This document shows positions 1-64,000 of a DNA stretch of 64,000 nt, piece by piece. The notes under the pieces were generated by a model. The model did no database searches and was not told where the DNA came from. It saw only the letters and a list, made by a program, of their open reading frames with translations. Location: IMG/VR virus record IMGVR_UViG_3300020548_000009, positions 1-64,000 of that record. One strand, 5' to 3'. The DNA comes from a virus. Numbering within the stretch: position 1 is the first letter of the stretch; the number at the start of each line of letters is the position of its first letter. A program made the position numbers and the translations under genes.

Positions 1-19
1 CCCTCCCCCTTTCGGGCTT

Positions 20-94
20 CTAGTCCTCGTCGCACTCTTTGAGTGCTTCTCGGATTGCCTCGGCTACTTGCTGCCAGAACTGTTCTTCGGTCAT
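20..94 (-). CDS. 24-aa micropeptide MTEEQFWQQVAEAIREALKECDED (TExxFW family)
   Basis: Translated by hand; preceded by SD AGGAG, ACACA-ATG, a leader hairpin and a promoter at 141-170. Confidence 0.7.
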   Translation of the reverse strand: MTEEQFWQQVAEAIREALKECDED

Positions 95-198
95 TGTGTT
101 CTCCTATTGTGTTAGGTGGAGCGGTTGCCCCACTAAGAACAGGATACCACACTTGTTAGACAGAAACAACCTCTGCGAGCAGATTTCCGAAGAATCTT

Positions 199-325
199 GT
201 CAGGGGGCTTTCACCCCATGCGAGCCGGCTATCTCACCTTGCGCTCTCTAGGGATTGTTGCCTAGGGGGTGAGCCTTACCTAACTCTCTGGCTCAGGGGG
301 CTCGTCTTGAGCAGCCTGACCCGAT
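199..325 (-). ncRNA. Candidate structured ncRNA (~125 nt, multibranch)
   Basis: Promoter TTGCGA-N17-TACACT at 332-360; no RBS or ORF; closing stem GUCAGG/CCUGAC plus internal helices GCUC/GAGC, GAGCC/GGCUC, CUCACC/GGUGAG, CUAGG/CCUAG, GGGG/CCCC. Confidence 0.55.
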
Positions 326-660
326 AAGACCAGTGTATCACACTTGGCAACGCTTCGCAACTCCTAGCGAAGATTTTTTTAGGGGCTCCTCGGGCATTGC
401 GAGAATGAAACTAAGCCCTTAGTCACGGCTTTGAGAAACGAACGCTCTGGGGGCTCTCGGGCGCGTCTGGTGGGTCATCTGGTCGTGGTCGTCCGTGTGT
501 AATACAAGCGTTTAGACTGCCCTGGTGGCGAGCGTTTAGGAAACCTTGCCCTTAGTCAAGGCTTTTCCCGCGCGCCGCTCTTGGGGCTCTCGGGCGCGGC
601 TAACGCACCCCACGCTGCCCCGTCGGGGTAGTACCAGCGTGGGGTGCTGAGCCGTGTGCG

Positions 661-819
661 CTATTCGGCGTGGCGTATCTGGTCTGCGGCGCAGATTTCG
701 CAGAACGACTGTCCGAACGGCGGGTTGCACTCGTGGTCGATGTGAGTCATCAGCCCTGCATCCATCAGGCTGATTATTCGCTCAACTTCTGCCCAGAACT
801 CGGCTTCAGTGCGTACCAT
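661..819 (-). CDS. 52-aa small protein MVRTEAEFWAEV... with a C-terminal H/C Zn-binding-like motif
   Basis: Translated by hand; SD AAGGAG; promoter at 868-896. Confidence 0.7.
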   Translation of the reverse strand: MVRTEAEFWAEVERIISLMDAGLMTHIDHECNPPFGQSFCEICAADQIRHAE

Positions 820-1109
820 TGTCTTGCTCCTTCATTGTGTTGGTGGGGCTTGTTCCCCACACTCTTAGTGTATCACACTTCTAGCGATTTCGCAACTTCA
901 CCGAGCGCCGCCCGCCGTGTCGTAGTGCGACGCCAGAATGAAACCTTGCCCTTAGTCACGGAAACTTTTCAGCGCCGCTCTGGGGGCTTCCTATTGCGTC
1001 TGGTTGGCTGTTAGACAGCGCTCGCCGATTGCGTATGCTGGCGGATTTCTGCCTCCGCCGCTCTATCGGGGTTGGGCTTGGCGGGGGTTGCCCGCCAAGC
1101 CCTGCCCGA

Positions 1110-1376
1110 TTAGTCCAGTTGGGGCTTGGCGCTGGTGTCGGCGTAACGCTTGCCGAGCGAGCCTTGCGGGGCGAACAGTGGGTGCTGTTGCGTACCCTTA
1201 TCGGGGTCACCATAGGTAACCTTTGTGCCGAGCACGAACAGCGTCACGCCGTTGCGGGTGTAACGCATGGCACCCTTACGGGCGTTGTCACGGAGCCAAG
1301 CCGTTGGATTGGCTGGCGTTGGGTGGAATGTAATCACTTCGGTAACCTTCCTTCGTGGGTACTTCGTTTTCGCCAC
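1110..1376 (-). CDS. Hypothetical early protein (leaderless)
   Basis: ORF directly after promoter 1384-1412; strong hairpin follows the stop. Confidence 0.6.
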   Translation of the reverse strand: MAKTKYPRRKVTEVITFHPTPANPTAWLRDNARKGAMRYTRNGVTLFVLGTKVTYGDPDKGTQQHPLFAPQGSLGKRYADTSAKPQLD

Positions 1377-1585
1377 TAATACAAGGGTACACTATTGTTA
1401 GACACTTTGCAACTTCTGCGACCATTTGTCACACAATTGTCATACTTCACTGAGAGTGGTCGGTAGTCACGGAGAGTGGTCGCCGTCCTTGGGGTAGGAA
1501 ACTTTGCGATTGTGCGCACTTTCACAAGCCCGTGTCCGCGCCCGTGCCCGGGGCGAACACCTGTTCGCTTCTTGCCTCCGGCCTG

Positions 1586-1646
1586 CCCAAAATATGGTGT
1601 TCCTTGATTATTGGATTTATTTTCGTGCGGAGCGTTCCTTCGGGGC
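1586..1646 (+). repeat. Dispersed ~62 bp repeat, copy 1 of 9
   Basis: CCAAAATATGGTGTTCCTTGATTATTGGATTTATT...CGTTCCTTCGGGGC. Confidence 0.9.
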
Positions 1647-1690
1647 AGTTGGGCTCCCGCTCGCGGCGGGTAGCCCCTCTGCCTTTTGGT

Positions 1691-1834
1691 TTAGTCCCAC
1701 TCGCCCAGAGTTCGGAGGATGTCCTCAGTCCACCTTCTGAAGTCGGGATTTAGGTCAAGGTCTAGCGACCAATCGTAAATCTCTACTCGCTCGTGGTCCT
1801 CTCGGGTGATTTTGTTTTGTTCTCTCGGTGTCAT
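1691..1834 (-). CDS. 47-aa hypothetical early protein
   Basis: MTPREQNKITRED...GEWD; SD AAGGAG; promoter at 1855-1883. Confidence 0.65.
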   Translation of the reverse strand: MTPREQNKITREDHERVEIYDWSLDLDLNPDFRRWTEDILRTLGEWD

Positions 1835-1898
1835 TGTTTTCTCCTTCTGTTTTTAGTATAACATGGCTCGGGCTGTTTGTCAACCCGAGCCATGTTTT

Positions 1899-2138
1899 TT
1901 ATTTTTCCGTGATTCCTGCCAGACGGCAACCCTTGCGGATTTTGCCCATTCCTTGCTTGTCGCTCATTGAGCCCCAACCGTTGCTTACTTGCGTAAGTGT
2001 TCCGTTGGCGATTTCTGCCATGAGCGTTGAATAGTGCCAGATTTGGCGGACGCCTTCAACCTCAACGGCTCTCCATGAAGAAGCCTTGACGGTCTTGCCG
2101 TTTCGCAATGGCACTGTTGCTAGTTCCTGTATTTTCAT
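1899..2138 (-). CDS. Hypothetical early protein
   Basis: ORF with SD AAGGAG and promoter at 2178-2206. Confidence 0.75.
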   Translation of the reverse strand: MKIQELATVPLRNGKTVKASSWRAVEVEGVRQIWHYSTLMAEIANGTLTQVSNGWGSMSDKQGMGKIRKGCRLAGITEK

Positions 2139-2276
2139 TGTGTTGTTCTCCTTGTTTTGGTTTTGCCTTACACCTTCAGTATAGGGTACTGTTAGACATT
2201 TGTCAACCTTATCCGACAGAAACTTATTTTTCTTTTTGAGGTTGCTTTTTGTCTGCCGTTGTGTTATACTATTATT

Positions 2277-2404
2277 AGTGGGGGGAGGAGACGACTCGCG
2301 CCCCTCTCCGGTAAGACGCAGCCCGTGCGCCCCTCTTCGCCCTAGGTCGCCCGTGGTGGCCTCTGGCCGCCCCTTCGGGGGAGGGCTCTCACCCTCCCCC
2401 TTTC
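2277..2404 (+). ncRNA. Candidate plus-strand sRNA A
   Basis: Promoter TTGCTT-N17-TATACT (2242-2270); GC-rich, no RBS/ATG; ends at hairpin GGGGGAGGG/CCCTCCCCC followed by TTT. Confidence 0.45.
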
Positions 2405-2408
2405 GGGA

Positions 2409-2651
2409 CTACTTCGCCTCTTGCGTGTTGAGCAAGGTTCCGTATGCGTACACGATGTCGTAGGCGAGGTTGCTACAACGTCGCTGTACGACCCTCAGTG
2501 CGCCCTGAATGAGGATGCTCTTCTCTTCGTCGTGGGGTGTGTCGGCTGCCTCTGCTTCGGCTGCCTCTACTTGGTCAATTAGTCGACGCAGAATAAACTT
2601 GACTTCCTGCGCCCTCTTCTGTGCTATTTCACTCTCGGTCATTGTGTCCAT
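2409..2651 (-). CDS. Hypothetical early protein
   Basis: Start refined to MDTMTESE after SD AAAGGAG. Confidence 0.7.
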   Translation of the reverse strand: MDTMTESEIAQKRAQEVKFILRRLIDQVEAAEAEAADTPHDEEKSILIQGALRVVQRRCSNLAYDIVYAYGTLLNTQEAK

Positions 2652-2783
2652 TGCTTTTCTCCTTTGTGTTGGGTGAGGCGGTTGCCCCACTACTTCTAGT
2701 GTATCACAACTACTTCTCTTCGTCAACCTGAAACGCAAATTATTTTCATTCTTTGCCCCTGCGCACTTTTTGCCCTGGGTGGG

Positions 2784-2918
2784 TCAGTCCCACTCTCGGC
2801 GGTCGGGTGCCGGCTTGCGCTTGTGGTGGATAGTTACCGCACGGGTGCGCAGTCCGTCTGCGAACGCCTGCTTATCCGCGGGGTTCCAGCCCCTCCGCTT
2901 GCTCTTTTGGTTTTTCAT
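2784..2918 (-). CDS. 44-aa basic small protein
   Basis: MKNQKSKRRGWNPADKQAFADGLRTRAVTIHHKRKPAPDRREWD; SD GGAGGTG; promoter at 2937-2965. Confidence 0.65.
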   Translation of the reverse strand: MKNQKSKRRGWNPADKQAFADGLRTRAVTIHHKRKPAPDRREWD

Positions 2919-3042
2919 CTTCACCTCCATAAGACCAGTGTATCACACTTTTAGTGGTTTCGCAACTCGTTCCGCAAGATTTTGCCCCTGCGCGAACTTC
3001 GGGCTGAGAGGGCACTTCTCGTCCCCCTCAGCCCTTGCGCTC

Positions 3043-3240
3043 TTAGGCGTTGGCGTTTTCTTTCTTTGCCTTCACGGTTGGGTTTCCCAACTTGCGAGCG
3101 ACATCTACGATGTCACCAGTCAGGTTCAGGAACACCGTTCCGTTCTCTCCGTCTCGGAGTTCAATGCTCAACATTCCGTTGGTCATTTCTGCCGTGACAT
3201 CGTCCGCGGTGAGGTGGACGAATAGGTGTGTGCTTATCAT
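3043..3240 (-). CDS. Hypothetical early protein
   Basis: Start MISTHLF after AAGGAAGG. Confidence 0.7.
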   Translation of the reverse strand: MISTHLFVHLTADDVTAEMTNGMLSIELRDGENGTVFLNLTGDIVDVARKLGNPTVKAKKENANA

Positions 3241-3416
3241 TTCTGTTTCCTTCCTTGTTGTGTAAGGCGGTTGCCCTACTACTATTAGTGTATCACACTT
3301 GCGAGAGTTTCGCAACTCTTTGCGCCACCTTTTTTAGATTCTGCCCCAGCGGCCTTCGCTGGGCGAGTTTGGGGTGGCAAGGCAAGGAGGTAGAACCCTG
3401 CCACCCTCACTCGTTC

Positions 3417-3704
3417 TTATCGGGCTACGGCGAGCGAAGCCTTGTTCAGGGCATCGCTACTCTCTCGCCATGCGTCGCTATCGGCTGTCTCTCCGTAGAA
3501 CGCTTGACGATAGATACGCTTGCCTTTGTGGTACAACTCAACCATAACGGCGTTTGCCTTTATGCTGTCGTCGTATGTCACTTCGGCTTCGTAGGTGACT
3601 TTGGTAATCTCGTCGTAAGCCCACCCCGTAGGGAATAACTCACTGGATACCTCAATCCACTCGCCCGTTCGTTTTGCGCCTCTCGGCAGTCTGTAATAAC
3701 TCAC
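3417..3704 (-). CDS. Hypothetical early protein
   Basis: ORF with GAGG SD and promoter at 3753-3781. Confidence 0.7.
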   Translation of the reverse strand: MSYYRLPRGAKRTGEWIEVSSELFPTGWAYDEITKVTYEAEVTYDDSIKANAVMVELYHKGKRIYRQAFYGETADSDAWRESSDALNKASLAVAR

Positions 3705-3859
3705 TTCATTACCTCTCTCTCTTGTAGGTACTTCGGTTTCCCTACTAACTACACTATACCAGATTGTTAGACACTTGACAACCTTATCGGGCAGATTCCC
3801 GAAGAATCTTTTTGCCGGCTCAGGTTGACTTTTCGCTCATTGTGTGATACAATGATAAT

Positions 3860-3951
3860 AGACGGGGGAGAGGAGAGCCCGCCGCGGCCTCCGCCCGAAC
3901 GTATGTTCGCCCGCGCGCCCCTCTTCGCCCGGGGGTCGTTCTCTTCCCTCA
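3860..3951 (+). ncRNA. Candidate plus-strand sRNA B
   Basis: Promoter TTGACT-N17-TACAAT (3825-3853); closing stem GGGGGAGAGGA/TTCTCTTCCCTC; shares GCGCCCCTCTTCGCCC with sRNA A. Confidence 0.45.
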
Positions 3952-4010
3952 ATCTACTTTTATTTTACAGTGGGGGTGTAACACGGTTTCCCGCGCTACA
4001 CCCCCATTTT

Positions 4011-4322
4011 TTATTTTGCGAAACTCGCTACTGCTACCGCTATGTCCCAAGCATCAAACTCATCTGCTGTACCGTAGTTTTCAGTAGCGTTTTTACCGAA
4101 GTACGGCAGATTATCTTCTAGGTGTTCACGCAACGCTTCAAGCGTTGAGGGACTATCGATAATCTCTTTCAGAACCTCACCTACTTGGCGGAGTCTGTTT
4201 CCGTTGTTGGTGTTCCGAAACTGATAAGCCTCGAACCAATAGGTTCGGCTTTCTTCTGCTTGTTTTAGTGCTTTGCGTAACTCATCAACATACTCTTGGG
4301 TAATCGGCTGTTCGGTAATCAT
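4011..4322 (-). CDS. Hypothetical early protein
   Basis: Start MITEQP after AAGGAG. Confidence 0.7.
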   Translation of the reverse strand: MITEQPITQEYVDELRKALKQAEESRTYWFEAYQFRNTNNGNRLRQVGEVLKEIIDSPSTLEALREHLEDNLPYFGKNATENYGTADEFDAWDIAVAVASFAK

Positions 4323-4523
4323 TGTTTTTTCTCCTTGTTGTTTTGGTTTTGCCTTACACTCTAAGTATAGCATCTGTTAGACACTTTGTCTACTCAGAAT
4401 AGACATTGTGAAATGTTTCTTTTGCCCGCCGCGGCCTCCGCCCGCGGGCAATTTTCTCCCACACCCTATTTTAGCGTGGGGGTGTTACACAGTTATTTTT
4501 TACTGTGTAACACCCCTTTGCTA

Positions 4524-4802
4524 CTAGGCGTTTGCCGTTGCGAGTTTGTCGTAACGGTGTACGGGCTTTATGTCTTCATTCACTGCTCGCCCGATGCTCT
4601 TAGCATTGAGTAGGTCAGTGAGAGTGCCAAGCATGACATCGTAGTAGACATACTCGCTACCGTTTGTGTACTCAATTACCAATTCACCGTAGGCGAGTTC
4701 GTAATTGTCCGACTCGCCATGTTGGGCGAGGTCAATCTCGCTCACCGTATAAGTGAGTTTCCTCACTGCCGTTGAGTTGAGTTGGGTTACTTCTATTTTC
4801 AT
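4524..4802 (-). CDS. KTSC domain protein
   Basis: S-x-A-V-x-x-L-x-Y...L-V-I-E-Y-x-N-G-S-x-Y-x-Y-Y-D-V...L-L-N-A-x-S-I-G pattern. Confidence 0.75.
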   Translation of the reverse strand: MKIEVTQLNSTAVRKLTYTVSEIDLAQHGESDNYELAYGELVIEYTNGSEYVYYDVMLGTLTDLLNAKSIGRAVNEDIKPVHRYDKLATANA

Positions 4803-4890
4803 TTTGTTTCTCCTTTGTTGTTTTGTTATTGCCTTACACTTCTACTATACCGTTGGTGGGGCAGATTTCCAACCTGCCCCACCAGATTTT

Positions 4891-5073
4891 TTAGCGTCCG
4901 AATTCTTCCTGCCAGAGTTCTTCTGCTTTGTCTAGGATTCTGTCGGCGTAGCGAGTGCTCATGTAGTCGTCGTCAATCCACGGAATGAATCCGTTTCCTG
5001 CGAGGTGCTCTATGGCTCTCTCTACGAATCGCTCTTGCTCTTCTTCGCCTAGTTCACTGAATTCGGTAATCAT
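4891..5073 (-). CDS. Acidic hypothetical early protein
   Basis: ORF with AAAGGAG. Confidence 0.7.
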   Translation of the reverse strand: MITEFSELGEEEQERFVERAIEHLAGNGFIPWIDDDYMSTRYADRILDKAEELWQEEFGR

Positions 5074-5246
5074 TGGTTTCTCCTTTGTGTTGTTTTGCCT
5101 TACACTCTAATTGTACAGCATGGGTGTACCATAATTGCGCATTTACGCCATTTGTCACACAATTGTCATAATCGGCTGTTAGGCTCACCTAACAAGTGAT
5201 AGTGCGAATTTTCACAAGCCTCCGACCGAAGGTCGGCTCCCGGTAG

Positions 5247-5308
5247 CCCAAAATATGGTGTTTCCTGATAATCGGATTTATTTAGTGCTGTGGCGTTTCC
5301 CTTGGGGC
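5247..5308 (+). repeat. Dispersed repeat copy 2
   Basis: CCAAAATATGGTGTTTCCTGATAATCGGATTTATT...GCGTTTCCCTTGGGGC. Confidence 0.9.
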
Positions 5309-5362
5309 TGAGCGAAGGGGGTGAGCGCCCGGCCTGGTCGCCCACCCCACATCATTTTGCTC

Positions 5363-5515
5363 TTAGAGCCACTCAGAGACGTCGCCGTCGGCGATTTCTG
5401 AGTAGTCCAATCCATGAGCGTCGGCTACTGCTTGCCAGAAGTCTTCTTCTGTAAGCGGTGCTTGACCCTCTTGAACGTCTTCTGGGAGATGCTCCCACCA
5501 CGTTGTTTTATTCAT
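5363..5515 (-). CDS. 50-aa acidic protein containing TEEDFWQAV
   Basis: Translated by hand; SD GGAAAGGA. Confidence 0.7.
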   Translation of the reverse strand: MNKTTWWEHLPEDVQEGQAPLTEEDFWQAVADAHGLDYSEIADGDVSEWL

Positions 5516-5539
5516 TGTGTTTCCTTTCCTGTTGGGTAA

Positions 5540-5740
5540 TTACAGTGTATCACACTCTAGGAGTTTTAGCAACTCTTTCTGGGTCATTTCCTGAATCTGT
5601 GCCGCGTCTAGGTCTGCGGGTTTGATGACCTCAATGATTTGGCCCCTGCCTTGCGCGACTTCGCGGGCTGAGTAGAGGCTGAGGTACGGGCCGAGGTAGA
5701 TATCTCCCGCGGCTGTGTTGAGTTTGATGATGTAGTTCAT
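5540..5740 (-). CDS. Hypothetical early protein
   Basis: Start MNYII after AAGGAG. Confidence 0.6.
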   Translation of the reverse strand: MNYIIKLNTAAGDIYLGPYLSLYSAREVAQGRGQIIEVIKPADLDAAQIQEMTQKELLKLLECDTL

Positions 5741-5803
5741 GTTTCTCCTTGGCCTCCGGGCGGCGGCTGGTGGGGCACTTCTCGTCCCCACCAGCCTGAC
5801 CCG

Positions 5804-6268
5804 TTAGGCGTTGATTAGTTCTTTCTGAGCCTTGACCCACTGCTCGTAGTTCCAGGCTTCGGTTGTCACGATTGCCTTGATTACCTTGAGGGGAATCTCG
5901 GCTTGGTTATTGCCGTACTTCACGGCGTTGTTTGCCCACTCAGTGATGCTGTAGGTGCTGTGGTTGGTGCTGAGTCCGACCATCTCATCTACCATCGCTG
6001 GCGTGATGTAGAGGTTGTGGCGTTCGCCATCTTCTCTCCACTCGTACATCATCGGGCTTTGGCTCATCGCCTCAACAGCCTTAGACCGACCGTAGTAGTC
6101 AGCCGCGTTGGCTTCGGTGATGCGCCCGTATCCGACTACGCCACCCCAGAAGATGAACGTCTGAATGTCGCCGCGTACGTTGTCATGACCGTACTCGTCT
6201 TTGACCCAGACTCCCTCGGGGTTCTTGGCGTAAGCCTTTGTATTTCCGATATCCCATGTCAATGGCAT
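5804..6268 (-). CDS. Hypothetical early protein
   Basis: Start MPLTWD after AAAGG. Confidence 0.75.
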   Translation of the reverse strand: MPLTWDIGNTKAYAKNPEGVWVKDEYGHDNVRGDIQTFIFWGGVVGYGRITEANAADYYGRSKAVEAMSQSPMMYEWREDGERHNLYITPAMVDEMVGLSTNHSTYSITEWANNAVKYGNNQAEIPLKVIKAIVTTEAWNYEQWVKAQKELINA

Positions 6269-6384
6269 TGTGTTTACCTTTCCTTTGTTTGTGTGGGGCG
6301 GTTGCCCCACTACTAATATTGTATCACCTATTCTGCTGTCTCACAACCTCGGCGGCAAGGTTTTGCCTCCGGGCGGTGCTCGCC

Positions 6385-6621
6385 CTACCTTTCGGTAGGG
6401 ACGAGACCAGCGGGCTTCAGTGAGTTATTCAGCACGAGGCCGTAGAAGTGGCCTGTGACTGCATCCTTCACGAACGAGTGTCCCATTGTGCCGTTTGGCG
6501 GTGCGCCAAGGCCACCTGAGCACTTCACCACGAGGGTTCCACGCTTTGGCTGGTGTGGGCGGGCATCAAAGATGTCCATCCCGACGGGTTCGTATCGGTA
6601 TTGCCTGATTTTCTTGGTCAT
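6385..6621 (-). CDS. Hypothetical early protein
   Basis: Start MTKK after GGAGG. Confidence 0.7.
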   Translation of the reverse strand: MTKKIRQYRYEPVGMDIFDARPHQPKRGTLVVKCSGGLGAPPNGTMGHSFVKDAVTGHFYGLVLNNSLKPAGLVPTER

Positions 6622-6769
6622 TGTGTTTTCCTCCATGATGTTAGTATAACAGATGTTTTGCGGTATTGCAACCTTCTTTTATTCCTTTATTGCCCCTGCC
6701 GGCTTTGCCGGAGGGAGGTCTTGGGCTGGTGGGGGAAGGAGGTAAGGAACCCCACCAGCCGCACTCGAC

Positions 6770-7036
6770 CTATGCTTTCAGTGTATCACACTTTTCACGC
6801 TCTCGCAACTCTGCCAGCGTGATTTCACCCTTTATCAAGGATGCCCACTCTGATAGGTCTGCGACATTGAGACGCTCCGGCTCGGTGCCGCAAGGGTACT
6901 TGGCGGCTTGGTGCCAAGCCTTTGCGTCACATTCTCCGCAAACGGGCGTGCCGTCAAACGACCACCACGAATGCGTGAGGTAGTTAGCCTCAGCCTCTTC
7001 TTTAGTTCCCTGAAACGGGACTGGAACATTTGCCAT
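6770..7036 (-). CDS. Small Zn-binding-like protein (CxxC...H...C)
   Basis: Start MANVP; CGECD...WHQAAKYPCG. Confidence 0.65.
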   Translation of the reverse strand: MANVPVPFQGTKEEAEANYLTHSWWSFDGTPVCGECDAKAWHQAAKYPCGTEPERLNVADLSEWASLIKGEITLAELREREKCDTLKA

Positions 7037-7112
7037 TTTCTTACCTTTCTTGTGTTGGTGGTGCTTCTGCCCCACATCTACAGAATACCAGATGTGGGGC
7101 AGAATGACAACC

Positions 7113-7490
7113 TTATTTTAGGATTTTTTCTAGTGTCTGTTGGTAGGTCTGCCATTGTGACGGGATACCGTTTTTTCCCATTGCCACAGCCTTGTCAAAG
7201 TCTGTTTCGCCAGAGCCCAGGATTTTTCGGACTGCCAGAATGCGGTCACGGACTGCTTCACGGTCTGCGCTATCACCGTCAAACGGGAATAGCGGGGACG
7301 GGTCAGTCAGATGAGCCATTGCCGCATCACAGATTTCGTCGTATGTGGCAAACGGATACAGCGAGGTTTCTTCACTGCTGAATAGATAGAACTCACAGCA
7401 GTATTCGCTGAACTGTTCGTATCGGTCTATTCTCTCTAATCTCTCTATTGCGCTTCCAGCATACGGGCTGGTACCTTGTGTGGTGGTCAT
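7113..7490 (-). CDS. Hypothetical early protein (leaderless)
   Basis: ATG 6 nt after CATAAT. Confidence 0.7.
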   Translation of the reverse strand: MTTTQGTSPYAGSAIERLERIDRYEQFSEYCCEFYLFSSEETSLYPFATYDEICDAAMAHLTDPSPLFPFDGDSADREAVRDRILAVRKILGSGETDFDKAVAMGKNGIPSQWQTYQQTLEKILK

Positions 7491-7615
7491 ACATACATTA
7501 TGCCGTACTGTTAGACAGATTACAACCTTATTCGTATTACAGAAGTATTACATTTGGCTTGTGCTTGTTCGCACTTTCACAAGCCCGGGGCCGGTGAAAT
7601 TGATTTTTGCCCCTG

Positions 7616-7678
7616 CCCCAAAATATGGTGTTCCTTGATTATTGGATTTATTCTGCTTTGCGCCGTTCCCCTTGGGGC
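7616..7678 (+). repeat. Dispersed repeat copy 3
   Basis: CCAAAATATGGTGTTCCTTGATTATTGGATTTATT...GCCGTTCCCCTTGGGGC. Confidence 0.9.
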
Positions 7679-7720
7679 TGGGCTGGTGGGGGATTGCCCC
7701 ACCAGCCTCGCTGACCATTC

Positions 7721-8131
7721 TTAGAGGTACTTGGCTACTGCGCCGTAGGAAGAAGTACGGACATACTCTTCGTCGGACAGTTCTAGCACTCGGATTGCGT
7801 TCGCAAGTTCCTCTTGCGCTTCTTTATTGATGCGCTCGCTGAAATTGCTTTCCAAAGTGGGAAGTGAAATCTTGTGACTGAAAGTCACGGTGACTTCATT
7901 TACTTCTTCTTGGTTGTAGCGGTAAGGGTAAGCAAACGATACCTCTTTCGGCGTGAGTTTGCCAGACTTCACAAGCGCGGCGACAGACTTCTTGATGTCT
8001 GCGATTGCCTGCTTCTGAGCCTTCTCAGCCTTAGCGTGGTTGTTCGCTTCCTCAACCTTGCGGTTAAGTGCCTCGTTGAGCGCTTTGAGCAACTTGCCCT
8101 TGGCTACCCGTACATTGATTGTCTTACTCAT
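7721..8131 (-). CDS. Hypothetical early protein
   Basis: 136-aa ORF with SD and promoter. Confidence 0.75.
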   Translation of the reverse strand: MSKTINVRVAKGKLLKALNEALNRKVEEANNHAKAEKAQKQAIADIKKSVAALVKSGKLTPKEVSFAYPYRYNQEEVNEVTVTFSHKISLPTLESNFSERINKEAQEELANAIRVLELSDEEYVRTSSYGAVAKYL

Positions 8132-8193
8132 TGTGTTTATTGCCTTTCCTGTTTTGTTGGTAGTGGGGAGGTTTCCCCACTACTATTATTGTA

Positions 8194-8592
8194 TCACAGG
8201 TTGCGCTCTTTGGCAACCCGTGACGCGATTTTCTTTCGCTGGTTGTTGGTACGCCAGCATGACGCTTGGTAGGCGATTTCGCTTACCTCGTCGCAGTAGA
8301 TGCCGACAAACTCGGTCTCGATGACTGCCTGATTGCGCTTTGCGCCGCTGGTGACACGGCGAACGCAACGCACACGGTAGGTGTCGTTGAAGTCCAGCGT
8401 GATTTCCACCATGCGAGCACGCCCGACAGGGAGCCATACGCCGATTGTGTTTTGTTCAGCGTCACGGAGAGAACCCCAACGACCACCGGAGATGGCGAAT
8501 AGGTTCATCATGCCGACTTGACGGATGATTTCCGCTGGGTCGCATTCACGACCTTCACGGTTGAGTATTGGGAGTGTGTATGTGTTTGTCAT
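8194..8592 (-). CDS. Hypothetical early protein (leaderless, start MTNTY)
   Basis: ATG 6 nt after TATAAT. Confidence 0.7.
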   Translation of the reverse strand: MTNTYTLPILNREGRECDPAEIIRQVGMMNLFAISGGRWGSLRDAEQNTIGVWLPVGRARMVEITLDFNDTYRVRCVRRVTSGAKRNQAVIETEFVGIYCDEVSEIAYQASCWRTNNQRKKIASRVAKERNL

Positions 8593-8776
8593 ACTCTCAT
8601 TATACGACCTGTTAGACAAATTAGCAACTCTTTTAGTGAACTTTCTGAGTGGCCGGCTGACCACGGAGAGTGACCTCGGCCCCTGTGGCTTATTTGCATG
8701 GCTTGCAAATAAGCAACTGTTGTGATTTGCCCCTGGGATGGGCGGGCAGGAAAGGATTGCCTGCCCACCCTCCGCG

Positions 8777-8995
8777 TCAGGAGTTTGCCTCCATTTCGCA
8801 GAATCGTTCCCATAGGTCTTCTTCGGTGTTGTAGCGGTCGCCCAAGTCATCGACGCCAATCGGTCTGCCCGTGGCACCGCACCATTCGTAGAAGCGGTCT
8901 ACCTTTTTCTTCCAGTTAGCGTAAGTGCTAACAAGTTGAGGGTCGCCCATCCAGACAAATCCCCGGTACGGACGGCTCACTATTTTGCTATTCAT
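8777..8995 (-). CDS. Hypothetical early protein
   Basis: ORF with AAAGGA; ends TEEDLWERF. Confidence 0.7.
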   Translation of the reverse strand: MNSKIVSRPYRGFVWMGDPQLVSTYANWKKKVDRFYEWCGATGRPIGVDDLGDRYNTEEDLWERFCEMEANS

Positions 8996-9125
8996 TGTGT
9001 TTTCCTTTCTTGTGTTGTTACTTCTATTGTATCACACTTATTGTCAGTTTGCAACTCCGGTTGGAGATTCTGCCCCTGCGCTCGGGCGAGCCGTGGGCTG
9101 GTGGTTTCCCACCAGCCCGACAGAC

Positions 9126-9572
9126 TCAGCCGAAGATTGCTCCTACTGCGTCAGCGAGTGCGCCTTGCGCCTTGCCTTCGTCAATAGTCAGTTCGTCGTT
9201 GCCTGCCATTGAGAGTGCGCTGGCGATAGAACCGTCACGGCTCACCACGACCAGCAACTCCACACGCCGACGCTCAGGGTGCTGAGACGGGGGGGTGTTG
9301 TCACCGTCTGCGACGGGCGAAGCCCAGCCAGCAGTAATAACGCCGTAGTAGTTTGCTGACTTGTCTGGGGTGACATTGTCCAGCAGGTCGTAGACATCTC
9401 CACCACACTGCTCCATGTCCTTTATCCAGATTGGGTGTCCGTCATGGAACGCCACGGGTGCTACCCGAGCCTTTGACGGGGTATTGGTTGGGTTGGTGTT
9501 GAGACAGTCCACGCCGAGCAGTGCGACGATTTCCGCCACGCTCAGGTCTGTCGTATTCGTGAGTGTATTCAT
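9126..9572 (-). CDS. Hypothetical early protein
   Basis: Start MNTL after GGAAAGG. Confidence 0.7.
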   Translation of the reverse strand: MNTLTNTTDLSVAEIVALLGVDCLNTNPTNTPSKARVAPVAFHDGHPIWIKDMEQCGGDVYDLLDNVTPDKSANYYGVITAGWASPVADGDNTPPSQHPERRRVELLVVVSRDGSIASALSMAGNDELTIDEGKAQGALADAVGAIFG

Positions 9573-9666
9573 TGTGTTGCCTTTCCTTGTTTTGTTGTGG
9601 GCGGGATTGCCCACTACTTAGATTGTACCACCGTGTTAGACATTTGTCAACTCGGCCAGCGAGAAT

Positions 9667-9892
9667 CCACTACGAAGCCACCGACAGCAAGCGTCCTTGC
9701 CCATTCCGTTGCGACTCATCGGGTAGCAAGCCCGATTGCCGCCAATAGCAGGGACTAGCAGGGACGGCTACATCGCAGGAGAGGAACTGAGTGTGTGCCG
9801 CGGCACTTCTCTCGTACATCGCTGGTGATACAACGTGTGTCTGGTAATGCTATTCGTATGTTGTCAGTAACTTCGTAGTGGTTTCCCACTAC
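9667..9892 (-). ncRNA. Candidate large structured ncRNA (~225 nt)
   Basis: Own promoter at 9897-9925; the ends pair over ~20 bp (CCACUACGAAGUUACUGACA/UGUCGGUGGCUUCGUAGUGG) with G-U pairs only on the minus strand. Confidence 0.7.
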
Positions 9893-9945
9893 TAATACTG
9901 TATCACATTCTAGTCGCTCTCGCAACCTTATTCTGAATTATTTTT

Positions 9946-10000
9946 GTGGGGTGGTGCCGACTACGACACTCTTACTCGGGTATCATTGCGAACCCCACAC
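9946..10000 (-). ncRNA. Candidate small ncRNA (~55 nt)
   Basis: Promoter TTGGAA-N17-TACAAT at 10005-10033; stems GUGGGG/CCCCAC and AUGAUAC/GUGUCGU; no ORF. Confidence 0.45.
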
Positions 10001-10088
10001 TTAGATTGTACCACATCAGGGGCATGATTCCAACCTTGTGCAAAGATTCTTTTGCTGGTGCCGGGCCCGGCAACAAACTCTGCCCCTG

Positions 10089-10153
10089 CCCCGAAAAAAT
10101 GGTGTTCCTTCATGTTCGGATTTATTCTGTTGTGCTGGCGTTTCCCTTGGGGC
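10089..10153 (+). repeat. Dispersed repeat copy 4
   Basis: AAAAAATGGTGTTCCTTCATGTTCGGATTTATT...GCGTTTCCCTTGGGGC. Confidence 0.9.
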
Positions 10154-10191
10154 CGGGTTCTGCCCCTGCGCGCGCCGGTGCGCTCGCGGCC

Positions 10192-10220
10192 CGAACATCT
10201 GTTCGCCGAACGCGTGTTCG
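10192..10220. promoter_or_regulatory. Two tandem LexA (SOS) boxes CGAAC-N4-GTTCG
   Basis: CGAACatctGTTCG and CGAACgcgtGTTCG; further copies at 1554-1567 and 3896-3909. Confidence 0.7.
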
Positions 10221-10250
10221 GGTGGGGCTTTCGCCCCACCCTTTACGCGG

Positions 10251-11294
10251 TCAGACTCCGAGGAGTTGGAGAACCTTTCGGTCACTCTGCTCGGTCTTGC
10301 CCATGAGCGCGTTCATCATGTTGCGTTCTGCTCGGTTGTCCGAGTTTCCAACGACATGGTGGTTGTAAGTGTTGAACGCTTGAAGAACTCCAAGTGCTGA
10401 ACCCTTCCACGGTGCGACGCGCACATCGTAGTTGTAAAGACTGACAATTTCTTCGCGCTTGTTCTCTGCGCGAGTCACTGCCGCTTTATTCTTATCGTCT
10501 GGCATGAGCGTCGGAATCGGCGCGAGTGCTTCAAGCACTTTCTGCCATTCTGCGTCGCTCACTTTGTGCTCGGACAGTTTCGTAATCTCTGCCATGATGT
10601 TGTCGGTCATCTTGTGAACGATGCCGAGCGCATCACGCGCTGACTGAATCCGCATTGCCGAGTTCTTGCTGTGGCGAGTCTTGAATTGACTCGTGTTCTC
10701 TTTCATCGCCATTGCGTGAGTGTTGTCGCACACTACGAAAGTGGAGACACTCTTGTAGGTGGTTGCCAACATTCCGTTGTGCGATGTCGTGGCGAGCAAG
10801 TGAGGACGGACGCTGAATCCTTCCAACACTTCTACCGACTCTGGCATTTCCAAAGATACGAACGCGACTGCGCCGTTCTTCAAGATGCCTGCCGAGCCAA
10901 AGTTGATGTCATCATCAACGATGTTCGCCAAGTTCTGAACGAGCCATTCTGGATACTGGTGCGAGCAGTAATCTTTGCCGAAGATTTCCATCAGGTCGTT
11001 AGTGTCTGAGCGCAAGATTGCCTGACGCTCTACCTCTACGAACTTGATTGGGTTTCCGTTATCGTCCACGCCTGTGGCATCGTCAAGCGTTGCTGGAACG
11101 CGAACGAACACTGGCGCGCTGACTGCCGACCACGCGAAGAGCCGACGCAAGATGTCATCGGTCGGAATTGCGCCTTCGTAGTGGTTGGGCTCGGTGCCTT
11201 GTAGGTCGGCGCGGTAGTGCCACGCGTTGCCACGCTCGGCGGTGAACCCGACGAGGATGTTGGAGTTGAGCCACTCCATGGTTTCTTTGGACAT
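10251..11294 (-). CDS. DUF932 / phage-plasmid-like protein (TIGR03299-type)
   Basis: AWH motif near the N-terminus, LLATTSHNG, VVCDNT, RHS motifs. Confidence 0.8.
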   Translation of the reverse strand: MSKETMEWLNSNILVGFTAERGNAWHYRADLQGTEPNHYEGAIPTDDILRRLFAWSAVSAPVFVRVPATLDDATGVDDNGNPIKFVEVERQAILRSDTNDLMEIFGKDYCSHQYPEWLVQNLANIVDDDINFGSAGILKNGAVAFVSLEMPESVEVLEGFSVRPHLLATTSHNGMLATTYKSVSTFVVCDNTHAMAMKENTSQFKTRHSKNSAMRIQSARDALGIVHKMTDNIMAEITKLSEHKVSDAEWQKVLEALAPIPTLMPDDKNKAAVTRAENKREEIVSLYNYDVRVAPWKGSALGVLQAFNTYNHHVVGNSDNRAERNMMNALMGKTEQSDRKVLQLLGV

Positions 11295-11461
11295 TGTGTA
11301 TTACCTTTCTGTGTTTGGTTGTTTGGGTTGGTATTGCTATTACTAAGTGTATCACATTGCTGTTGCTTTCGCAACCTTATCGGAAACTATTTTTGTAGTT
11401 CCCGCTACTGATACCACTGTATAGGCGAAACAATCAAAGCACAACCTATTTACAGAATTAT

Positions 11462-11482
11462 TTATCCACAGGCTGTGGATAA
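11462..11482. promoter_or_regulatory. Inverted pair of perfect DnaA boxes, 3 bp apart
   Basis: TTATCCACA-ggc-TGTGGATAA. Confidence 0.75.
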
Positions 11483-11537
11483 CTTTCGGCCCGGGCCCCC
11501 GTTGTTTATATACAAAGCGTTATGGGTTTTGCCCCTG

Positions 11538-11599
11538 CGCGAAAATATGGTGTTCCATGAATATTGGTTTTATTTGGGCAGCGGCCGTTCCCTTGGGGC
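11538..11599 (+). repeat. Dispersed repeat copy 5
   Basis: AAAATATGGTGTTCCATGAATATTGGTTTTATT...GCCGTTCCCTTGGGGC. Confidence 0.9.
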
Positions 11600-11605
11600 C
11601 AGGGG

Positions 11606-11692
11606 GCCCGCCCAGGACAGAAAGGGAATAAGAACCTGGGCGGGCGCCACACCCGACGACTGGGACACAAGGAAGGAAAGACCCAGCCGCGT
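11606..11692 (-). ncRNA. Candidate two-hairpin anti-RBS sRNA
   Basis: Promoter TTGACA-N16-TGtCATACT (11698-11725); two stems with C/U-rich loops complementary to phage RBSs. Confidence 0.6.
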
Positions 11693-11732
11693 TGTCAAGT
11701 ATGACAGTTATTTTATTTATGTCAAGCAGCCG

Positions 11733-12257
11733 CTACTCGCCACCCTCAAAGTTGAGGATTGCTTTGATGAGTTTCTCTGCTTCTTCTGGTGTGAACTCAT
11801 CTGGCTGTTTGATGGCCGCGCGAGTCTGTTCGTGCTGAATGAAACTATCCACGTCCCACAGAATGTCTGCGGTACGGCGGAAGAGTTCTACGTCAACGCG
11901 ACCCAACTTCTGGACGTACGAGACGTGCTCAGCCGGAGTTCCACTGATTCCTATTTCGTGGACTTTAATCCAGCCCGTAGGAGTGAGGTATTCCAGCCGC
12001 GCGTATGACTGGTCGTCGTACGCGTTGCGGGCGATGTAGACACGCCGCGCGTTCGTATTCGTCTTGCGCATCACTTCTGTGAAGTGCCACGTTTGATGGT
12101 GGTTCCACAGACTGATGAGTCTGTTGTCTTCTACGTACGTGACGCCACTATCTGTCGCATCGGACAGATAGACAACGTCTTCGTACTTGGTTCCGCGTTT
12201 TTCGGTGTATCCGTTTGTTTCGGTGTAGTTGTTCATGACCATACCTTCTTTACGCAC
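11733..12257 (-). CDS. Hypothetical protein
   Basis: ORF in operon; true start probably near 12242. Confidence 0.7.
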   Translation of the reverse strand: MRKEGMVMNNYTETNGYTEKRGTKYEDVVYLSDATDSGVTYVEDNRLISLWNHHQTWHFTEVMRKTNTNARRVYIARNAYDDQSYARLEYLTPTGWIKVHEIGISGTPAEHVSYVQKLGRVDVELFRRTADILWDVDSFIQHEQTRAAIKQPDEFTPEEAEKLIKAILNFEGGE

Positions 12258-12703
12258 GTAAGGACATTGAGTGTGACTCCGTCAAACAGCCAGCGCCACT
12301 CAGCACCGTCTTCGCCGCGCCAGTCAACAACACTGTCTTTCTCAACGTATTTTGCGATTGCTGAGAAGAAGTGGTCTTCTGAACCCGTCTTGTTGTCGTA
12401 GTAAATAGCGAACAGGTCACCATCGTCGTTGTACTCGGCTTCAAATCCAAGAGCGTCAATGATTTCCTGAAAGGTCTTGTATTTATTTGGGTAATCCGCT
12501 GGCATCCACGCGAACCACTTGGCAGGATGATGGTCCATGCCTTCTGGTCGTGGGCTGCGAGCATCAACTCCGTCGCCGCCGTACGAGCCGCCAGACTTCA
12601 AGTCGTCGCGGTCGTTGAGAGCGCACATTGCCTCGTAACACTTGACAAAGTGCTCTTTCTTGATTGTTATGTCATTGTTGGTTGTTTGAACAAAGTATCC
12701 CAT
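12233..12703 (-). CDS. Hypothetical phage protein
   Basis: 156-aa ORF with promoter and leader hairpin. Confidence 0.75.
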   Translation of the reverse strand: MGYFVQTTNNDITIKKEHFVKCYEAMCALNDRDDLKSGGSYGGDGVDARSPRPEGMDHHPAKWFAWMPADYPNKYKTFQEIIDALGFEAEYNDDGDLFAIYYDNKTGSEDHFFSAIAKYVEKDSVVDWRGEDGAEWRWLFDGVTLNVLTCVKKVWS

Positions 12704-12927
12704 TGTTTTCTCTTTCTATTGAGTTGGTGAGGCGGTTGCCTCATTACTTACATTGTATCACGTTGTTGGTTGGTTTGCAACTTCTGCTTCAAGGTGTAGG
12801 CGAATATCCAGCAGCAGGTCTGTCATCTCCGAGGAGGAGACAAGGTCTCTGCCGGAGATTTCCGACAGAGCCTCATCCACGAGTTTTCTTGCTGCTTCGT
12901 ATTTGTCGCCAGTCATAGGCTCAGACA

Positions 12928-13146
12928 TTAGTGCTTCCCGATGTCTAGAAAACCTGTTTCGTTGCCTTCTGGGTCAGACATTACGAGAGCGTCGGTCCCA
13001 TCAGTGAACTCCAAAATGCATGTTGGTGTTTTTGAATAAAGCCAACCTGTTTCTTTGTTCTCTTCGTCCGTCAGTTCACGAACGTTCTTGATGGTCTTGC
13101 CGACAAGCGACTCAGCGTAATGAGTTTTGTTTATTACTGTGCTCAT
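12928..13146 (-). CDS. Hypothetical protein
   Basis: ORF coupled to the XRE gene. Confidence 0.7.
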   Translation of the reverse strand: MSTVINKTHYAESLVGKTIKNVRELTDEENKETGWLYSKTPTCILEFTDGTDALVMSDPEGNETGFLDIGKH

Positions 13147-13409
13147 ACCTTGATGCCTGTCACGAGTTCTTCTGGACGCGTATCAAGCGCGTAGCAGATA
13201 CGGAAAAACGTATCCAGCGACGGAGAGAAGTGTCCATTCTCGATTCTGTTGATGGTCTTGCGGTCAATGCCTGCGCTCTTAGCCAAATCGCCCTGAGAGA
13301 GACCGATGGTCTCGCGCAGGCTCTTTACTCGGCTTGCAACTTCAAGCAGTGCCTTTTTGTTCATTGCGTTGTTCATTGTTTGTCTTTCTTTCTGTGGGTG
13401 TTGTGCCAC
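13143..13409 (-). CDS. XRE-family HTH transcriptional regulator
   Basis: LRETIGLSQGDLAKSAGIDRKTINRIENGHFSPSLDT. Confidence 0.9.
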   Translation of the reverse strand: MAQHPQKERQTMNNAMNKKALLEVASRVKSLRETIGLSQGDLAKSAGIDRKTINRIENGHFSPSLDTFFRICYALDTRPEELVTGIKV

Positions 13410-13510
13410 ACTTACATTGTACCATGACCGAGTCAGGCTTGCAACCTTCCCGAAAAAATATGTTCGCGGATATTGTTGCCGTCTGACCCGGCCAAGGATT
13501 TTGCCTCTGG

Positions 13511-13570
13511 CCCGGAAATATGGTGTTCCAGAGAAATCGGATTTATTTTCGTAGCGCCGTTCCCTTGGGC
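13511..13570 (+). repeat. Dispersed repeat copy 6
   Basis: AAATATGGTGTTCCAGAGAAATCGGATTTATT...GCCGTTCCCTTGGGC. Confidence 0.9.
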
Positions 13571-13598
13571 TGGTTGTACAGCCGCAAGGGACAGGTGC

Positions 13599-13769
13599 CT
13601 AGCCGCGCTTCTTGAGGTAAGCCTCAATAGCGGACTTGATGACTGCGGACTTGCTGACCTTGTCCTCTTTGGAAACGGTCGCGATTTTGCGAGCCATGTC
13701 CTCGGAAAGACGGAAGGCGATAAGTGGGTACTTAGCCTTTGGGGTAGTTGCTGTCTTGGTCTTGCTCAT
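13599..13769 (-). CDS. Ribbon-helix-helix (CopG/Arc-like) DNA-binding protein
   Basis: IAFRLSEDMARKI...VSKSAVIKSAIEAYL. Confidence 0.8.
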   Translation of the reverse strand: MSKTKTATTPKAKYPLIAFRLSEDMARKIATVSKEDKVSKSAVIKSAIEAYLKKRG

Positions 13770-13972
13770 TGCTTTCTTCTTTCTATGTGTGTTGGTATTA
13801 CATCTCAATTATACATTGTGTCTAACGCATCTACAACCTCTGTGCGCGAGTTCACTCGCGCTTTGGGGTTAAGTGACGGTTATATGACGGTTAAGGGACG
13901 GTTAGATAGAAATGGTACAGGCTCAAACCCTTACTGGGTAAGGGTTTCCGGGCTTTTGTACCATATTTGCGG

Positions 13973-14103
13973 GTGACAATCTGTCACCTTGGGGGTGACA
14001 ACCTGTCACCCCGGGGGTGACAACCTGTCACCCCCTAGTGACAATCTGTCACTACTTGTGGCGGCCGTCACATACTACATGTAGTGGGGTGACAACCTGT
14101 CAC
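13973..14103. repeat. Five palindromic iteron-like units GTGACA-AYC-TGTCAC (candidate origin)
   Basis: Starts at 13973, 13995, 14017, 14038, 14089 (22/22/21/51 bp spacing). Confidence 0.85.
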
Positions 14104-14119
14104 CCCCTACATCTAGAGA
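14072..14119. promoter_or_regulatory. Tandem NrdR-box-like sites 32 bp apart
   Basis: ATACTACATGTAGTGG and CCCCTACATCTAGAGA versus consensus acaCwAtATaTwGtgt. Confidence 0.6.
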
Positions 14120-14121
14120 GG

Positions 14122-14802
14122 CTAGACGCCAAGAAGTTCGGCTACTGCCTCGCTTCTCTTCTCTCTGTAGACATCCGAATACTCGGTTCGCCAGTCGCTC
14201 TGCTGGTCCAAGGCTTCGTCTATGTCATCTTTGTCAAAGAGTTTCGCAAGTTTCTTTGGCATCTGTGGCTCTTCGCCCTCTTCGTATGTCATCTCGCCGT
14301 TACGGAATACGGAACAGCCGACAAAGGCGTCTCCTTCTTCCGTGTAAACAAGTGAGAACACGAGCGTTGGGAACTGCTTGGAAATCTGTCTGATGAGACC
14401 TTCGGCAGGCGACCACGCACTCTCAAAGTATGCGCCGATGTATTTGGCATCATCGTTTACTTTGTCGTTCTTGGTGACAAACGAGGTCCAGTCAAATTGG
14501 CAAGCACCCCACTTGGTTCCCCAATTGGCGTTACACCACGAGTACCAGTCTCTGTGACCGTACTTCTTGATGTTCTCTTGCTGTTTGTCTTCCAGTTGCT
14601 TCTGCTCTTGCTCGTCACTGAACCAGCCAGATGTCGTGTTGGTGAGTTCTTCTGGGCAAGGGAAGAGGTGGTTGAGACCGGTAGTTTCTTTGGTCTCGCC
14701 AGTCTCTTCGTCTTTGTGGGTTGTCTTGGTGGCGTCAACGAGCCTTCGCAGTTCGCTGACCTCACCGTGTACTTCTAATTCGTTATAGCACCAGTTTGGC
14801 AT
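14122..14802 (-). CDS. DUF1281/YubB ferredoxin-like domain protein
   Basis: MPNWCYN, DWYSWCNANWGTKW, FESAWSP motifs. Confidence 0.8.
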   Translation of the reverse strand: MPNWCYNELEVHGEVSELRRLVDATKTTHKDEETGETKETTGLNHLFPCPEELTNTTSGWFSDEQEQKQLEDKQQENIKKYGHRDWYSWCNANWGTKWGACQFDWTSFVTKNDKVNDDAKYIGAYFESAWSPAEGLIRQISKQFPTLVFSLVYTEEGDAFVGCSVFRNGEMTYEEGEEPQMPKKLAKLFDKDDIDEALDQQSDWRTEYSDVYREKRSEAVAELLGV

Positions 14803-14859
14803 TTCTTATTCCCTTTCATTGAGTTGGTTATTGCTTACACTTACATTGTAGCACAATAA

Positions 14860-15958
14860 TCAGCCATCTCCAACCTCTCCACGACAGTATTCCCGAGGAG
14901 AAGGCATTTCTTCGACAGTTCCGTTCATTTGTGCGTTTGTATATTGCTCTGAGTAGGCACCGCGGTCTGCGTCGGACATCACATTGTCCCACGCATTCCA
15001 GTCGGCGTCATCCCAGTTTTGTGTCTCGATGCGTACCGGCGGGGCAAGAAACCACGTCCCACTTTCAGCATCACAGTAGACAATGCTCATTGTTTGTTCC
15101 TTTCGTTTATTTTGATGTCAATCGCTATTACTGCCGCCACTAAAGCAAACAACATGGCCACCACGATGATGTCAATCATTCGTGACCCCACGATGCTTCG
15201 CCGTGTTTTGTTTTGTTGTAGCACTCAGTGTGGTAGTTGCCGTAGTTGTAGATGTTTCCTTTTACGGACTCAACACGAACTTCGGTGTCTAGGTAAATCT
15301 GTTTTCCACACTCGTCGCACTCAAAGCCTGAGCACTCAGCGCAACCCCAGCCGTCATCGACTGGAATACGGTTCACGAACAGGCCGTTGCCGCTACCAAA
15401 CGCCGTTGAGCGTTGGCAGTAGACACATGGGTCAATAGTCGTTATCACAGCATCCCCAATTCCTTGAGGTCGTTGTTTACTTGCTCTTGAACCCAGACGC
15501 GGTTGGCTTCAGACGCCGCGTAATAGGCGACTGCCTGCTTGGTTTGGGTCTGCTTGAGTTGCTCGCCGTAGCCAGCCTTCTCAAGCAGTCCCCAAACTTC
15601 GTCTAAGCACTCGCCGTCATTCGCCTCGTCTCCGTGGCGCGTAAGGGCTGTGATGATGTCGTTGATAAGGGTTGGGTAATCGGTTGTGTTGGTCATACTT
15701 AGAGTGTATCACACCATTTGCCGTTTGACAACCTTATTCGGCATCAAGTGGCTGAATATTCCACTTGGTACACCAGTGGTCGTAGCAACCATCGCACAGA
15801 TAAGTGTTGTCCTGGTAAATACGCTTAGTGTTGTTCTCGCCGGAGCCAACCGGTGCCAAGTTCCAGTCGTCAATCATGACAACATCGCACTCGGAACAGA
15901 TTCGCTGTTTTGTTTTTGTCATCTCAATCACCACGAACTCTGGTAGGTAAACTCCCAC
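14860..15958 (-). CDS. Run of small hypothetical genes (14860-15090, 15176-15448, 15445-15696, 15734-15958), two with CxxC Zn-ribbon motifs
   Basis: Coupled ORFs following promoters. Confidence 0.6.
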
Positions 15959-16398
15959 TCATCAGGCATCTTGAGGATGTCTGTAAGCATGGAGATACTT
16001 CTCTTTAGTTCCTCAAAGTAATACTCGTCGTAGTCCTGAGAGCCGAAGAAACAGCCAGCAGAAGTTGGCAAGAGTTCATCCGCCTTCTTCGGGTTCTTCT
16101 TGACTTCTTTGCACAAGCCGAGAAGTTCCTGAAGTTTTTCACGGGAGACATAAGTCGTGCGACAGTCGTCCTCTCCGTTTTGGCAGTTTTCTACAAACCA
16201 TTGGTGGATTTGATTTGCCTTACGCCAGTAGCCGACTGAGATTTCCAGATAGGCAGATGGCATAAAGGTATGTTTCATGTAACTGTCAGGAATATTGGCA
16301 AACTCCTTGAGTTCGTCAAACGCCTTCTTGCTTTCTTCACCACGCCAGTTCGCACTTGAGTAGAACTTCTTGGCATTGAGGTACATATCCAGTCCCAT
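15928..16398 (-). CDS. Conserved phage hypothetical protein (MGLDMYL...YWRKANQIH...FFG...YQSSW family)
   Basis: Motif pattern recalled from many phage proteins. Confidence 0.75.
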   Translation of the reverse strand: MGLDMYLNAKKFYSSANWRGEESKKAFDELKEFANIPDSYMKHTFMPSAYLEISVGYWRKANQIHQWFVENCQNGEDDCRTTYVSREKLQELLGLCKEVKKNPKKADELLPTSAGCFFGSQDYDEYYFEELKRSISMLTDILKMPDEWEFTYQSSW

Positions 16399-17872
16399 TA
16401 GAGAACTCCTGCTTCAATCCACTTGGCAAGGTCTGTTGCTGGCATCGGCGTCAGTTTTTCAACTTCGTTGATTTCAACAACATCCCAAGCCTTGTCCCAA
16501 TCAAGAACTTCAACCCAAAGGATTTTGTTTCTGTCAAAGGGCTCGTTGCTGTATTTCTCCATAGCCTCATCCGCATCGTTGGCTTCAACGATGTATTGGA
16601 GGTTTATGTCAATTGACTGCTGAATAATAAATTGTTTCATTGTGTTTGCCTTTCTATTTGGTTGGTACTTACATTGTAGCACAATCTAGGTCGTTTTCCA
16701 ACCTAGATGTCGTTGCCGTCCTCATCTTGGAAGATGAGTTCGTGGCGGGACGGGGCTGAGCGCATATCTTCGTATGCCAACCTAGCCACCATCTCCATCA
16801 CATCGTCGTCGGATACTTCCAACTCGGGGTCGTTGTTGTTTTCCCGAATTGACTCTTTGACTGACTCCACATCGTAGGTGAAGGTACGGATGACGTTAAT
16901 TGTCTCCATCACGCATACTCCTCTTCCTCTTCCTCGCGGCGCGCCTCATCTTCGGCGCACTGAGGAATGAGACTGGTGAAGCCTTCGTTGGGGTCAGCCT
17001 CGTTGGTTTCCACTGCTGAGATGAACTTGAGTGGGCATGAATCTTCGTACCACTTCTCAAGCGTTGCCAGCATTACATCTGGATACGCGGTCTGAGTGTG
17101 TTCGTAGTTTTCTCGGAACCACTGAGCCTGAGTCTCGTCAAGAGCAAGATAAATCTTGTGGCAACCGTCAAACGCGATACATTTCGCGTATTCCAGTTGT
17201 TCCTTGACTTCGTGCCAATAATCTTCCATTACAGCCATTGTGTTTTCTTCTTTCTGTTGAGTTGGTTATTACTTACAATTACAGTATAGGGGTCTGTATC
17301 ACAGTTTGCAACCTTATTGGTCAAATATTCCCTCATCGTGCCAACGATAGGACTCGTTTTGCTGAATTACTTCTTCTGAAGGTACGCCAATTATCTGAAG
17401 TGTGTGTTGGTCAATGATACGGAAACACCGTTCACATAGGTAGTGGGTTCCGTCCCACCCTTGCTCGTCGGGCTCGCACCTCGCGCCAATTTCGCTACAA
17501 GGGCTGAATCCGTCAAAGTGTGGCTCGTTCTTACACTTACAAATCCACCAGTCTTCACTGTCTTCAATGATGTAGTCAGGAATACTTTCTGGTGGGGCAA
17601 GGAGCATGTCCGTCCAGTCTGGTTTATTTTCCATTCTTAGCCGCCCAGTACGCCTGTACCTCGGTTTGTTCATCGTCTGTGCCGTCCGATAGGACAATCT
17701 CAAACTGGTGAAGCCCGTTGATGACGCGGAAGGTCTCGGCGTTCGCCACACTGTCCCAAGTGAGAGCATTACGAAGCGAATTGGTAGTTCCGCCTCGGTC
17801 TCCCAAGAGTTTTGCGCAGAAGCGTCGGTAGCCTTTGTCGTTGGTTTTCTGTAATAGGTATTGTGTTGTCAT
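16398..17872 (-). CDS. Run of small acidic hypothetical genes (16398-16640, 16703-16912, 16909-17238, 17314-17634, 17624-17872)
   Basis: Coupled ORFs following promoters. Confidence 0.6.
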
Positions 17873-17984
17873 GACTCTATTGTAGCACAAACAATCCGGT
17901 TTCGCAACCTTGTTCACAATTTCACAAATACTTTCAGGTATTTTATTTGAGACACTTTTCAGTTTTTGTCTTATTTGCCCCTAG

Positions 17985-18046
17985 CCAAAAATATGGTGTT
18001 CCATGGAAAATGGTTTTATTTTTAGGGACAGGCCGTTCCCTTGGGC
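17985..18046 (+). repeat. Dispersed repeat copy 7
   Basis: CCAAAAATATGGTGTTCCATGGAAAATGGTTTTATT...GCCGTTCCCTTGGGC. Confidence 0.9.
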
Positions 18047-18048
18047 CC

Positions 18049-18285
18049 CTACGGGCGGTCTGCGTCCTTCACCGATGCAAGCACGCCCATGTCGTTGAAT
18101 TTATTCCGAAGTTCTCGGACGGCATCTACCGACATGCAGACGTGCCCGGTGACAGTCCAACCCATGCCGCGCTTTGCTTCATGCAGCATGAGTTCTCCTG
18201 TTTCATCTAACTCGCGAAGAACTGCAATTACTTTCAGTCCCTCACTCCGAGTGTTGACAGCAGCGCTGACAGTGATTGGCTTCAT
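18049..18285 (-). CDS. Ribosomal protein bL12 (L7/L12) C-terminal-domain-like protein
   Basis: KVIAVLREL..G.L.L.EAK...MS.D...EL..KF.DMGV.ASVK parallels the bL12 CTD. Confidence 0.5.
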   Translation of the reverse strand: MKPITVSAAVNTRSEGLKVIAVLRELDETGELMLHEAKRGMGWTVTGHVCMSVDAVRELRNKFNDMGVLASVKDADRP

Positions 18286-18561
18286 GTCCGGCAATCTAGC
18301 CCACCCATCTTCCAAAGACGGTGTAGCCGTCTTCTTCGCGCCGCACAATCCATTCCGTGCCCGGATATCGCTTCTTATACTGCTGGGCTTTTGAGTGACC
18401 CGTGCGTGCGATGTTTCCGGTGCAGTACACCGCCCACGCGCCTGGAGTCTCTTTGAGTTTGTCTACGAACTGCTTCACCTGATACGGGCTGCCGTTGCGC
18501 GGTCCCGGCGGCTGCCGGAACTCCGTTTTCCTTGTCATGTTATGTATCTTTCTTTGTTTTA

Positions 18562-19023
18562 TTAAAAGGGAAGTCTGAACCACATGTCCTTGCCGCGCGC
18601 ACAGTCATGCACGCTGCTTAGCCCAATCCGCTTGTACATCGCCCGCGTATTCGCGTTTGAGTCAATGGCGTGGTATTTACCTGTGTCGTTACCAAACTTT
18701 TTAAATACTCGATTGACCATCTGATACTCCTTGATTGCCGGAGCATCTTGTCCATCGATGTCTGTGTCGTTGAAGAGGGCGAGGTCTGGCTGCCATCCGG
18801 TACGGTCATAGATGCGCTTCAACGTGGGAATGGCCCACTTGATGTTGCGTGCCGTAATCAGGATGGTGAACTCCGGTTCAAGGAGTTCTGTCATCCACTT
18901 GCGATAGTCCTCGTGATTGCTCACGAAGTCATCAAAGGCGTGGTTACGCATCTCGCTGAAGTTGGACGACAAAGCCACGTTCAAGTCCATCAGTACGATG
19001 CGCTCGGTTGACTTCTTAGCCAT
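18562..19023 (-). CDS. HAD-superfamily-like protein (degenerate motif I, DLN)
   Basis: IVLMDLN, ILITAR, AIKE, AIDSN. Confidence 0.55.
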   Translation of the reverse strand: MAKKSTERIVLMDLNVALSSNFSEMRNHAFDDFVSNHEDYRKWMTELLEPEFTILITARNIKWAIPTLKRIYDRTGWQPDLALFNDTDIDGQDAPAIKEYQMVNRVFKKFGNDTGKYHAIDSNANTRAMYKRIGLSSVHDCARGKDMWFRLPF

Positions 19024-19516
19024 TCTTCTCTCGTTCTCTATCCGCTTTCGGGTCTCTGACTTCCCACGAACCACGCTGTATTTTGCGGAAGTAAGGGGAT
19101 GTTTTGAGATAGTTTAGAACCGTCGGATAGGAAAATCCCGAAAGGCCGACAATCTCTTCAGTGGTTACTTCCTTGTAAAGATTGTTCTTGCACCACTCTT
19201 CAAGGGCTTTCCACTTGTCTGCGCGTCGCTCCGGCTTCTTTTCCTGAACGGCCTCTTTTAGCCGTTCTTTTCCAAGATATTCCGAAACCAGATACTCAAT
19301 GACTGGTGTGGAGATTGAGTAGTCGCGCATAAAGCGAACCACGTTGCCTGCGGACGGCGTCTGCTGCCAGACCTGCATGACATACAGCCCGCGGATGAGT
19401 TCGCCCATACGGGCCGACTCGTCGCGCGGAACTTTGTATATCGTGCCGTGCTTGGCTGCAGCGTCGCGCCACAGTTCTGCGTTTTTCTTATCAACTATTT
19501 CGTCTGTAATTTTCAC
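19016..19516 (-). CDS. Hypothetical protein with C-terminal winged-HTH-like region
   Basis: VTTEEIVGLSGFSYPTVLNYLK...RGSWEV. Confidence 0.6.
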   Translation of the reverse strand: MKITDEIVDKKNAELWRDAAAKHGTIYKVPRDESARMGELIRGLYVMQVWQQTPSAGNVVRFMRDYSISTPVIEYLVSEYLGKERLKEAVQEKKPERRADKWKALEEWCKNNLYKEVTTEEIVGLSGFSYPTVLNYLKTSPYFRKIQRGSWEVRDPKADREREKNG

Positions 19517-20427
19517 CAGCCGTCTCCTGCTGCATCGTAGATTCCGTTAAAAAATGCCATATTCCAAAACGCGCTATTGCCACGTGAGAGCCCTGCGCAC
19601 ATCTCGCAAATCCATGCGCCGCCTTCTTGCTCTATGAGCATTGGGCGAGGCATGCAGCACGCATCACACTCAGCATCCGGCTCATGCGCCACGGTCACGG
19701 TGTACGTGACGATGGGCGTGGTCGGTGCACTCTTGTGACGACTGGGCCTTTTCTTACGACGGGCCATAAGCGCTTGAATCCTCTCAGTAGTTGAAATGGG
19801 GTTGGGAATTGATGGAATTTGAGGAATTTAAATACTCCTCCAGTGAATTGCATACTCGGGAAAAAGATAGCCCACAGCATGGACACGGCAACCAACGTTG
19901 GCGACGCATCCGTCACTGGCAGTATCCCAAAGGACAGCACCAAGATGACGAACCACTGGAACCACTTGTTCTTGATTAATTGCATTCGGTTACTCCTCTG
20001 GGATTAGGTTGGTATTGAGTGTAAGCCAGTGGCGAAGGTATGACGACATGTCTGCATACATTGCGCCTTCCAGCATCGGGTCAAAGTCGCCGCCGAATGA
20101 TTCGGGGAAATGCTTGACGATGGTCGTCCAGAAAGACTCAAGGCCCTTGTCAACGGCCTCTTCTACACGTGCTTCTAGTTGGATATTCATTTGGTTCACC
20201 TCCTTCATTGGGTTGGTTATCATGCTCTATCACAGTATATCATGCTCTAGCACAATCAACAACCCGGAACAACCAGATTCTTGATTGCGTAGTCACCCTA
20301 TCCATGATAGAGCGTGATAGAGCATACGACAACCTCGTTCCGGAAATATTTTTGACTCTCGGTAGTTTTATTTTGAGTGACGCTCGTGAAAGTGCGCACA
20401 AGCACAATCACGTATTTCTGCCTCTGT

Positions 20428-20482
20428 CCCAAAAAAATGGTGTTCCAGCCAGGATGGCTTTATTCTGCTCGCGCCGTTTCTT
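20428..20482 (+). repeat. Dispersed repeat copy 8 (runs into a -10 TAGACT and leaderless ATG at 20494)
   Basis: AAAAAATGGTGTTCCAGCCAGGATGGCTTTATT...GCCGTTTCTTAGACT. Confidence 0.8.
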
Positions 20483-20493
20483 AGACTGTTTTC

Positions 20494-21081
20494 ATGCCGC
20501 GCCCACGAGACAATCAGCGCAGCCGCCTGTACGCAGCAGAGTGGGAGTGCTTTGGGTGGACACACATGCAGTTCAAAGACTTTCCGGCAACCGAGAAATA
20601 CCTGTGGAAGGTTTTATCAAACAGATATGTCCAGCGTAAATACCAAATCGCCCGCGATATCAAGTCTGGAATCATTCCGTTGAAAATATCCAAGGGCGAC
20701 GGCTCTCGTGTTGCATGGGCCCGGATACTCCCAGAAAAAATGTGGGTGTCATTCCCGCGCAAATGGAGGAACGACTTCACCGTCATCCATCAAATCGCCC
20801 ATCTGCTCACACCACCGGATGTTCAGGAACACGGAAGAGAGTTTTGCCGAACGTACCTGCATTTAGTACTTGTCATGATGGGCCGGGAAAAGCAAAAACA
20901 ACTGAAGGCCGCGATGAAGAAACATAACTGTAAGTACTCCAAGAGACACACGCCATACAAAAGACCATTCACTCAGGAGGAAAAGGACGCAATGCTCGCT
21001 AGATTGATGAAGAACAACTATGGCAACAAATCACAAATGGAACACGCTGAACATCATGCGCTTTTACGCGCGAATCGGTAA
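20494..21081 (+). CDS. Rv0185/TIGR04338-like metallohydrolase homolog with HQxxH
   Basis: RDNQRSRLYAAE N-terminus; VIHQIAHLL...EHGREF. Confidence 0.65.
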   Translation: MPRPRDNQRSRLYAAEWECFGWTHMQFKDFPATEKYLWKVLSNRYVQRKYQIARDIKSGIIPLKISKGDGSRVAWARILPEKMWVSFPRKWRNDFTVIHQIAHLLTPPDVQEHGREFCRTYLHLVLVMMGREKQKQLKAAMKKHNCKYSKRHTPYKRPFTQEEKDAMLARLMKNNYGNKSQMEHAEHHALLRANR

Positions 21082-21346
21082 GCAATTCAACGCTGATATC
21101 TACCTACAGTTCATTGGACCACAGGAAGCATCACACGCAAAGGTCAAAACACTCCCATCACGCTCTGAAATCCTCAATATCATCAGACGACACGTCGAAA
21201 ATGGTTGGTGTATCAGAGTGGGGAACAATGTGGTGATTACCGACAAGGGGATTGCTGCACTGATGGCGTGGGAAAAACAAAAATATCTACGGGAAGCAGA
21301 AGTTTCTTCCGAAACACTACGACGGAGAAAATTATTGCAGGACTAG
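21020..21346 (+). CDS. Hypothetical protein (winged-helix-like)
   Basis: ...VVITDKG motif. Confidence 0.55.
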   Translation: MATNHKWNTLNIMRFYARIGKQFNADIYLQFIGPQEASHAKVKTLPSRSEILNIIRRHVENGWCIRVGNNVVITDKGIAALMAWEKQKYLREAEVSSETLRRRKLLQD

Positions 21347-21350
21347 GTTA

Positions 21351-21399
21351 CGAAAAAATGGTGTTCCAGCCGATTTGGGTTTAATTCGCGCCGTTTCTT
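21351..21399 (+). repeat. Dispersed repeat copy 9 (shortened)
   Basis: AAAAAATGGTGTTCCAGCCGATTTGGGTTTAATTCGCGCCGTTTCTT. Confidence 0.75.
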
Positions 21400-21458
21400 C
21401 AAAAAATTATCGCGCACACACGTGTCGATTTTTTAACCTTTCGCCTAACTAATTGTAC

Positions 21459-22013
21459 TTATCGCCGTTTTTTCGGCTTCAACGGTCTCTTCCTGACAGT
21501 CTTTTTACCGGACTTATTTACTTTCTTCCCATTTGACTTTCCAGATTTTTTGCTCGCTCGTGTGCGAGAGTATGCTACTGTATGCGACAGTGTGCTTGAC
21601 GTACGGCGTACCGGCACTTTTGGCAGAGTCAAGTGCGGTGCAATCATCTCTGCCAGCGCATCCGTTACCCTCTCATTGACGTAATCAATTCCCTTCTTGC
21701 GTTCTGAGAACGTACGGGGTGATAACTCTTCCAAGTGTTCTTCTGCGATTTCGTTTATTGCGTTTAGGTGGCAGTGCATAAGTTCGTGAGCAATCGTGCT
21801 TCGCATCACGCTTGGTGACCACTTACGCCAGTCCCGGCATAGCGAGAGTTGTGCGGAGTGTTGTGCGGGGGAGACCAAGATTTCTGCGAATGCTGTATCG
21901 ATGCAATAGTTGTTTTCAAACTCGATGTTCCAGTGAGCCAGTTTCATCTCGTTCTGGAGCCTCTTGACATAGTTCTTCAGCCAGGTCGGGTAAGAGGTTT
22001 TCCGTCCAGTCAT
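21459..22013 (-). CDS. HExxH metalloprotease-like protein with Lys-rich tail
   Basis: IAHELMH; leaderless after TACACT. Confidence 0.6.
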   Translation of the reverse strand: MTGRKTSYPTWLKNYVKRLQNEMKLAHWNIEFENNYCIDTAFAEILVSPAQHSAQLSLCRDWRKWSPSVMRSTIAHELMHCHLNAINEIAEEHLEELSPRTFSERKKGIDYVNERVTDALAEMIAPHLTLPKVPVRRTSSTLSHTVAYSRTRASKKSGKSNGKKVNKSGKKTVRKRPLKPKKRR

Positions 22014-22088
22014 GTGCCTCAGTGTAGGGTCATGCCTTGTGTATCGTTGTGATAGTACCGCGAGTATAGAGTCTATGTATGAATCGAA

Positions 22089-22700
22089 TTGTGGGGTTTG
22101 AGGATGAGTTCAACAGCCATCGGTAACAGAACGGGCGTCAACAAAGGCACCCACATGGAGTTCATGATGTTCACGCCCGAGGAGTGCCAGCACATCGTGG
22201 ACTGGGCTATCCGGCATGGCTATGCCCAACCTGGCCTTGTCCACCGATATAAGACCGGAGAAGCCGTAGGAACCGATTTAAGGCGTTGTAAAGAGTATTT
22301 GGTAGAACCGGGCGATATTCGCTTTAAAAACGATTCTACGCTCTCTGAGAGGGTTCTGGCGGGGTTTGAGCGTGGAAATGTCTGGGGCCTGTCCTATACC
22401 GGGGTTCCTTCCATCCGAGTACTGGAGTATCAGGCCGGAGACGGGTACGGCTGCCATACCGATTGGTCATACGGTGCAGCACGGGAGCGCAAGTTGTCCA
22501 TGACCGTGCAGTTGTCTTCCCACTACCACTACAAGGGCGGGCGGGTTGTGTTGTATGCGGGGCCGCAGGATGACTCCATCTCCGTTGTTCAGGGGATGGC
22601 GACCGTGTGGCCGTCATGGACCCTTCACGAGGTCTTGCCAGTGGAGTCGGGGGTTCGCTATGCCCTAACGACGTGGGCACATGGAGAGGCGTACCGATAG
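22089..22700 (+). CDS. 2OG-Fe(II) oxygenase (PKHD/P4H-like)
   Basis: HTD, RKLSMTVQLS, Y.GG, PSWTLHEV.PV..G.RY. Confidence 0.85.
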   Translation: MWGLRMSSTAIGNRTGVNKGTHMEFMMFTPEECQHIVDWAIRHGYAQPGLVHRYKTGEAVGTDLRRCKEYLVEPGDIRFKNDSTLSERVLAGFERGNVWGLSYTGVPSIRVLEYQAGDGYGCHTDWSYGAARERKLSMTVQLSSHYHYKGGRVVLYAGPQDDSISVVQGMATVWPSWTLHEVLPVESGVRYALTTWAHGEAYR

Positions 22701-23490
22701 CGTTTGAGGTGAGAGAGGAAAACTTATGGCAAACAAAAAACAGCATGGCACGTTAGGCAAAATCTCAATCAAAGGACAACTGACTGATTGTGTTTACGTG
22801 ATTTGGCATACCAGGGACCCAAGGAAGACTTGGTTCGTGAATGCAAAATCTAAAGACGGCTTTTTTAGATGCAGACTCAAATCACTTATTGACCGGCGTC
22901 CTCATGAAGTGAACAGCGGGTTCACTCAGGATGCGTGGTCGTACGAGATTGTCGACGAAGATACGTTTTTGCAGATTCAAAGGGGTGGCGTTCCGATACC
23001 ACCCAGGGACTTGTAACTCAGTAGTCGTCGCGTTCTTCGCGGCGCTTTTTTTCTGCCCAGAGGCGCAGTCTCTTGAGGTGTGGGTTGTAAGACTCATACA
23101 AATCGCGCATTGAGGTTTTATATGCCTTGCCTGCGTAGTCAAAGCCCATTTGCTTGATTGCACTGTTGTACTCATTGAGTATCCGCATTCTCTTGGAGAT
23201 TGGCGGGTGTGTGACTGTCTCGTCGTTCATACCGTAATACTACCGGGGTAGCAAAATGATGTTCGGGGTTTCTTAGTCTTCTTGGCTTCTACGCTGACTC
23301 TTGGTCAACTTCTTCTTTTTCCCGACGGGGCCGTGAAGGTCGTGGGTGCGTAGTGGGTCTCCGTAAGAAAGTCGCGTCCGGCGTTTTCCGGCTTTTGTTC
23401 CGGGAACAATCTCGGTCTTTCCGGTCAGGTAGTTGAAGCGTTCGCGCTGTTGTGCGCCGCGGGCGACCTTCTTATTCTTCTTACCCATGA

Positions 23491-23880
23491 CTACACGCGC
23501 TGGCCTGTTTTCTCAATCACGAAGCCATCTTCGCGGTTCAGTACGACATAGTGATAATCGACCAAGTCAAAGTACTTTTCGCATGCTTCAAGTACTGCGT
23601 CGGTTGGGAGTGTTGAGCATGTGTAGAGGTCAAATTGCACGCGCGCCGGAACTTCTTCATCCCACACGTGAAATGCGATGTGAGAAGTTTCAATGCACAC
23701 TGCTGCAGTGATGCCGCGGTTGCCTTCTGCTTCTACGTAGTGAGCATGAGGACCTGTAACAATCTTCATGCCGATATTGCTAACTAATTCAGTCAACCAA
23801 GCCTTGACTGATTCGACGTCGCGCGGTGGCTGATAAGCCTGACCGTTCATCAAAAGGTGGTTGTGCAAGATTTTTGTCAT
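23491..23880 (-). CDS. speD: S-adenosylmethionine decarboxylase proenzyme family
   Basis: GITAAVCIETSHIAFHVWDE...FDLYTC. Confidence 0.8.
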   Translation of the reverse strand: MTKILHNHLLMNGQAYQPPRDVESVKAWLTELVSNIGMKIVTGPHAHYVEAEGNRGITAAVCIETSHIAFHVWDEEVPARVQFDLYTCSTLPTDAVLEACEKYFDLVDYHYVVLNREDGFVIEKTGQRV

Positions 23881-24343
23881 GGGCTACTTTCTTGATAAAT
23901 GCAATATCTTCTGGATGGACAATATAGTCGACAATGTTCCTATACCTCAAGAAGGATGCCCTGATGTTCCACGTCCTTTTGTTTTCGATTCCCCAAAAGC
24001 GTCCGACTATCGCCCTGACCTGTTCTGGGAATCCACCCCAAATCCCTTGTGGCTCAAACTCCAGGGAGTACAAAAAGCACTCTTGGCGGATAGGGCAAGA
24101 GCGGCACATCTCAATGGCTTCTCTTCGCTTTGACACTTGGTCTTTTGTGTAGTGCCCGTTCACCTGAGAGGGGAAGAACATTGAGGTGTCTTGACCTTCG
24201 CAGGCGCCGCCGCGCGGCGCTTTCTGATTTCCTTCAACCAGATATTTGTTGTTCTGAAGAAACAGGTCTTGCGGTACCTGCATTCGAAACTTTGGGTCCG
24301 GGCTAAATGCTCCGTTTTCGCGCATTCGATTTTGTGTGGTCAT
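23789..24343 (-). CDS. whiB: WhiB-family Fe-S transcription factor with extended termini
   Basis: GAC...FFP...CRSCPIRQEC...GIWGG. Confidence 0.9.
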   Translation of the reverse strand: MTTQNRMRENGAFSPDPKFRMQVPQDLFLQNNKYLVEGNQKAPRGGACEGQDTSMFFPSQVNGHYTKDQVSKRREAIEMCRSCPIRQECFLYSLEFEPQGIWGGFPEQVRAIVGRFWGIENKRTWNIRASFLRYRNIVDYIVHPEDIAFIKKVAHDKNLAQPPFDERSGLSATARRRISQGLVD

Positions 24344-25016
24344 TATTCTTCTTCCTTATCGTTGGATTGTTGGCCATTACCATACGACCATGTATGTCGT
24401 TCTTCCAACATCAATACGGCAATTTTGAACACGACATCTTCTTCGTCGGTAAAGATTCCGTTTGATGTGCAGAGATGATGTATTTCCTGGCTTCTCAGCA
24501 TCTGGCACTCACTGGGGTCAAGTGAGTGGCGCTGGAGAGTGTGAGTTAGTACAACCGCCGAGGCGTACATGCGCTGCCAGTATTTCGCGCTGCCGCCTTC
24601 AGAACTAAAGGGGATACCACCCTCTTTGAATACAAATCGATGACGTTGTCCCAAGTTTCTTCTGATGGTGCGGGGAATCCTGCTTCGTTGGCAATTTTCG
24701 CACGGTACTTGATTGACATATTTTTTACATTGAATAAGTGAAGTCCGAGTTGTTCAATTCGGTCAACAATTCTTACTGCCTTGTAGAATCGGTTTTGACG
24801 CCGATATGGGTTTGGTTCAGTCACTGAATGGGACTTCCTTTCGTAACGCCCATACGCTAGTGCTTGACTTTGGCTTCTCAAAATCCTTTGTCTTGTTTTT
24901 CAATTCCTCGTGCTCAGCCAAGAGAGCGCCGAAAGATAGAGAAACTACCGCAAGCATTGACATCAATAAAATTGCGCCGAACCATCCAAGGATGGCAGCA
25001 ACCATCCAAAACATAT

Positions 25017-25301
25017 TTACTCCAGAGGTGCGCGACCACCAGCAACGATTTTGCGGGCAAGCGCAACCATCTGCTGGATGAGTGGCTTTGATACGGTGAG
25101 TTCGCCAGCCATTTCAGAGTAAGAAAGTCCTTCTGCGTCTGCTCCGCCAAATTCGCATGACTCTTTGATTGCAAGAGCGCGCTGCTCGATGATGTTGCGA
25201 CGGATTTCTGCAACTGCAGGGAGAAGTTCAAAATGAAGAACGCGAGCGCGCTCGACTGGGTCAGAAATCTTTGTGACCTCTTTTAGTTTGTTCTCAATCA
25301 T
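25017..25301 (-). CDS. HTH DNA-binding protein
   Basis: GLSYSEMAGELTVSKPLIQQM. Confidence 0.7.
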   Translation of the reverse strand: MIENKLKEVTKISDPVERARVLHFELLPAVAEIRRNIIEQRALAIKESCEFGGADAEGLSYSEMAGELTVSKPLIQQMVALARKIVAGGRAPLE

Positions 25302-25304
25302 GTC

Positions 25305-25679
25305 CTACTCCAACTCGATAATTTCTATAGTCGCCTTACTCTCGCCAGAGATGACCGGCGCCTCGAATATCAGTCTACGCACAGTATCCGGTCCATCGCC
25401 AGTAAGGATGCCGGCATCTACGAGCCCGTCAATCATGGCTTTTGCTACTGGGAAGTGCCCACCAGTGTCTGCTAGGCCCCGTTTGTTCACACGGTGGGGG
25501 GTGAAGCGGACCTCGATTGCCGTCATCTTGGGAATCTTGCGGGCAATGGCAGACACGCAGGCGGCCTCACGCCATTCCTTGACCTTCTTGGCGCGGGTGA
25601 AGTGATGAAGCGTGCGTTCTTTGTTGAGGGTCCACATTTCACCCCAAACCTCAAGCGTGTAGGTCTTTGGCTTCTTCAT
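25305..25679 (-). CDS. rusA: RusA-like Holliday junction resolvase
   Basis: D...K..IDGLVDAGILTGD pattern. Confidence 0.7.
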   Translation of the reverse strand: MKKPKTYTLEVWGEMWTLNKERTLHHFTRAKKVKEWREAACVSAIARKIPKMTAIEVRFTPHRVNKRGLADTGGHFPVAKAMIDGLVDAGILTGDGPDTVRRLIFEAPVISGESKATIEIIELE

Positions 25680-26395
25680 TTGAATGCCACCCAACCAGCA
25701 AAGTTCAGGCACTGCCAGAAACGCTGCACATTGGTGAACCCAGCGTCTTTGAGCATCTGCTCGTTTTCTGAACCACGCAACGGGACGAGCACACCCTGAA
25801 GTGCCTTTCTCTTTTCCTCTATCTGTTCTTGTGTATAACCTTTATCGGCTTTGAATGTGTGATAAATGTCAACCAACAAATCCTGACAAAGCGGTGTCTC
25901 GCCAAGTATCTTCTCCACGAGAATAAACGCACCATTTAAGGACAAACCATTATGCACTTGCTGATAGAAGTTTTGGCGAATATCAAGGTGAATGAATTGC
26001 GCGGTGAGTACCGACGTGATAAGCGAGTATTCGAGGGGCCGTATCTCGATATCGCTGACATCCGCACAAACAAAACGAACGTTGTTAAAGTTCCCAAAAA
26101 GTTTAGTAGCAGCGTCAATCATGGGCTGACTGGAGTCGACACCAACAGCGGTAGCCGGAACGTCGGCAGGAAGAGCGTCAAGGATTTGGTAGATAGTTTC
26201 ACCACGGCTGCAACCAATATCCAAAAAATTTGACACGTTCGCTGAGCAGAGAATCGGCGCAGCAACTCGCACAACAGAATCGCGCATGGTCTGATACCCA
26301 GGGATTGACCTAGAAATCATGTCGTCAAATACTTTTGTTACGCCTTCATCAAAGGCCCACTTGCCAGTTGGCTTGTAGTTATCGCGCTCGCTCAT
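25676..26395 (-). CDS. cmoA: CmoA-like (carboxy-SAM synthase / SAM-dependent) protein
   Basis: WAFDEGV..VFDDM..RSIPGY, LDIGCSRG, EK, KRKAL.GVL.P, FWQCLNF. Confidence 0.75.
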   Translation of the reverse strand: MSERDNYKPTGKWAFDEGVTKVFDDMISRSIPGYQTMRDSVVRVAAPILCSANVSNFLDIGCSRGETIYQILDALPADVPATAVGVDSSQPMIDAATKLFGNFNNVRFVCADVSDIEIRPLEYSLITSVLTAQFIHLDIRQNFYQQVHNGLSLNGAFILVEKILGETPLCQDLLVDIYHTFKADKGYTQEQIEEKRKALQGVLVPLRGSENEQMLKDAGFTNVQRFWQCLNFAGWVAFK

Positions 26396-27939
26396 AACTT
26401 CATTCCCAAGCGCTTGGAAAATGCTGCCTTTGCCTCTTCTGCCATTCCGAGTCGGCGTCCTTCTGGATGCGGGACATTGAACTCAAACTCAATAGCGGCG
26501 CGCAATTCGTCTTCCCCAATTTGCCTAGCGTTAAACCCGACTGCCTGCACCAGTCCGTTCTTTGCGGTCAAGAACGTAAGAACCTGTTTATAGCCGTGAG
26601 AGATAAGAGCACCAAACTCTGTTTCGGTGTGGTACTTCTGGACCTTTGGCTTTAGCGCTATATCGGAGATGATGATGCGTGGCTCATAATCAAGGGCAAA
26701 TCCGTTGCTTGATGTGTCGTGACCCTTCTTTAAATCACCACGAGTGTGATTGAACCAGCGGTCTGACTCCGTGCAGATTGCGGCTGTATGGAGTTTTGTA
26801 TGCGGCGAAGATAGGGCGGCAACGATTGCGATGACGTGTTTACGGTCCTGGAGAAACGGAATGCTATTGAATACCGAGGCAATGAAGATGCTGTCCCATT
26901 CCGTACCGTCAGCCACGCGTTCTAGGAATTTTGCTGTTAGTTCGCGCGCTGCGTCGGTATCAATAGTTTCGTTATCTTTTGCAAGGAAGAATGGCTCAAA
27001 TGCAACCGCATCCACTCCCATGTTCTTGAGAATCTCTGTTTTATCGCAAAGGCCTGCACCGAAGTCGATGACATGATTGCCGTAGTAGTCCTTCCACAAC
27101 TCAACGTGACGTGGATTGTTTAGGTCAAATGCGCCGTTGCGATTGCCGGAGTTGATGAAGTGGCGGAGAAAGTCCTCCAAGAACGTCGGGGTGAGAATCT
27201 GGACTCGCTGATTCTTGCGCCGGAAAGAGTTGTAGCGCAGAAGGTCTTCGTAGCGCTCTTGAATGTTGTAGTCCATTGTGAGAAGGTTCAGCATCGCACG
27301 AACTTCTTCGGCAATTTCTGGCGCCACCTGAACCGTCTGTACGGTGTCTTCGTTTACCGATATCGCGTAGGTCAATCGAGCGAGGCCATTGAGAACCTTG
27401 TAATCAGTTGTGCAGATAACGGGCATTTGCGGGAGGCCGTTTGTCTTCAACTGGGCTGCCATTGCAACTGCGTGTTGTTCTGGCCATTTGCCGTTTAGTT
27501 GGATGAGCCTGAGCGTAGAGACTGGCTTGGTCTTCAGTACTGGATACCATTCCGGAGAATCAACAGGGATGTCCGGGAGCATCTTGATTTTCTCAAGGTC
27601 TCCAAGTTTTGTCATCAGGTCATCTTTGAGTTCTGTGGTCGAACGGGTTTTGTACATGTCGTTCGTGGCGCGGTTGTATAAAACGTTGATTCCCATGCGT
27701 CGCTCAATCTTGAACGTGGGCACCCGCACAACGGGAACCATCGTGGCTCCCATGTTCGTAGCAACCATGTGGCGCTGGTGACCACTGAGAATCTCGCCAT
27801 CTTTGTCTGCGTAGATGGGCAGCAGCCAGCCAAACTTACGCAGCGATAATTCGACAAGTTCCAGCCTCTCTGCATCCGCTTTGCGCGGGTTGTATGCAGA
27901 TGGCCTTAAGTCTGTTACTGGCGTAAGAACTGGCTTCAT
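26392..27939 (-). CDS. ParB-like N-terminal domain fused to a SAM-dependent methyltransferase domain
   Basis: LRPSAYNPR...ILSGHQR; C-terminal VIDFGAG, FEPF, DSIFIASVFNSIP. Confidence 0.75.
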   Translation of the reverse strand: MKPVLTPVTDLRPSAYNPRKADAERLELVELSLRKFGWLLPIYADKDGEILSGHQRHMVATNMGATMVPVVRVPTFKIERRMGINVLYNRATNDMYKTRSTTELKDDLMTKLGDLEKIKMLPDIPVDSPEWYPVLKTKPVSTLRLIQLNGKWPEQHAVAMAAQLKTNGLPQMPVICTTDYKVLNGLARLTYAISVNEDTVQTVQVAPEIAEEVRAMLNLLTMDYNIQERYEDLLRYNSFRRKNQRVQILTPTFLEDFLRHFINSGNRNGAFDLNNPRHVELWKDYYGNHVIDFGAGLCDKTEILKNMGVDAVAFEPFFLAKDNETIDTDAARELTAKFLERVADGTEWDSIFIASVFNSIPFLQDRKHVIAIVAALSSPHTKLHTAAICTESDRWFNHTRGDLKKGHDTSSNGFALDYEPRIIISDIALKPKVQKYHTETEFGALISHGYKQVLTFLTAKNGLVQAVGFNARQIGEDELRAAIEFEFNVPHPEGRRLGMAEEAKAAFSKRLGMKL

Positions 27940-29258
27940 TATTCTCCGTTTGCTCTACGCGGGCTGACTTTCTTTGAGCGTCGCTGTCGTGTAGAAACCC
28001 ATGCATCGTTCTGAATATCAAGAAGAGAGACGATTCCTGCGCATACTTCGTCGTATGAGTATCCAAACTCAACGAACATTGCCTCTTCCCAATCCTCGTA
28101 AAAGTTCGGCGCCATCTTGAATTCCCACTTACCGATAATCGCAGTCACGTTTCTTGGCTTGTCGTTCTTTTCCTTAACCGGCTTTTCTTTGATGCCCCAA
28201 CCGGCGACCTCATGCATCAGTTCATCTAGGTCATCTCCTGTGTATCCAGTTCCGTCAAACACCGGGAGGGACTGAAGAATCTCTGCAAGTTCTACGTGGT
28301 CGTACGAGCCAAGGTCGGCAGTTTTGTTATCAACCAGGACAATCTTTGCCGCAGATTCTTCATCACAGTCAACAAATGTTGTGGCGATTTGCTTCCAGCC
28401 AAGCATCTTGGCGGCTTTCCATGTGTGATTGCCAACGAGAATCGAGTTATCTCGCTTGTTCACCACAATTGGCCTGAACTGACCGTTCTTGCTCAGAGAC
28501 TCTGCAATAAGGCCGATATCGCCCTGTCGTGCATTCATCGGGTATGGGAAAACACTGTTGATATCCACGTTCTCAGTGGACAGCATGACTGAGTGCATTT
28601 GCTGCCTGTCGATGTTGCGCTTTTGACGCTTGGGCTTTGATTTTTCCGGCGGCAAATGATTCACATCCGAAAGACGCAAACGCTTCTTGAGTTCCACAAG
28701 AACCTTGTCCTCATCTCCAACCTTTCCAATAAGGTCATCTGCCCAATCGGAATAAACATCGTCATCCACAAGAATTCTGTAACTGCCCACGCAAACGCGA
28801 ATCTCTTTGCCGACAGCGCCTGTTCTATCCCGATTCGGCGCTTCGAATTCTCCGTCACCACTAATCAGCGCCTCAAGTTGGTCGAGGTCAACTTGCTGGA
28901 ATCCAGTTCCCTCCAAGGTTGAAAGCGACTGAAGAAGGTCAAGCAATTTTGAATCGTCGTATGACGACATGTCGGATGTTCTGTTGTCTGCAAGGACAAT
29001 CTTCTGTGCACCGTAGTCGTCCACGTCCACAAACGAAGCAGAGATGTGAGTCCACCCAAGGCTTCTAGCGGCTCTCCATGTGTGGTTTCCGGCAAGAATC
29101 GTGTTATCGCGCTTGTTGACGACAATCGGCTTGTATTGTCCGTTGACCTGCAGCGATTGAGCAATAGCCTCAACATCTCCACGCCGTGGATTCTTTGGGT
29201 ATGGCTTTACGCTGGTGATTTCAACAACTTCAGTATTTACCTTGATATTGTCCGACAT
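27939..29258 (-). CDS. Protein with two tandem ParB/Srx-like domains
   Basis: Internal duplication PYP.N.R.GD...NGQ..PIVVNKRDN.IL.GNHTW.AA..LGW. Confidence 0.85.
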   Translation of the reverse strand: MSDNIKVNTEVVEITSVKPYPKNPRRGDVEAIAQSLQVNGQYKPIVVNKRDNTILAGNHTWRAARSLGWTHISASFVDVDDYGAQKIVLADNRTSDMSSYDDSKLLDLLQSLSTLEGTGFQQVDLDQLEALISGDGEFEAPNRDRTGAVGKEIRVCVGSYRILVDDDVYSDWADDLIGKVGDEDKVLVELKKRLRLSDVNHLPPEKSKPKRQKRNIDRQQMHSVMLSTENVDINSVFPYPMNARQGDIGLIAESLSKNGQFRPIVVNKRDNSILVGNHTWKAAKMLGWKQIATTFVDCDEESAAKIVLVDNKTADLGSYDHVELAEILQSLPVFDGTGYTGDDLDELMHEVAGWGIKEKPVKEKNDKPRNVTAIIGKWEFKMAPNFYEDWEEAMFVEFGYSYDEVCAGIVSLLDIQNDAWVSTRQRRSKKVSPRRANGE

Positions 29259-29281
29259 GCGGACAAGTATAGTTCAGGTAT

Positions 29282-29650
29282 TTACTTGGGAGCGGACAGC
29301 CCTGCTCGTATCTCAGCGATGATTGCAGAGATTCTTTGCCTGTCCTCTTCGGTTTCGGGCTTCTCAAGCGCCTTACGCTCTGAGTCACGACGCTCTTTTT
29401 CGAGCCAAATTCGATGTTCATGAAGGGGCGCGATTGCTTCCCTAAATTCAGCCCAAGATGGGAAGAATTTGCTGTGGTCTTCAATCTTCTTTACTGCGCG
29501 TCGCGCATCCTCAAAATGGAATATTTCCAGATTTTGTTCCCAACGACGAACCTCTTCTACTACAAGATTCTTTGAAGGAAAACAAATGTTGAGTTCCGCG
29601 ATAATTGCGTCTGCTTGGTCAGGTGTCATTTTGTGTAACTGTTTCTCCAT
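29282..29650 (-). CDS. Replicative helicase loader/inhibitor (G39P-like)
   Basis: W...L.......AV......SKFFPS.AE pattern, downstream of the initiator. Confidence 0.6.
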   Translation of the reverse strand: MEKQLHKMTPDQADAIIAELNICFPSKNLVVEEVRRWEQNLEIFHFEDARRAVKKIEDHSKFFPSWAEFREAIAPLHEHRIWLEKERRDSERKALEKPETEEDRQRISAIIAEIRAGLSAPK

Positions 29651-29919
29651 TGGCTTGGCGAATGAGCATCCTCAACCGCCTTTTTGTGGGTGTCATCTTG
29701 GTAGAGGCGAATCATATGCATGCATGGGTCATTGGATTCAAACTCCTCAATTTCGTCTTCCGACATTGGCAGTCCATCGTGGGTATAGCAGACCGGAGGA
29801 CCGCACCAACCGCGGCTGATACCAAAGGCCATCCAATCGTCAAACGATGTTTCGCCAGGGATTGGATTTCTACCAACTCCTAGGTAATTCTTTTCGGGGT
29901 CATAAAATGACTCAGACAT
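29626..29919 (-). CDS. Conserved hypothetical protein (GWCGPPVCYTHDG)
   Basis: ORF in operon. Confidence 0.65.
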   Translation of the reverse strand: MSESFYDPEKNYLGVGRNPIPGETSFDDWMAFGISRGWCGPPVCYTHDGLPMSEDEIEEFESNDPCMHMIRLYQDDTHKKAVEDAHSPSQWRNSYTK

Positions 29920-30580
29920 TCAACTCACCTTTCACTGTTACTGTTTCGGACAGGCGTTGCTCGCGCGCAGCCTTGATTGCGTTCCAGCCTTTAGGTACGA
30001 CTCCATTGAGGCCGTTCATTGGCTGATTTGCTGGGTCACACTCTGACCAGCGATTCACAAGCGCAGACGGTGTCATCGTTGCGTTTGGAAACTTTTGTCT
30101 ATAAATAGCGGCTCTTGCCTGAATGTCTTCAGGCGTAGCCTCGCACTCATTGAGCACTCGTACCATTCGCCCATAGCGAGATGCCTCAGAAGAGTTCACT
30201 TTGTCTGGGTTTACGTTGCAGACAACCAAGAGCGTGTCCCAAATTGGGTTTCTTTCGCGCTTGGAAACTGCCTTTTTCTTCTGTGGGGCAACAACCTCAA
30301 CTTCCGTAGAGATGGAAGCCTTTTTGTGAGTCACAATTTTGTAGAGGCTTGAGGTTCCATGACGCTTTACTACTTCAAGTTCGCCAAGGGCCACCAAGTC
30401 CTGCAAACGGCGCTTCACCGTTCGCTCAGACACATTTGCGCGCCTAGCAATAACGCTGATGCGCGGAAAAGCATCCTCACCTTCGCTATTGCAATGGTCT
30501 GCAATAACCAAAAGGATTAGGCGCTCAATGCCTTGAGCCTTTGAGTTCTCAAAGACCCAGTCCATGATTTTAATTGACAT
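29912..30580 (-). CDS. Replication initiator with N-terminal HTH_36
   Basis: MSIKIMDWV...LILLVIADHC...FP.I..IA....VSERTV.R.L..L. Confidence 0.75.
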   Translation of the reverse strand: MSIKIMDWVFENSKAQGIERLILLVIADHCNSEGEDAFPRISVIARRANVSERTVKRRLQDLVALGELEVVKRHGTSSLYKIVTHKKASISTEVEVVAPQKKKAVSKRERNPIWDTLLVVCNVNPDKVNSSEASRYGRMVRVLNECEATPEDIQARAAIYRQKFPNATMTPSALVNRWSECDPANQPMNGLNGVVPKGWNAIKAAREQRLSETVTVKGELNV

Positions 30581-30745
30581 TCTTCCTCGCTGATTCTGTT
30601 GCTATCCGAACTAATGACTGCGCAATGACCTCTCGACTGTACCGGAGTGCGGAAGCAATACCGTGTATTGAGGGCGTCTTTTTTGCTTTGCGCAAGTACT
30701 GAAAAACCGTTATATCCACAATATCTGGATTGTCGCGTGTAGGAA

Positions 30746-31288
30746 TCATTGTTTCTTCCTAATCGAAACCCGCTCACTCTTTTCTACTTCACAAAAATCG
30801 TCTGGGTTGAGGCCCGGAATCATTGCCCGCAAGGCAGTGACACGCCAGTCGGCGACTCGCGCCGCCTTCGTTACGTGGTCAACGACAGTGTCAATAAGTG
30901 GCTTTGCCACCGTTGATAGGTCGATTACTTCGCCAGTGGCTGGGTCAACGACAATTGATGATTCCTCAGCAAGAGCCTTGTTTACTACAGCCTCAAGAAG
31001 AACCTGATGGTCCCAATTCTTTCTGGTTGAAGCAATTTTTCGCTCAGCGGTGTAACTGCCACGCTCAAGGAACTTATCGCCGTTCATCCTCATGTGCTCG
31101 GTAAGAAGAGCATTAAGTTTGCCTTCCACATCACGAACAATGTGCTTTAGTTCGCCAATGTGGACGAGCGTGTCAAACACCTCGTCCTGATTGATTTCTT
31201 CTGCTCCACGCTCAATTCTGGCAATTGTCTTGCCAAGCGAGTCAGAAAGTGTTTCTGATACTGAATCAATTACTTCGTGCATTTGCAT
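30746..31288 (-). CDS. Hypothetical replication-module protein
   Basis: ORF in operon; contains DPATGE. Confidence 0.65.
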   Translation of the reverse strand: MQMHEVIDSVSETLSDSLGKTIARIERGAEEINQDEVFDTLVHIGELKHIVRDVEGKLNALLTEHMRMNGDKFLERGSYTAERKIASTRKNWDHQVLLEAVVNKALAEESSIVVDPATGEVIDLSTVAKPLIDTVVDHVTKAARVADWRVTALRAMIPGLNPDDFCEVEKSERVSIRKKQ

Positions 31289-31289
31289 T

Positions 31290-31637
31290 TCACTCTCTCC
31301 AAACGTTGATTTTTAAACCTGGTTGATTGACATTTGTGCTTGATACGACAATGGAATGGACGGATGCATTCCATTTTTCTCCAGCATCAAGTTTTGGCGC
31401 CATGATTAACGCAATAAGTCGTGGCAAATGGCCAATCGTGCCATTTGCTGTGTCCACGCGAATTGAGTTTTCGTCGTGCTCGTTGTCGGGCTCACGCACC
31501 AAGGAGCACGGAGCATTCATGACTGCCGTATCTTTGGCAAGTGCATAAATGTTTTCCGGATAGTCCTTGGAGAACGATACCCCTACAACTTTGGTGACGA
31601 ATTGTTCTGGCATTGTTCCGTCGATGTACGACGTCAT
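31290..31637 (-). CDS. HIRAN domain protein
   Basis: KVVGVSF, LVREPDNEHDENSIRV, IGHLPR. Confidence 0.85.
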   Translation of the reverse strand: MTSYIDGTMPEQFVTKVVGVSFSKDYPENIYALAKDTAVMNAPCSLVREPDNEHDENSIRVDTANGTIGHLPRLIALIMAPKLDAGEKWNASVHSIVVSSTNVNQPGLKINVWRE

Positions 31638-32482
31638 TCAGTTTCCGAAGCAGCCTCGAATACCTGAACCATCTTGTCGTACTCTTGCTCGCTCAACTCA
31701 GCAGGCCAAGTTGTTGGGTCACCAAGTTGCTCGCGAACAATTTCCTGAATCCGAGGCGAGGAAAAATCAAACATTGACTTAACAGCCATGACGTCAATCT
31801 TTCCGTCATCATCTTTCTTGTTTGCACGGATGCCTTCAAGTGTGATGATGAGGGTGTTCAATTCGGCTTTCTGCATGGGCCAAGCGCGATTGTTGAGTTT
31901 TTCATGCGCGTCACGCAGTGTCTCAAGGTCATCTGGGGAAAGGTCTGAGCAAGACTGCTTGAACAATCGGTGCGCCTCTTCGCGCTCAGTGTCTGAGCGC
32001 CAATCCATAAGCGGCTTTACTGGCTGTTCTTTTGACTCAATCGGGAGTTGTGGCTGTGTCAGCGCAACGCCAGCGACAACGGATTTGGTCTCAGTCTGTG
32101 GCGCTTGCTTTGGCGGTGTGGGAGTTGCACTTCCAGTTGCTTCGCGAAAACGCATCCACACCTTGAGGTCGTTCATGTTGTCTGGGTAGCCAGCCTTCTT
32201 TAGTGCTCGCCCCATTGCCTTTGAGCAAAGGACGTTCCACGAATCGGTATCGCGACCTTTAGCGTCAGAAAGGGTCTTGTAGCCAATCATTTGGCGCTCG
32301 TCACCAGAGAAGCGAGTGATGGTCGCAATACATACCTTCTCGTCTTTCTTGGAAAACGATGAGGGGATTCCGGCTTCGCCAGCGGTCCCTTCCGAGAATT
32401 CGACAGTGGCATCAGGCCAATCTGCCTTGAACATTGCCCACCTCAGTGAAGTGGAGATGTAATCGTCAAAGTTTATGGGCAT
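31634..32482 (-). CDS. Putative single-strand annealing protein (Sak/Rad52-like)
   Basis: FDDY...R...F...P, S.A.GRAL...GY; first gene after the promoter at 32522-32551. Confidence 0.5.
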   Translation of the reverse strand: MPINFDDYISTSLRWAMFKADWPDATVEFSEGTAGEAGIPSSFSKKDEKVCIATITRFSGDERQMIGYKTLSDAKGRDTDSWNVLCSKAMGRALKKAGYPDNMNDLKVWMRFREATGSATPTPPKQAPQTETKSVVAGVALTQPQLPIESKEQPVKPLMDWRSDTEREEAHRLFKQSCSDLSPDDLETLRDAHEKLNNRAWPMQKAELNTLIITLEGIRANKKDDDGKIDVMAVKSMFDFSSPRIQEIVREQLGDPTTWPAELSEQEYDKMVQVFEAASETE

Positions 32483-32539
32483 ACGCCCTCCTAACTTGTT
32501 TGTGGTTTATTCGGTTGCGAACACTATACAGGGGGTGTT

Positions 32540-32710
32540 CTAGTTTTGCAACTCTCCGCCATCGGTAATCGAATTTTGCTGATTTTGCTCCTGAAATGCA
32601 GCAATTGTGGCCTTGAGGATTGCATTTTCCCGAACCAAGTTTGCTATCTGCATGGTGAGTTCGCCGATAACACGATTCACATCTGGGGCAATCTGACTTG
32701 AAGGGCTCAT
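32540..32710 (-). CDS. 56-aa coiled-coil protein
   Basis: Translated by hand: MSPSSQIAPDVNRVIGELTMQIANLVRENAILKA... Confidence 0.55.
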   Translation of the reverse strand: MSPSSQIAPDVNRVIGELTMQIANLVRENAILKATIAAFQEQNQQNSITDGGELQN

Positions 32711-32713
32711 GAT

Positions 32714-34069
32714 TTATTCTCCGTAGGCTTTCTTGTTTTTATAACTGTACCAAGTAACCGCAGTATGCCTATTCCCAAACAAAACTGGATTGACCCTGTG
32801 GACAAAAGGAAACGATGATGAAAAAAGGACTATTTTTCCTGCTTTTGGTTCGACAACCAAATTGTGATTTTCAAATACCAGTTCCCCACCAGAAAAATCA
32901 TCGTTCAGGAACATAATAACTGATATCACTCTTGGAAATTCAGCACAATCATCTGTGTGGTTATGAAACTTATCGCTTCGTTCATACCTCAAAAGAGACC
33001 AGGTATGAGACTCTAAATCCAAGATATTATACATTTTTGCAAAGTCTTTTACTATCGGCTCCACTCCTGCCTGAAGGCTTGAATATAAGCGGTTTGCCGG
33101 GTCGTGAGGATGGCACTCTTCCGCAGAACTGTTTAAGAAATTTACATAGCAGCGCCTTGCGTTATAGTCGACAGTCGGTTTCCTGTCCGGACTCAAAACC
33201 TCAGCGCGCTTCCAAAATCTAAAACAAACATTTCTAGTGAGTCCGTCAAGAGTGAGCGATGCTTCTCGTGGAACCATGTACTCGACAATTCCTGGAGCAA
33301 GAACCTTTTTTGACAATATTGGCAATTCGGTTATCTCCACCTCGTCATCAGTAAACTTGCTAAACATTTCCGTGTATGTTCCCAAAACATTTGAGTAGTC
33401 GTGGCACGGGCAAACTGGCTGTTCAACTGGACAATCTGGAAGTGGTATGTATCTGTTTTTATTAAAATATCGAATGTCTCCATCTCTTCCATATTTTTGC
33501 ACGCCGTTTTTTTCAGTTTGAATCCAGTGGCTTGGCTGAGTGAAATGCATGAACAAAACAACAGTGCTCAATGAGTCATCCGTGGTTGGATACGGTGGCC
33601 GTGCGTGCATGTGCTGTTGACCAGCGAAAATGATTGCGCTGTTCGCTTCTTGCTTGTAGTCAACCCTCTCAACACGAAGGTCCCAATTAGCAGTGTTTTC
33701 AATTGTTAAATCTATTGTTGTCTGGGTGCCATTCTGGTCATAGTGTTCCCAAAGAGATGGTGTGCAGCCATTTTGAATTTGATATCTAGAAACAAAGAAA
33801 TATGCCTTCTCTAATGTGTCGTCATTAAAGATTTCTCTTGCCATTTTTAGACAGTATTCCTCAATGTCTGGGTCTAGGGATATTGACGATTCCCATCTAC
33901 CTATCATCGTGTGATATTGCTTGTTGCCACTTGGGCCAAGTTTTAAATCATCTACAGATTTTTTTACTCTTTTAAATAATTCTTCTGGCAGAAAATTATT
34001 GATTAATTGTGGCTCATCAACCAGCGGCGTTGGCAAATCAAACTTAATTACGCCGTCACGCCTTGGCAT
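32714..34069 (-). CDS. Two-domain 2OG-Fe(II) oxygenase (C-terminal P4H-like)
   Basis: HYD...HARP in domain 1; HTD..R.IS..FLNDDFSGGEL...F.H.V.PV..G.R in domain 2. Confidence 0.8.
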   Translation of the reverse strand: MPRRDGVIKFDLPTPLVDEPQLINNFLPEELFKRVKKSVDDLKLGPSGNKQYHTMIGRWESSISLDPDIEEYCLKMAREIFNDDTLEKAYFFVSRYQIQNGCTPSLWEHYDQNGTQTTIDLTIENTANWDLRVERVDYKQEANSAIIFAGQQHMHARPPYPTTDDSLSTVVLFMHFTQPSHWIQTEKNGVQKYGRDGDIRYFNKNRYIPLPDCPVEQPVCPCHDYSNVLGTYTEMFSKFTDDEVEITELPILSKKVLAPGIVEYMVPREASLTLDGLTRNVCFRFWKRAEVLSPDRKPTVDYNARRCYVNFLNSSAEECHPHDPANRLYSSLQAGVEPIVKDFAKMYNILDLESHTWSLLRYERSDKFHNHTDDCAEFPRVISVIMFLNDDFSGGELVFENHNLVVEPKAGKIVLFSSSFPFVHRVNPVLFGNRHTAVTWYSYKNKKAYGE

Positions 34070-34072
34070 AAA

Positions 34073-34330
34073 TCACCACTTATTGAGTGGACAAACAGCA
34101 TGGCCAAGCCTTGCCTTAAGCGGCATTATGCATCCACACTCGCGACATTGGCTTGTTTTGCTAATAAATGAATCGCAACCCTTGCAAATTTCAAGCCTTG
34201 CAGCAACTACATCGTCTGGGACGTGCATTCCAGGATTCAATAGATGCCATGGCCGCGCCTGACCTTGAGCAGCAAGTTTTTTCTTAAACTTATCCCAGTT
34301 TGTTTCAGGTTGGTTCTGTGAAGTTTCCAT
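34073..34330 (-). CDS. Cys-rich small protein (DUF6171-like)
   Basis: RLEICKGC...CRECGC...K......CPLNKW. Confidence 0.65.
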   Translation of the reverse strand: METSQNQPETNWDKFKKKLAAQGQARPWHLLNPGMHVPDDVVAARLEICKGCDSFISKTSQCRECGCIMPLKARLGHAVCPLNKW

Positions 34331-34945
34331 TTGAGTATCCCCATCCAGCCATAACCGCGTAGTTGTCAGCCTCTATCCTTGCAAGTGTAGCCCCACTTGT
34401 TAGCGCGGCAGCAAGAAGTTCACTTGAGATATGTAATACGTATTGAGTATTGCCTTCTTTTTGAATTTCTATTACTGCGTGTCCTTCTTGAACATTGTGA
34501 TTGCCAGATTCAGTTACGTCAACAATGTTGCCACCGTTTAGGGCTTCCCAAATTGGCGGGTAGGTTGGGAATGTTGCCACTACCTGATTGCCCATTATCA
34601 CCGCAACTGCGACACCCAAAGAAGAGCCCTTTTCCAAGCCGCGTTGCTCGGAGGGAATCCACCTATACCCACACTCGACCCCATCGTAAAAAAGCCCAGA
34701 TGTTTCTGTAATCATTTCATCCTCACAATTTCGTTAGTAAATGCTTATTCTTCTGGAGCGTGAAAAGAAGTCCCATCGTATGTCCACCCAGGCAAAACCT
34801 CTGGTGAATCAGTAACTTCGACAACTGTTGGATTACTAGAAAGTCCAGCGGCCCACATAGGCGCTTTTGAATCATAATCATCCTGCATTACAAGTTGCAT
34901 AAATACATCGCCTTGAGCGATAAATACGAAACGACGGCGTGCCAT
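34305..34945 (-). CDS. Two small tail-operon proteins (34305-34715, 34745-34945)
   Basis: Both end in similar LAAAL/WAAGL...GW.Y.G..F motifs. Confidence 0.6.
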
Positions 34946-34957
34946 AGTTGTTAAATC

Positions 34958-37900
34958 TTATCCTATGCAGGTATTGGTCGCTACACACGTAAATCCTGGT
35001 TCGCATGGCGGGTCACAGACAGGAGGAGGGCTTACTGGCGGAGTAACAGGAGGTGTCACCGGCGGAGTAACTGGCGGAGTAACTGGCGGCGTGACCGGCG
35101 GAGTAACAGGCGGCGTGACCGGCGGAGTAACAGGCGGCGTGACCGGCGGAGTTACCGGCGGCGTTACCGGGGGAGTGTAGATGCCGTTACAGTCATTCGG
35201 CGCGTTCTGGAATGGCGCAAGGCATTGATTTTCATAACCACAAATTTCGTTAATGTAAAGGAACGTCGTGCATAGTTGACCCTCATAGGAAGGTTCCACT
35301 GGAGATACTGGGTCAACCGGGGCAACTGGACCAACTGGGTCGACCGGGGATACTGGGTCAACTGGGCTTGGCGAACCAGCGCACTCTTCAAGACAATAAA
35401 TTGTTTCCGTGTTGTCATCATGAACAATGCGGGCAAATAACGTAAGGGTATCTGCGTCCCAAAAGAATCCGATTCTGTCCGTGTAATCATTTGCTTGATA
35501 TTGAATTCCTTCTTTCCATACTGCAAGTTTTTCTGTTGTTGCCGGGTTGCCATCAGATGCCCACAACTCAAGTTTTTCCCATGTCAAAATTGATTTTGAA
35601 CCAAATGAGTCAATGCTTTCTGGACCATTCAATTTCATTCCTGCCGCGTCATACCCTTGACTGTCCGCCCATCCTTCAGCAGAATCAAGGTTTCCAATAA
35701 ACATATTCCCCAAGAATGTGCCGCCAAGTTGTAGATATCCAGGTTGTATTTCCAGGTCTCCGATTTTTCCTGTTGCTGCAGTCATGTAACCAGCATTTGT
35801 TACCGAAAATGGAGCATTGCTTATGCTGGCGGAACCGGACCACATGTCTCCATTTGCACCAACGTGGAAAGATGTGGCGTCAAAACCACCAATATCAATT
35901 GTTGAACCAATAATTTGACCAGCAAAATATCCGTCAACTGTGTAAAGGTCACCAGTCACGGAACTAATTTGAGTTACCAAATCTCCGGCGTTATTGAATG
36001 CTCGGAGTCCTGAAGAATCTATGATAATTCGAGGATTAGATGTAGATGTTTGGAGCGTTGGTGCGGTAAGTGTTCCTTGAACCCATGTGCCATTTCGTAC
36101 TGTTACTGAGTTGAGTTCTGCATCTCCAGATGCTTCAATTGTCCATCCGCTTGTGTCTGCAACATAGTTGTTTGAGCGGATTGCTCCGTTGAACAAGACC
36201 TGAGCGCTTGCCGAAGCGGTGAAGGAAAACGGAGGAGATGGCACGCCGGACTGACCGTTTGTCGTATATGGAAGAATTGTAAATTGGTATTCTCGCCCAG
36301 GAGCAGCAAGATTCTCAAACACTGCAGAGTTTTTGTCTGCGGCAACCGTGGCCGAGTGACGCTCAACAATTCGAGTTACGTCTCCGACAGATGCTGTTCC
36401 TGTTGGGATGTCTGGGCCTACGTCGTCAAATGTAAAAAAAGTTGCTGACGCACTTGTCAAAAACACAAGAGTTCTGTCAAAGTATCCGTCTGTAGTGCCA
36501 GTGATATTGATTAAGTCGCCAACATTAAAGCCATGCTGGTCATCGACTTCTGCATAAGCAATATTTCCGTCACGGTAGATGTCGACAATTGGATAACTAA
36601 TTGCTATTCCAACACTGTTTTGCTCTTCTCGGTAAACAATCGCTTCGTAATGAGTAGCGCTTGTGTTGTCTGGGGATTCCCAAGAGGCAACAACTCTGTT
36701 GCTCATCCCAACAACTTCAGCGCCAACAGAAGTTCCTGTTGGCGCCAACGGCTTTGATGATGTGCCGCGAAGCGTAAATGTTGGTATTTCAGCAGCACCG
36801 AGACGCCCGTAGTTTGCTGCGTACTTTAGGTTGCTTGCAATATCCTGAAAGATGTCTCCGAAAGTGACTTCAATTGTTTCGTTGCCGTTTTCGTCGATAG
36901 AAGCACTTATCGCACTGATAATTCGTTCGCTGAATACTCCTGTATCAATTTCCACGAGTACTTTGTCGCCAATGTCAAAGTCTTCCCACGCGGTCATGCC
37001 GTCTCGCTCAGCAAATGATGTGGTTATTTGCAACTTGCCATCGCGAACCTGGCGAACCGCAGAGGCAGTGATATTTGCAACGGCCGGAGCATCTTCCGAC
37101 GTATTCTCAATAAACATTTCACGGAAACCGTAAGTTCCTGTGCGGTCAGAGATTTGCCTATCCAGATTGAACCCGTCCGAGCCATAAACAACTGTTCGTA
37201 GTTCAGAAACTGACGTTCGTGTTTCTACGGTCTCCAGCATTGGAAGACTAAAAATGAGTGCTGCAGAACCACTGGTCATGTCATCGCCAAATGGTTCGTC
37301 AAACACAATTGTGTCAGTGGTAAACGGCCTTACTGCAACACTGATAACGCCGCTTGGCGAGACATGCCAATCCACGCCAGTATTTGCGGAAACTTCGTTT
37401 ATTACATCAAGAAGAGTTCGGCCAACTGCAATGTTGAAGTTTCCTCCATCTCGAACGACTCGCCCTTTCGAGTCTGTTTTACCCAAAGATGATGTGAGGG
37501 TTGCATCAAGAGAAAGTGGCCAGTCAACCGCGTATCCGATTCCTCCACGGCCGTTAAGAGTTTTGATTGCGCCAAAGTCTTCCTTCTTTGTCGAATACTC
37601 ATAGCCAGTATCTGCTTCTGTAAAGAGGATGTAAAAGGCAGATATTCCAGTGAACGCACCAAGCGAAACTTCGGTCCAGACAATGCTTACTGAGCCAACT
37701 TGATTTGATGATGTCAGACCACCATTTGATGTAATAGCAAAAGATTTATACCCATTAGTTGTTCCTTCATTTACGAAGGCTGCGTTGCCGACTTCAAGGT
37801 CTGAGATTGGACTTCCGTCTGCCCTTGCAGTGCGCTGAATAACCCAAGGATTTGAAGAGCCACCAATAGAAACAATCCAATAGACACCGTTATGGGCTTG

Positions 37901-38518
37901 TGTTGTTTGGTTTTTTACAAGGATGGTGTCGCCGACGACCAGGTCTGTAACGCCATCAATTCCGGAGTTGTTTATAGAACCATTGGCAGTTGCTGTAAGG
38001 CGTGCTCCAGCACCAGCCACATCTGTCTGTGGACCAGATTCATAGGTGGCAGAGAGATTGCCAGTCGTTGCAACTCTTACGTTATATGCGTAACCGGGGA
38101 ACAGTCGGTCAAAAAACTTCGGTCGCTGTGTTGTGCCTGCAGTTGCTCGTGCCTGATTGCTGAAATCCTCTGGAAGGACAATTCCCCACCCAAGAGCAGA
38201 AGCAATGCCGCGCCCACCAATAACAAGCGGCTGACTTACTCCGGCGCGGTCAACTTGCACATCCTCAATAAAAAACGTAAATACCGGGTCTCCATCTCTG
38301 CGAACTTGCAGAGCGTATGGACCGTCAAGCAAAGAATCTCCACGCTCTGCTTGAAAAGCATCAAAGAATGGGTCTGAAAAATCGTGCTCCAAAGTTGCTG
38401 AGCCAACGTCGTTTAATTGGTCGGATAACTGAATTGACTTCCAGCGCGGCAAATACGCAATTGTTTGGTTTGGGTCGTTTGCTAGAACAACCCAAACATC
38501 CCAGGTTGTTTTAGCCAT
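34958..38518 (-). CDS. Minor tail (Tal/baseplate-fibre) protein with Fn3-like region and C-terminal Pro-rich, Cys-rich tail
   Basis: Follows Dit; tail-fibre-like GD.ILVKNQT...NG.Y motif; PPVT repeats. Confidence 0.8.
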   Translation of the reverse strand: MAKTTWDVWVVLANDPNQTIAYLPRWKSIQLSDQLNDVGSATLEHDFSDPFFDAFQAERGDSLLDGPYALQVRRDGDPVFTFFIEDVQVDRAGVSQPLVIGGRGIASALGWGIVLPEDFSNQARATAGTTQRPKFFDRLFPGYAYNVRVATTGNLSATYESGPQTDVAGAGARLTATANGSINNSGIDGVTDLVVGDTILVKNQTTQAHNGVYWIVSIGGSSNPWVIQRTARADGSPISDLEVGNAAFVNEGTTNGYKSFAITSNGGLTSSNQVGSVSIVWTEVSLGAFTGISAFYILFTEADTGYEYSTKKEDFGAIKTLNGRGGIGYAVDWPLSLDATLTSSLGKTDSKGRVVRDGGNFNIAVGRTLLDVINEVSANTGVDWHVSPSGVISVAVRPFTTDTIVFDEPFGDDMTSGSAALIFSLPMLETVETRTSVSELRTVVYGSDGFNLDRQISDRTGTYGFREMFIENTSEDAPAVANITASAVRQVRDGKLQITTSFAERDGMTAWEDFDIGDKVLVEIDTGVFSERIISAISASIDENGNETIEVTFGDIFQDIASNLKYAANYGRLGAAEIPTFTLRGTSSKPLAPTGTSVGAEVVGMSNRVVASWESPDNTSATHYEAIVYREEQNSVGIAISYPIVDIYRDGNIAYAEVDDQHGFNVGDLINITGTTDGYFDRTLVFLTSASATFFTFDDVGPDIPTGTASVGDVTRIVERHSATVAADKNSAVFENLAAPGREYQFTILPYTTNGQSGVPSPPFSFTASASAQVLFNGAIRSNNYVADTSGWTIEASGDAELNSVTVRNGTWVQGTLTAPTLQTSTSNPRIIIDSSGLRAFNNAGDLVTQISSVTGDLYTVDGYFAGQIIGSTIDIGGFDATSFHVGANGDMWSGSASISNAPFSVTNAGYMTAATGKIGDLEIQPGYLQLGGTFLGNMFIGNLDSAEGWADSQGYDAAGMKLNGPESIDSFGSKSILTWEKLELWASDGNPATTEKLAVWKEGIQYQANDYTDRIGFFWDADTLTLFARIVHDDNTETIYCLEECAGSPSPVDPVSPVDPVGPVAPVDPVSPVEPSYEGQLCTTFLYINEICGYENQCLAPFQNAPNDCNGIYTPPVTPPVTPPVTPPVTPPVTPPVTPPVTPPVTPPVTPPVTPPVTPPVSPPPVCDPPCEPGFTCVATNTCIG
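35030..35176 (-). repeat. 12-bp coding tandem repeat (PPVT x ~11-12)
   Basis: Direct reading of DNA and protein. Confidence 0.95.
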
Positions 38519-39390
38519 TAGTAATAGGCCTTCCGATAGGAAATTGTCACTGTTCCGGACCCGGATGTGCGGCTACATGAAATCGTGTTGCTTAATGGGA
38601 ATATCTCAAACCATGATTGACGAGCGCCAGCACGATACAAATTGGCAATATCATTAACGTTATTTTTCTTTAGCGTCAAAGCGTCAGTATCAATAACAAC
38701 AGATTGTCCAGTTGGTATTGTGCCGTTGTAACCAATTGCTGTTTGACTCGAAGCGTAGGTTTCGTTAACAAGGCGAGGATTGGTCAGATTGTTAGTGGAA
38801 GTAAAAGTAATTGTCATATAGGTAATCGGCGCAGTGCCTACTGCGCTCGCGGACATCGGAACCGCAACCGGAGTGGTGGAGAAGTTTGCAGATGCTGAAG
38901 TGCTTGTAAGGGCAAACCATCTTGGGTCAGGAAACTGAACATCAACTGTAAATTCAGTTACGTTCAAGTCACGATGGTCCGAAACAGTTACTGCGCCAAC
39001 AACTTCACCGTAAGCAACTCGCGAAGAATAATTCAAAGGGTTGTCTGGATTGATGCGAACATGGGTGACCGTAAGAAGTTCAGGCATTTCGTTAAGCAGA
39101 TTAAAAACCGTGTCGTAGTTTTCGTTGAACTGTGAGCGTCGTCCAGCCTCAGTCGCTGCGACCGAGCCGCTTACTGGGTCATTGTCACTAACCCAAATGG
39201 TCCATGTTTCTGTACGTGTGTCAAGCCGTTTTTCACGCCATTGTGTTCCGTGAATAATGGCCGAGCCAACATTTTCTCCCTTTTTAGCGGGAATGCCGCG
39301 CTCAACACTTGAAAGCATGTAGCCGTGAGTGGCAAGTTCTACCCCATTGACGTCGTACCACTCAAGAACATTTGGAAGCGCTGTAGACAC
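38518..39390 (-). CDS. Distal tail protein (Dit)
   Basis: Position after TMP; PDPRW, NPRL, IDT motifs. Confidence 0.8.
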   Translation of the reverse strand: MSTALPNVLEWYDVNGVELATHGYMLSSVERGIPAKKGENVGSAIIHGTQWREKRLDTRTETWTIWVSDNDPVSGSVAATEAGRRSQFNENYDTVFNLLNEMPELLTVTHVRINPDNPLNYSSRVAYGEVVGAVTVSDHRDLNVTEFTVDVQFPDPRWFALTSTSASANFSTTPVAVPMSASAVGTAPITYMTITFTSTNNLTNPRLVNETYASSQTAIGYNGTIPTGQSVVIDTDALTLKKNNVNDIANLYRAGARQSWFEIFPLSNTISCSRTSGSGTVTISYRKAYY

Positions 39391-39395
39391 CTATA

Positions 39396-42300
39396 TCACC
39401 CGAACAATCCACTGTTTGCCAGAACCTTCATGCGGCGGGTGATTGAATCTTCCGCTGCTGCAGGTACTGGGTTATTGACCGTGACAATAATAGGCTGGCC
39501 AGACGACGTCTGTGGTGTCGCTGTTTGACGTTGTGTGTTTCTGGTGTATCGCTCAAGAGCGGAATTCGTGACGATTGTTCCGGAAACCTTTGGAATAAAC
39601 ATTTCCGGGCCACGCTCCCCAACAACATATGGCATTTCACCGGAAACAGGCCCACCAACAGCCCTAAAGCCCGCAAGATACTTATTCCATTCACTATTCA
39701 AAATGCTCTTGTATCGAGTATCGAACGCCCCAGAGGCAACCAACTGGTTCCGGAACTCTTGGCCGCCTCCTGCATACTGGCCGCCAAAACTTGCCAATGT
39801 GGCGTTCTCGACCGACTTCTTATTTGCACTCAGCCATTGCGAATATGTCATCGGCTTTGTGCCAAGTCCGCTTTGTGATGAGTCTGGGTTTATCCCGCCA
39901 CCGCCGCCGCCATCAACGATTGCAGTAACTGGAATTCGCAAAACAAGTGGCGACTTGGCAAATGATTCGTTCGCCGAAAACTGGATTGCCTTAAAAATTG
40001 CTGGACCCAATGAGTTAAGGTCCTTCCACATTTGACTGTCTTTATTGAGGAGCCCGGCAGCAAGATTTTTAAATTCAGCCCCAATGCCGGCGGTCAGTGT
40101 ATTGAGATTTCCACCAGCCTTTACAATCTTTGCAAATACTCCGTCTGGACCGTCAAGAGTTGTGTTGAATGCTTGACCAGTTACTTCAATATTGTTACCA
40201 AGAGTAGAAACATAACCGCCAACAGTTGACACATAGCCACCGTATGTGCCAACTTGGGTTCCAAGGGTGGTTAGGTTGGTTGTGCCAACTTGCAACTTGC
40301 CACTAGCAATTCCAGTCGCTGTTGCCAAATTGTTATAAACAGTCTCAAGTTCTTTATGATTTGCGTAAAGTTCTGCTGCTGCTTCTTGTACTCCTTGGTA
40401 AGCGGAAAGGACGTTTACCGTTGCATCAGCAAGATTAAGTTGTTTGTTTTCAACATCAACAGATGCATCGATGAACTTGTTTTGCGAATCAATAACTGTG
40501 TCGTTTACCTCGGATGCTGCTGCACGCGCTTCAAATAGGGCGATTTCTGCATCTACAAGTTGGACATATGATGCGCGCCCCATTGCATAGTCGCGTGAGA
40601 CACGTTCAAATTCCAATTGCAATTCATCAAGTTGTGCTTGTTCGTACCCTGTTACTTGTGCGCCTCCACCAACGCCAAAGCGCGTTTCCGCATACTGCTG
40701 TTCACGAGCGGCTCGTTTTCTGCGGTCATCAAGCGCTCGCTGCATGTTGATGAGTTTTGCCAAGTCGGCTTGAGCCTTGCGGAAGTTTAACTGCGACTTG
40801 ATATAACCAGAAAGTGAGCCAATAATGTCCTTCATTCGACCCATTACTGCTTTTACGTAATCTGTGGCGGGTGTTTCGACATTGTCTTTTTGCTCAAGGA
40901 ACTTTTTGAAGAAAGCGCCAGCACCCCTATAGCCACCCTTCTTGTATGCGTTCATAATGGCATTTTGCATTGACTTCTCAATTACACGACCAGAACGACC
41001 AGCCATTTCTGCCTGGAATCCAACAGCGACACCTTCTGCGGACGGTGTACCAACTTCTTTTGCCATTACCGTTGACGGGCTCTTGATGCCGAGGCGGCGC
41101 TTCAGACGAGCAATTACATCATCGCCAACAGCGTCAATCGCTTGCGAAACATATGGTCGACCATTTTCAATACCCATGGCAAATCCAGCCATGAGGTCAT
41201 TGCCGACTTGTTGCATTTCCTTGCCTTGTGCATCTTTTGCGCCAAAAAGAGTTTTAATTATGTCCGGCATGATTCCATCACTGCTCGTACCAAATTGATG
41301 CATTTCCAAGAACTTAGTAATGTCCACTTCGCTCAATCCGGCTGCCATTCCGTCCCCAACGATTCGAGCAATTCCTTCGCCTAGCGCACGTGTTGCTCCA
41401 GCCTCGTCTCCAGCAAGTGCAAATTGATTTACGACCTCAAGAACACTGTCCATTGCATCAAGAAGGCCTTCTTGGGCCTTGTCGGCGTTAACACTTCCGG
41501 AGAACAGGTCGCCACCGGCTTTCGATGCATCCTCCCTGAAGTTACGCATAGAATCACGGAAGTCAATTTGTGCTTCTGTCATTCCTCTCGTGACACCCAT
41601 AAGGGCTTCTTGGCCTCGTTGGAAATTCTTAAGTGCTGCTTGCGCTGCATCAAAATCATCAACCAGACCCTGTATTTCAGGATGCAAGCCTTCAGAGAAA
41701 CGGTCGCCAAGAGCAGTTACCGCAGTATCAAGGCTGTAAACGCTGCGCACAACCTCCTCTGATTTAACGCTCATTTCCCCAAGGGCATCAACTAAAACTT
41801 TTGCCGATGCGGCAGCACCTTTTGCGCCAGATGGGATAGCCCTCATTCGGTCTCGAAGAACCTCTAATATTTCAAGTGCGCGCTGTCCCTCAACACCAAA
41901 TGTATTTTCAATAAACTTAATGGCAGCAGTTTCATTTGCAGTCTTTAGAAAAACATCCCTAAAGTTTCCGGCCGATTCGCCAACAAGTTCAAAATCTCCA
42001 GTCAGACCCTTAAGTGCTGGACCAACGATTTGAGAAATAACTTCTGCTTGAGTATTTGAGGATGTTCCAGCAGATTCAAAATATGCTTGCCACTTTCTAA
42101 TATTTGCAACAAGCGGGTTGAGTTGTCCAGTATTTTGAATTGTGTCAGTAAATGCTTGACCGTACGCACCAAGCGCTTCTTTGCTTCGGTACGCATGTTC
42201 TTCCATTTCTGTGTCGGTAACTTTTTTAATAAATGTTTCGAGTCCATCGCCAGCCTTAATTGATTCGCTGGAAATTACATCTGCCCCACTTGCCACAGCA

Positions 42301-44312
42301 GATGCAAGAGCCTGAAATGTCTCCGCATTGGTAAGTGGGTCACCAAATGCTTCGTTGTAGTCAACACTTGCGCCAAGTTCTCTAAAGGCTTTTGCAACAT
42401 CTGGTCGCACCGAAAGCATCAGGGCAACAAAAGTGTCTTTAAATTCTTTTGTATTTCCGGCAAATGCGGTATCAAGCATTGACTGGATATATAGCGCTCC
42501 TGCTTGTGCGCCCTGCTTTGTGACCATGCTCTTAAAATCAGGAATGAGGTCTGGCGACTGTTCTTCAATTTCTTCCCTCATTCGCTTAACAGCCGCCATT
42601 GCATCGGCGTTATCCGTATTAATTGTTACGTCAAATACAAGATTTGACCTTCCGTATTTAACGGCTTCGTCTAGCAACGTGTTTAGTTTTCCAACACTTC
42701 CCGCAAGAGAGTCAGCGCCTTCCTTACCACTATTGAACATTCCAGCAATAAACTTGAAACCCTCAAACAACAACAAGCCAATTGTTAGAACTGGGATGAT
42801 ATAAGCCATTGATTTAGTCAAGAAATTCATGGAGAGGGCAACCATTCTGATTGAGCCTGCCAAAAATCCGTTTGCCGCAGTCCATGCACCGATTGACTTT
42901 GTTACTGTTCCTGTAGCCGTACTAGCAGTCATTGTTGCTGTTGTGTATTTTGTAATCGCGCCAGTTGTTGCGTTGTATCTAAATTGAGTTCCGAACAATG
43001 TAATATTTAAGTTTGAGCCCAAGCGAATGAGTGCCGACATTGTTTTCATAACTGTTGCAAGTGCAGCAACAGCGATTACCGCACCAGCGGCAACACGAGC
43101 AAATCCCCTACCAAATCCAGTTCCCAAAAATGCGCCAAAAGTTTTGGTTATCGCGGTTCCAAGTTTTAACAACGATGTTATGACTGGCTTTAAGCCTTCG
43201 CCAAGTTTAATTAACATTGTCTGTTGTTCCGCCATCGCCTTATTAAATTGCGCATCTGTTGTATTCGCGTAAGCAGAAAATGCATAATCCAAGTCTCCAG
43301 TGGCAGATTGCATGCGCTCGAAGATTTGTGCATTTTCTTCTGCGGCAGGACCAACCAAAGAAAGCACTGCCGTAAGGGCTCGTACGTTTCCGAATACTTT
43401 TGTAAAGTCCGCAGCGTTTTCAATGCCGCCAAGTTGGTCTCGCAATTCAATCAGGGCCGGAAATAAACCTTTTTCTTGGATATTCTTGCGAATTTCGTCT
43501 GCGTTAGTTCCAACACCAGCAAGAACTTCTTGCGCTTGCTTTGATGGCTTTAGCAACTGAGACAATGTTTGACGAACATAAATAGCAGCAGTTCCAGCGG
43601 ACAAACCACCTCGCGAAAGAGCGGCGATTGCAGCAGATACGTCTTCAAATGATGCGCCGTATGCCGCGGCAACTGGCAAAACCTTACCGAGTGCCGGAGC
43701 AAACGTATCTGCTTCCGCCTTACCTTCACGTACAGTTGCAACAAGAATGTCAGTGGCTTTTGCCGCTGAGTAATTTTCTTGTCCGTATGCATTCAATGTA
43801 GAAGTGACGGCGTCGGCAACAGTGTTAGTTGTTCCCAGACCAGCAGCGGCCGCCTTTGCTGAAGCCTCAAGTACTTCAAGCGCAGTGCTTGCCTCTTTAA
43901 TACCGGCAGAAGTGATGTAGTAAAGAGCGTCAGCGAGTTCCAATGGTGCTCTGGTTGTTTCTCCGGCAAGAGAAAGAACCTTTTCTCGCATCGTGTCAAT
44001 GCTGTCACCACCAACGACGACCAAGCCCCTAATGCGGGAAAATGCCAACTCAAACTGTCTCTGCATTTGAATTGCCTGTTTGCCGGCATTCATAAATGCA
44101 CCAACAACCGTGTACTTCATCAGGGTCGCTGTCATTCGCATTGCATCGCCAAGAGTTCTGGTGGATATTGAACTGGCAGCAAGCGACTTGCTCATTGAGC
44201 CGCCAGCGCGCGTGACGGCGCTCATTCCGCGCGCAGCAGCATTTACACCAGTGGTGGTGATGCGCACCTGTACGTTAAGTGGGCTTACCCCACCAGTTCC
44301 TGCCGCGGCCAT
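39396..44312 (-). CDS. Tape measure protein (TP901-type core)
   Basis: 1638 aa, Ala-rich; LADALYYITSAG, ATD.L..TV..GK; C-terminal Y.VGERGPE.F.P. Confidence 0.95.
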   Translation of the reverse strand: MAAAGTGGVSPLNVQVRITTTGVNAAARGMSAVTRAGGSMSKSLAASSISTRTLGDAMRMTATLMKYTVVGAFMNAGKQAIQMQRQFELAFSRIRGLVVVGGDSIDTMREKVLSLAGETTRAPLELADALYYITSAGIKEASTALEVLEASAKAAAAGLGTTNTVADAVTSTLNAYGQENYSAAKATDILVATVREGKAEADTFAPALGKVLPVAAAYGASFEDVSAAIAALSRGGLSAGTAAIYVRQTLSQLLKPSKQAQEVLAGVGTNADEIRKNIQEKGLFPALIELRDQLGGIENAADFTKVFGNVRALTAVLSLVGPAAEENAQIFERMQSATGDLDYAFSAYANTTDAQFNKAMAEQQTMLIKLGEGLKPVITSLLKLGTAITKTFGAFLGTGFGRGFARVAAGAVIAVAALATVMKTMSALIRLGSNLNITLFGTQFRYNATTGAITKYTTATMTASTATGTVTKSIGAWTAANGFLAGSIRMVALSMNFLTKSMAYIIPVLTIGLLLFEGFKFIAGMFNSGKEGADSLAGSVGKLNTLLDEAVKYGRSNLVFDVTINTDNADAMAAVKRMREEIEEQSPDLIPDFKSMVTKQGAQAGALYIQSMLDTAFAGNTKEFKDTFVALMLSVRPDVAKAFRELGASVDYNEAFGDPLTNAETFQALASAVASGADVISSESIKAGDGLETFIKKVTDTEMEEHAYRSKEALGAYGQAFTDTIQNTGQLNPLVANIRKWQAYFESAGTSSNTQAEVISQIVGPALKGLTGDFELVGESAGNFRDVFLKTANETAAIKFIENTFGVEGQRALEILEVLRDRMRAIPSGAKGAAASAKVLVDALGEMSVKSEEVVRSVYSLDTAVTALGDRFSEGLHPEIQGLVDDFDAAQAALKNFQRGQEALMGVTRGMTEAQIDFRDSMRNFREDASKAGGDLFSGSVNADKAQEGLLDAMDSVLEVVNQFALAGDEAGATRALGEGIARIVGDGMAAGLSEVDITKFLEMHQFGTSSDGIMPDIIKTLFGAKDAQGKEMQQVGNDLMAGFAMGIENGRPYVSQAIDAVGDDVIARLKRRLGIKSPSTVMAKEVGTPSAEGVAVGFQAEMAGRSGRVIEKSMQNAIMNAYKKGGYRGAGAFFKKFLEQKDNVETPATDYVKAVMGRMKDIIGSLSGYIKSQLNFRKAQADLAKLINMQRALDDRRKRAAREQQYAETRFGVGGGAQVTGYEQAQLDELQLEFERVSRDYAMGRASYVQLVDAEIALFEARAAASEVNDTVIDSQNKFIDASVDVENKQLNLADATVNVLSAYQGVQEAAAELYANHKELETVYNNLATATGIASGKLQVGTTNLTTLGTQVGTYGGYVSTVGGYVSTLGNNIEVTGQAFNTTLDGPDGVFAKIVKAGGNLNTLTAGIGAEFKNLAAGLLNKDSQMWKDLNSLGPAIFKAIQFSANESFAKSPLVLRIPVTAIVDGGGGGGINPDSSQSGLGTKPMTYSQWLSANKKSVENATLASFGGQYAGGGQEFRNQLVASGAFDTRYKSILNSEWNKYLAGFRAVGGPVSGEMPYVVGERGPEMFIPKVSGTIVTNSALERYTRNTQRQTATPQTSSGQPIIVTVNNPVPAAAEDSITRRMKVLANSGLFG

Positions 44313-44360
44313 ATAAATATTTTCGCACAGGCTGTGGAAATGTCAAATTTGCGAAAAGCC

Positions 44361-45019
44361 TTACTTTTCTATCTTTAGCCCCATCTGAGCAGCAAAGGAC
44401 ATAAGTTGTTCTTGTCCTGCTCGCTGCTTCATCCAGCCACGCGCTTCAAAAACTACGCCCAACTGGGCCGGACTTAGTTCCCAGAATTCTTCGAGCGGCT
44501 GGCCCGTTTGGGCCCAGAGTCCGAGCCACTGTTTCCAGTCTGCAAATCCGGTAGTGCTTGGGCCAGACTTTCTGCCAGACGCTTTTTGTTTTCTTCGGCG
44601 AGTGCGATTGTCTGAGTGAGCATTCGACTCGCCACGATAGGGTCCACGCCATTGGCAATTGACCACGCCGTTCCAATCACGTTTGAGTAGCCGACAATTT
44701 CTCCATCAAGCATTGCTTCGCCAACATCGTAAATTGAGCGCTTCAGAACGAATGCAAGTGTCTGCCTGAGTGTTGTGTATGGCTTTTGCTCAAGTGTTTC
44801 TTGCCATTTTTCAAGATTGCCGAAAAATTCTTCAATGTCAGAAATTGAATTGTTTGTGAATCTGACGTGAATCGTTTCGGTGATTGGCTCACCTTCTTCT
44901 GTCGTCAGGCGACCCCAATCTTCTTCGGAAGGTCCGGTTTTTGTTGTTTTTACAAAAAGGCAAGGGACGCCTTTGTTCTTGAGTACTAGCGGTGTATAGT
45001 CCATGCACACAGCATACAT
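44361..45019 (-). CDS. Tail assembly chaperone G (44474-45019) and probable frameshifted GT extension (to 44361)
   Basis: Lies between tail tube and TMP; overlapping -1 frame ORF with FWELSPAQL; candidate slip site TGGAAAC at 44531-44537. Confidence 0.7.
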
Positions 45020-45040
45020 ACATAGTCATAAACGCGCAAA

Positions 45041-45079
45041 CGCCAGTCTTGGGGCCACACAAATCCCCAAGACTGGCGT
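45041..45079 (-). terminator. Hairpin terminator/attenuator after the tail tube gene
   Basis: CGCCAGTCTTGGGG/CCCCAAGACTGGCG followed by TTTG on the minus strand. Confidence 0.7.
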
Positions 45080-45104
45080 GAACGCCAGCAGAACTATTCA
45101 GTTA

Positions 45105-45662
45105 TTAAGCGGAAAGACCCGATGCAGCCTCGCGGAGCGTGACTGTTCCGAAGCCGATACCTGTTGCAATCGGGAGGATTGCTTCGGCGTCGAACGACGG
45201 TGTCGAGAAGTTGTCTGTCGAGCCGGACATAATCGTGCCACCAGTAATCTGGCACTTGTTCAGCGTGAAGACCATTTCTGCAAGGTCGGACTCAAGGTCG
45301 TTGACCAAGACTTCAATCTTGAAGTACGGAAGGGTGTCGCCATCGAACTCGTAAGCCGCTGCTTCAGCCGAACCGCTGCCCGATGTCGTTGTCGAACCAC
45401 CGAAGATGGTTGCGAGAACATCGAGGCTCAATTCGCTGTATGTTGCGGAGAAGTTGAGACGGTCGACCTTACCCTTCTTGGCAAGAACCTTTCCGTCACC
45501 CTTCAACTCAACCGAGATGAAGTTTGGCTCAACCGAGACTTCCTGGATACCAGGAACGTCAACGGCAGCGCCGTAGGTGATGCCACCAGTGGCATCTGAT
45601 GCGACGGGGTAGACCTTGCAGTCATGAACGTCAAATGAAATTGTTGATGTGGATGCAGCCAT
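45105..45662 (-). CDS. Major tail (tube) protein
   Basis: TYG.AV.VPG..EVSVEP.....L.GD, PYF pattern; position. Confidence 0.8.
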   Translation of the reverse strand: MAASTSTISFDVHDCKVYPVASDATGGITYGAAVDVPGIQEVSVEPNFISVELKGDGKVLAKKGKVDRLNFSATYSELSLDVLATIFGGSTTTSGSGSAEAAAYEFDGDTLPYFKIEVLVNDLESDLAEMVFTLNKCQITGGTIMSGSTDNFSTPSFDAEAILPIATGIGFGTVTLREAASGLSA

Positions 45663-45747
45663 TGTTATGACTCCTTTGTTCTGCTAGTTATTCACTTTCG
45701 TGAACGGGTAAAGTCTCACAGGTTTATATGTATAGATGAAGTATTCT

Positions 45748-46614
45748 CTACGGATTTACTTTCGCCCAAGTCTTGTGATTGACAATGCCCGTTTCTTCCA
45801 GACCAACTTTCTTCTGGAACTCCTTCACGGCCTGTTCAGTCTTTGGACCGAAGTCGCCGTCTGTTGCGCACTTCACTCCTGCTTTGTTCAGGAGTTGCTG
45901 AAGAGTTCTTACTGCGGCGCCGCTTGAGCCGACCTGCAAAATCGGATTTGACGCCGCGTTTGCTTTTCCCCTCTTGACAGCCTCTCCACCGCTCTGCGGA
46001 GCAACGGCTGGTGTTGTGATGGGGCGAGGGGCTGCAGCAGGTTCTGCTGCTGGTGCTGCAACTTCACCTGGCTTGCACACTTCGGCAGGATTTGCGTCCA
46101 TCCATGCCTTTACGGCTTCTGGAACATCATCGCCTTTGGTATAACGAATATGCCATGGCTCTTCTGGCACCACTTCCCAACTCCAGCCAAACTTGCGACA
46201 GTTTGCAATCATCCACTTGAGGCGCTCACCACTTGCCGTATGAACGTCAACAGCCAAACCGCTATTGTGCTGAGATGTGCCTGGGGCCGCAAGGCTGGCA
46301 AGTTTTTCAGACTTCTTGTACCACTTCACGCCTTCAAATGTGCGTGTGCTATTGCCGTTCGGCTCTTTTGTATAGCGCTCAAGAAACACCTTGAGTTGTG
46401 CATCGTACGAACGATACAGGTCGCCGGCAGATGTTGGCTTAAGTTCAACGCCTTCCGCAGCAGCAGCGGCTTTGAGTGCCTTCCAAGCATTTGCGGCGAG
46501 CCAGTGCAGGCGTCCACCATCGACTTTGGAAAGAAGTCCATCTGGCAATCTTCCTGGCTTGTGTCCGGCAACATCCTTTGGTGGTGTCAGTTTGTCAATG
46601 TACAGTTCGGACAT
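45748..46614 (-). CDS. Endolysin: M15 (VanY-like) peptidase plus peptidoglycan-binding domain
   Basis: YRSY..Q, A.PGTSQH..GLAVD, EPWH; L..GS.G.AV..LQ..L...DG.FG..T..AV..FQ. Confidence 0.9.
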   Translation of the reverse strand: MSELYIDKLTPPKDVAGHKPGRLPDGLLSKVDGGRLHWLAANAWKALKAAAAAEGVELKPTSAGDLYRSYDAQLKVFLERYTKEPNGNSTRTFEGVKWYKKSEKLASLAAPGTSQHNSGLAVDVHTASGERLKWMIANCRKFGWSWEVVPEEPWHIRYTKGDDVPEAVKAWMDANPAEVCKPGEVAAPAAEPAAAPRPITTPAVAPQSGGEAVKRGKANAASNPILQVGSSGAAVRTLQQLLNKAGVKCATDGDFGPKTEQAVKEFQKKVGLEETGIVNHKTWAKVNP

Positions 46615-46624
46615 CTTCTATCTC

Positions 46625-46873
46625 CTATTGGTGTGCTGGATTTTCTTGTTCAACTTTTGCAAACACCTGGTTCACTTCATCTTCAGACAGTTTTCCGTCA
46701 GTAAGGAAAGCACGAGCCAAGCCTTCAAGAACATTCGCCACGCCGCCGATTCCTGCCATAAATACGGCCTTCTCCATTGATACGCCAGCAATGGTGCCTG
46801 CGCCAATGACTCCGAGACCGGTCACAACGAAAGTTGCGAAGATTCGCAGAATTACATTTTTGATGAGTTCCAT
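46625..46873 (-). CDS. Holin-like membrane protein
   Basis: Two hydrophobic helices, next to the endolysin. Confidence 0.6.
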   Translation of the reverse strand: MELIKNVILRIFATFVVTGLGVIGAGTIAGVSMEKAVFMAGIGGVANVLEGLARAFLTDGKLSEDEVNQVFAKVEQENPAHQ

Positions 46874-46943
46874 AATTATTCAGCCAGAGTGTGCGCCCAG
46901 CGGAGTGTTTACGCACTGAGCGCACACACCGAGGTAGCGATAC

Positions 46944-47153
46944 CTATTTCTTGGCTTCCTCCTTTTTCGCAAGGAACGAGGCAACCGACGGGTCGCCGAC
47001 CTTTGTGCTCGCCCATGCAAAAACGGCGGCAGCAAGCGGCATCAAAAGAGCCGTGAGTGTTGGGTCGACGTTGTACTTGTCGCAAAGGTAAACAACGACG
47101 CCGAGTGCGCCACCCTTAACGACTTGGTCGATTGTCTGGTTCTTCTTGTCCAT
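46944..47153 (-). CDS. Small membrane protein (holin/antiholin-like)
   Basis: Start MDKK after AAAGGAG; two hydrophobic segments. Confidence 0.55.
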   Translation of the reverse strand: MDKKNQTIDQVVKGGALGVVVYLCDKYNVDPTLTALLMPLAAAVFAWASTKVGDPSVASFLAKKEEAKK

Positions 47154-47228
47154 GATGACTCCTTTGTTAGGGCATAACGCCACTAACAGTCTCAACTAAG
47201 GAGTCGTATAGCCGGACTATGGTCCGAT

Positions 47229-49421
47229 TTATTCTGCTTTAGCCAAAAGCCTCTTCATCAAATCTTTGACAACAGATTGCTGCTCAACTTCATCACCTTC
47301 TGTAACTGCATCAACGATTTTTCTCTTTGCATCAACGAGGTCATAGATATCTTCGTCAATCGTGTCTGCGGCAAGTAGATACCACGCTTGCACATTGTTC
47401 TTTTGACCGATTCGGTGACAGCGGTCTTCTGCTTGGTCATGCTCGCCTGGCGTCCAGCCCATTTGAACAAATACAACATCTGAACCAGCAGTAAGTGTGA
47501 TACCAACTCCACCAGCCTGCAAGTTGAGAACAATCACTCGTGCTTCCTTGTCATTTTGAAAAGCGTCAACTGCGCGCTGTCGCTCTTCGAGCGTGTCGCG
47601 ACCAGAAACCCTAAAGCCTCCGTATTTGTTTGAAAGGTGGTCAACTACATCAACGTTGTGGGCGAACACAACAAGTTTGCGGTCGCATGACTCCAAGAAA
47701 GAATCAATCCACTCTTCTACCGCGTCCATCTTTGCCCACGCCGCAAGTTTTTTTAGAACCTGCGTTCTTGCCAGATGTTCAGATGAGTCTTTTGCTTTGT
47801 AGCCGTTTGCGCTTAGGAATGAGACAAGGTCATTTTCTGCATTTCTGTAGTCCTTGAATCCAGCACCGGATACATCAAGGTGAACGACATTTCGCACCTT
47901 GTCTGGAAGTTCTTGTAGCACCTCGTCTTTTGTTCTGCGGATGTAGCAGTTCTGACGGAGTTTTGTATTCAGTTCAACAAGGTTGCTGGCACCACCGGTA
48001 TCCCAGCCAAATCCATTGTGATGAGCATTTGCATACCGTTTCAGGAATGACCACTTACCACCAAAGCGACTCAGCATTCCCATAATCTCCAACTGAGATA
48101 CAAGTTCTGCTGGTCGGTTCATAACTGGAGTTCCGGACAAAAGAAGAACTGCGCCAGACCTGCTTACCGAAGCGGCAATATCTTTTGCTGCCTTGGCACG
48201 TTTTGATGTCGCATTTTTTACATAGTGCGACTCATCAAGTATCAGTCCATTTGGTTCTAGGTGCTTGATTGGCTCAACAAACTTATACAGAATGTCGTAG
48301 TTCACCACGTTCACATCACATGAAACAATATCAGTTTTCCCAGATACAACATTGACCGTTCTGTGGGGCAGCCATTTTGCAAACTCTCTGCGCCAGTTTT
48401 CCTTCAGGGATGCAGGGCACACGATGATTGCCGGGAATGCATCCTTTGATTCCAGCGTTGCAATCGCCTCAACCGTCTTGCCAAGACCCATCTGGTCAGC
48501 GATAAGACACCTTCCAACTGTTGATGCATATGCAACTCCGGCCTTTTGATAAGGCATAAGAGTTCCAGAAAGAGTGGGGATTACCACATCTGCATCGGTA
48601 GATGTGGACGCCTCAAGCAATTCAGTTTCGCGCTTTGCTGCCTTTAGCAGCGTGTCGCGCAGGGACTTGGAAATCGAAAACCCGTATTTGTCTGCAATCT
48701 CAACTGCGCTCAGCGAGGGCGGGGCTGTCCATACCCGCTTCTTTACATCCCACAAGCGACCTTGAAGTTGCTTGATTTCAGCAACAATATCTTGGTCGTA
48801 GGGAAACTCAAAGACAAGACGGCCGCTCTTTGAGACCGTTATTGTTCTGGTCGTATCTACGGTTTGTTCTTCTGCAACTATTTTCATATCATCGAATTCT
48901 TTCGTTGTGTTGAACTTGTACTGCTTTATCAAAGACGCTACCTGCTCTTTGCTTGAGAGCGGAGCCAGCCACATGCTTGCTTCTTGGTTCCATAGGGCGC
49001 CAGGTATTTTTTGTAGTTCGCCTATCAGTTGCTCATCGTACTCGCACTCAATAGCAAACACTTCGCCATTTGTTGAGACCCTATTGACTCCCTTTTGGCG
49101 AAGTTCTGACATTATTGATGTTGCATCTGCACCTAAATAATTCTTGGGTCTTGGGGGCGGAACTATTTGGTCATAGTCAATTCCATGACTTTTGAGTTGG
49201 CCAACATAACGTCCAAGAACCGTCCAGGCTATGTACGAAATTGCTGGCGACCACTTTGTGTCCGGAAGCAACGAAGCGAGCGCCCCGAAACGAGAATCTG
49301 CCTTACTGAAACCAACACCATCCTGCTGCTCTGCGCCATCGCACAGACCTGCAATTTTTCTAAATGCCGTTGCTAGTGGCTTTACATCGTAGGCATTTGT
49401 TATGCCTGGACTGTCGACCAT
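47229..49421 (-). CDS. SNF2-family helicase (SMARCAL1/HARP-like)
   Basis: ADQMGLGKT, ILDESH, LSGTP, QAEDRCHRIGQ; two N-terminal HARP-like repeats. Confidence 0.9.
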   Translation of the reverse strand: MVDSPGITNAYDVKPLATAFRKIAGLCDGAEQQDGVGFSKADSRFGALASLLPDTKWSPAISYIAWTVLGRYVGQLKSHGIDYDQIVPPPRPKNYLGADATSIMSELRQKGVNRVSTNGEVFAIECEYDEQLIGELQKIPGALWNQEASMWLAPLSSKEQVASLIKQYKFNTTKEFDDMKIVAEEQTVDTTRTITVSKSGRLVFEFPYDQDIVAEIKQLQGRLWDVKKRVWTAPPSLSAVEIADKYGFSISKSLRDTLLKAAKRETELLEASTSTDADVVIPTLSGTLMPYQKAGVAYASTVGRCLIADQMGLGKTVEAIATLESKDAFPAIIVCPASLKENWRREFAKWLPHRTVNVVSGKTDIVSCDVNVVNYDILYKFVEPIKHLEPNGLILDESHYVKNATSKRAKAAKDIAASVSRSGAVLLLSGTPVMNRPAELVSQLEIMGMLSRFGGKWSFLKRYANAHHNGFGWDTGGASNLVELNTKLRQNCYIRRTKDEVLQELPDKVRNVVHLDVSGAGFKDYRNAENDLVSFLSANGYKAKDSSEHLARTQVLKKLAAWAKMDAVEEWIDSFLESCDRKLVVFAHNVDVVDHLSNKYGGFRVSGRDTLEERQRAVDAFQNDKEARVIVLNLQAGGVGITLTAGSDVVFVQMGWTPGEHDQAEDRCHRIGQKNNVQAWYLLAADTIDEDIYDLVDAKRKIVDAVTEGDEVEQQSVVKDLMKRLLAKAE

Positions 49422-49867
49422 AGCCTGATGTCGTGCGGTTCTGCTGTGTACTCGCCCTCAAACGACGCGCGCTTGTGTTCAATAATCGCCTTGTAAAGTT
49501 TGGCGTTTTCTTCCACGAGGTCTAGCGAAGTTGTGTCGGCAAGTATCGTTTTTACTTCGGAGAGGCGCTTACTAATCCCGTTCCGGTACCGCTGGGATTT
49601 GCGGACCCACTCGTCAAACTTTTGCTTTTCTTCGTAGTAGTCATTTGCGTCTTTGATGCCGAGTTCCACATCTTTTGCCATCATGTCAATCCGGCTCTTG
49701 TGGAACACAACCTGAGACTCGCTATCTGACAAGGCTGTAATTAGCGCATGGCACCATGCCAGCCGATTTTCTTCGGCGTGAAGCCATTCAATTTCATGGT
49801 CTGTTGCCAAGCCTTTGCACTCGCGCTTGGCCATATCGAGAACATCTAGTTCTGGTTGCATTTGCAC
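49400..49867 (-). CDS. Hypothetical protein
   Basis: ORF coupled to the helicase. Confidence 0.65.
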   Translation of the reverse strand: MQMQPELDVLDMAKRECKGLATDHEIEWLHAEENRLAWCHALITALSDSESQVVFHKSRIDMMAKDVELGIKDANDYYEEKQKFDEWVRKSQRYRNGISKRLSEVKTILADTTSLDLVEENAKLYKAIIEHKRASFEGEYTAEPHDIRLWSTVQA

Positions 49868-49910
49868 CTCTTTGGGTTGGGGGTATTCGGTGCGCTTAGT
49901 CTAGCGTCAA

Positions 49911-52604
49911 TCAGCCTTCTTCAGGCTCTTTCATGTGCAAATACATGGCGGCGGCGATTGCCAGAACTGTTGATACTCCAGCAATTCTCTGAATAGGCCC
50001 AGACAAAGTTAAATACACAACAAGTGAGCCAGCAATCGTAAAGCCCATGTTGAGCAAGCCGTAGACGAACTTCTTGATAAATGCTTTCCAGTTCATAACC
50101 TTCACCCCATTTACATATCTGTAAATACTTATACTCTTAATCCAATCCAGACCGTCGCCGGCAATTTCGCCAGCAGCCTCAGATTCTTCCTCTTCATTCC
50201 GTCTAGTGGCTGTGTCTTGCTTTGTAGTCGGAGAAGAACCGCTAGGGCCACCGGAACCACCGGAACTTGGCCCGATTGGACCACTGGCGCTCAGCGCGGC
50301 TGCGGATGCCGTGAGCAGGCTTGCGGCAACGACGGTACGACGCTGTCCAACATCGATGGTTTGGCCCAGCATCGTGTAATTATCAAATGCACCCTGGAAT
50401 AGGTCCACAACCTCTTCAAACACCCCTCTAATGGCTTCTGGAGCGCTCTGGACGGCCTCTACGACTGCCTCTGCCTGCTCATCGCTAAGGCTTTCTGCGG
50501 ATACCTGCTCAAAGACCGCCTCTGCTTGGGAGGAATCTATGGACTCAAGTACGGCTGCGCTAGAGGCCAACTCTGCAGCCACCGAGGAATCAACACCAGC
50601 GCTTAAGACCGCCTCAACCACAGCGACAATCTTCTCCTTTTCTTCCTCTGTGAGTTCTTCAACTGGCTTGTCTTCTGAAATTGAGTCAAGAATGGCCCCT
50701 ACGACGGCGACCAATTCCTCTTCGTCAGTGATTGATTCTAGAACTTCCCCAACAGCCTCAATGATTTCTTCCGCCGAAGCATCATCATTAAGAACTGCAT
50801 CTAGTTCCTCAACTATTTCTGTTACAGTTTCATCTTGTGGGGATTCTGATTCTGTTTGGCTTTCTTGGTTTTCTGGTTCTGTCGTCTGTGGCTCTTCTTG
50901 CTGTCCTGCTTCTTCATCAAGTGGAAGAGTTTGCTCCTCATCAGGCTGAGTCTCAATCGGAGTAGTCGTTGCTGTTTCGTCTTCTTCTTGAGGCGGTAAA
51001 GTCGTGGGTGTCGTTACTGAAGGCTCTTCGTCTTCATCGGGAAGAGTCGTATCAGTCTCATCAGGCACAGTCGTTCCAGGCTCGGTCTCTTCTGGCTCAG
51101 GAACAGTGGTTGTCGGGGGAGGCGTTGTCTCCACGGGAGGAACAGTCGTCGTGGTCTGAGGGGCGACATAAACAGTCGTAGTTGTCGTAGTTGTGGTTGT
51201 AGTAGTTGTAGTTGAATTCGGGTCAATAACAGTTGCATCAACAGTTACTTCGGGTCCGTATACACACGGACCTACGCCTTCGCCAGAGAAGCAACTTTGA
51301 TTTCCCGCTTTAATGCCAAAGCGCACAGGTCCAAATCCAGTAGTTACGGGGTTGCTTCCAGAAAACATTCCAGTACTTAGCGAGTAGTTGGTGCCTTGGT
51401 TAGTCCACACACCCCAGCCACCTGACGTTGTTCCGCCAATTTCATCAAGGTCGTAAAAACTAACTGAGTAGCCGTAGACATTTAAGTTGCTTGATGCTGG
51501 AGCATCCCAGTCAAGGTCTATGCTTCCATCTGCGTTTGCTACAGCAGTGAGATTTGTGACTGCGTTGTAATATGGCGCAACCGTCGTTGTTGTAGTCGGC
51601 GGAACAGTAGTAGTTGTGGAAGTAGTCGTAGTTGTAGTCGTTTCAATTGCAGGGGCAGTTTCATTATTTGGCTGCACGCCACCAAATGTTGTGCAATTGC
51701 TTCCATCTGTGGCGCAACGATTTGTTACGCCAGCCGTATCATCAATCATTAACACTGGAGACAATGCGGTGTCGCCAAGGTTGAAAGATGCAAATCCAAG
51801 TTTGTATGTTCCGGTTACGGAAACTTCATAAGTGGAGGTTTGCCAGCCAGTTGAACCGTATGAATTAACCGAGTAGTCGCCAGTTCCTGGATTTGTAAAT
51901 CCCAAAAGTGCATACTGTGCTGTGTAGTTGTTAACTTTTATTACTGGAGTTGACCCAACCGTCACCGGAACAAGGGAAGTTATCGAGCCGTCGTTAAATG
52001 GAACATAGTCAGTACCGACATAGTTCCAGGACATCGTGTATGTAACATCTGCCGTCAACTCGACTTCTTTGGTAATCCAAGCAGCATTGGTTGGATTTGG
52101 GCTTCCGTTGCCGGATGCCTGTGCATCTGCTATCAATTCATTTTGTATTGCTGTTTGCGGTGAGCCGGACAAGCCGAGTGCTGACATTGCGGCCGAAAAG
52201 GTTGCCTCGTTATTCTTTGGCTGCAGTAAAGCAGCGTATGAATTGTTGTTTGGAGAAAATGTCCAACTTCCTGCTGCAACAGCAGGCGCATAATACTTAT
52301 TTGGCTGACCGTTTACCGTTGGACTGCCCATCGCGCCGTGGGGGCCATGCGTAAATGTTCTGGAACCGTTAAAAACAGAAACACCTGTTCCATTTCCGTT
52401 AATGGATGCACCAAGAGTCCCAGTCTGTGAGCCTTTGTCCCACCCAGTTAGGTTGCCAGCCTCAAATCCAGCACCTTGTATCGATTGTGATGGTATTCCA
52501 GTTGAATCTGCTACGGCCGGATACACGCCTATCAGCGCAATAAGAAGGGACACCGGGCCAAGAATGCGGGCAAGTGCTTTTCGGTGGCGGTTCAGCGTAG
52601 ACAT
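49911..52604 (-). CDS. Large secreted/membrane-anchored protein with Fn3-like domain, poly-Thr linkers and acidic stalk
   Basis: Signal peptide (..AVA-D), Thr runs, two C-terminal TM helices. Confidence 0.75.
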   Translation of the reverse strand: MSTLNRHRKALARILGPVSLLIALIGVYPAVADSTGIPSQSIQGAGFEAGNLTGWDKGSQTGTLGASINGNGTGVSVFNGSRTFTHGPHGAMGSPTVNGQPNKYYAPAVAAGSWTFSPNNNSYAALLQPKNNEATFSAAMSALGLSGSPQTAIQNELIADAQASGNGSPNPTNAAWITKEVELTADVTYTMSWNYVGTDYVPFNDGSITSLVPVTVGSTPVIKVNNYTAQYALLGFTNPGTGDYSVNSYGSTGWQTSTYEVSVTGTYKLGFASFNLGDTALSPVLMIDDTAGVTNRCATDGSNCTTFGGVQPNNETAPAIETTTTTTTSTTTTVPPTTTTTVAPYYNAVTNLTAVANADGSIDLDWDAPASSNLNVYGYSVSFYDLDEIGGTTSGGWGVWTNQGTNYSLSTGMFSGSNPVTTGFGPVRFGIKAGNQSCFSGEGVGPCVYGPEVTVDATVIDPNSTTTTTTTTTTTTTVYVAPQTTTTVPPVETTPPPTTTVPEPEETEPGTTVPDETDTTLPDEDEEPSVTTPTTLPPQEEDETATTTPIETQPDEEQTLPLDEEAGQQEEPQTTEPENQESQTESESPQDETVTEIVEELDAVLNDDASAEEIIEAVGEVLESITDEEELVAVVGAILDSISEDKPVEELTEEEKEKIVAVVEAVLSAGVDSSVAAELASSAAVLESIDSSQAEAVFEQVSAESLSDEQAEAVVEAVQSAPEAIRGVFEEVVDLFQGAFDNYTMLGQTIDVGQRRTVVAASLLTASAAALSASGPIGPSSGGSGGPSGSSPTTKQDTATRRNEEEESEAAGEIAGDGLDWIKSISIYRYVNGVKVMNWKAFIKKFVYGLLNMGFTIAGSLVVYLTLSGPIQRIAGVSTVLAIAAAMYLHMKEPEEG

Positions 52605-52669
52605 TTTGCAACAAAGTTATGTTGCAAAAACAAATAGTCTTCATAAGACCCAGTACCTGTATAGGCAAA

Positions 52670-53764
52670 CTACAAACTACTTATTTCCTTAAACACAGAC
52701 ACCCATTCCGGTCCAGTCTTTGACATAGTAAATTCTTTTTCAATAATCTTGTTTATCTTTTTTGACTCTTCTTCGCGTACCTTGAACTTCATAAGTTCAT
52801 CAAAATGACCTATCCAATCGGCATCGCATTTTGCAATTCTTCCAACTCCCATCGATGAGAGATACTCATATTCCGGCAAAGCAGAAGCAACAAAAGGTAT
52901 TCCAGAGGCGGCATACTCAACGCCTTTGATAAAGGATTTTGCCCTATTAAACGGAATATCATTTAGCGGTACTACACCGATGTCAAATTTTGCGTGGGCG
53001 TCCTGCATTTCAAACAGTGGAACCATTCCGCTAACTGTGCAGTTCTTGGGATTTATGCCAAGCCTCAAGTATGCCGCTGGAGCCCATATCAGGTGGCCTG
53101 CGTGATGAAATTTTATTTTATTTTTTTCCAAGTACGAATCCAAGAAAGGTTGCATTACCTCAAGGTCCATTGACCGCCACGGTGTAGCGCCAAGCCAGCC
53201 GATTACTGGCGCTCTGTTAACCGCTTTTAAGCGCTTAAATGAATTGTTCTGTATGGCGTTGCGAACCATAAATATTGGCTTTGACGGATACTTCTTTGAA
53301 AAGTAATCGCGTATAAATGGGGTTGAGCAAATTAGCGCATCAGAGACTTTGATTATCTCTGCGTATATTTCTCTATTGTTATCTTTGTTGGAATTTGGCG
53401 AACTGGATTGATATGCCAAATTGGTTGAATGCAGTTCGTCATAAAGGTCATCTATGTCAACAACTATCTTTTGACCACGTGACTGTGCCTTTGGAATTCG
53501 CTCAAGAACTTCCTTTGACATAATAACTTTCAACACAATAATATTGTTGTTGTTAGAAAAACTTTTATTCAATCTTTTGATTGCAAACTCTCCATTTGGT
53601 TTTACTGACAAAAATCCAAAAGCAGATGCAGCGCCAGCAAGATTTAACTGCTGCGACGGAAGTATGGACCGATACCAAGTGCACCCATTTGGAACATGCT
53701 GGCCGTCAACGACTGACCAGTCAAGAGATGCAAATCCAACATTCATTTTGGATAATTTGTTCAT
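52670..53764 (-). CDS. Glycosyltransferase (GT-B, GT4-like)
   Basis: VVDIDD, DIGVVPL..IPFN.AKS.IK..EY...GIP. Confidence 0.85.
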   Translation of the reverse strand: MNKLSKMNVGFASLDWSVVDGQHVPNGCTWYRSILPSQQLNLAGAASAFGFLSVKPNGEFAIKRLNKSFSNNNNIIVLKVIMSKEVLERIPKAQSRGQKIVVDIDDLYDELHSTNLAYQSSSPNSNKDNNREIYAEIIKVSDALICSTPFIRDYFSKKYPSKPIFMVRNAIQNNSFKRLKAVNRAPVIGWLGATPWRSMDLEVMQPFLDSYLEKNKIKFHHAGHLIWAPAAYLRLGINPKNCTVSGMVPLFEMQDAHAKFDIGVVPLNDIPFNRAKSFIKGVEYAASGIPFVASALPEYEYLSSMGVGRIAKCDADWIGHFDELMKFKVREEESKKINKIIEKEFTMSKTGPEWVSVFKEISSL

Positions 53765-54874
53765 TTACTTGATGTCCATAATATTCATGAATACGTTTTC
53801 CCATTCTTTTGCAATGACGTCCATAGAGAATTGTTCTTTAAGTATTTCTTGAGAAACTTCTGCTTCATCATTTCGCATATTGTGATTCAGTAACTCATCA
53901 AAATGGTAAAGCCAATCCGACTCTGAATAGGCTACTCTCCCAATACCGCTTTGGGCAAGGACTTCGTATTCCGGCGAATAAGAAGCAACAAAAGGTATTC
54001 CTGCCGCCGCATACTCAAGGCCCTTCAGGTAGGACTTGGCATGATTGAACGGAATATTGTTCAGGGGAACAATGCCGATATCTATTTTCTTAAAAAGTTC
54101 TGGCAAGTTGAGTATTGGAATCATTCCTTGTGTCGTTGACTTATCACTTGGAGCCCCAATAAGTTCAGATGCTTTTTGCGCGCCGTCTATGTGGCCCGAA
54201 TGGTGAAAGGTCAACTTATTTCGCAAGAGATAATCTCCAAAAAAGCCACTTAGTTGCTCCAGGTCATTGCCCCTCCATGGAGTTGCCCCGACCCATCCAA
54301 TAACCGGTTTTTTGTAAAAGTGCTTTTTCTTCTTCCATCTACCCAGGTCAATTCCATTTCTAACCATAAATATCGGCTTCGATGGGTATTTGAGTTTGTA
54401 TTGCTCATATAGAAATGGAGTTGAACAAATGAGGGCGTGGGCTCTATTAATTACTGAAAAGTAGATATCTCTGTTGTTCTCTTTATTTGTTTCTGGATTT
54501 GTAGTTTCAAATGCCCTATTTGATTCCGGCAAGCCGTCAAACCAGTCATCGATATCTACAACAATCTTTTGCCCGCTTGACTCTGCTTTTTCAATTGCGG
54601 TCAAGTTGGATATGTGCATGGCAAGTTTGAACACGATTATGTTGAGTCCACTTGCCGTTCCTTCTTGTGAATAAAGTGGCTTTCGTATACCTATGCCTAT
54701 TTCTCCGCTAGAAGATGATGCAACAGTTCCGACAACAGCACCATGTCCAAACTTTTGAAGTTCTTTTAGCGGGAGCACACACCTATACCAAGTGCATCCA
54801 TTTGGGATTAGCAGTTCTCCAACTTTGGACCAGTCCTGAGAAGCAAACCCGACAGAAAACTTAGACACATTCAC
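53765..54874 (-). CDS. Glycosyltransferase (paralog of 52670-53764)
   Basis: Same motifs; clearly similar end to end. Confidence 0.85.
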   Translation of the reverse strand: MNVSKFSVGFASQDWSKVGELLIPNGCTWYRCVLPLKELQKFGHGAVVGTVASSSSGEIGIGIRKPLYSQEGTASGLNIIVFKLAMHISNLTAIEKAESSGQKIVVDIDDWFDGLPESNRAFETTNPETNKENNRDIYFSVINRAHALICSTPFLYEQYKLKYPSKPIFMVRNGIDLGRWKKKKHFYKKPVIGWVGATPWRGNDLEQLSGFFGDYLLRNKLTFHHSGHIDGAQKASELIGAPSDKSTTQGMIPILNLPELFKKIDIGIVPLNNIPFNHAKSYLKGLEYAAAGIPFVASYSPEYEVLAQSGIGRVAYSESDWLYHFDELLNHNMRNDEAEVSQEILKEQFSMDVIAKEWENVFMNIMDIK

Positions 54875-54881
54875 AATGTAA

Positions 54882-55751
54882 CTATTTTGTATCTAAACCA
54901 ATGACAAAGTAATGTCCACCACCTAAATGGTCCGGCACATTTACTGGCGAAGCAAACACGTTACCGACTGGAATATGTCGATTCTCAAGGTTGCCATGCG
55001 TAAGTTTGGATGCATCTTCCCTGAGATTTTTTACCCACTTGATTGAATCGAGTTCCGATGTTTTTTGACTTGGGGATGGTGTTGATTCGTTCCTGCCTTG
55101 GGCAAACCAAGACAGATACGCATAACGAACACCTTGGATAACTGGCTTTATGCTGTGGCAGCCAGCATAAGAAGATGGGTACATGAGAATGTCTCCCACC
55201 TTTGGCTTGAATTCAATACCCCAAGGTGCATAAGAGACCTCTCCTCCAACATAATCATCATTGAGGATGACCGCTGCGGTGACAGTATTACAGATAGGGA
55301 AGGACGAAAGCGGAGTTGCGTTGTCTTCACCGTATGGCAAATCGCAGTCCGAGTGAGGTCCTATTCCTTGACCCTCTTCATATCTGATGAAATAACCTCT
55401 TGTTCTCCATCGAATTGAATTAATCACTACCGGGAATAGCGCAGCATACTGAACCATGCTTTGATAAAGGGCATTTTCCAACGAAAGAATGAAATCAACA
55501 TGCTCTTTCGGCATGTCCTGATAAAGATAATTGTTGTACCTTATTGGAGCAGATTGGATGTCTTCATCTGAATATTCGTATAAACCGTTGTTTAGTTTTA
55601 CATCTTTCGATATTGGCGATTCCGTGTACCCTTGAGGCAGTGTATTTTTTTCAATACCACTCATTACCTCTTTAAATAAATCTTGATTTATCAAAGACAA
55701 GTTTCCAAATTGGACAATTCCTGAGCCGTGATGATGGATGTTCATTACCAA
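54882..55751 (-). CDS. 2OG-Fe(II) oxygenase (P4H-like)
   Basis: HSD, LNDDYVGGE, H.I.PV..G.RY. Confidence 0.85.
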   Translation of the reverse strand: MVMNIHHHGSGIVQFGNLSLINQDLFKEVMSGIEKNTLPQGYTESPISKDVKLNNGLYEYSDEDIQSAPIRYNNYLYQDMPKEHVDFILSLENALYQSMVQYAALFPVVINSIRWRTRGYFIRYEEGQGIGPHSDCDLPYGEDNATPLSSFPICNTVTAAVILNDDYVGGEVSYAPWGIEFKPKVGDILMYPSSYAGCHSIKPVIQGVRYAYLSWFAQGRNESTPSPSQKTSELDSIKWVKNLREDASKLTHGNLENRHIPVGNVFASPVNVPDHLGGGHYFVIGLDTK

Positions 55752-56620
55752 ATCCTTGATACGAGTGTGTGTAGGTGAGAACTGCCAGATGGGTCTTTTT
55801 TGTTGGCAAAAGCCAAAACATCCTCACGGAGTGAAGGCATGTACACATTAGTGGCCGATGAGTTAACCGAAGGGTCCACTACATATTCTCCAACTGCCTG
55901 ATTTGGCGTTCCGTGCGCATACCAGCCCAAGTACGAGTACCTGTGCCCTCCAGTGACGGTTCTCACTTCGTGTCCTGCAACATAGTTGGAAGGAAACATC
56001 AGCACGTCACCCTTTTGTGGCTTGTATGTTATGTTCAAATAATTAAAGTGATGGTGGCCGCCAGTAAAGTTTTTTCCGTCTAATTCTTCTTCTGTATCAA
56101 CGCAATCGTTGAGATAAATCAAACATGAAACACTGTTTCTTGTGGCCAACTGTTGCTTTGGGTGGTCAAAACCATATGCATAGTCGGCACTCGTATCGCT
56201 ATGAATCCCCAAGTAAAGTCCGCCCTTTGTTGGCGAATAAGAAACGAAATGCCCCTTAACTTTCCACCACACAACCTTGTAGGCCAACGGATATTCCCAA
56301 AAATAATGAAGCAGGCATTCATCTCTTGTTGATTCAAGCGCGTTAAGCAAGTTGACAACATCGGCATCATTTGATTGGTGCGCCACCGAGCATCTGCGGG
56401 GCATGTCGCCTGCTGCGTCTTCGGAATAGATATAGTCGCTTTTGTTTGAAAGAATCTTTTCGCCAGTTTCTGGGTCTATTGCCGGCTTGTACATTGATGG
56501 CGAATCAAGGTCTACCAGTTCCTCGGCAATATCAAATACCGAGTCCCAATCCAGGGAGATTGCGTTCTTGAACAAAACTACGCCACCGCCCAAGTTCTCT
56601 ATCAAGCAATTGCTATTCAT
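55745..56620 (-). CDS. 2OG-Fe(II) oxygenase
   Basis: HSD, YLND, FPSNY..HEV..V..G.RY. Confidence 0.85.
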   Translation of the reverse strand: MNSNCLIENLGGGVVLFKNAISLDWDSVFDIAEELVDLDSPSMYKPAIDPETGEKILSNKSDYIYSEDAAGDMPRRCSVAHQSNDADVVNLLNALESTRDECLLHYFWEYPLAYKVVWWKVKGHFVSYSPTKGGLYLGIHSDTSADYAYGFDHPKQQLATRNSVSCLIYLNDCVDTEEELDGKNFTGGHHHFNYLNITYKPQKGDVLMFPSNYVAGHEVRTVTGGHRYSYLGWYAHGTPNQAVGEYVVDPSVNSSATNVYMPSLREDVLAFANKKDPSGSSHLHTLVSRIW

Positions 56621-57530
56621 TTACAATGTTCCTGCTTTGCGGTAAATATTTTTTAGTGCTTGAACTATGAGTTCTTGTTGGAACCCCAGTCATCAATGGC
56701 TTTAGTTTACTTGATGAATGCTTTTCACTAATGTACGAAACATAATCGTCAACAATAGTTGGCAGCCAAACCTGGCTTTGCTTGCCAACCGGGACACTTG
56801 GTCCTGGCTGTATGCCTCGTTCGATATGGGCTGAGCCATGCGAAAAATAAGAAATGTAAACGTATCTCTCCCCACTCAGGCATGGCCTCACTTCATGTGT
56901 GCCAAGGTAGTTTGATGGGAATATGAGCAAATCGCCAGATTTTGGTTGATGTACAGAATTGGCATATACGAATTCAATTTCTCCACCGCTGTATTCATAT
57001 TTGCCTAGTTCTTTTTGACTCCCAACGGACGAATTTAAATACAGCAACACACTCAATACATGCCTTGTAGCAAGTTGTAAATCCGGCTCAAAACCAACTT
57101 GATAATTCACTTCGTTGTCGTTGTGAGTCCCCATGCTGCTGCCTGCGCCATAAGCGGCCACATGGCCAGTTTCCGTCCACCATATATTTGGGAGAACATG
57201 CGGGTACATTTCTATGTACATCAAAAGATGTTCATAGATGGTTTTTTCACATTCATTAAAAAATTCAACCAACTCTTTCGGACTATCTTCGTTGATGAAG
57301 TCCATGATGTGACTTGCGCTCTTTTTTATGTCTTCAATTTCGTATCTGTGGCCGCTTCTGTTTATCGCATAAGGCTCTTGTCCATCCTCATGAACAATGG
57401 TGTAATCGTCTTTAATTGCCTTCTCTTTGAGCGATGAAAAATATGGAATAACCAGGTCTTGGTCAACTTCTATAGAATTTGGGAAACAGACAATGCCCAT
57501 GCCGTAATTTATTGAAGTTTCCATACACAA
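56613..57530 (-). CDS. 2OG-Fe(II) oxygenase
   Basis: HND, YLN, FPSNY..HEV.P...G.RY. Confidence 0.85.
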   Translation of the reverse strand: MCMETSINYGMGIVCFPNSIEVDQDLVIPYFSSLKEKAIKDDYTIVHEDGQEPYAINRSGHRYEIEDIKKSASHIMDFINEDSPKELVEFFNECEKTIYEHLLMYIEMYPHVLPNIWWTETGHVAAYGAGSSMGTHNDNEVNYQVGFEPDLQLATRHVLSVLLYLNSSVGSQKELGKYEYSGGEIEFVYANSVHQPKSGDLLIFPSNYLGTHEVRPCLSGERYVYISYFSHGSAHIERGIQPGPSVPVGKQSQVWLPTIVDDYVSYISEKHSSSKLKPLMTGVPTRTHSSSTKKYLPQSRNIVNE

Positions 57531-57563
57531 ATACTATATGGGCACAAACCCACAAGCAAGAAT

Positions 57564-58310
57564 CTAATTCTTTACAAAAACCGTAACCCCGTAAAATTGC
57601 GGAAAATGATACGAGGTTCCCGACAAGCCTTTGAGATTTTCATGGAACTGGTAATACGGGTGCCAAGTGTATGAGGACGAGTACATATTTGATGCATCGT
57701 TTGTTGCGGAAATAACAAGCGTCCCGCCCGGAGCCAAAGCGTTGACCAACGAATCGAGATACTCCATATCAAACGCCACATCCCAGGATTGAACTGCAAT
57801 CATTTCAAATTGTTCATCGATTCCAGAAATAAGTTCTGACTTGTCGTACACCGAGTACCCAAAGGAGGTGTGCTCGTAAACGTTTTTTAGATTTTTCTCA
57901 TACATGAAAAGGCCGACATCGTTCACAAAATTTATATTTGCATTTTTGAAACCGTCAAAAACATTTTCTGGCGCCAAAAGAAAACGAGACACCGAACTGC
58001 TAAGTCCCCCAACAAACAGTATTGATGTTGGTTGCTTGGTGCGAATTAAAAAATCCTCTATTGCCATTTGGGGAATTATCGCGCCAACCCAAAATTCATC
58101 AGTCATGTCTTTTGAAACTCGCCACTGCATTGACACGGTGGACAAACCCACAGCGTTATGGCTCAAGTCAACACTTGCCTCGGCCATCGTGTTCCAGCAC
58201 TTGGTTGACCAGTCTTCCATGTTTGTTTTAAATTCATTGGAGACCAGCGACGTGCCAGACGAAGAAAGTTGTGTACTTACCATTCCGGCGAAAAGGACTT
58301 CTGGTTTCAT
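57564..58310 (-). CDS. SAM-dependent methyltransferase-like protein
   Basis: SILFVGG, FEMI, LAPGGTLVI. Confidence 0.55.
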   Translation of the reverse strand: MKPEVLFAGMVSTQLSSSGTSLVSNEFKTNMEDWSTKCWNTMAEASVDLSHNAVGLSTVSMQWRVSKDMTDEFWVGAIIPQMAIEDFLIRTKQPTSILFVGGLSSSVSRFLLAPENVFDGFKNANINFVNDVGLFMYEKNLKNVYEHTSFGYSVYDKSELISGIDEQFEMIAVQSWDVAFDMEYLDSLVNALAPGGTLVISATNDASNMYSSSYTWHPYYQFHENLKGLSGTSYHFPQFYGVTVFVKN

Positions 58311-59272
58311 AGTTCTTTCCCGTATTTAGATACTTGCAAATAGAAAAAAGCATTTCTAAGTTTCGGTATAAAGAAACTGTAATTGCGATAAATAAATGGA
58401 TACGCTGGGTCTCTTCCAAATCCAGAATCTTTTGTGGAAAAAGTTTCTCTTAGGGCAGTGATAATTTGACCAATTTCGTAACTTTCAAAGTTGGCAGGGT
58501 CGAGACCGGTAACAAAAAGAATTTCAGCGATGTCTTGCCACAAATCCACAATATGCTTATCTGCGTCAAAAAGTTTTTCTGCTGAATTGGCAGCACACGA
58601 CCTTGGCATATCTTTACTGCTCTTTCGCTAAAAATCGGTCAGTGATATCGCAATTCATCATTTGACCGTTTTTAAATTCCCACTGCCTTGTGTCTGGGTT
58701 CCATTGAGCAACATTGTTCTCATAATCCTTATACCTCAGCATGCGCGGCTTTTCTTCCTTTGCCTCATCTAGGTGAAGTGGAACAACTGGCTTTGGAATC
58801 ATGTCTAAGAGTCAGAAATCAAAACGTAATTGGCTACTTGACGCTTCAGCGATTCATGAGCAGCATATTCCGAATGCCCCTCTGGCAAATCGTGGTCGTA
58901 TGAATCATCAATTGTCGATACGTCGACGCCAAGCGACATGCACAAGACGCCGATTGAGTGCTCAAGAAGTTTTTTTGCTTCTTGTTTTGCCTTGGCAAGT
59001 TGCGCTTCTGAGAGGTTCATTGATTACCCAAGTTTTTCTAGACGTGATTTGAGGGACGCAATCGTTTCAAGTTTTTTCTTTACGTCCAGTTTCCATTGCT
59101 GAACATCTGTCTGGTTCTCGGCGAAAGACTCAGAAAAAGTGGCTTCGTCAAAGGTGTCAACGTCTACCCCGTAGCGAAGCAGTACGCCAAATACTTCTGT
59201 TTCCTGCGCTGCAATTGCCTCTTCCACAAGGCGCTTTTGTGTCGCTACGTCAATATTTGTGTTGAGTTTCAT
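58307..59272 (-). CDS. Four small hypothetical genes (58307-58609, 58614-58802, 58805-59020, 59024-59272)
   Basis: Tightly packed ORFs; three share an L...G.D...(F/I)(D/E) pattern. Confidence 0.6.
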
Positions 59273-59353
59273 TGGTCTCCTTTTAGCCGCGTCTTGACCG
59301 TTGTTGATTCAATAATAGCACTGCTACTCAAAAAAAGGCAAAGGTGGCGACGC

Positions 59354-60385
59354 CTATAGCGACTGAACCTTGCCTCGTTTATTGTTGGCATCAAATACGT
59401 CTGAGTGCCTGTACGCCTGCTTCAGGCCATCCTCCCCTTCTAGCGACCTATTTTGGAAAAGGGGATTTGGCTTACCGCTTAACTCCTCCTCGGATTTACC
59501 AAACTCCTCAATGCCACAGTACTTTTTATAATCTTCGTATAATGGCTCTAACCAATGCGGCTCGCACCACGCCTTTACCGTATCAACGTCGAATACTTCC
59601 ACGAGCACATTGGGGTCACTGCTTCCTTGAGCGTAAAAAGTTAAATATCCGTACCGATTTCCTTCGGTGACAGTGCGAACGCCATGAGTCGCAATGAAAT
59701 TACATGGAAACACAACTATGTCTCCTGCTTTGGCCTGATACTCAACCCCCAAATAAGGAAAGAATAATTCGCCGCCTGAATACTGGTTCTCGCCAACCGT
59801 TCCCTCATCGACGCAATCGTTGAAATAAGCCATGATTGCAATTGTCTGACGTGCACCCAATTGTCCCTTCGGTATGTACTTCTTACCTTTTTCGGCTCTA
59901 AAATTTGTGTCGTTGTCATTGTGAACTCCCAAGTAGTTGCCCTTGGAGTATCTCAAAGCATGCCCTCTAGTCCTCCACCAAAGAGTTGGCAAAACCATTG
60001 GAAATTCGTGTATGTATTTCAGTACACATTTATAAATTGAATCTTCCAGATATCGAAAGAAATCAATCATATTTTGTTCGGTGTTCTCGTTGACAACCTG
60101 AAGCACTCTCACCGGCACTTCGTTCATCTGCTCTATGGAGAATTTATTGCCGTCTTCGTTTACGGCATATTTATTTCCTTCTAGGTCGTAGTCAAATTTC
60201 CATCTTTGCTCATGCGCATGCTTCCCTTCTTTGTCAATCCATGGAAGTAATTGTTCTTGATTTACCTTGAAGGCATTTGGAAATGCGATTACACCGCCAC
60301 CAAGTTTGACCATGTCCATAGCCATGATTTCCTTGACTGCTTGGTCATCAATTGTTGGATAATAACCAAAGTATCTATCGTCCAT
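59354..60385 (-). CDS. 2OG-Fe(II) oxygenase
   Basis: HND, YFND, SGGEL, FP.NF..THGV..V..G.RY. Confidence 0.85.
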   Translation of the reverse strand: MDDRYFGYYPTIDDQAVKEIMAMDMVKLGGGVIAFPNAFKVNQEQLLPWIDKEGKHAHEQRWKFDYDLEGNKYAVNEDGNKFSIEQMNEVPVRVLQVVNENTEQNMIDFFRYLEDSIYKCVLKYIHEFPMVLPTLWWRTRGHALRYSKGNYLGVHNDNDTNFRAEKGKKYIPKGQLGARQTIAIMAYFNDCVDEGTVGENQYSGGELFFPYLGVEYQAKAGDIVVFPCNFIATHGVRTVTEGNRYGYLTFYAQGSSDPNVLVEVFDVDTVKAWCEPHWLEPLYEDYKKYCGIEEFGKSEEELSGKPNPLFQNRSLEGEDGLKQAYRHSDVFDANNKRGKVQSL

Positions 60386-60401
60386 AAGGCAAATTATAAC
60401 A

Positions 60402-61109
60402 TTATTGATTTGGAACAGAAATTACAGGAAGTCCTGTGAATGTTGGCCCAATAGTATTGCCATCAGCGTCAAGACCTGTCTTTATGCCTTTTGTCCATGT
60501 CCATGGACGTTCATTATTGTTGTCGCTCTTTAGTTGTCCATATTTCATTCTTTGTTCCATAAGTTCTTTGTCATCCCATAAATTTGATACCGAAACGGTC
60601 GCATCCGTCATAACCCTGTTGTCGTATATGTTAAAGAAGCAAATTGGCTCACCGGCCTTGAATGTGACAGGCGCGCCAATGACATTAATTTTCCAGTTCA
60701 TTTGAACCTCGTCTGGCCACCAAAATGTAGGAACAGTTGCTGAAAGTGCCTGTGCGTCACTTCTCAAATAGTTTGGCGAACCAGAAAACCAAGTACTGTA
60801 ATTTTTTTCTGTTCTCACGACCCAGCCCATTGCAAAAGAAACCATTCCAATTATTGAGCAGTGGACTTGTGTAAAACCGCTTGATGTTTTTTCGCCAGAC
60901 AATATTTTGGGGACTGAGTTGCCGCCATCCCACTGGACAACAACATCCTCACTCAGCACCAGTTCCCAACCTAAAACATTCGCGACAGACATTGGCATGC
61001 ATTGATAAGCATGCTTTTTGTAGGTCTCATCCATCCAGTCTCGCTTGATTCGCGACTGTCTAATTTCTGGCGGGTTTTGTGTCGTTTTTACAAACTGAAC
61101 ATTTGTCAC
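60402..61109 (-). CDS. DUF6065-like protein
   Basis: RDWMD....HAY.C.P...AN..GW; F..GEPIC. Confidence 0.7.
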   Translation of the reverse strand: MTNVQFVKTTQNPPEIRQSRIKRDWMDETYKKHAYQCMPMSVANVLGWELVLSEDVVVQWDGGNSVPKILSGEKTSSGFTQVHCSIIGMVSFAMGWVVRTEKNYSTWFSGSPNYLRSDAQALSATVPTFWWPDEVQMNWKINVIGAPVTFKAGEPICFFNIYDNRVMTDATVSVSNLWDDKELMEQRMKYGQLKSDNNNERPWTWTKGIKTGLDADGNTIGPTFTGLPVISVPNQ

Positions 61110-61795
61110 TGTGATGTGCTCACCCCACGTGTTGCCGCAACTGGAGAATAAGACTGAACCTGCTTGTGGTTCTTGTCGTTGTAGTCAAACATTGTGACGG
61201 CAGAATATTTCACTCCGCTCTGAACTGGAAGTGCTGCGTGAGCGAAAATGTATGTCGATGGGAAGAAAACAATGTCTCCTGCTTCTGGCTTGAACTTCAA
61301 GTCAAAATATGGGAAGAACAGTTCTCCACCTTCATAATCATCGTTTAGATACATGATGGACGATATCGTGCATGTGTAAGAAAATCCGTGGTCGGTGTGA
61401 GTTTGAAAGTGTTGTTTTGGTCCGTACTTGACGTAATTAATTGCTTCCATCCATTCCATTTTTACGTTGTACATTGACTCATAATGACGCAAGCACGGCG
61501 TGAGTCTTTCGATTGTGTCTGACCAAATGGCCTTTATTTCCAAGAACTCGCCTGGCGCCTGGTTCGCAAGTTGTTCGCTAATTTTGCAGTCAAAACAGTC
61601 CCTGTAGTCGGGCATCTTTTCCTGGTGTCCGACAAGGGCCTCCATCCACATGTACGGGGGTGTTGTGCTCGTCCCTATCGTCTCCTCCAAGCGCTCTATC
61701 AAACGCAGTTCTTTGGGGAGCATATTTCTGTAGACCATAATCGCGAAGCGAGGGTCTCCAAGATATTCGCACGAAACATTTATGGCTGAGTTCAT
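61106..61795 (-). CDS. 2OG-Fe(II) oxygenase (P4H-like)
   Basis: HTDHG, YLNDDYEGGEL, FPS.Y...H...PV.SG.KY. Confidence 0.85.
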   Translation of the reverse strand: MNSAINVSCEYLGDPRFAIMVYRNMLPKELRLIERLEETIGTSTTPPYMWMEALVGHQEKMPDYRDCFDCKISEQLANQAPGEFLEIKAIWSDTIERLTPCLRHYESMYNVKMEWMEAINYVKYGPKQHFQTHTDHGFSYTCTISSIMYLNDDYEGGELFFPYFDLKFKPEAGDIVFFPSTYIFAHAALPVQSGVKYSAVTMFDYNDKNHKQVQSYSPVAATRGVSTSQ

Positions 61796-61844
61796 TGTAT
61801 TGGACCTTTCTTGACCTGGGATGTCGTGATAGTAGAATGTTCTT

Positions 61845-62708
61845 ATGAGTATAGCGCCTATTTCGGGGGCAATCGAAACCCTGCCATTGTCTATTTACGA
61901 CATAAAAATCAAGTCAGCCGACGGGAAAAACAGTGACGTTTTGGGTGACGCAAGGGGTAAGGTAACCCTGCTTTTCAATGTCGCCGCAGGCTGCGGGAAT
62001 ATTCCTCAACACGGCGTAATTGAGCAACTTCATCAAATGTATAAGGGAAACCCAGATTTTAAAATTTTGGCTGTGGTTGTTGACGACTTTGTGTGTCACG
62101 GATACGAACAGTTCCAGGGCGGACTCGCTTCTTATGCTGAAAAAAATGCGCTGAGCATGACCCCAGGTCAAATAGCACAGGATTATGCCAAGACCCATTT
62201 CGGCTCAACATACGAATTCACTGAGTTGACAAACGGTAGATACGACAAGCACTCGTACAGCGAAGACTATGTTCCAAATGCTCAAAAGATTCAGGACATT
62301 CATGAATTGTGGTTTTATTTGACTGGTTGTCATTCGGCAGATTTTCAAGAAAACGGAACCCCCTATACTGACGAATTTATTCCTTGGGCAAAAGTAAAGG
62401 CGTCAAAGCCAGATGACAAAAGGGGAATGTCCAATTTGACTGGTAATTTTACAAAGTTTTTGATTGATAGGACAGGAACGCAATATTTGCGCTATCACAA
62501 TGGATTTCTTCTCGGTGAACGAACACCGCATGGCGAGCCATTCCCTTGGTGGCAGGGTGAGGGTTTGGAAAAACTCAAACAAGAATTGGGAGAAAAAGAA
62601 TTTTTTGAGTGGACAAACGCCCCGTATCCAACAAAGTTGCAACAAAAGGGAATTAACGAATCCCTGAGAATAATCAAAAACGATATCGATTACATGCTCG
62701 GGATGTAA
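61845..62708 (+). CDS. Glutathione-peroxidase-like thioredoxin-fold protein
   Basis: GKVTLLFNVAAGCG..PQ and NFTKFLIDR. Confidence 0.7.
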   Translation: MSIAPISGAIETLPLSIYDIKIKSADGKNSDVLGDARGKVTLLFNVAAGCGNIPQHGVIEQLHQMYKGNPDFKILAVVVDDFVCHGYEQFQGGLASYAEKNALSMTPGQIAQDYAKTHFGSTYEFTELTNGRYDKHSYSEDYVPNAQKIQDIHELWFYLTGCHSADFQENGTPYTDEFIPWAKVKASKPDDKRGMSNLTGNFTKFLIDRTGTQYLRYHNGFLLGERTPHGEPFPWWQGEGLEKLKQELGEKEFFEWTNAPYPTKLQQKGINESLRIIKNDIDYMLGM

Positions 62709-63728
62709 TCACTTAATCAGAAACAACTTATTCCTATTTGGGATGGGTAGCAAAGAGTCTTTATTGTCCTCAATATTGACTTTTTCAAATATGCCAAACA
62801 GCGCGTTTCTCGTTAGTGATTTTTCGTTGTTTGGTATCGCATCGCAATACAATGACTTCCCTTGCCATGCGATTGCGTCGCCTTCCATGGGCATGTGTTG
62901 ATATATTTTCCCAACATCTGCATTTGCCAACCTGTGACAGTAGTGAATATATTCGTTGTATTTTTCATTGGAGGTTAGGTCCCCAATGATGTTTTGGTCA
63001 AGGTCCAGCGCATGCGAACCTGCCGCTATTTGTAATACTCCAGAAATTGGATGATGGTCTTCTATGGCAACCATTTCTATAACTGTGCCCGGCGAAGTGA
63101 TTGGCTCATTGCACCATGGCGCCTCCATCTTCCAATGGTGCTGCGACGACCATGTAAAAGCATGAACAAATCTAAGTCCATATGCCGTGTTCATTGAATC
63201 TGCCAATGACTCCATGAAGTCGTTGCACAGAATAGAGACAATTGACTCCGATACAAGATATTCTTTTGTTGAAAACAAATAAGACTTTTTTTTGGTGCCC
63301 GTCTTTAAAAGCATTTCTTTTGCATATTTTGATTTGTAGTCGCTAATCGCATCTTTTGGTGCTCCGCCTAAACAAACGGAATAACCCTTATCTACAAAAT
63401 CACCATGATTTTCGCTAGAGGTGTACTGCTCAAGTAATCGATAGTCAATATATGATTTACGTCCGCCATTTGTTTTATGCCCATATCCGTTGATATGAAT
63501 GTTTTTCCCAAAAGTATTTAAAGCATGAAGGAAGCCAACGGACTCAACAAAACCCACATCCAAACCAAGTTCGTCTATTTTTCCTTCTGCTATTTGTGCC
63601 CATGCATTGGCTACGGCTTGATATCCAGTTGTTTCCCCAACCCAGAAGTGTCTAGCAATAATTTCGGTAACTGTGTAGTCGTGCCACGCAGTTGATGTAT
63701 CAAAATCTTTTGGTTTATTTACACTCAC
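62709..63728 (-). CDS. PhyH-like dioxygenase-fold protein (probably degenerate)
   Basis: VAIED.....G.LQ...GSH and GD...W motifs; distal His not evident. Confidence 0.5.
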   Translation of the reverse strand: MSVNKPKDFDTSTAWHDYTVTEIIARHFWVGETTGYQAVANAWAQIAEGKIDELGLDVGFVESVGFLHALNTFGKNIHINGYGHKTNGGRKSYIDYRLLEQYTSSENHGDFVDKGYSVCLGGAPKDAISDYKSKYAKEMLLKTGTKKKSYLFSTKEYLVSESIVSILCNDFMESLADSMNTAYGLRFVHAFTWSSQHHWKMEAPWCNEPITSPGTVIEMVAIEDHHPISGVLQIAAGSHALDLDQNIIGDLTSNEKYNEYIHYCHRLANADVGKIYQHMPMEGDAIAWQGKSLYCDAIPNNEKSLTRNALFGIFEKVNIEDNKDSLLPIPNRNKLFLIK

Positions 63729-63750
63729 AAATTCAGACTATCATAACTAT

Positions 63751-64000
63751 ATGGGAATAAACCGTGTCGTCGGCCTTGTTTCTCTTGGAGTAATGGGGTC
63801 ATCGCTTGCGTCATCATTGCTTTCGTCTGGGCATTCGGTTATATGGGCCTCCCATGGTCGTTCACAAAAAACAATTGACAGGGCTCGCTCTGTGGGCGCC
63901 ATTGATGTTGGGACAATCAAAGAACTTTCAGACCGTTCTGATGTAATTATGTCTGTTGGGTTTGGCAATAGCGGGCCAGAAACCGCAGAACGTTTGATAC
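63751..64000 (+). CDS. NAD(P)-dependent oxidoreductase (3-hydroxyisobutyrate/6PGDH-type NAD-binding), truncated by the window edge
   Basis: Translated by hand: MGINRVVGLVSLGVMGSSLA..L...GH.V....GRS..T..RA...SDVIMSV. Confidence 0.7.
   Translation, partial: MGINRVVGLVSLGVMGSSLASSLLSSGHSVIWASHGRSQKTIDRARSVGAIDVGTIKELSDRSDVIMSVGFGNSGPETAERLI

Follow-up and report, generated by a model that had tools for sequence, protein, structure and literature searches.

The window analysed here comprises 64,000 nucleotides of DNA from the start of an 84.7-kb IMG/VR virus record, in which nearly all genes lie on the minus strand. As the record encodes a tape measure, a major head protein, a protease and an endolysin, its source is a siphovirus-type phage. 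The phage is present in many lake-water metagenomes. Its host is probably an actinobacterium, as suggested by the relatives of its DUF932 protein in actinophages and by Shine–Dalgarno (SD) sequences that fit a 16S rRNA tail ending CCUUUCU. A search for tRNA and tmRNA genes found none.

Small early-type genes occupy 1–22 kb and are grouped in units. The promoter GTTGCGAAA-N-TGTGATACAAT recurs in these units, and the leaders are rich in purines, following the pattern ACACAAGGAAAGGAAACACA-AUG. Between 2649 and 12762 the units share a 5′ leader (repeat families D6 and D11–D13) in which a small hairpin of the GUAGUGGGGCAACCGCCUCAC type directly follows the promoter. The leaders there also carry a long purine-rich ribosome site matching the 16S tail that ends CCUUUCU.

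Read along the minus strand, the locus runs from the stop codon of the upstream gene (11733) through a promoter-like site (11698–11725), hairpin A (11656–11690) and hairpin B (11606–11645) to a repeated intergenic element (11526–11605). This module always lies directly upstream of the DUF932 unit. The gene upstream of it varies by clade, while the block downstream is constant: after the repeated element come a GC palindrome, two perfect DnaA boxes in inverted orientation and then the DUF932 promoter. In the window the DnaA-box pair (11462–11482) is a perfect inverted pair of consensus nonamers, TTATCCACA-GGC-TGTGGATAA, with the GC palindrome before it and AT-rich sequence after it; with small changes, every relative has it there too, after the repeated element and ahead of the DUF932 promoter.

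The promoter-like site is of the sigma-70 type. It has TTGACA at 11725–11720, a 16-nt spacer, TG at 11706–11705 and CATACT at 11703–11698, so that its −35 and −10 hexamers fall within the usual spacing of 16–18 nt. In a consensus scan it scored 10/12 with the TG and was the second-best match in 6.5 kb, and transcription is predicted to start at about 11692, at the base of hairpin A. Five contigs of the window clade, with four different upstream contexts, carry the block TTGACAT..TAAAATAACTGTCATACTTGAC unchanged, which suggests that the putative promoter is part of the module in this clade. In the relative G004, the block overlaps the end of an extra small ORF. The preliminary description of this DNA had called the RNA promoter-driven, which agrees with the predicted promoter kept in the window clade but not with the other clades: in three of them no convincing promoter was found before the twin hairpins, which there come after the stop codon of the upstream gene.

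A conserved two-hairpin RNA

Hairpin A, on the minus strand like all the features of the module, has a 9-bp stem (GCGGCUGGG/CCCAGUCGU) with two G–U pairs and a 17-nt loop, UCUUUCCUUCCUUGUGU, at 11681–11665. The linker that follows (11646–11655) holds the 3′ part of the invariant word CGUCGG. Hairpin B has an 11-bp GC stem (GCCCGCCCAGG/CCUGGGCGGGC) and an 18-nt loop, UUCUUAUUCCCUUUCUGU, at 11634–11617. The predicted folding energies are −15.7 kcal/mol for hairpin A and −28 kcal/mol for hairpin B. All the features of the two-hairpin element proposed earlier were recovered in place on the minus strand.

Eleven distinct homologues were obtained from lake phage contigs. Four are IMG/VR viral contigs found by a search with the downstream DUF932 gene, and seven are metagenome contig types found by a pattern scan. 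The same two-hairpin fold is present in all 11, with compensatory changes in 10 of the 18 predicted pairs even when a plain MAFFT alignment is used. The stem arms occur in seven or eight variants. Pairing is kept across the seven 5′-arm variants of hairpin A, and at least five unrelated stem sequences of hairpin B are all still paired, several of them with U–G wobbles.

The loops are more conserved than the stems, with 92% identity across homologues for loop A and 79% for loop B against 63–71% for the stems. Invariant columns are concentrated in the loops and the linker, where CGTCGG is present in 11/11 homologues. Loop A always has UCC(C)UUCC(C)UUGUG and loop B always has UCUU..CCUUUCUG; the middle of loop B is variable (U, A, G or deleted), even among close relatives. 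Loop length ranges from 13 to 18 nt. The loop cores, invariant in the 11 homologues and held open by covarying stems, form a conserved single-stranded candidate seed.

The conserved G–U pairs, among them the basal G–U pair of hairpin A found in 11/11 homologues, would be C–A mismatches on the plus strand, and the fold is therefore assigned to the gene-sense (minus) strand. Plus-strand loops of the SD- or CsrA-like GGA type were ruled out on the same ground. The statement in the preliminary description that the RNA has no ORF was borne out, since the overlapping small ORFs are without a ribosome site and the differences in loop length among homologues are not multiples of three, which breaks the frame; these ORFs were discarded as genes. 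A pseudoknot of loop B (UUCCCUU) with the downstream AAGGGAA of the repeated element was also considered and rejected, the pairing not being kept in relatives as judged by eye.

The stems are GC-rich, as in an intrinsic terminator, but the loops are 13–18 nt long and there is no U-tract after hairpin B. The sequence at that point is CCCCUGGCCCC, and a scan for a terminator gave only a trivial 5-bp alternative.

A covariance model built for the element found exactly one copy per genome, at 74–101 bits, and gave no match in more distant DUF932 phages. Rfam gave no match for the whole window at the gathering threshold and no meaningful match for the locus at E values up to 10, and blastn of the locus against GenBank phages gave no match. 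DNA contigs of near-identical strains showed no differences in 11606–11725, and two raw-read runs did not contain the phage. No RNA run was among the sequencing runs listed for it. Judged by its fold, strand, conservation and single copy per genome, the element is a real conserved structured RNA motif.

Sister hairpins and the repeated element of the early region

A uniform scan of five early regions identified four to seven strong hairpins with pyrimidine-rich loops per genome. As the early regions hold this wider set, the twin hairpins are best regarded as the most elaborate members of a class. In most of the pyrimidine-rich loops the 16S rRNA 3′ tail (the anti-SD core), (C)ACCUCCUU(UC), is present; the twin loops resemble complements of the phage leaders more than they resemble this core.

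One sister element (6724–6808, minus strand) has an early-type promoter, with the −35 at 6808–6803 and the −10 at 6785–6780, and a hairpin at 6760–6724 whose loop, UUCCUUACCUCCUUC, carries the anti-SD core. The putative promoter and the hairpin are both kept in G004. This promoter overlaps the end of gene 6770–7036, a second small hairpin follows the first, and there is no ORF. Further sister hairpins on the minus strand directly follow stop codons, one at 3372–3406 (after gene 3417–3704; loop UCUACCUCCUU) and another at 8740–8770 (after gene 8777–8995; loop CAAUCCUUU).

Resemblance to the 16S tail exceeded that in shuffled sequences. Among 120 strong hairpin loops of at least 8 nt from the five genomes, 20 share at least 7 nt with the tail GAUCACCUCCUUUCU, compared with a mean of 2.5 and a maximum of 7 in shuffles, these counts including orthologous hairpins and therefore not being independent events. 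No SD-sense matches were found among the 120 loops.

The repeated element adjoining the twin pair lies directly 3′ of hairpin B on the minus strand and reads CCAAGGGAAC .. AAUAAAACC-N9-GGAACACCAUAUUUU .. CAGGGGCAAAA. The element is about 70 nt long. The window holds nine co-oriented copies on the minus strand between 1559 and 21429, with cores at 1603, 5264, 7634, 10108, 11556, 13529, 18002, 20446 and 21367. Five related genomes together hold 48–49 copies, and no opposite-strand copy was found in any of the five. The consensus is CCAAGGGAAACGCC-N7-10-AAUAAAUCC-N9-GGAACACCAU(A/U)UUUU-GGG..CAGGGGCA(A/G)A, and the internal spacing is fixed.

RNAalifold detected no conserved RNA structure in 48 copies of the element, and its role as a structured terminator RNA was therefore dropped. 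Its place, after the 3′ hairpins and ahead of the next promoter, makes it seem likelier to be a DNA site (protein-binding, promoter-like or stoperator-like) than a structured RNA. No phage RNA polymerase that might use the element as a promoter was found when the large proteins encoded in the 84.7-kb record were examined; this record is only about 64% complete. The word CAG(A/G)GGCA(A/G)A is found after many 3′ hairpins and also at the end of most copies of the element (for example 6695–6703, the flank 8748–8740, and 11531–11523). It occurs 10 times in sense and 0 times in antisense orientation in the early 32 kb of the window, and the relatives are biased likewise.

The placement of the hairpins allows a reading of the twin pair that involves no pairing in trans and is, though rather unlikely, the main alternative to the explanation preferred below. 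The hairpins may be purely structural 3′ ends that terminate or stabilize the upstream early transcript, in the manner of GC hairpins lacking a U-tract, or block 3′ exonucleases, with pyrimidine loops that are bound by protein or kept merely so as not to attract ribosomes. Hairpins with pyrimidine or anti-SD loops do begin 5–15 nt after stop codons, commonly directly 5′ of the repeated element, and ordinary GC hairpins with tetraloops occupy the same position at other unit ends. A terminator or stabilizer would, however, need no loops of 13–18 nt with a fixed sequence, and in these hairpins it is the stems that vary more than the loops. The region shows no enrichment of canonical terminators (9 found, 8.0 expected), so that unit ends must be made otherwise, and the position of the twin hairpins behind a stop codon, with no convincing promoter, in three clades also speaks for such a role. 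Two of the hairpins nevertheless have their own predicted promoters with no ORF behind, and the module travels with the downstream block rather than with the clade-variable upstream gene. Loop–leader pairing that is mostly no better than composition predicts (see below) is also consistent with a structural role, but the enrichment of the loops for the 16S tail is strongly strand-specific.

Complementarity of the loops to early leaders

The preliminary description had assigned one target gene to each loop. The best match of loop B, GAAAGGGAAUAAGAA (14803–14817, minus strand), immediately precedes the start codon (AUG) of the DUF1281_C gene (14122–14802) and is a perfect complement of 15 nt with a predicted energy of −22.3 kcal/mol. 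The best exact match of loop A, ACAAGGAAGGAAA (3246–3258, minus strand), lies in the leader of gene 3043–3240 and is a perfect complement of 13 nt (−20.2 kcal/mol). Both complements proved to be exact, running from 14817 to 14803 up to the ATG and from 3258 to 3246, respectively. They are the two longest complements of the RNA in the whole 84.7-kb record, and both are at ribosome sites.

When mononucleotide-shuffled loops were compared with any leader, a 13-mer match had P of about 0.003–0.013 and a 15-mer match was obtained in 0/2000 cases. The shuffled controls suggested in the preliminary description thus show the two matches to be rarer than in shuffles, but the leaders they were scored against are a repeat family. 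Exact words of at least 13 nt are shared with another leader by about 8% of the early leaders, and it is therefore not very improbable that a sequence antisense to a typical leader should match one leader this well.

An orthologue of the DUF1281 gene is present in all relatives with enough sequence. In the relative L187, which has a 98% identical DUF1281 protein and the same loop B, the leader GAAAGGGAAUACAAA allows 11 contiguous pairs only. The pairing comprises 8 nt in G004, 8 nt in G003 and G002, and 6–7 nt in G001, L183, L188 and L240, where it is confined to the SD core. Loop A keeps 12 nt with the leader of the 3043–3240 orthologue in G004 only, neither side having changed there, and no orthologue of this gene was detectable in three other genomes. 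The long 13- and 15-nt matches are specific to the window strain.

A dedicated repressor acting in trans on two genes, in which loop B would block the DUF1281_C gene and loop A gene 3043–3240, is distinctly unlikely in the light of these comparisons. Its strongest points are the length, position and rarity of the two perfect complements, together with the two substitutions by which the window DUF1281 leader differs from those of L187 and G004, both of which lengthen the pairing (from 11 to 15 nt), and the 12 nt retained by loop A in G004. The identical loop B of L187 nevertheless pairs over 11 nt and the loops of other relatives over 6–8 nt; close relatives differ at the loop position facing the match; and one of the two genes is undetectable in three genomes. 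The conserved or co-varying complementarity of seed and target that marks a trans-acting sRNA was found neither among the relatives nor across genomes. A five-by-five matrix of loops by leaders showed no preference for the own genome, and loops and leaders gave no sign of the co-evolution for which the preliminary description had proposed to look. On this evidence the 15- and 13-nt matches are the strongest local cases of a general affinity and not a conserved, dedicated target pair.

The general affinity is directed at a recurrent word of the early leaders, ACA(C/G)A(A)GGAAAGG, to which the loops are complementary. In loop B, the core that never varies, CCUUUCUG(U), is complementary to a word common in the leaders, (A)CAGAAAGG. 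Among five genomes, 9–10 leaders have a perfect complement of at least 8 nt to loop B in G004, G003 and G002, compared with about 2 for shuffles (P 0.003–0.017); this enrichment was not seen in the window or in G001. By duplex energy, loop–leader pairing was no better than that of shuffled pyrimidine-rich loops in most combinations of loop and genome, among them both loops for G001 and G004. As far as these comparisons go, the affinity that survives is that of a generic complement of the SD core.

Action in cis is about as unlikely as the two-gene repressor. On read-through RNA, the SD of DUF932, the gene that follows and whose leader has ACAGAAAGG, would be paired with the loops, so that only transcripts begun at the proper promoter would be translated. 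This arrangement would resemble the pairing of 3′ and 5′ UTRs in icaR, where a 3′ UTR is known to hold an anti-SD motif that pairs with an SD (PMC3868564). The module is always directly upstream of the DUF932 unit, and between loop B and the DUF932 leader there are 9 contiguous pairs (13/14) in the window and 9 in both G004 and L253. The match falls to only 6–7 nt in G003, G002 and G001, the hairpins are separated from DUF932 by about 300 nt and another promoter, and the predicted promoter of the hairpins themselves would be hard to explain.

It is highly improbable that the hairpins are decoys of the 16S 3′ end which soak up a host factor that recognizes or cuts the anti-SD, for example a MazF-type toxin released by infection, and so protect the ribosomes: many sister loops copy ACCUCCUU(UC) exactly, several loops contain (C)ACCU or UCCUU, and single-strand-specific toxins that remove the anti-SD occur in Actinobacteria, with MazF-mt11 cutting at CACCU (PMC12274833), but the twin loops are without the CCUCC core and resemble leader complements instead, and for this phage neither such a toxin nor such a host is known.

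Proposed function and related RNAs

The best explanation of the twin hairpins, with a probability of about 45%, is that they are a multi-target regulatory RNA of the anti-SD type, of the same kind as cuckoo, 6C and RsaE. The preliminary description had proposed an RNAIII-like repressor of translation acting through its C/U loops. What stands of this is the conserved gene-sense RNA, the constrained C/U loops and an anatomy that fits an SD-directed regulator; the two named targets do not.

The regulatory RNA would be transcribed along with the early genes. In the window clade it would have its own sigma-70-type promoter with a start at about 11692, and in the other clades the module would serve as the 3′ untranslated tail of the gene before it. 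The GC clamps are expected to keep the pyrimidine-rich loops of 13–18 nt single-stranded. The loops would then base-pair with the purine-rich SD regions (GAAAGG or AAGGAA, often after ACA) of many leaders, chiefly those of the phage's own early messages and possibly also those of host messages, and this pairing would hinder binding of the 30S subunit. At least three other early-region hairpins with loops of the 16S anti-SD core may act together with the twin pair. The predicted outcome is a dose-dependent brake on SD-led translation as early RNA builds up, and the twin-hairpin RNA probably damps translation broadly. That the loops are fixed while the leaders drift could equally be compatible with a protein partner.

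A broader proposal, which is unlikely, concerns all the stable hairpins taken as a family, of which each genome has four to seven, the twin pair included. With part of them expressed from dedicated promoters, and with loops that mimic the 16S 3′ tail or complement the phage's own leaders, they might amount to an RNA-only reprogramming of translation initiation during infection. Such a system could take two versions, either a global throttle or host shut-off acting at SD sites, or a set of decoys shielding ribosomes from anti-SD nucleases. If this were true, phage hairpin RNAs that mimic the mRNA-docking sequence of the ribosome would provide control of translation by RNA only during infection, in abundant, uncultured freshwater phages whose hosts are probably without Hfq-type chaperones. 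The motif is well defined by its covarying stems and fixed loops and is suitable for RNA family libraries.

The regulatory RNA preferred here can be set beside several known systems. Phages shut off early genes with proteins such as T4 RegA and RegB, and the c4 antisense RNA of phages P1 and P7 has one dedicated target operon with co-varying sites. Like the proposed element, these are phage-encoded and aimed at ribosome-binding sites of the phage's own genes. The present element is an RNA, unlike the RegA and RegB proteins, and no dedicated target is supported for it, unlike c4. In Staphylococcus aureus RNAIII and in the Rsa/RoxS RNAs with UCCC loops, C-rich loops pair with SD regions and block initiation, and the proposed model shares this pairing of a C-rich loop with the SD. 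RNAIII is a 514-nt RNA of 14 hairpins that also encodes hld; the twin element is about 90 nt long, has two hairpins, is not homologous to it and lies in a phage.

In its build the element resembles the cuckoo RNAs, which have 2–4 hairpins with variable stems and a fixed CCUCCUCCC loop in each (PMC4615179). As in the cuckoo/alpha-r14 sRNAs CcsR and NfeR1, adjacent hairpins with variable stems carry fixed pyrimidine loops of the anti-SD type (PMC4615179). The twin element has two such hairpins, whose stems covary in the 11 homologues, and both the cuckoo RNAs and the present hairpin class are multi-copy within a genome. The loop motifs are different, UCCUUCCUUGUG and CCUUUCUG here as opposed to CCUCCUCCC; the full loops, UCUUUCCUUCCUUGUGU and UUCUUAUUCCCUUUCUGU, are not of the cuckoo form, and no Rfam model, including that of the cuckoo family, matched at E values up to 10. 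Furthermore, cuckoo RNAs are chromosomal genes of Alphaproteobacteria, and the twin element is borne by a phage at the ends of early units.

The 6C RNA of Actinobacteria is also small, with two hairpins whose pyrimidine-rich loops are the proposed mRNA-binding sites for many targets; these C-rich loops bind their targets without a chaperone (PMC6486639). The 6C loops are C runs that bind G-rich sites, in contrast to the mixed C/U loops of the phage-encoded element. Runs of about six C, as expected of a 6C member, are absent here, as is a 6C match in Rfam up to an E value of 10.

In icaR, a pyrimidine anti-SD motif of the 3′ UTR pairs in cis with the SD of its own message and recruits RNase III (PMC3868564). 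A pyrimidine anti-SD motif in a 3′ untranslated region is likewise found here, but there are several loops per genome and some have their own predicted promoters. Absent from Rfam and without a match in GenBank phages, the motif is, going by these likenesses of form, a phage-borne version of a known kind of regulator.

Other repeated sequences were observed in the window. Two GC hairpins on the minus strand, at 5765–5796 and 3001–3034, have different stems and an identical purine-rich loop of 10 nt, ACGAGAAGUG. In G004, G003 and G002 this loop, as ACGAGAAG[C/U]G, is present in one copy each, without exception in the sense orientation. The purine-rich 10-nt loop is perhaps a separate conserved loop family and a candidate protein-binding site. 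Short-period coding repeats lie within large tail/fibre genes at 35012–35366 and 51166–51661, and include 12-nt GGCGGAGTAACN units and 9-nt GTAGTTGTN units.
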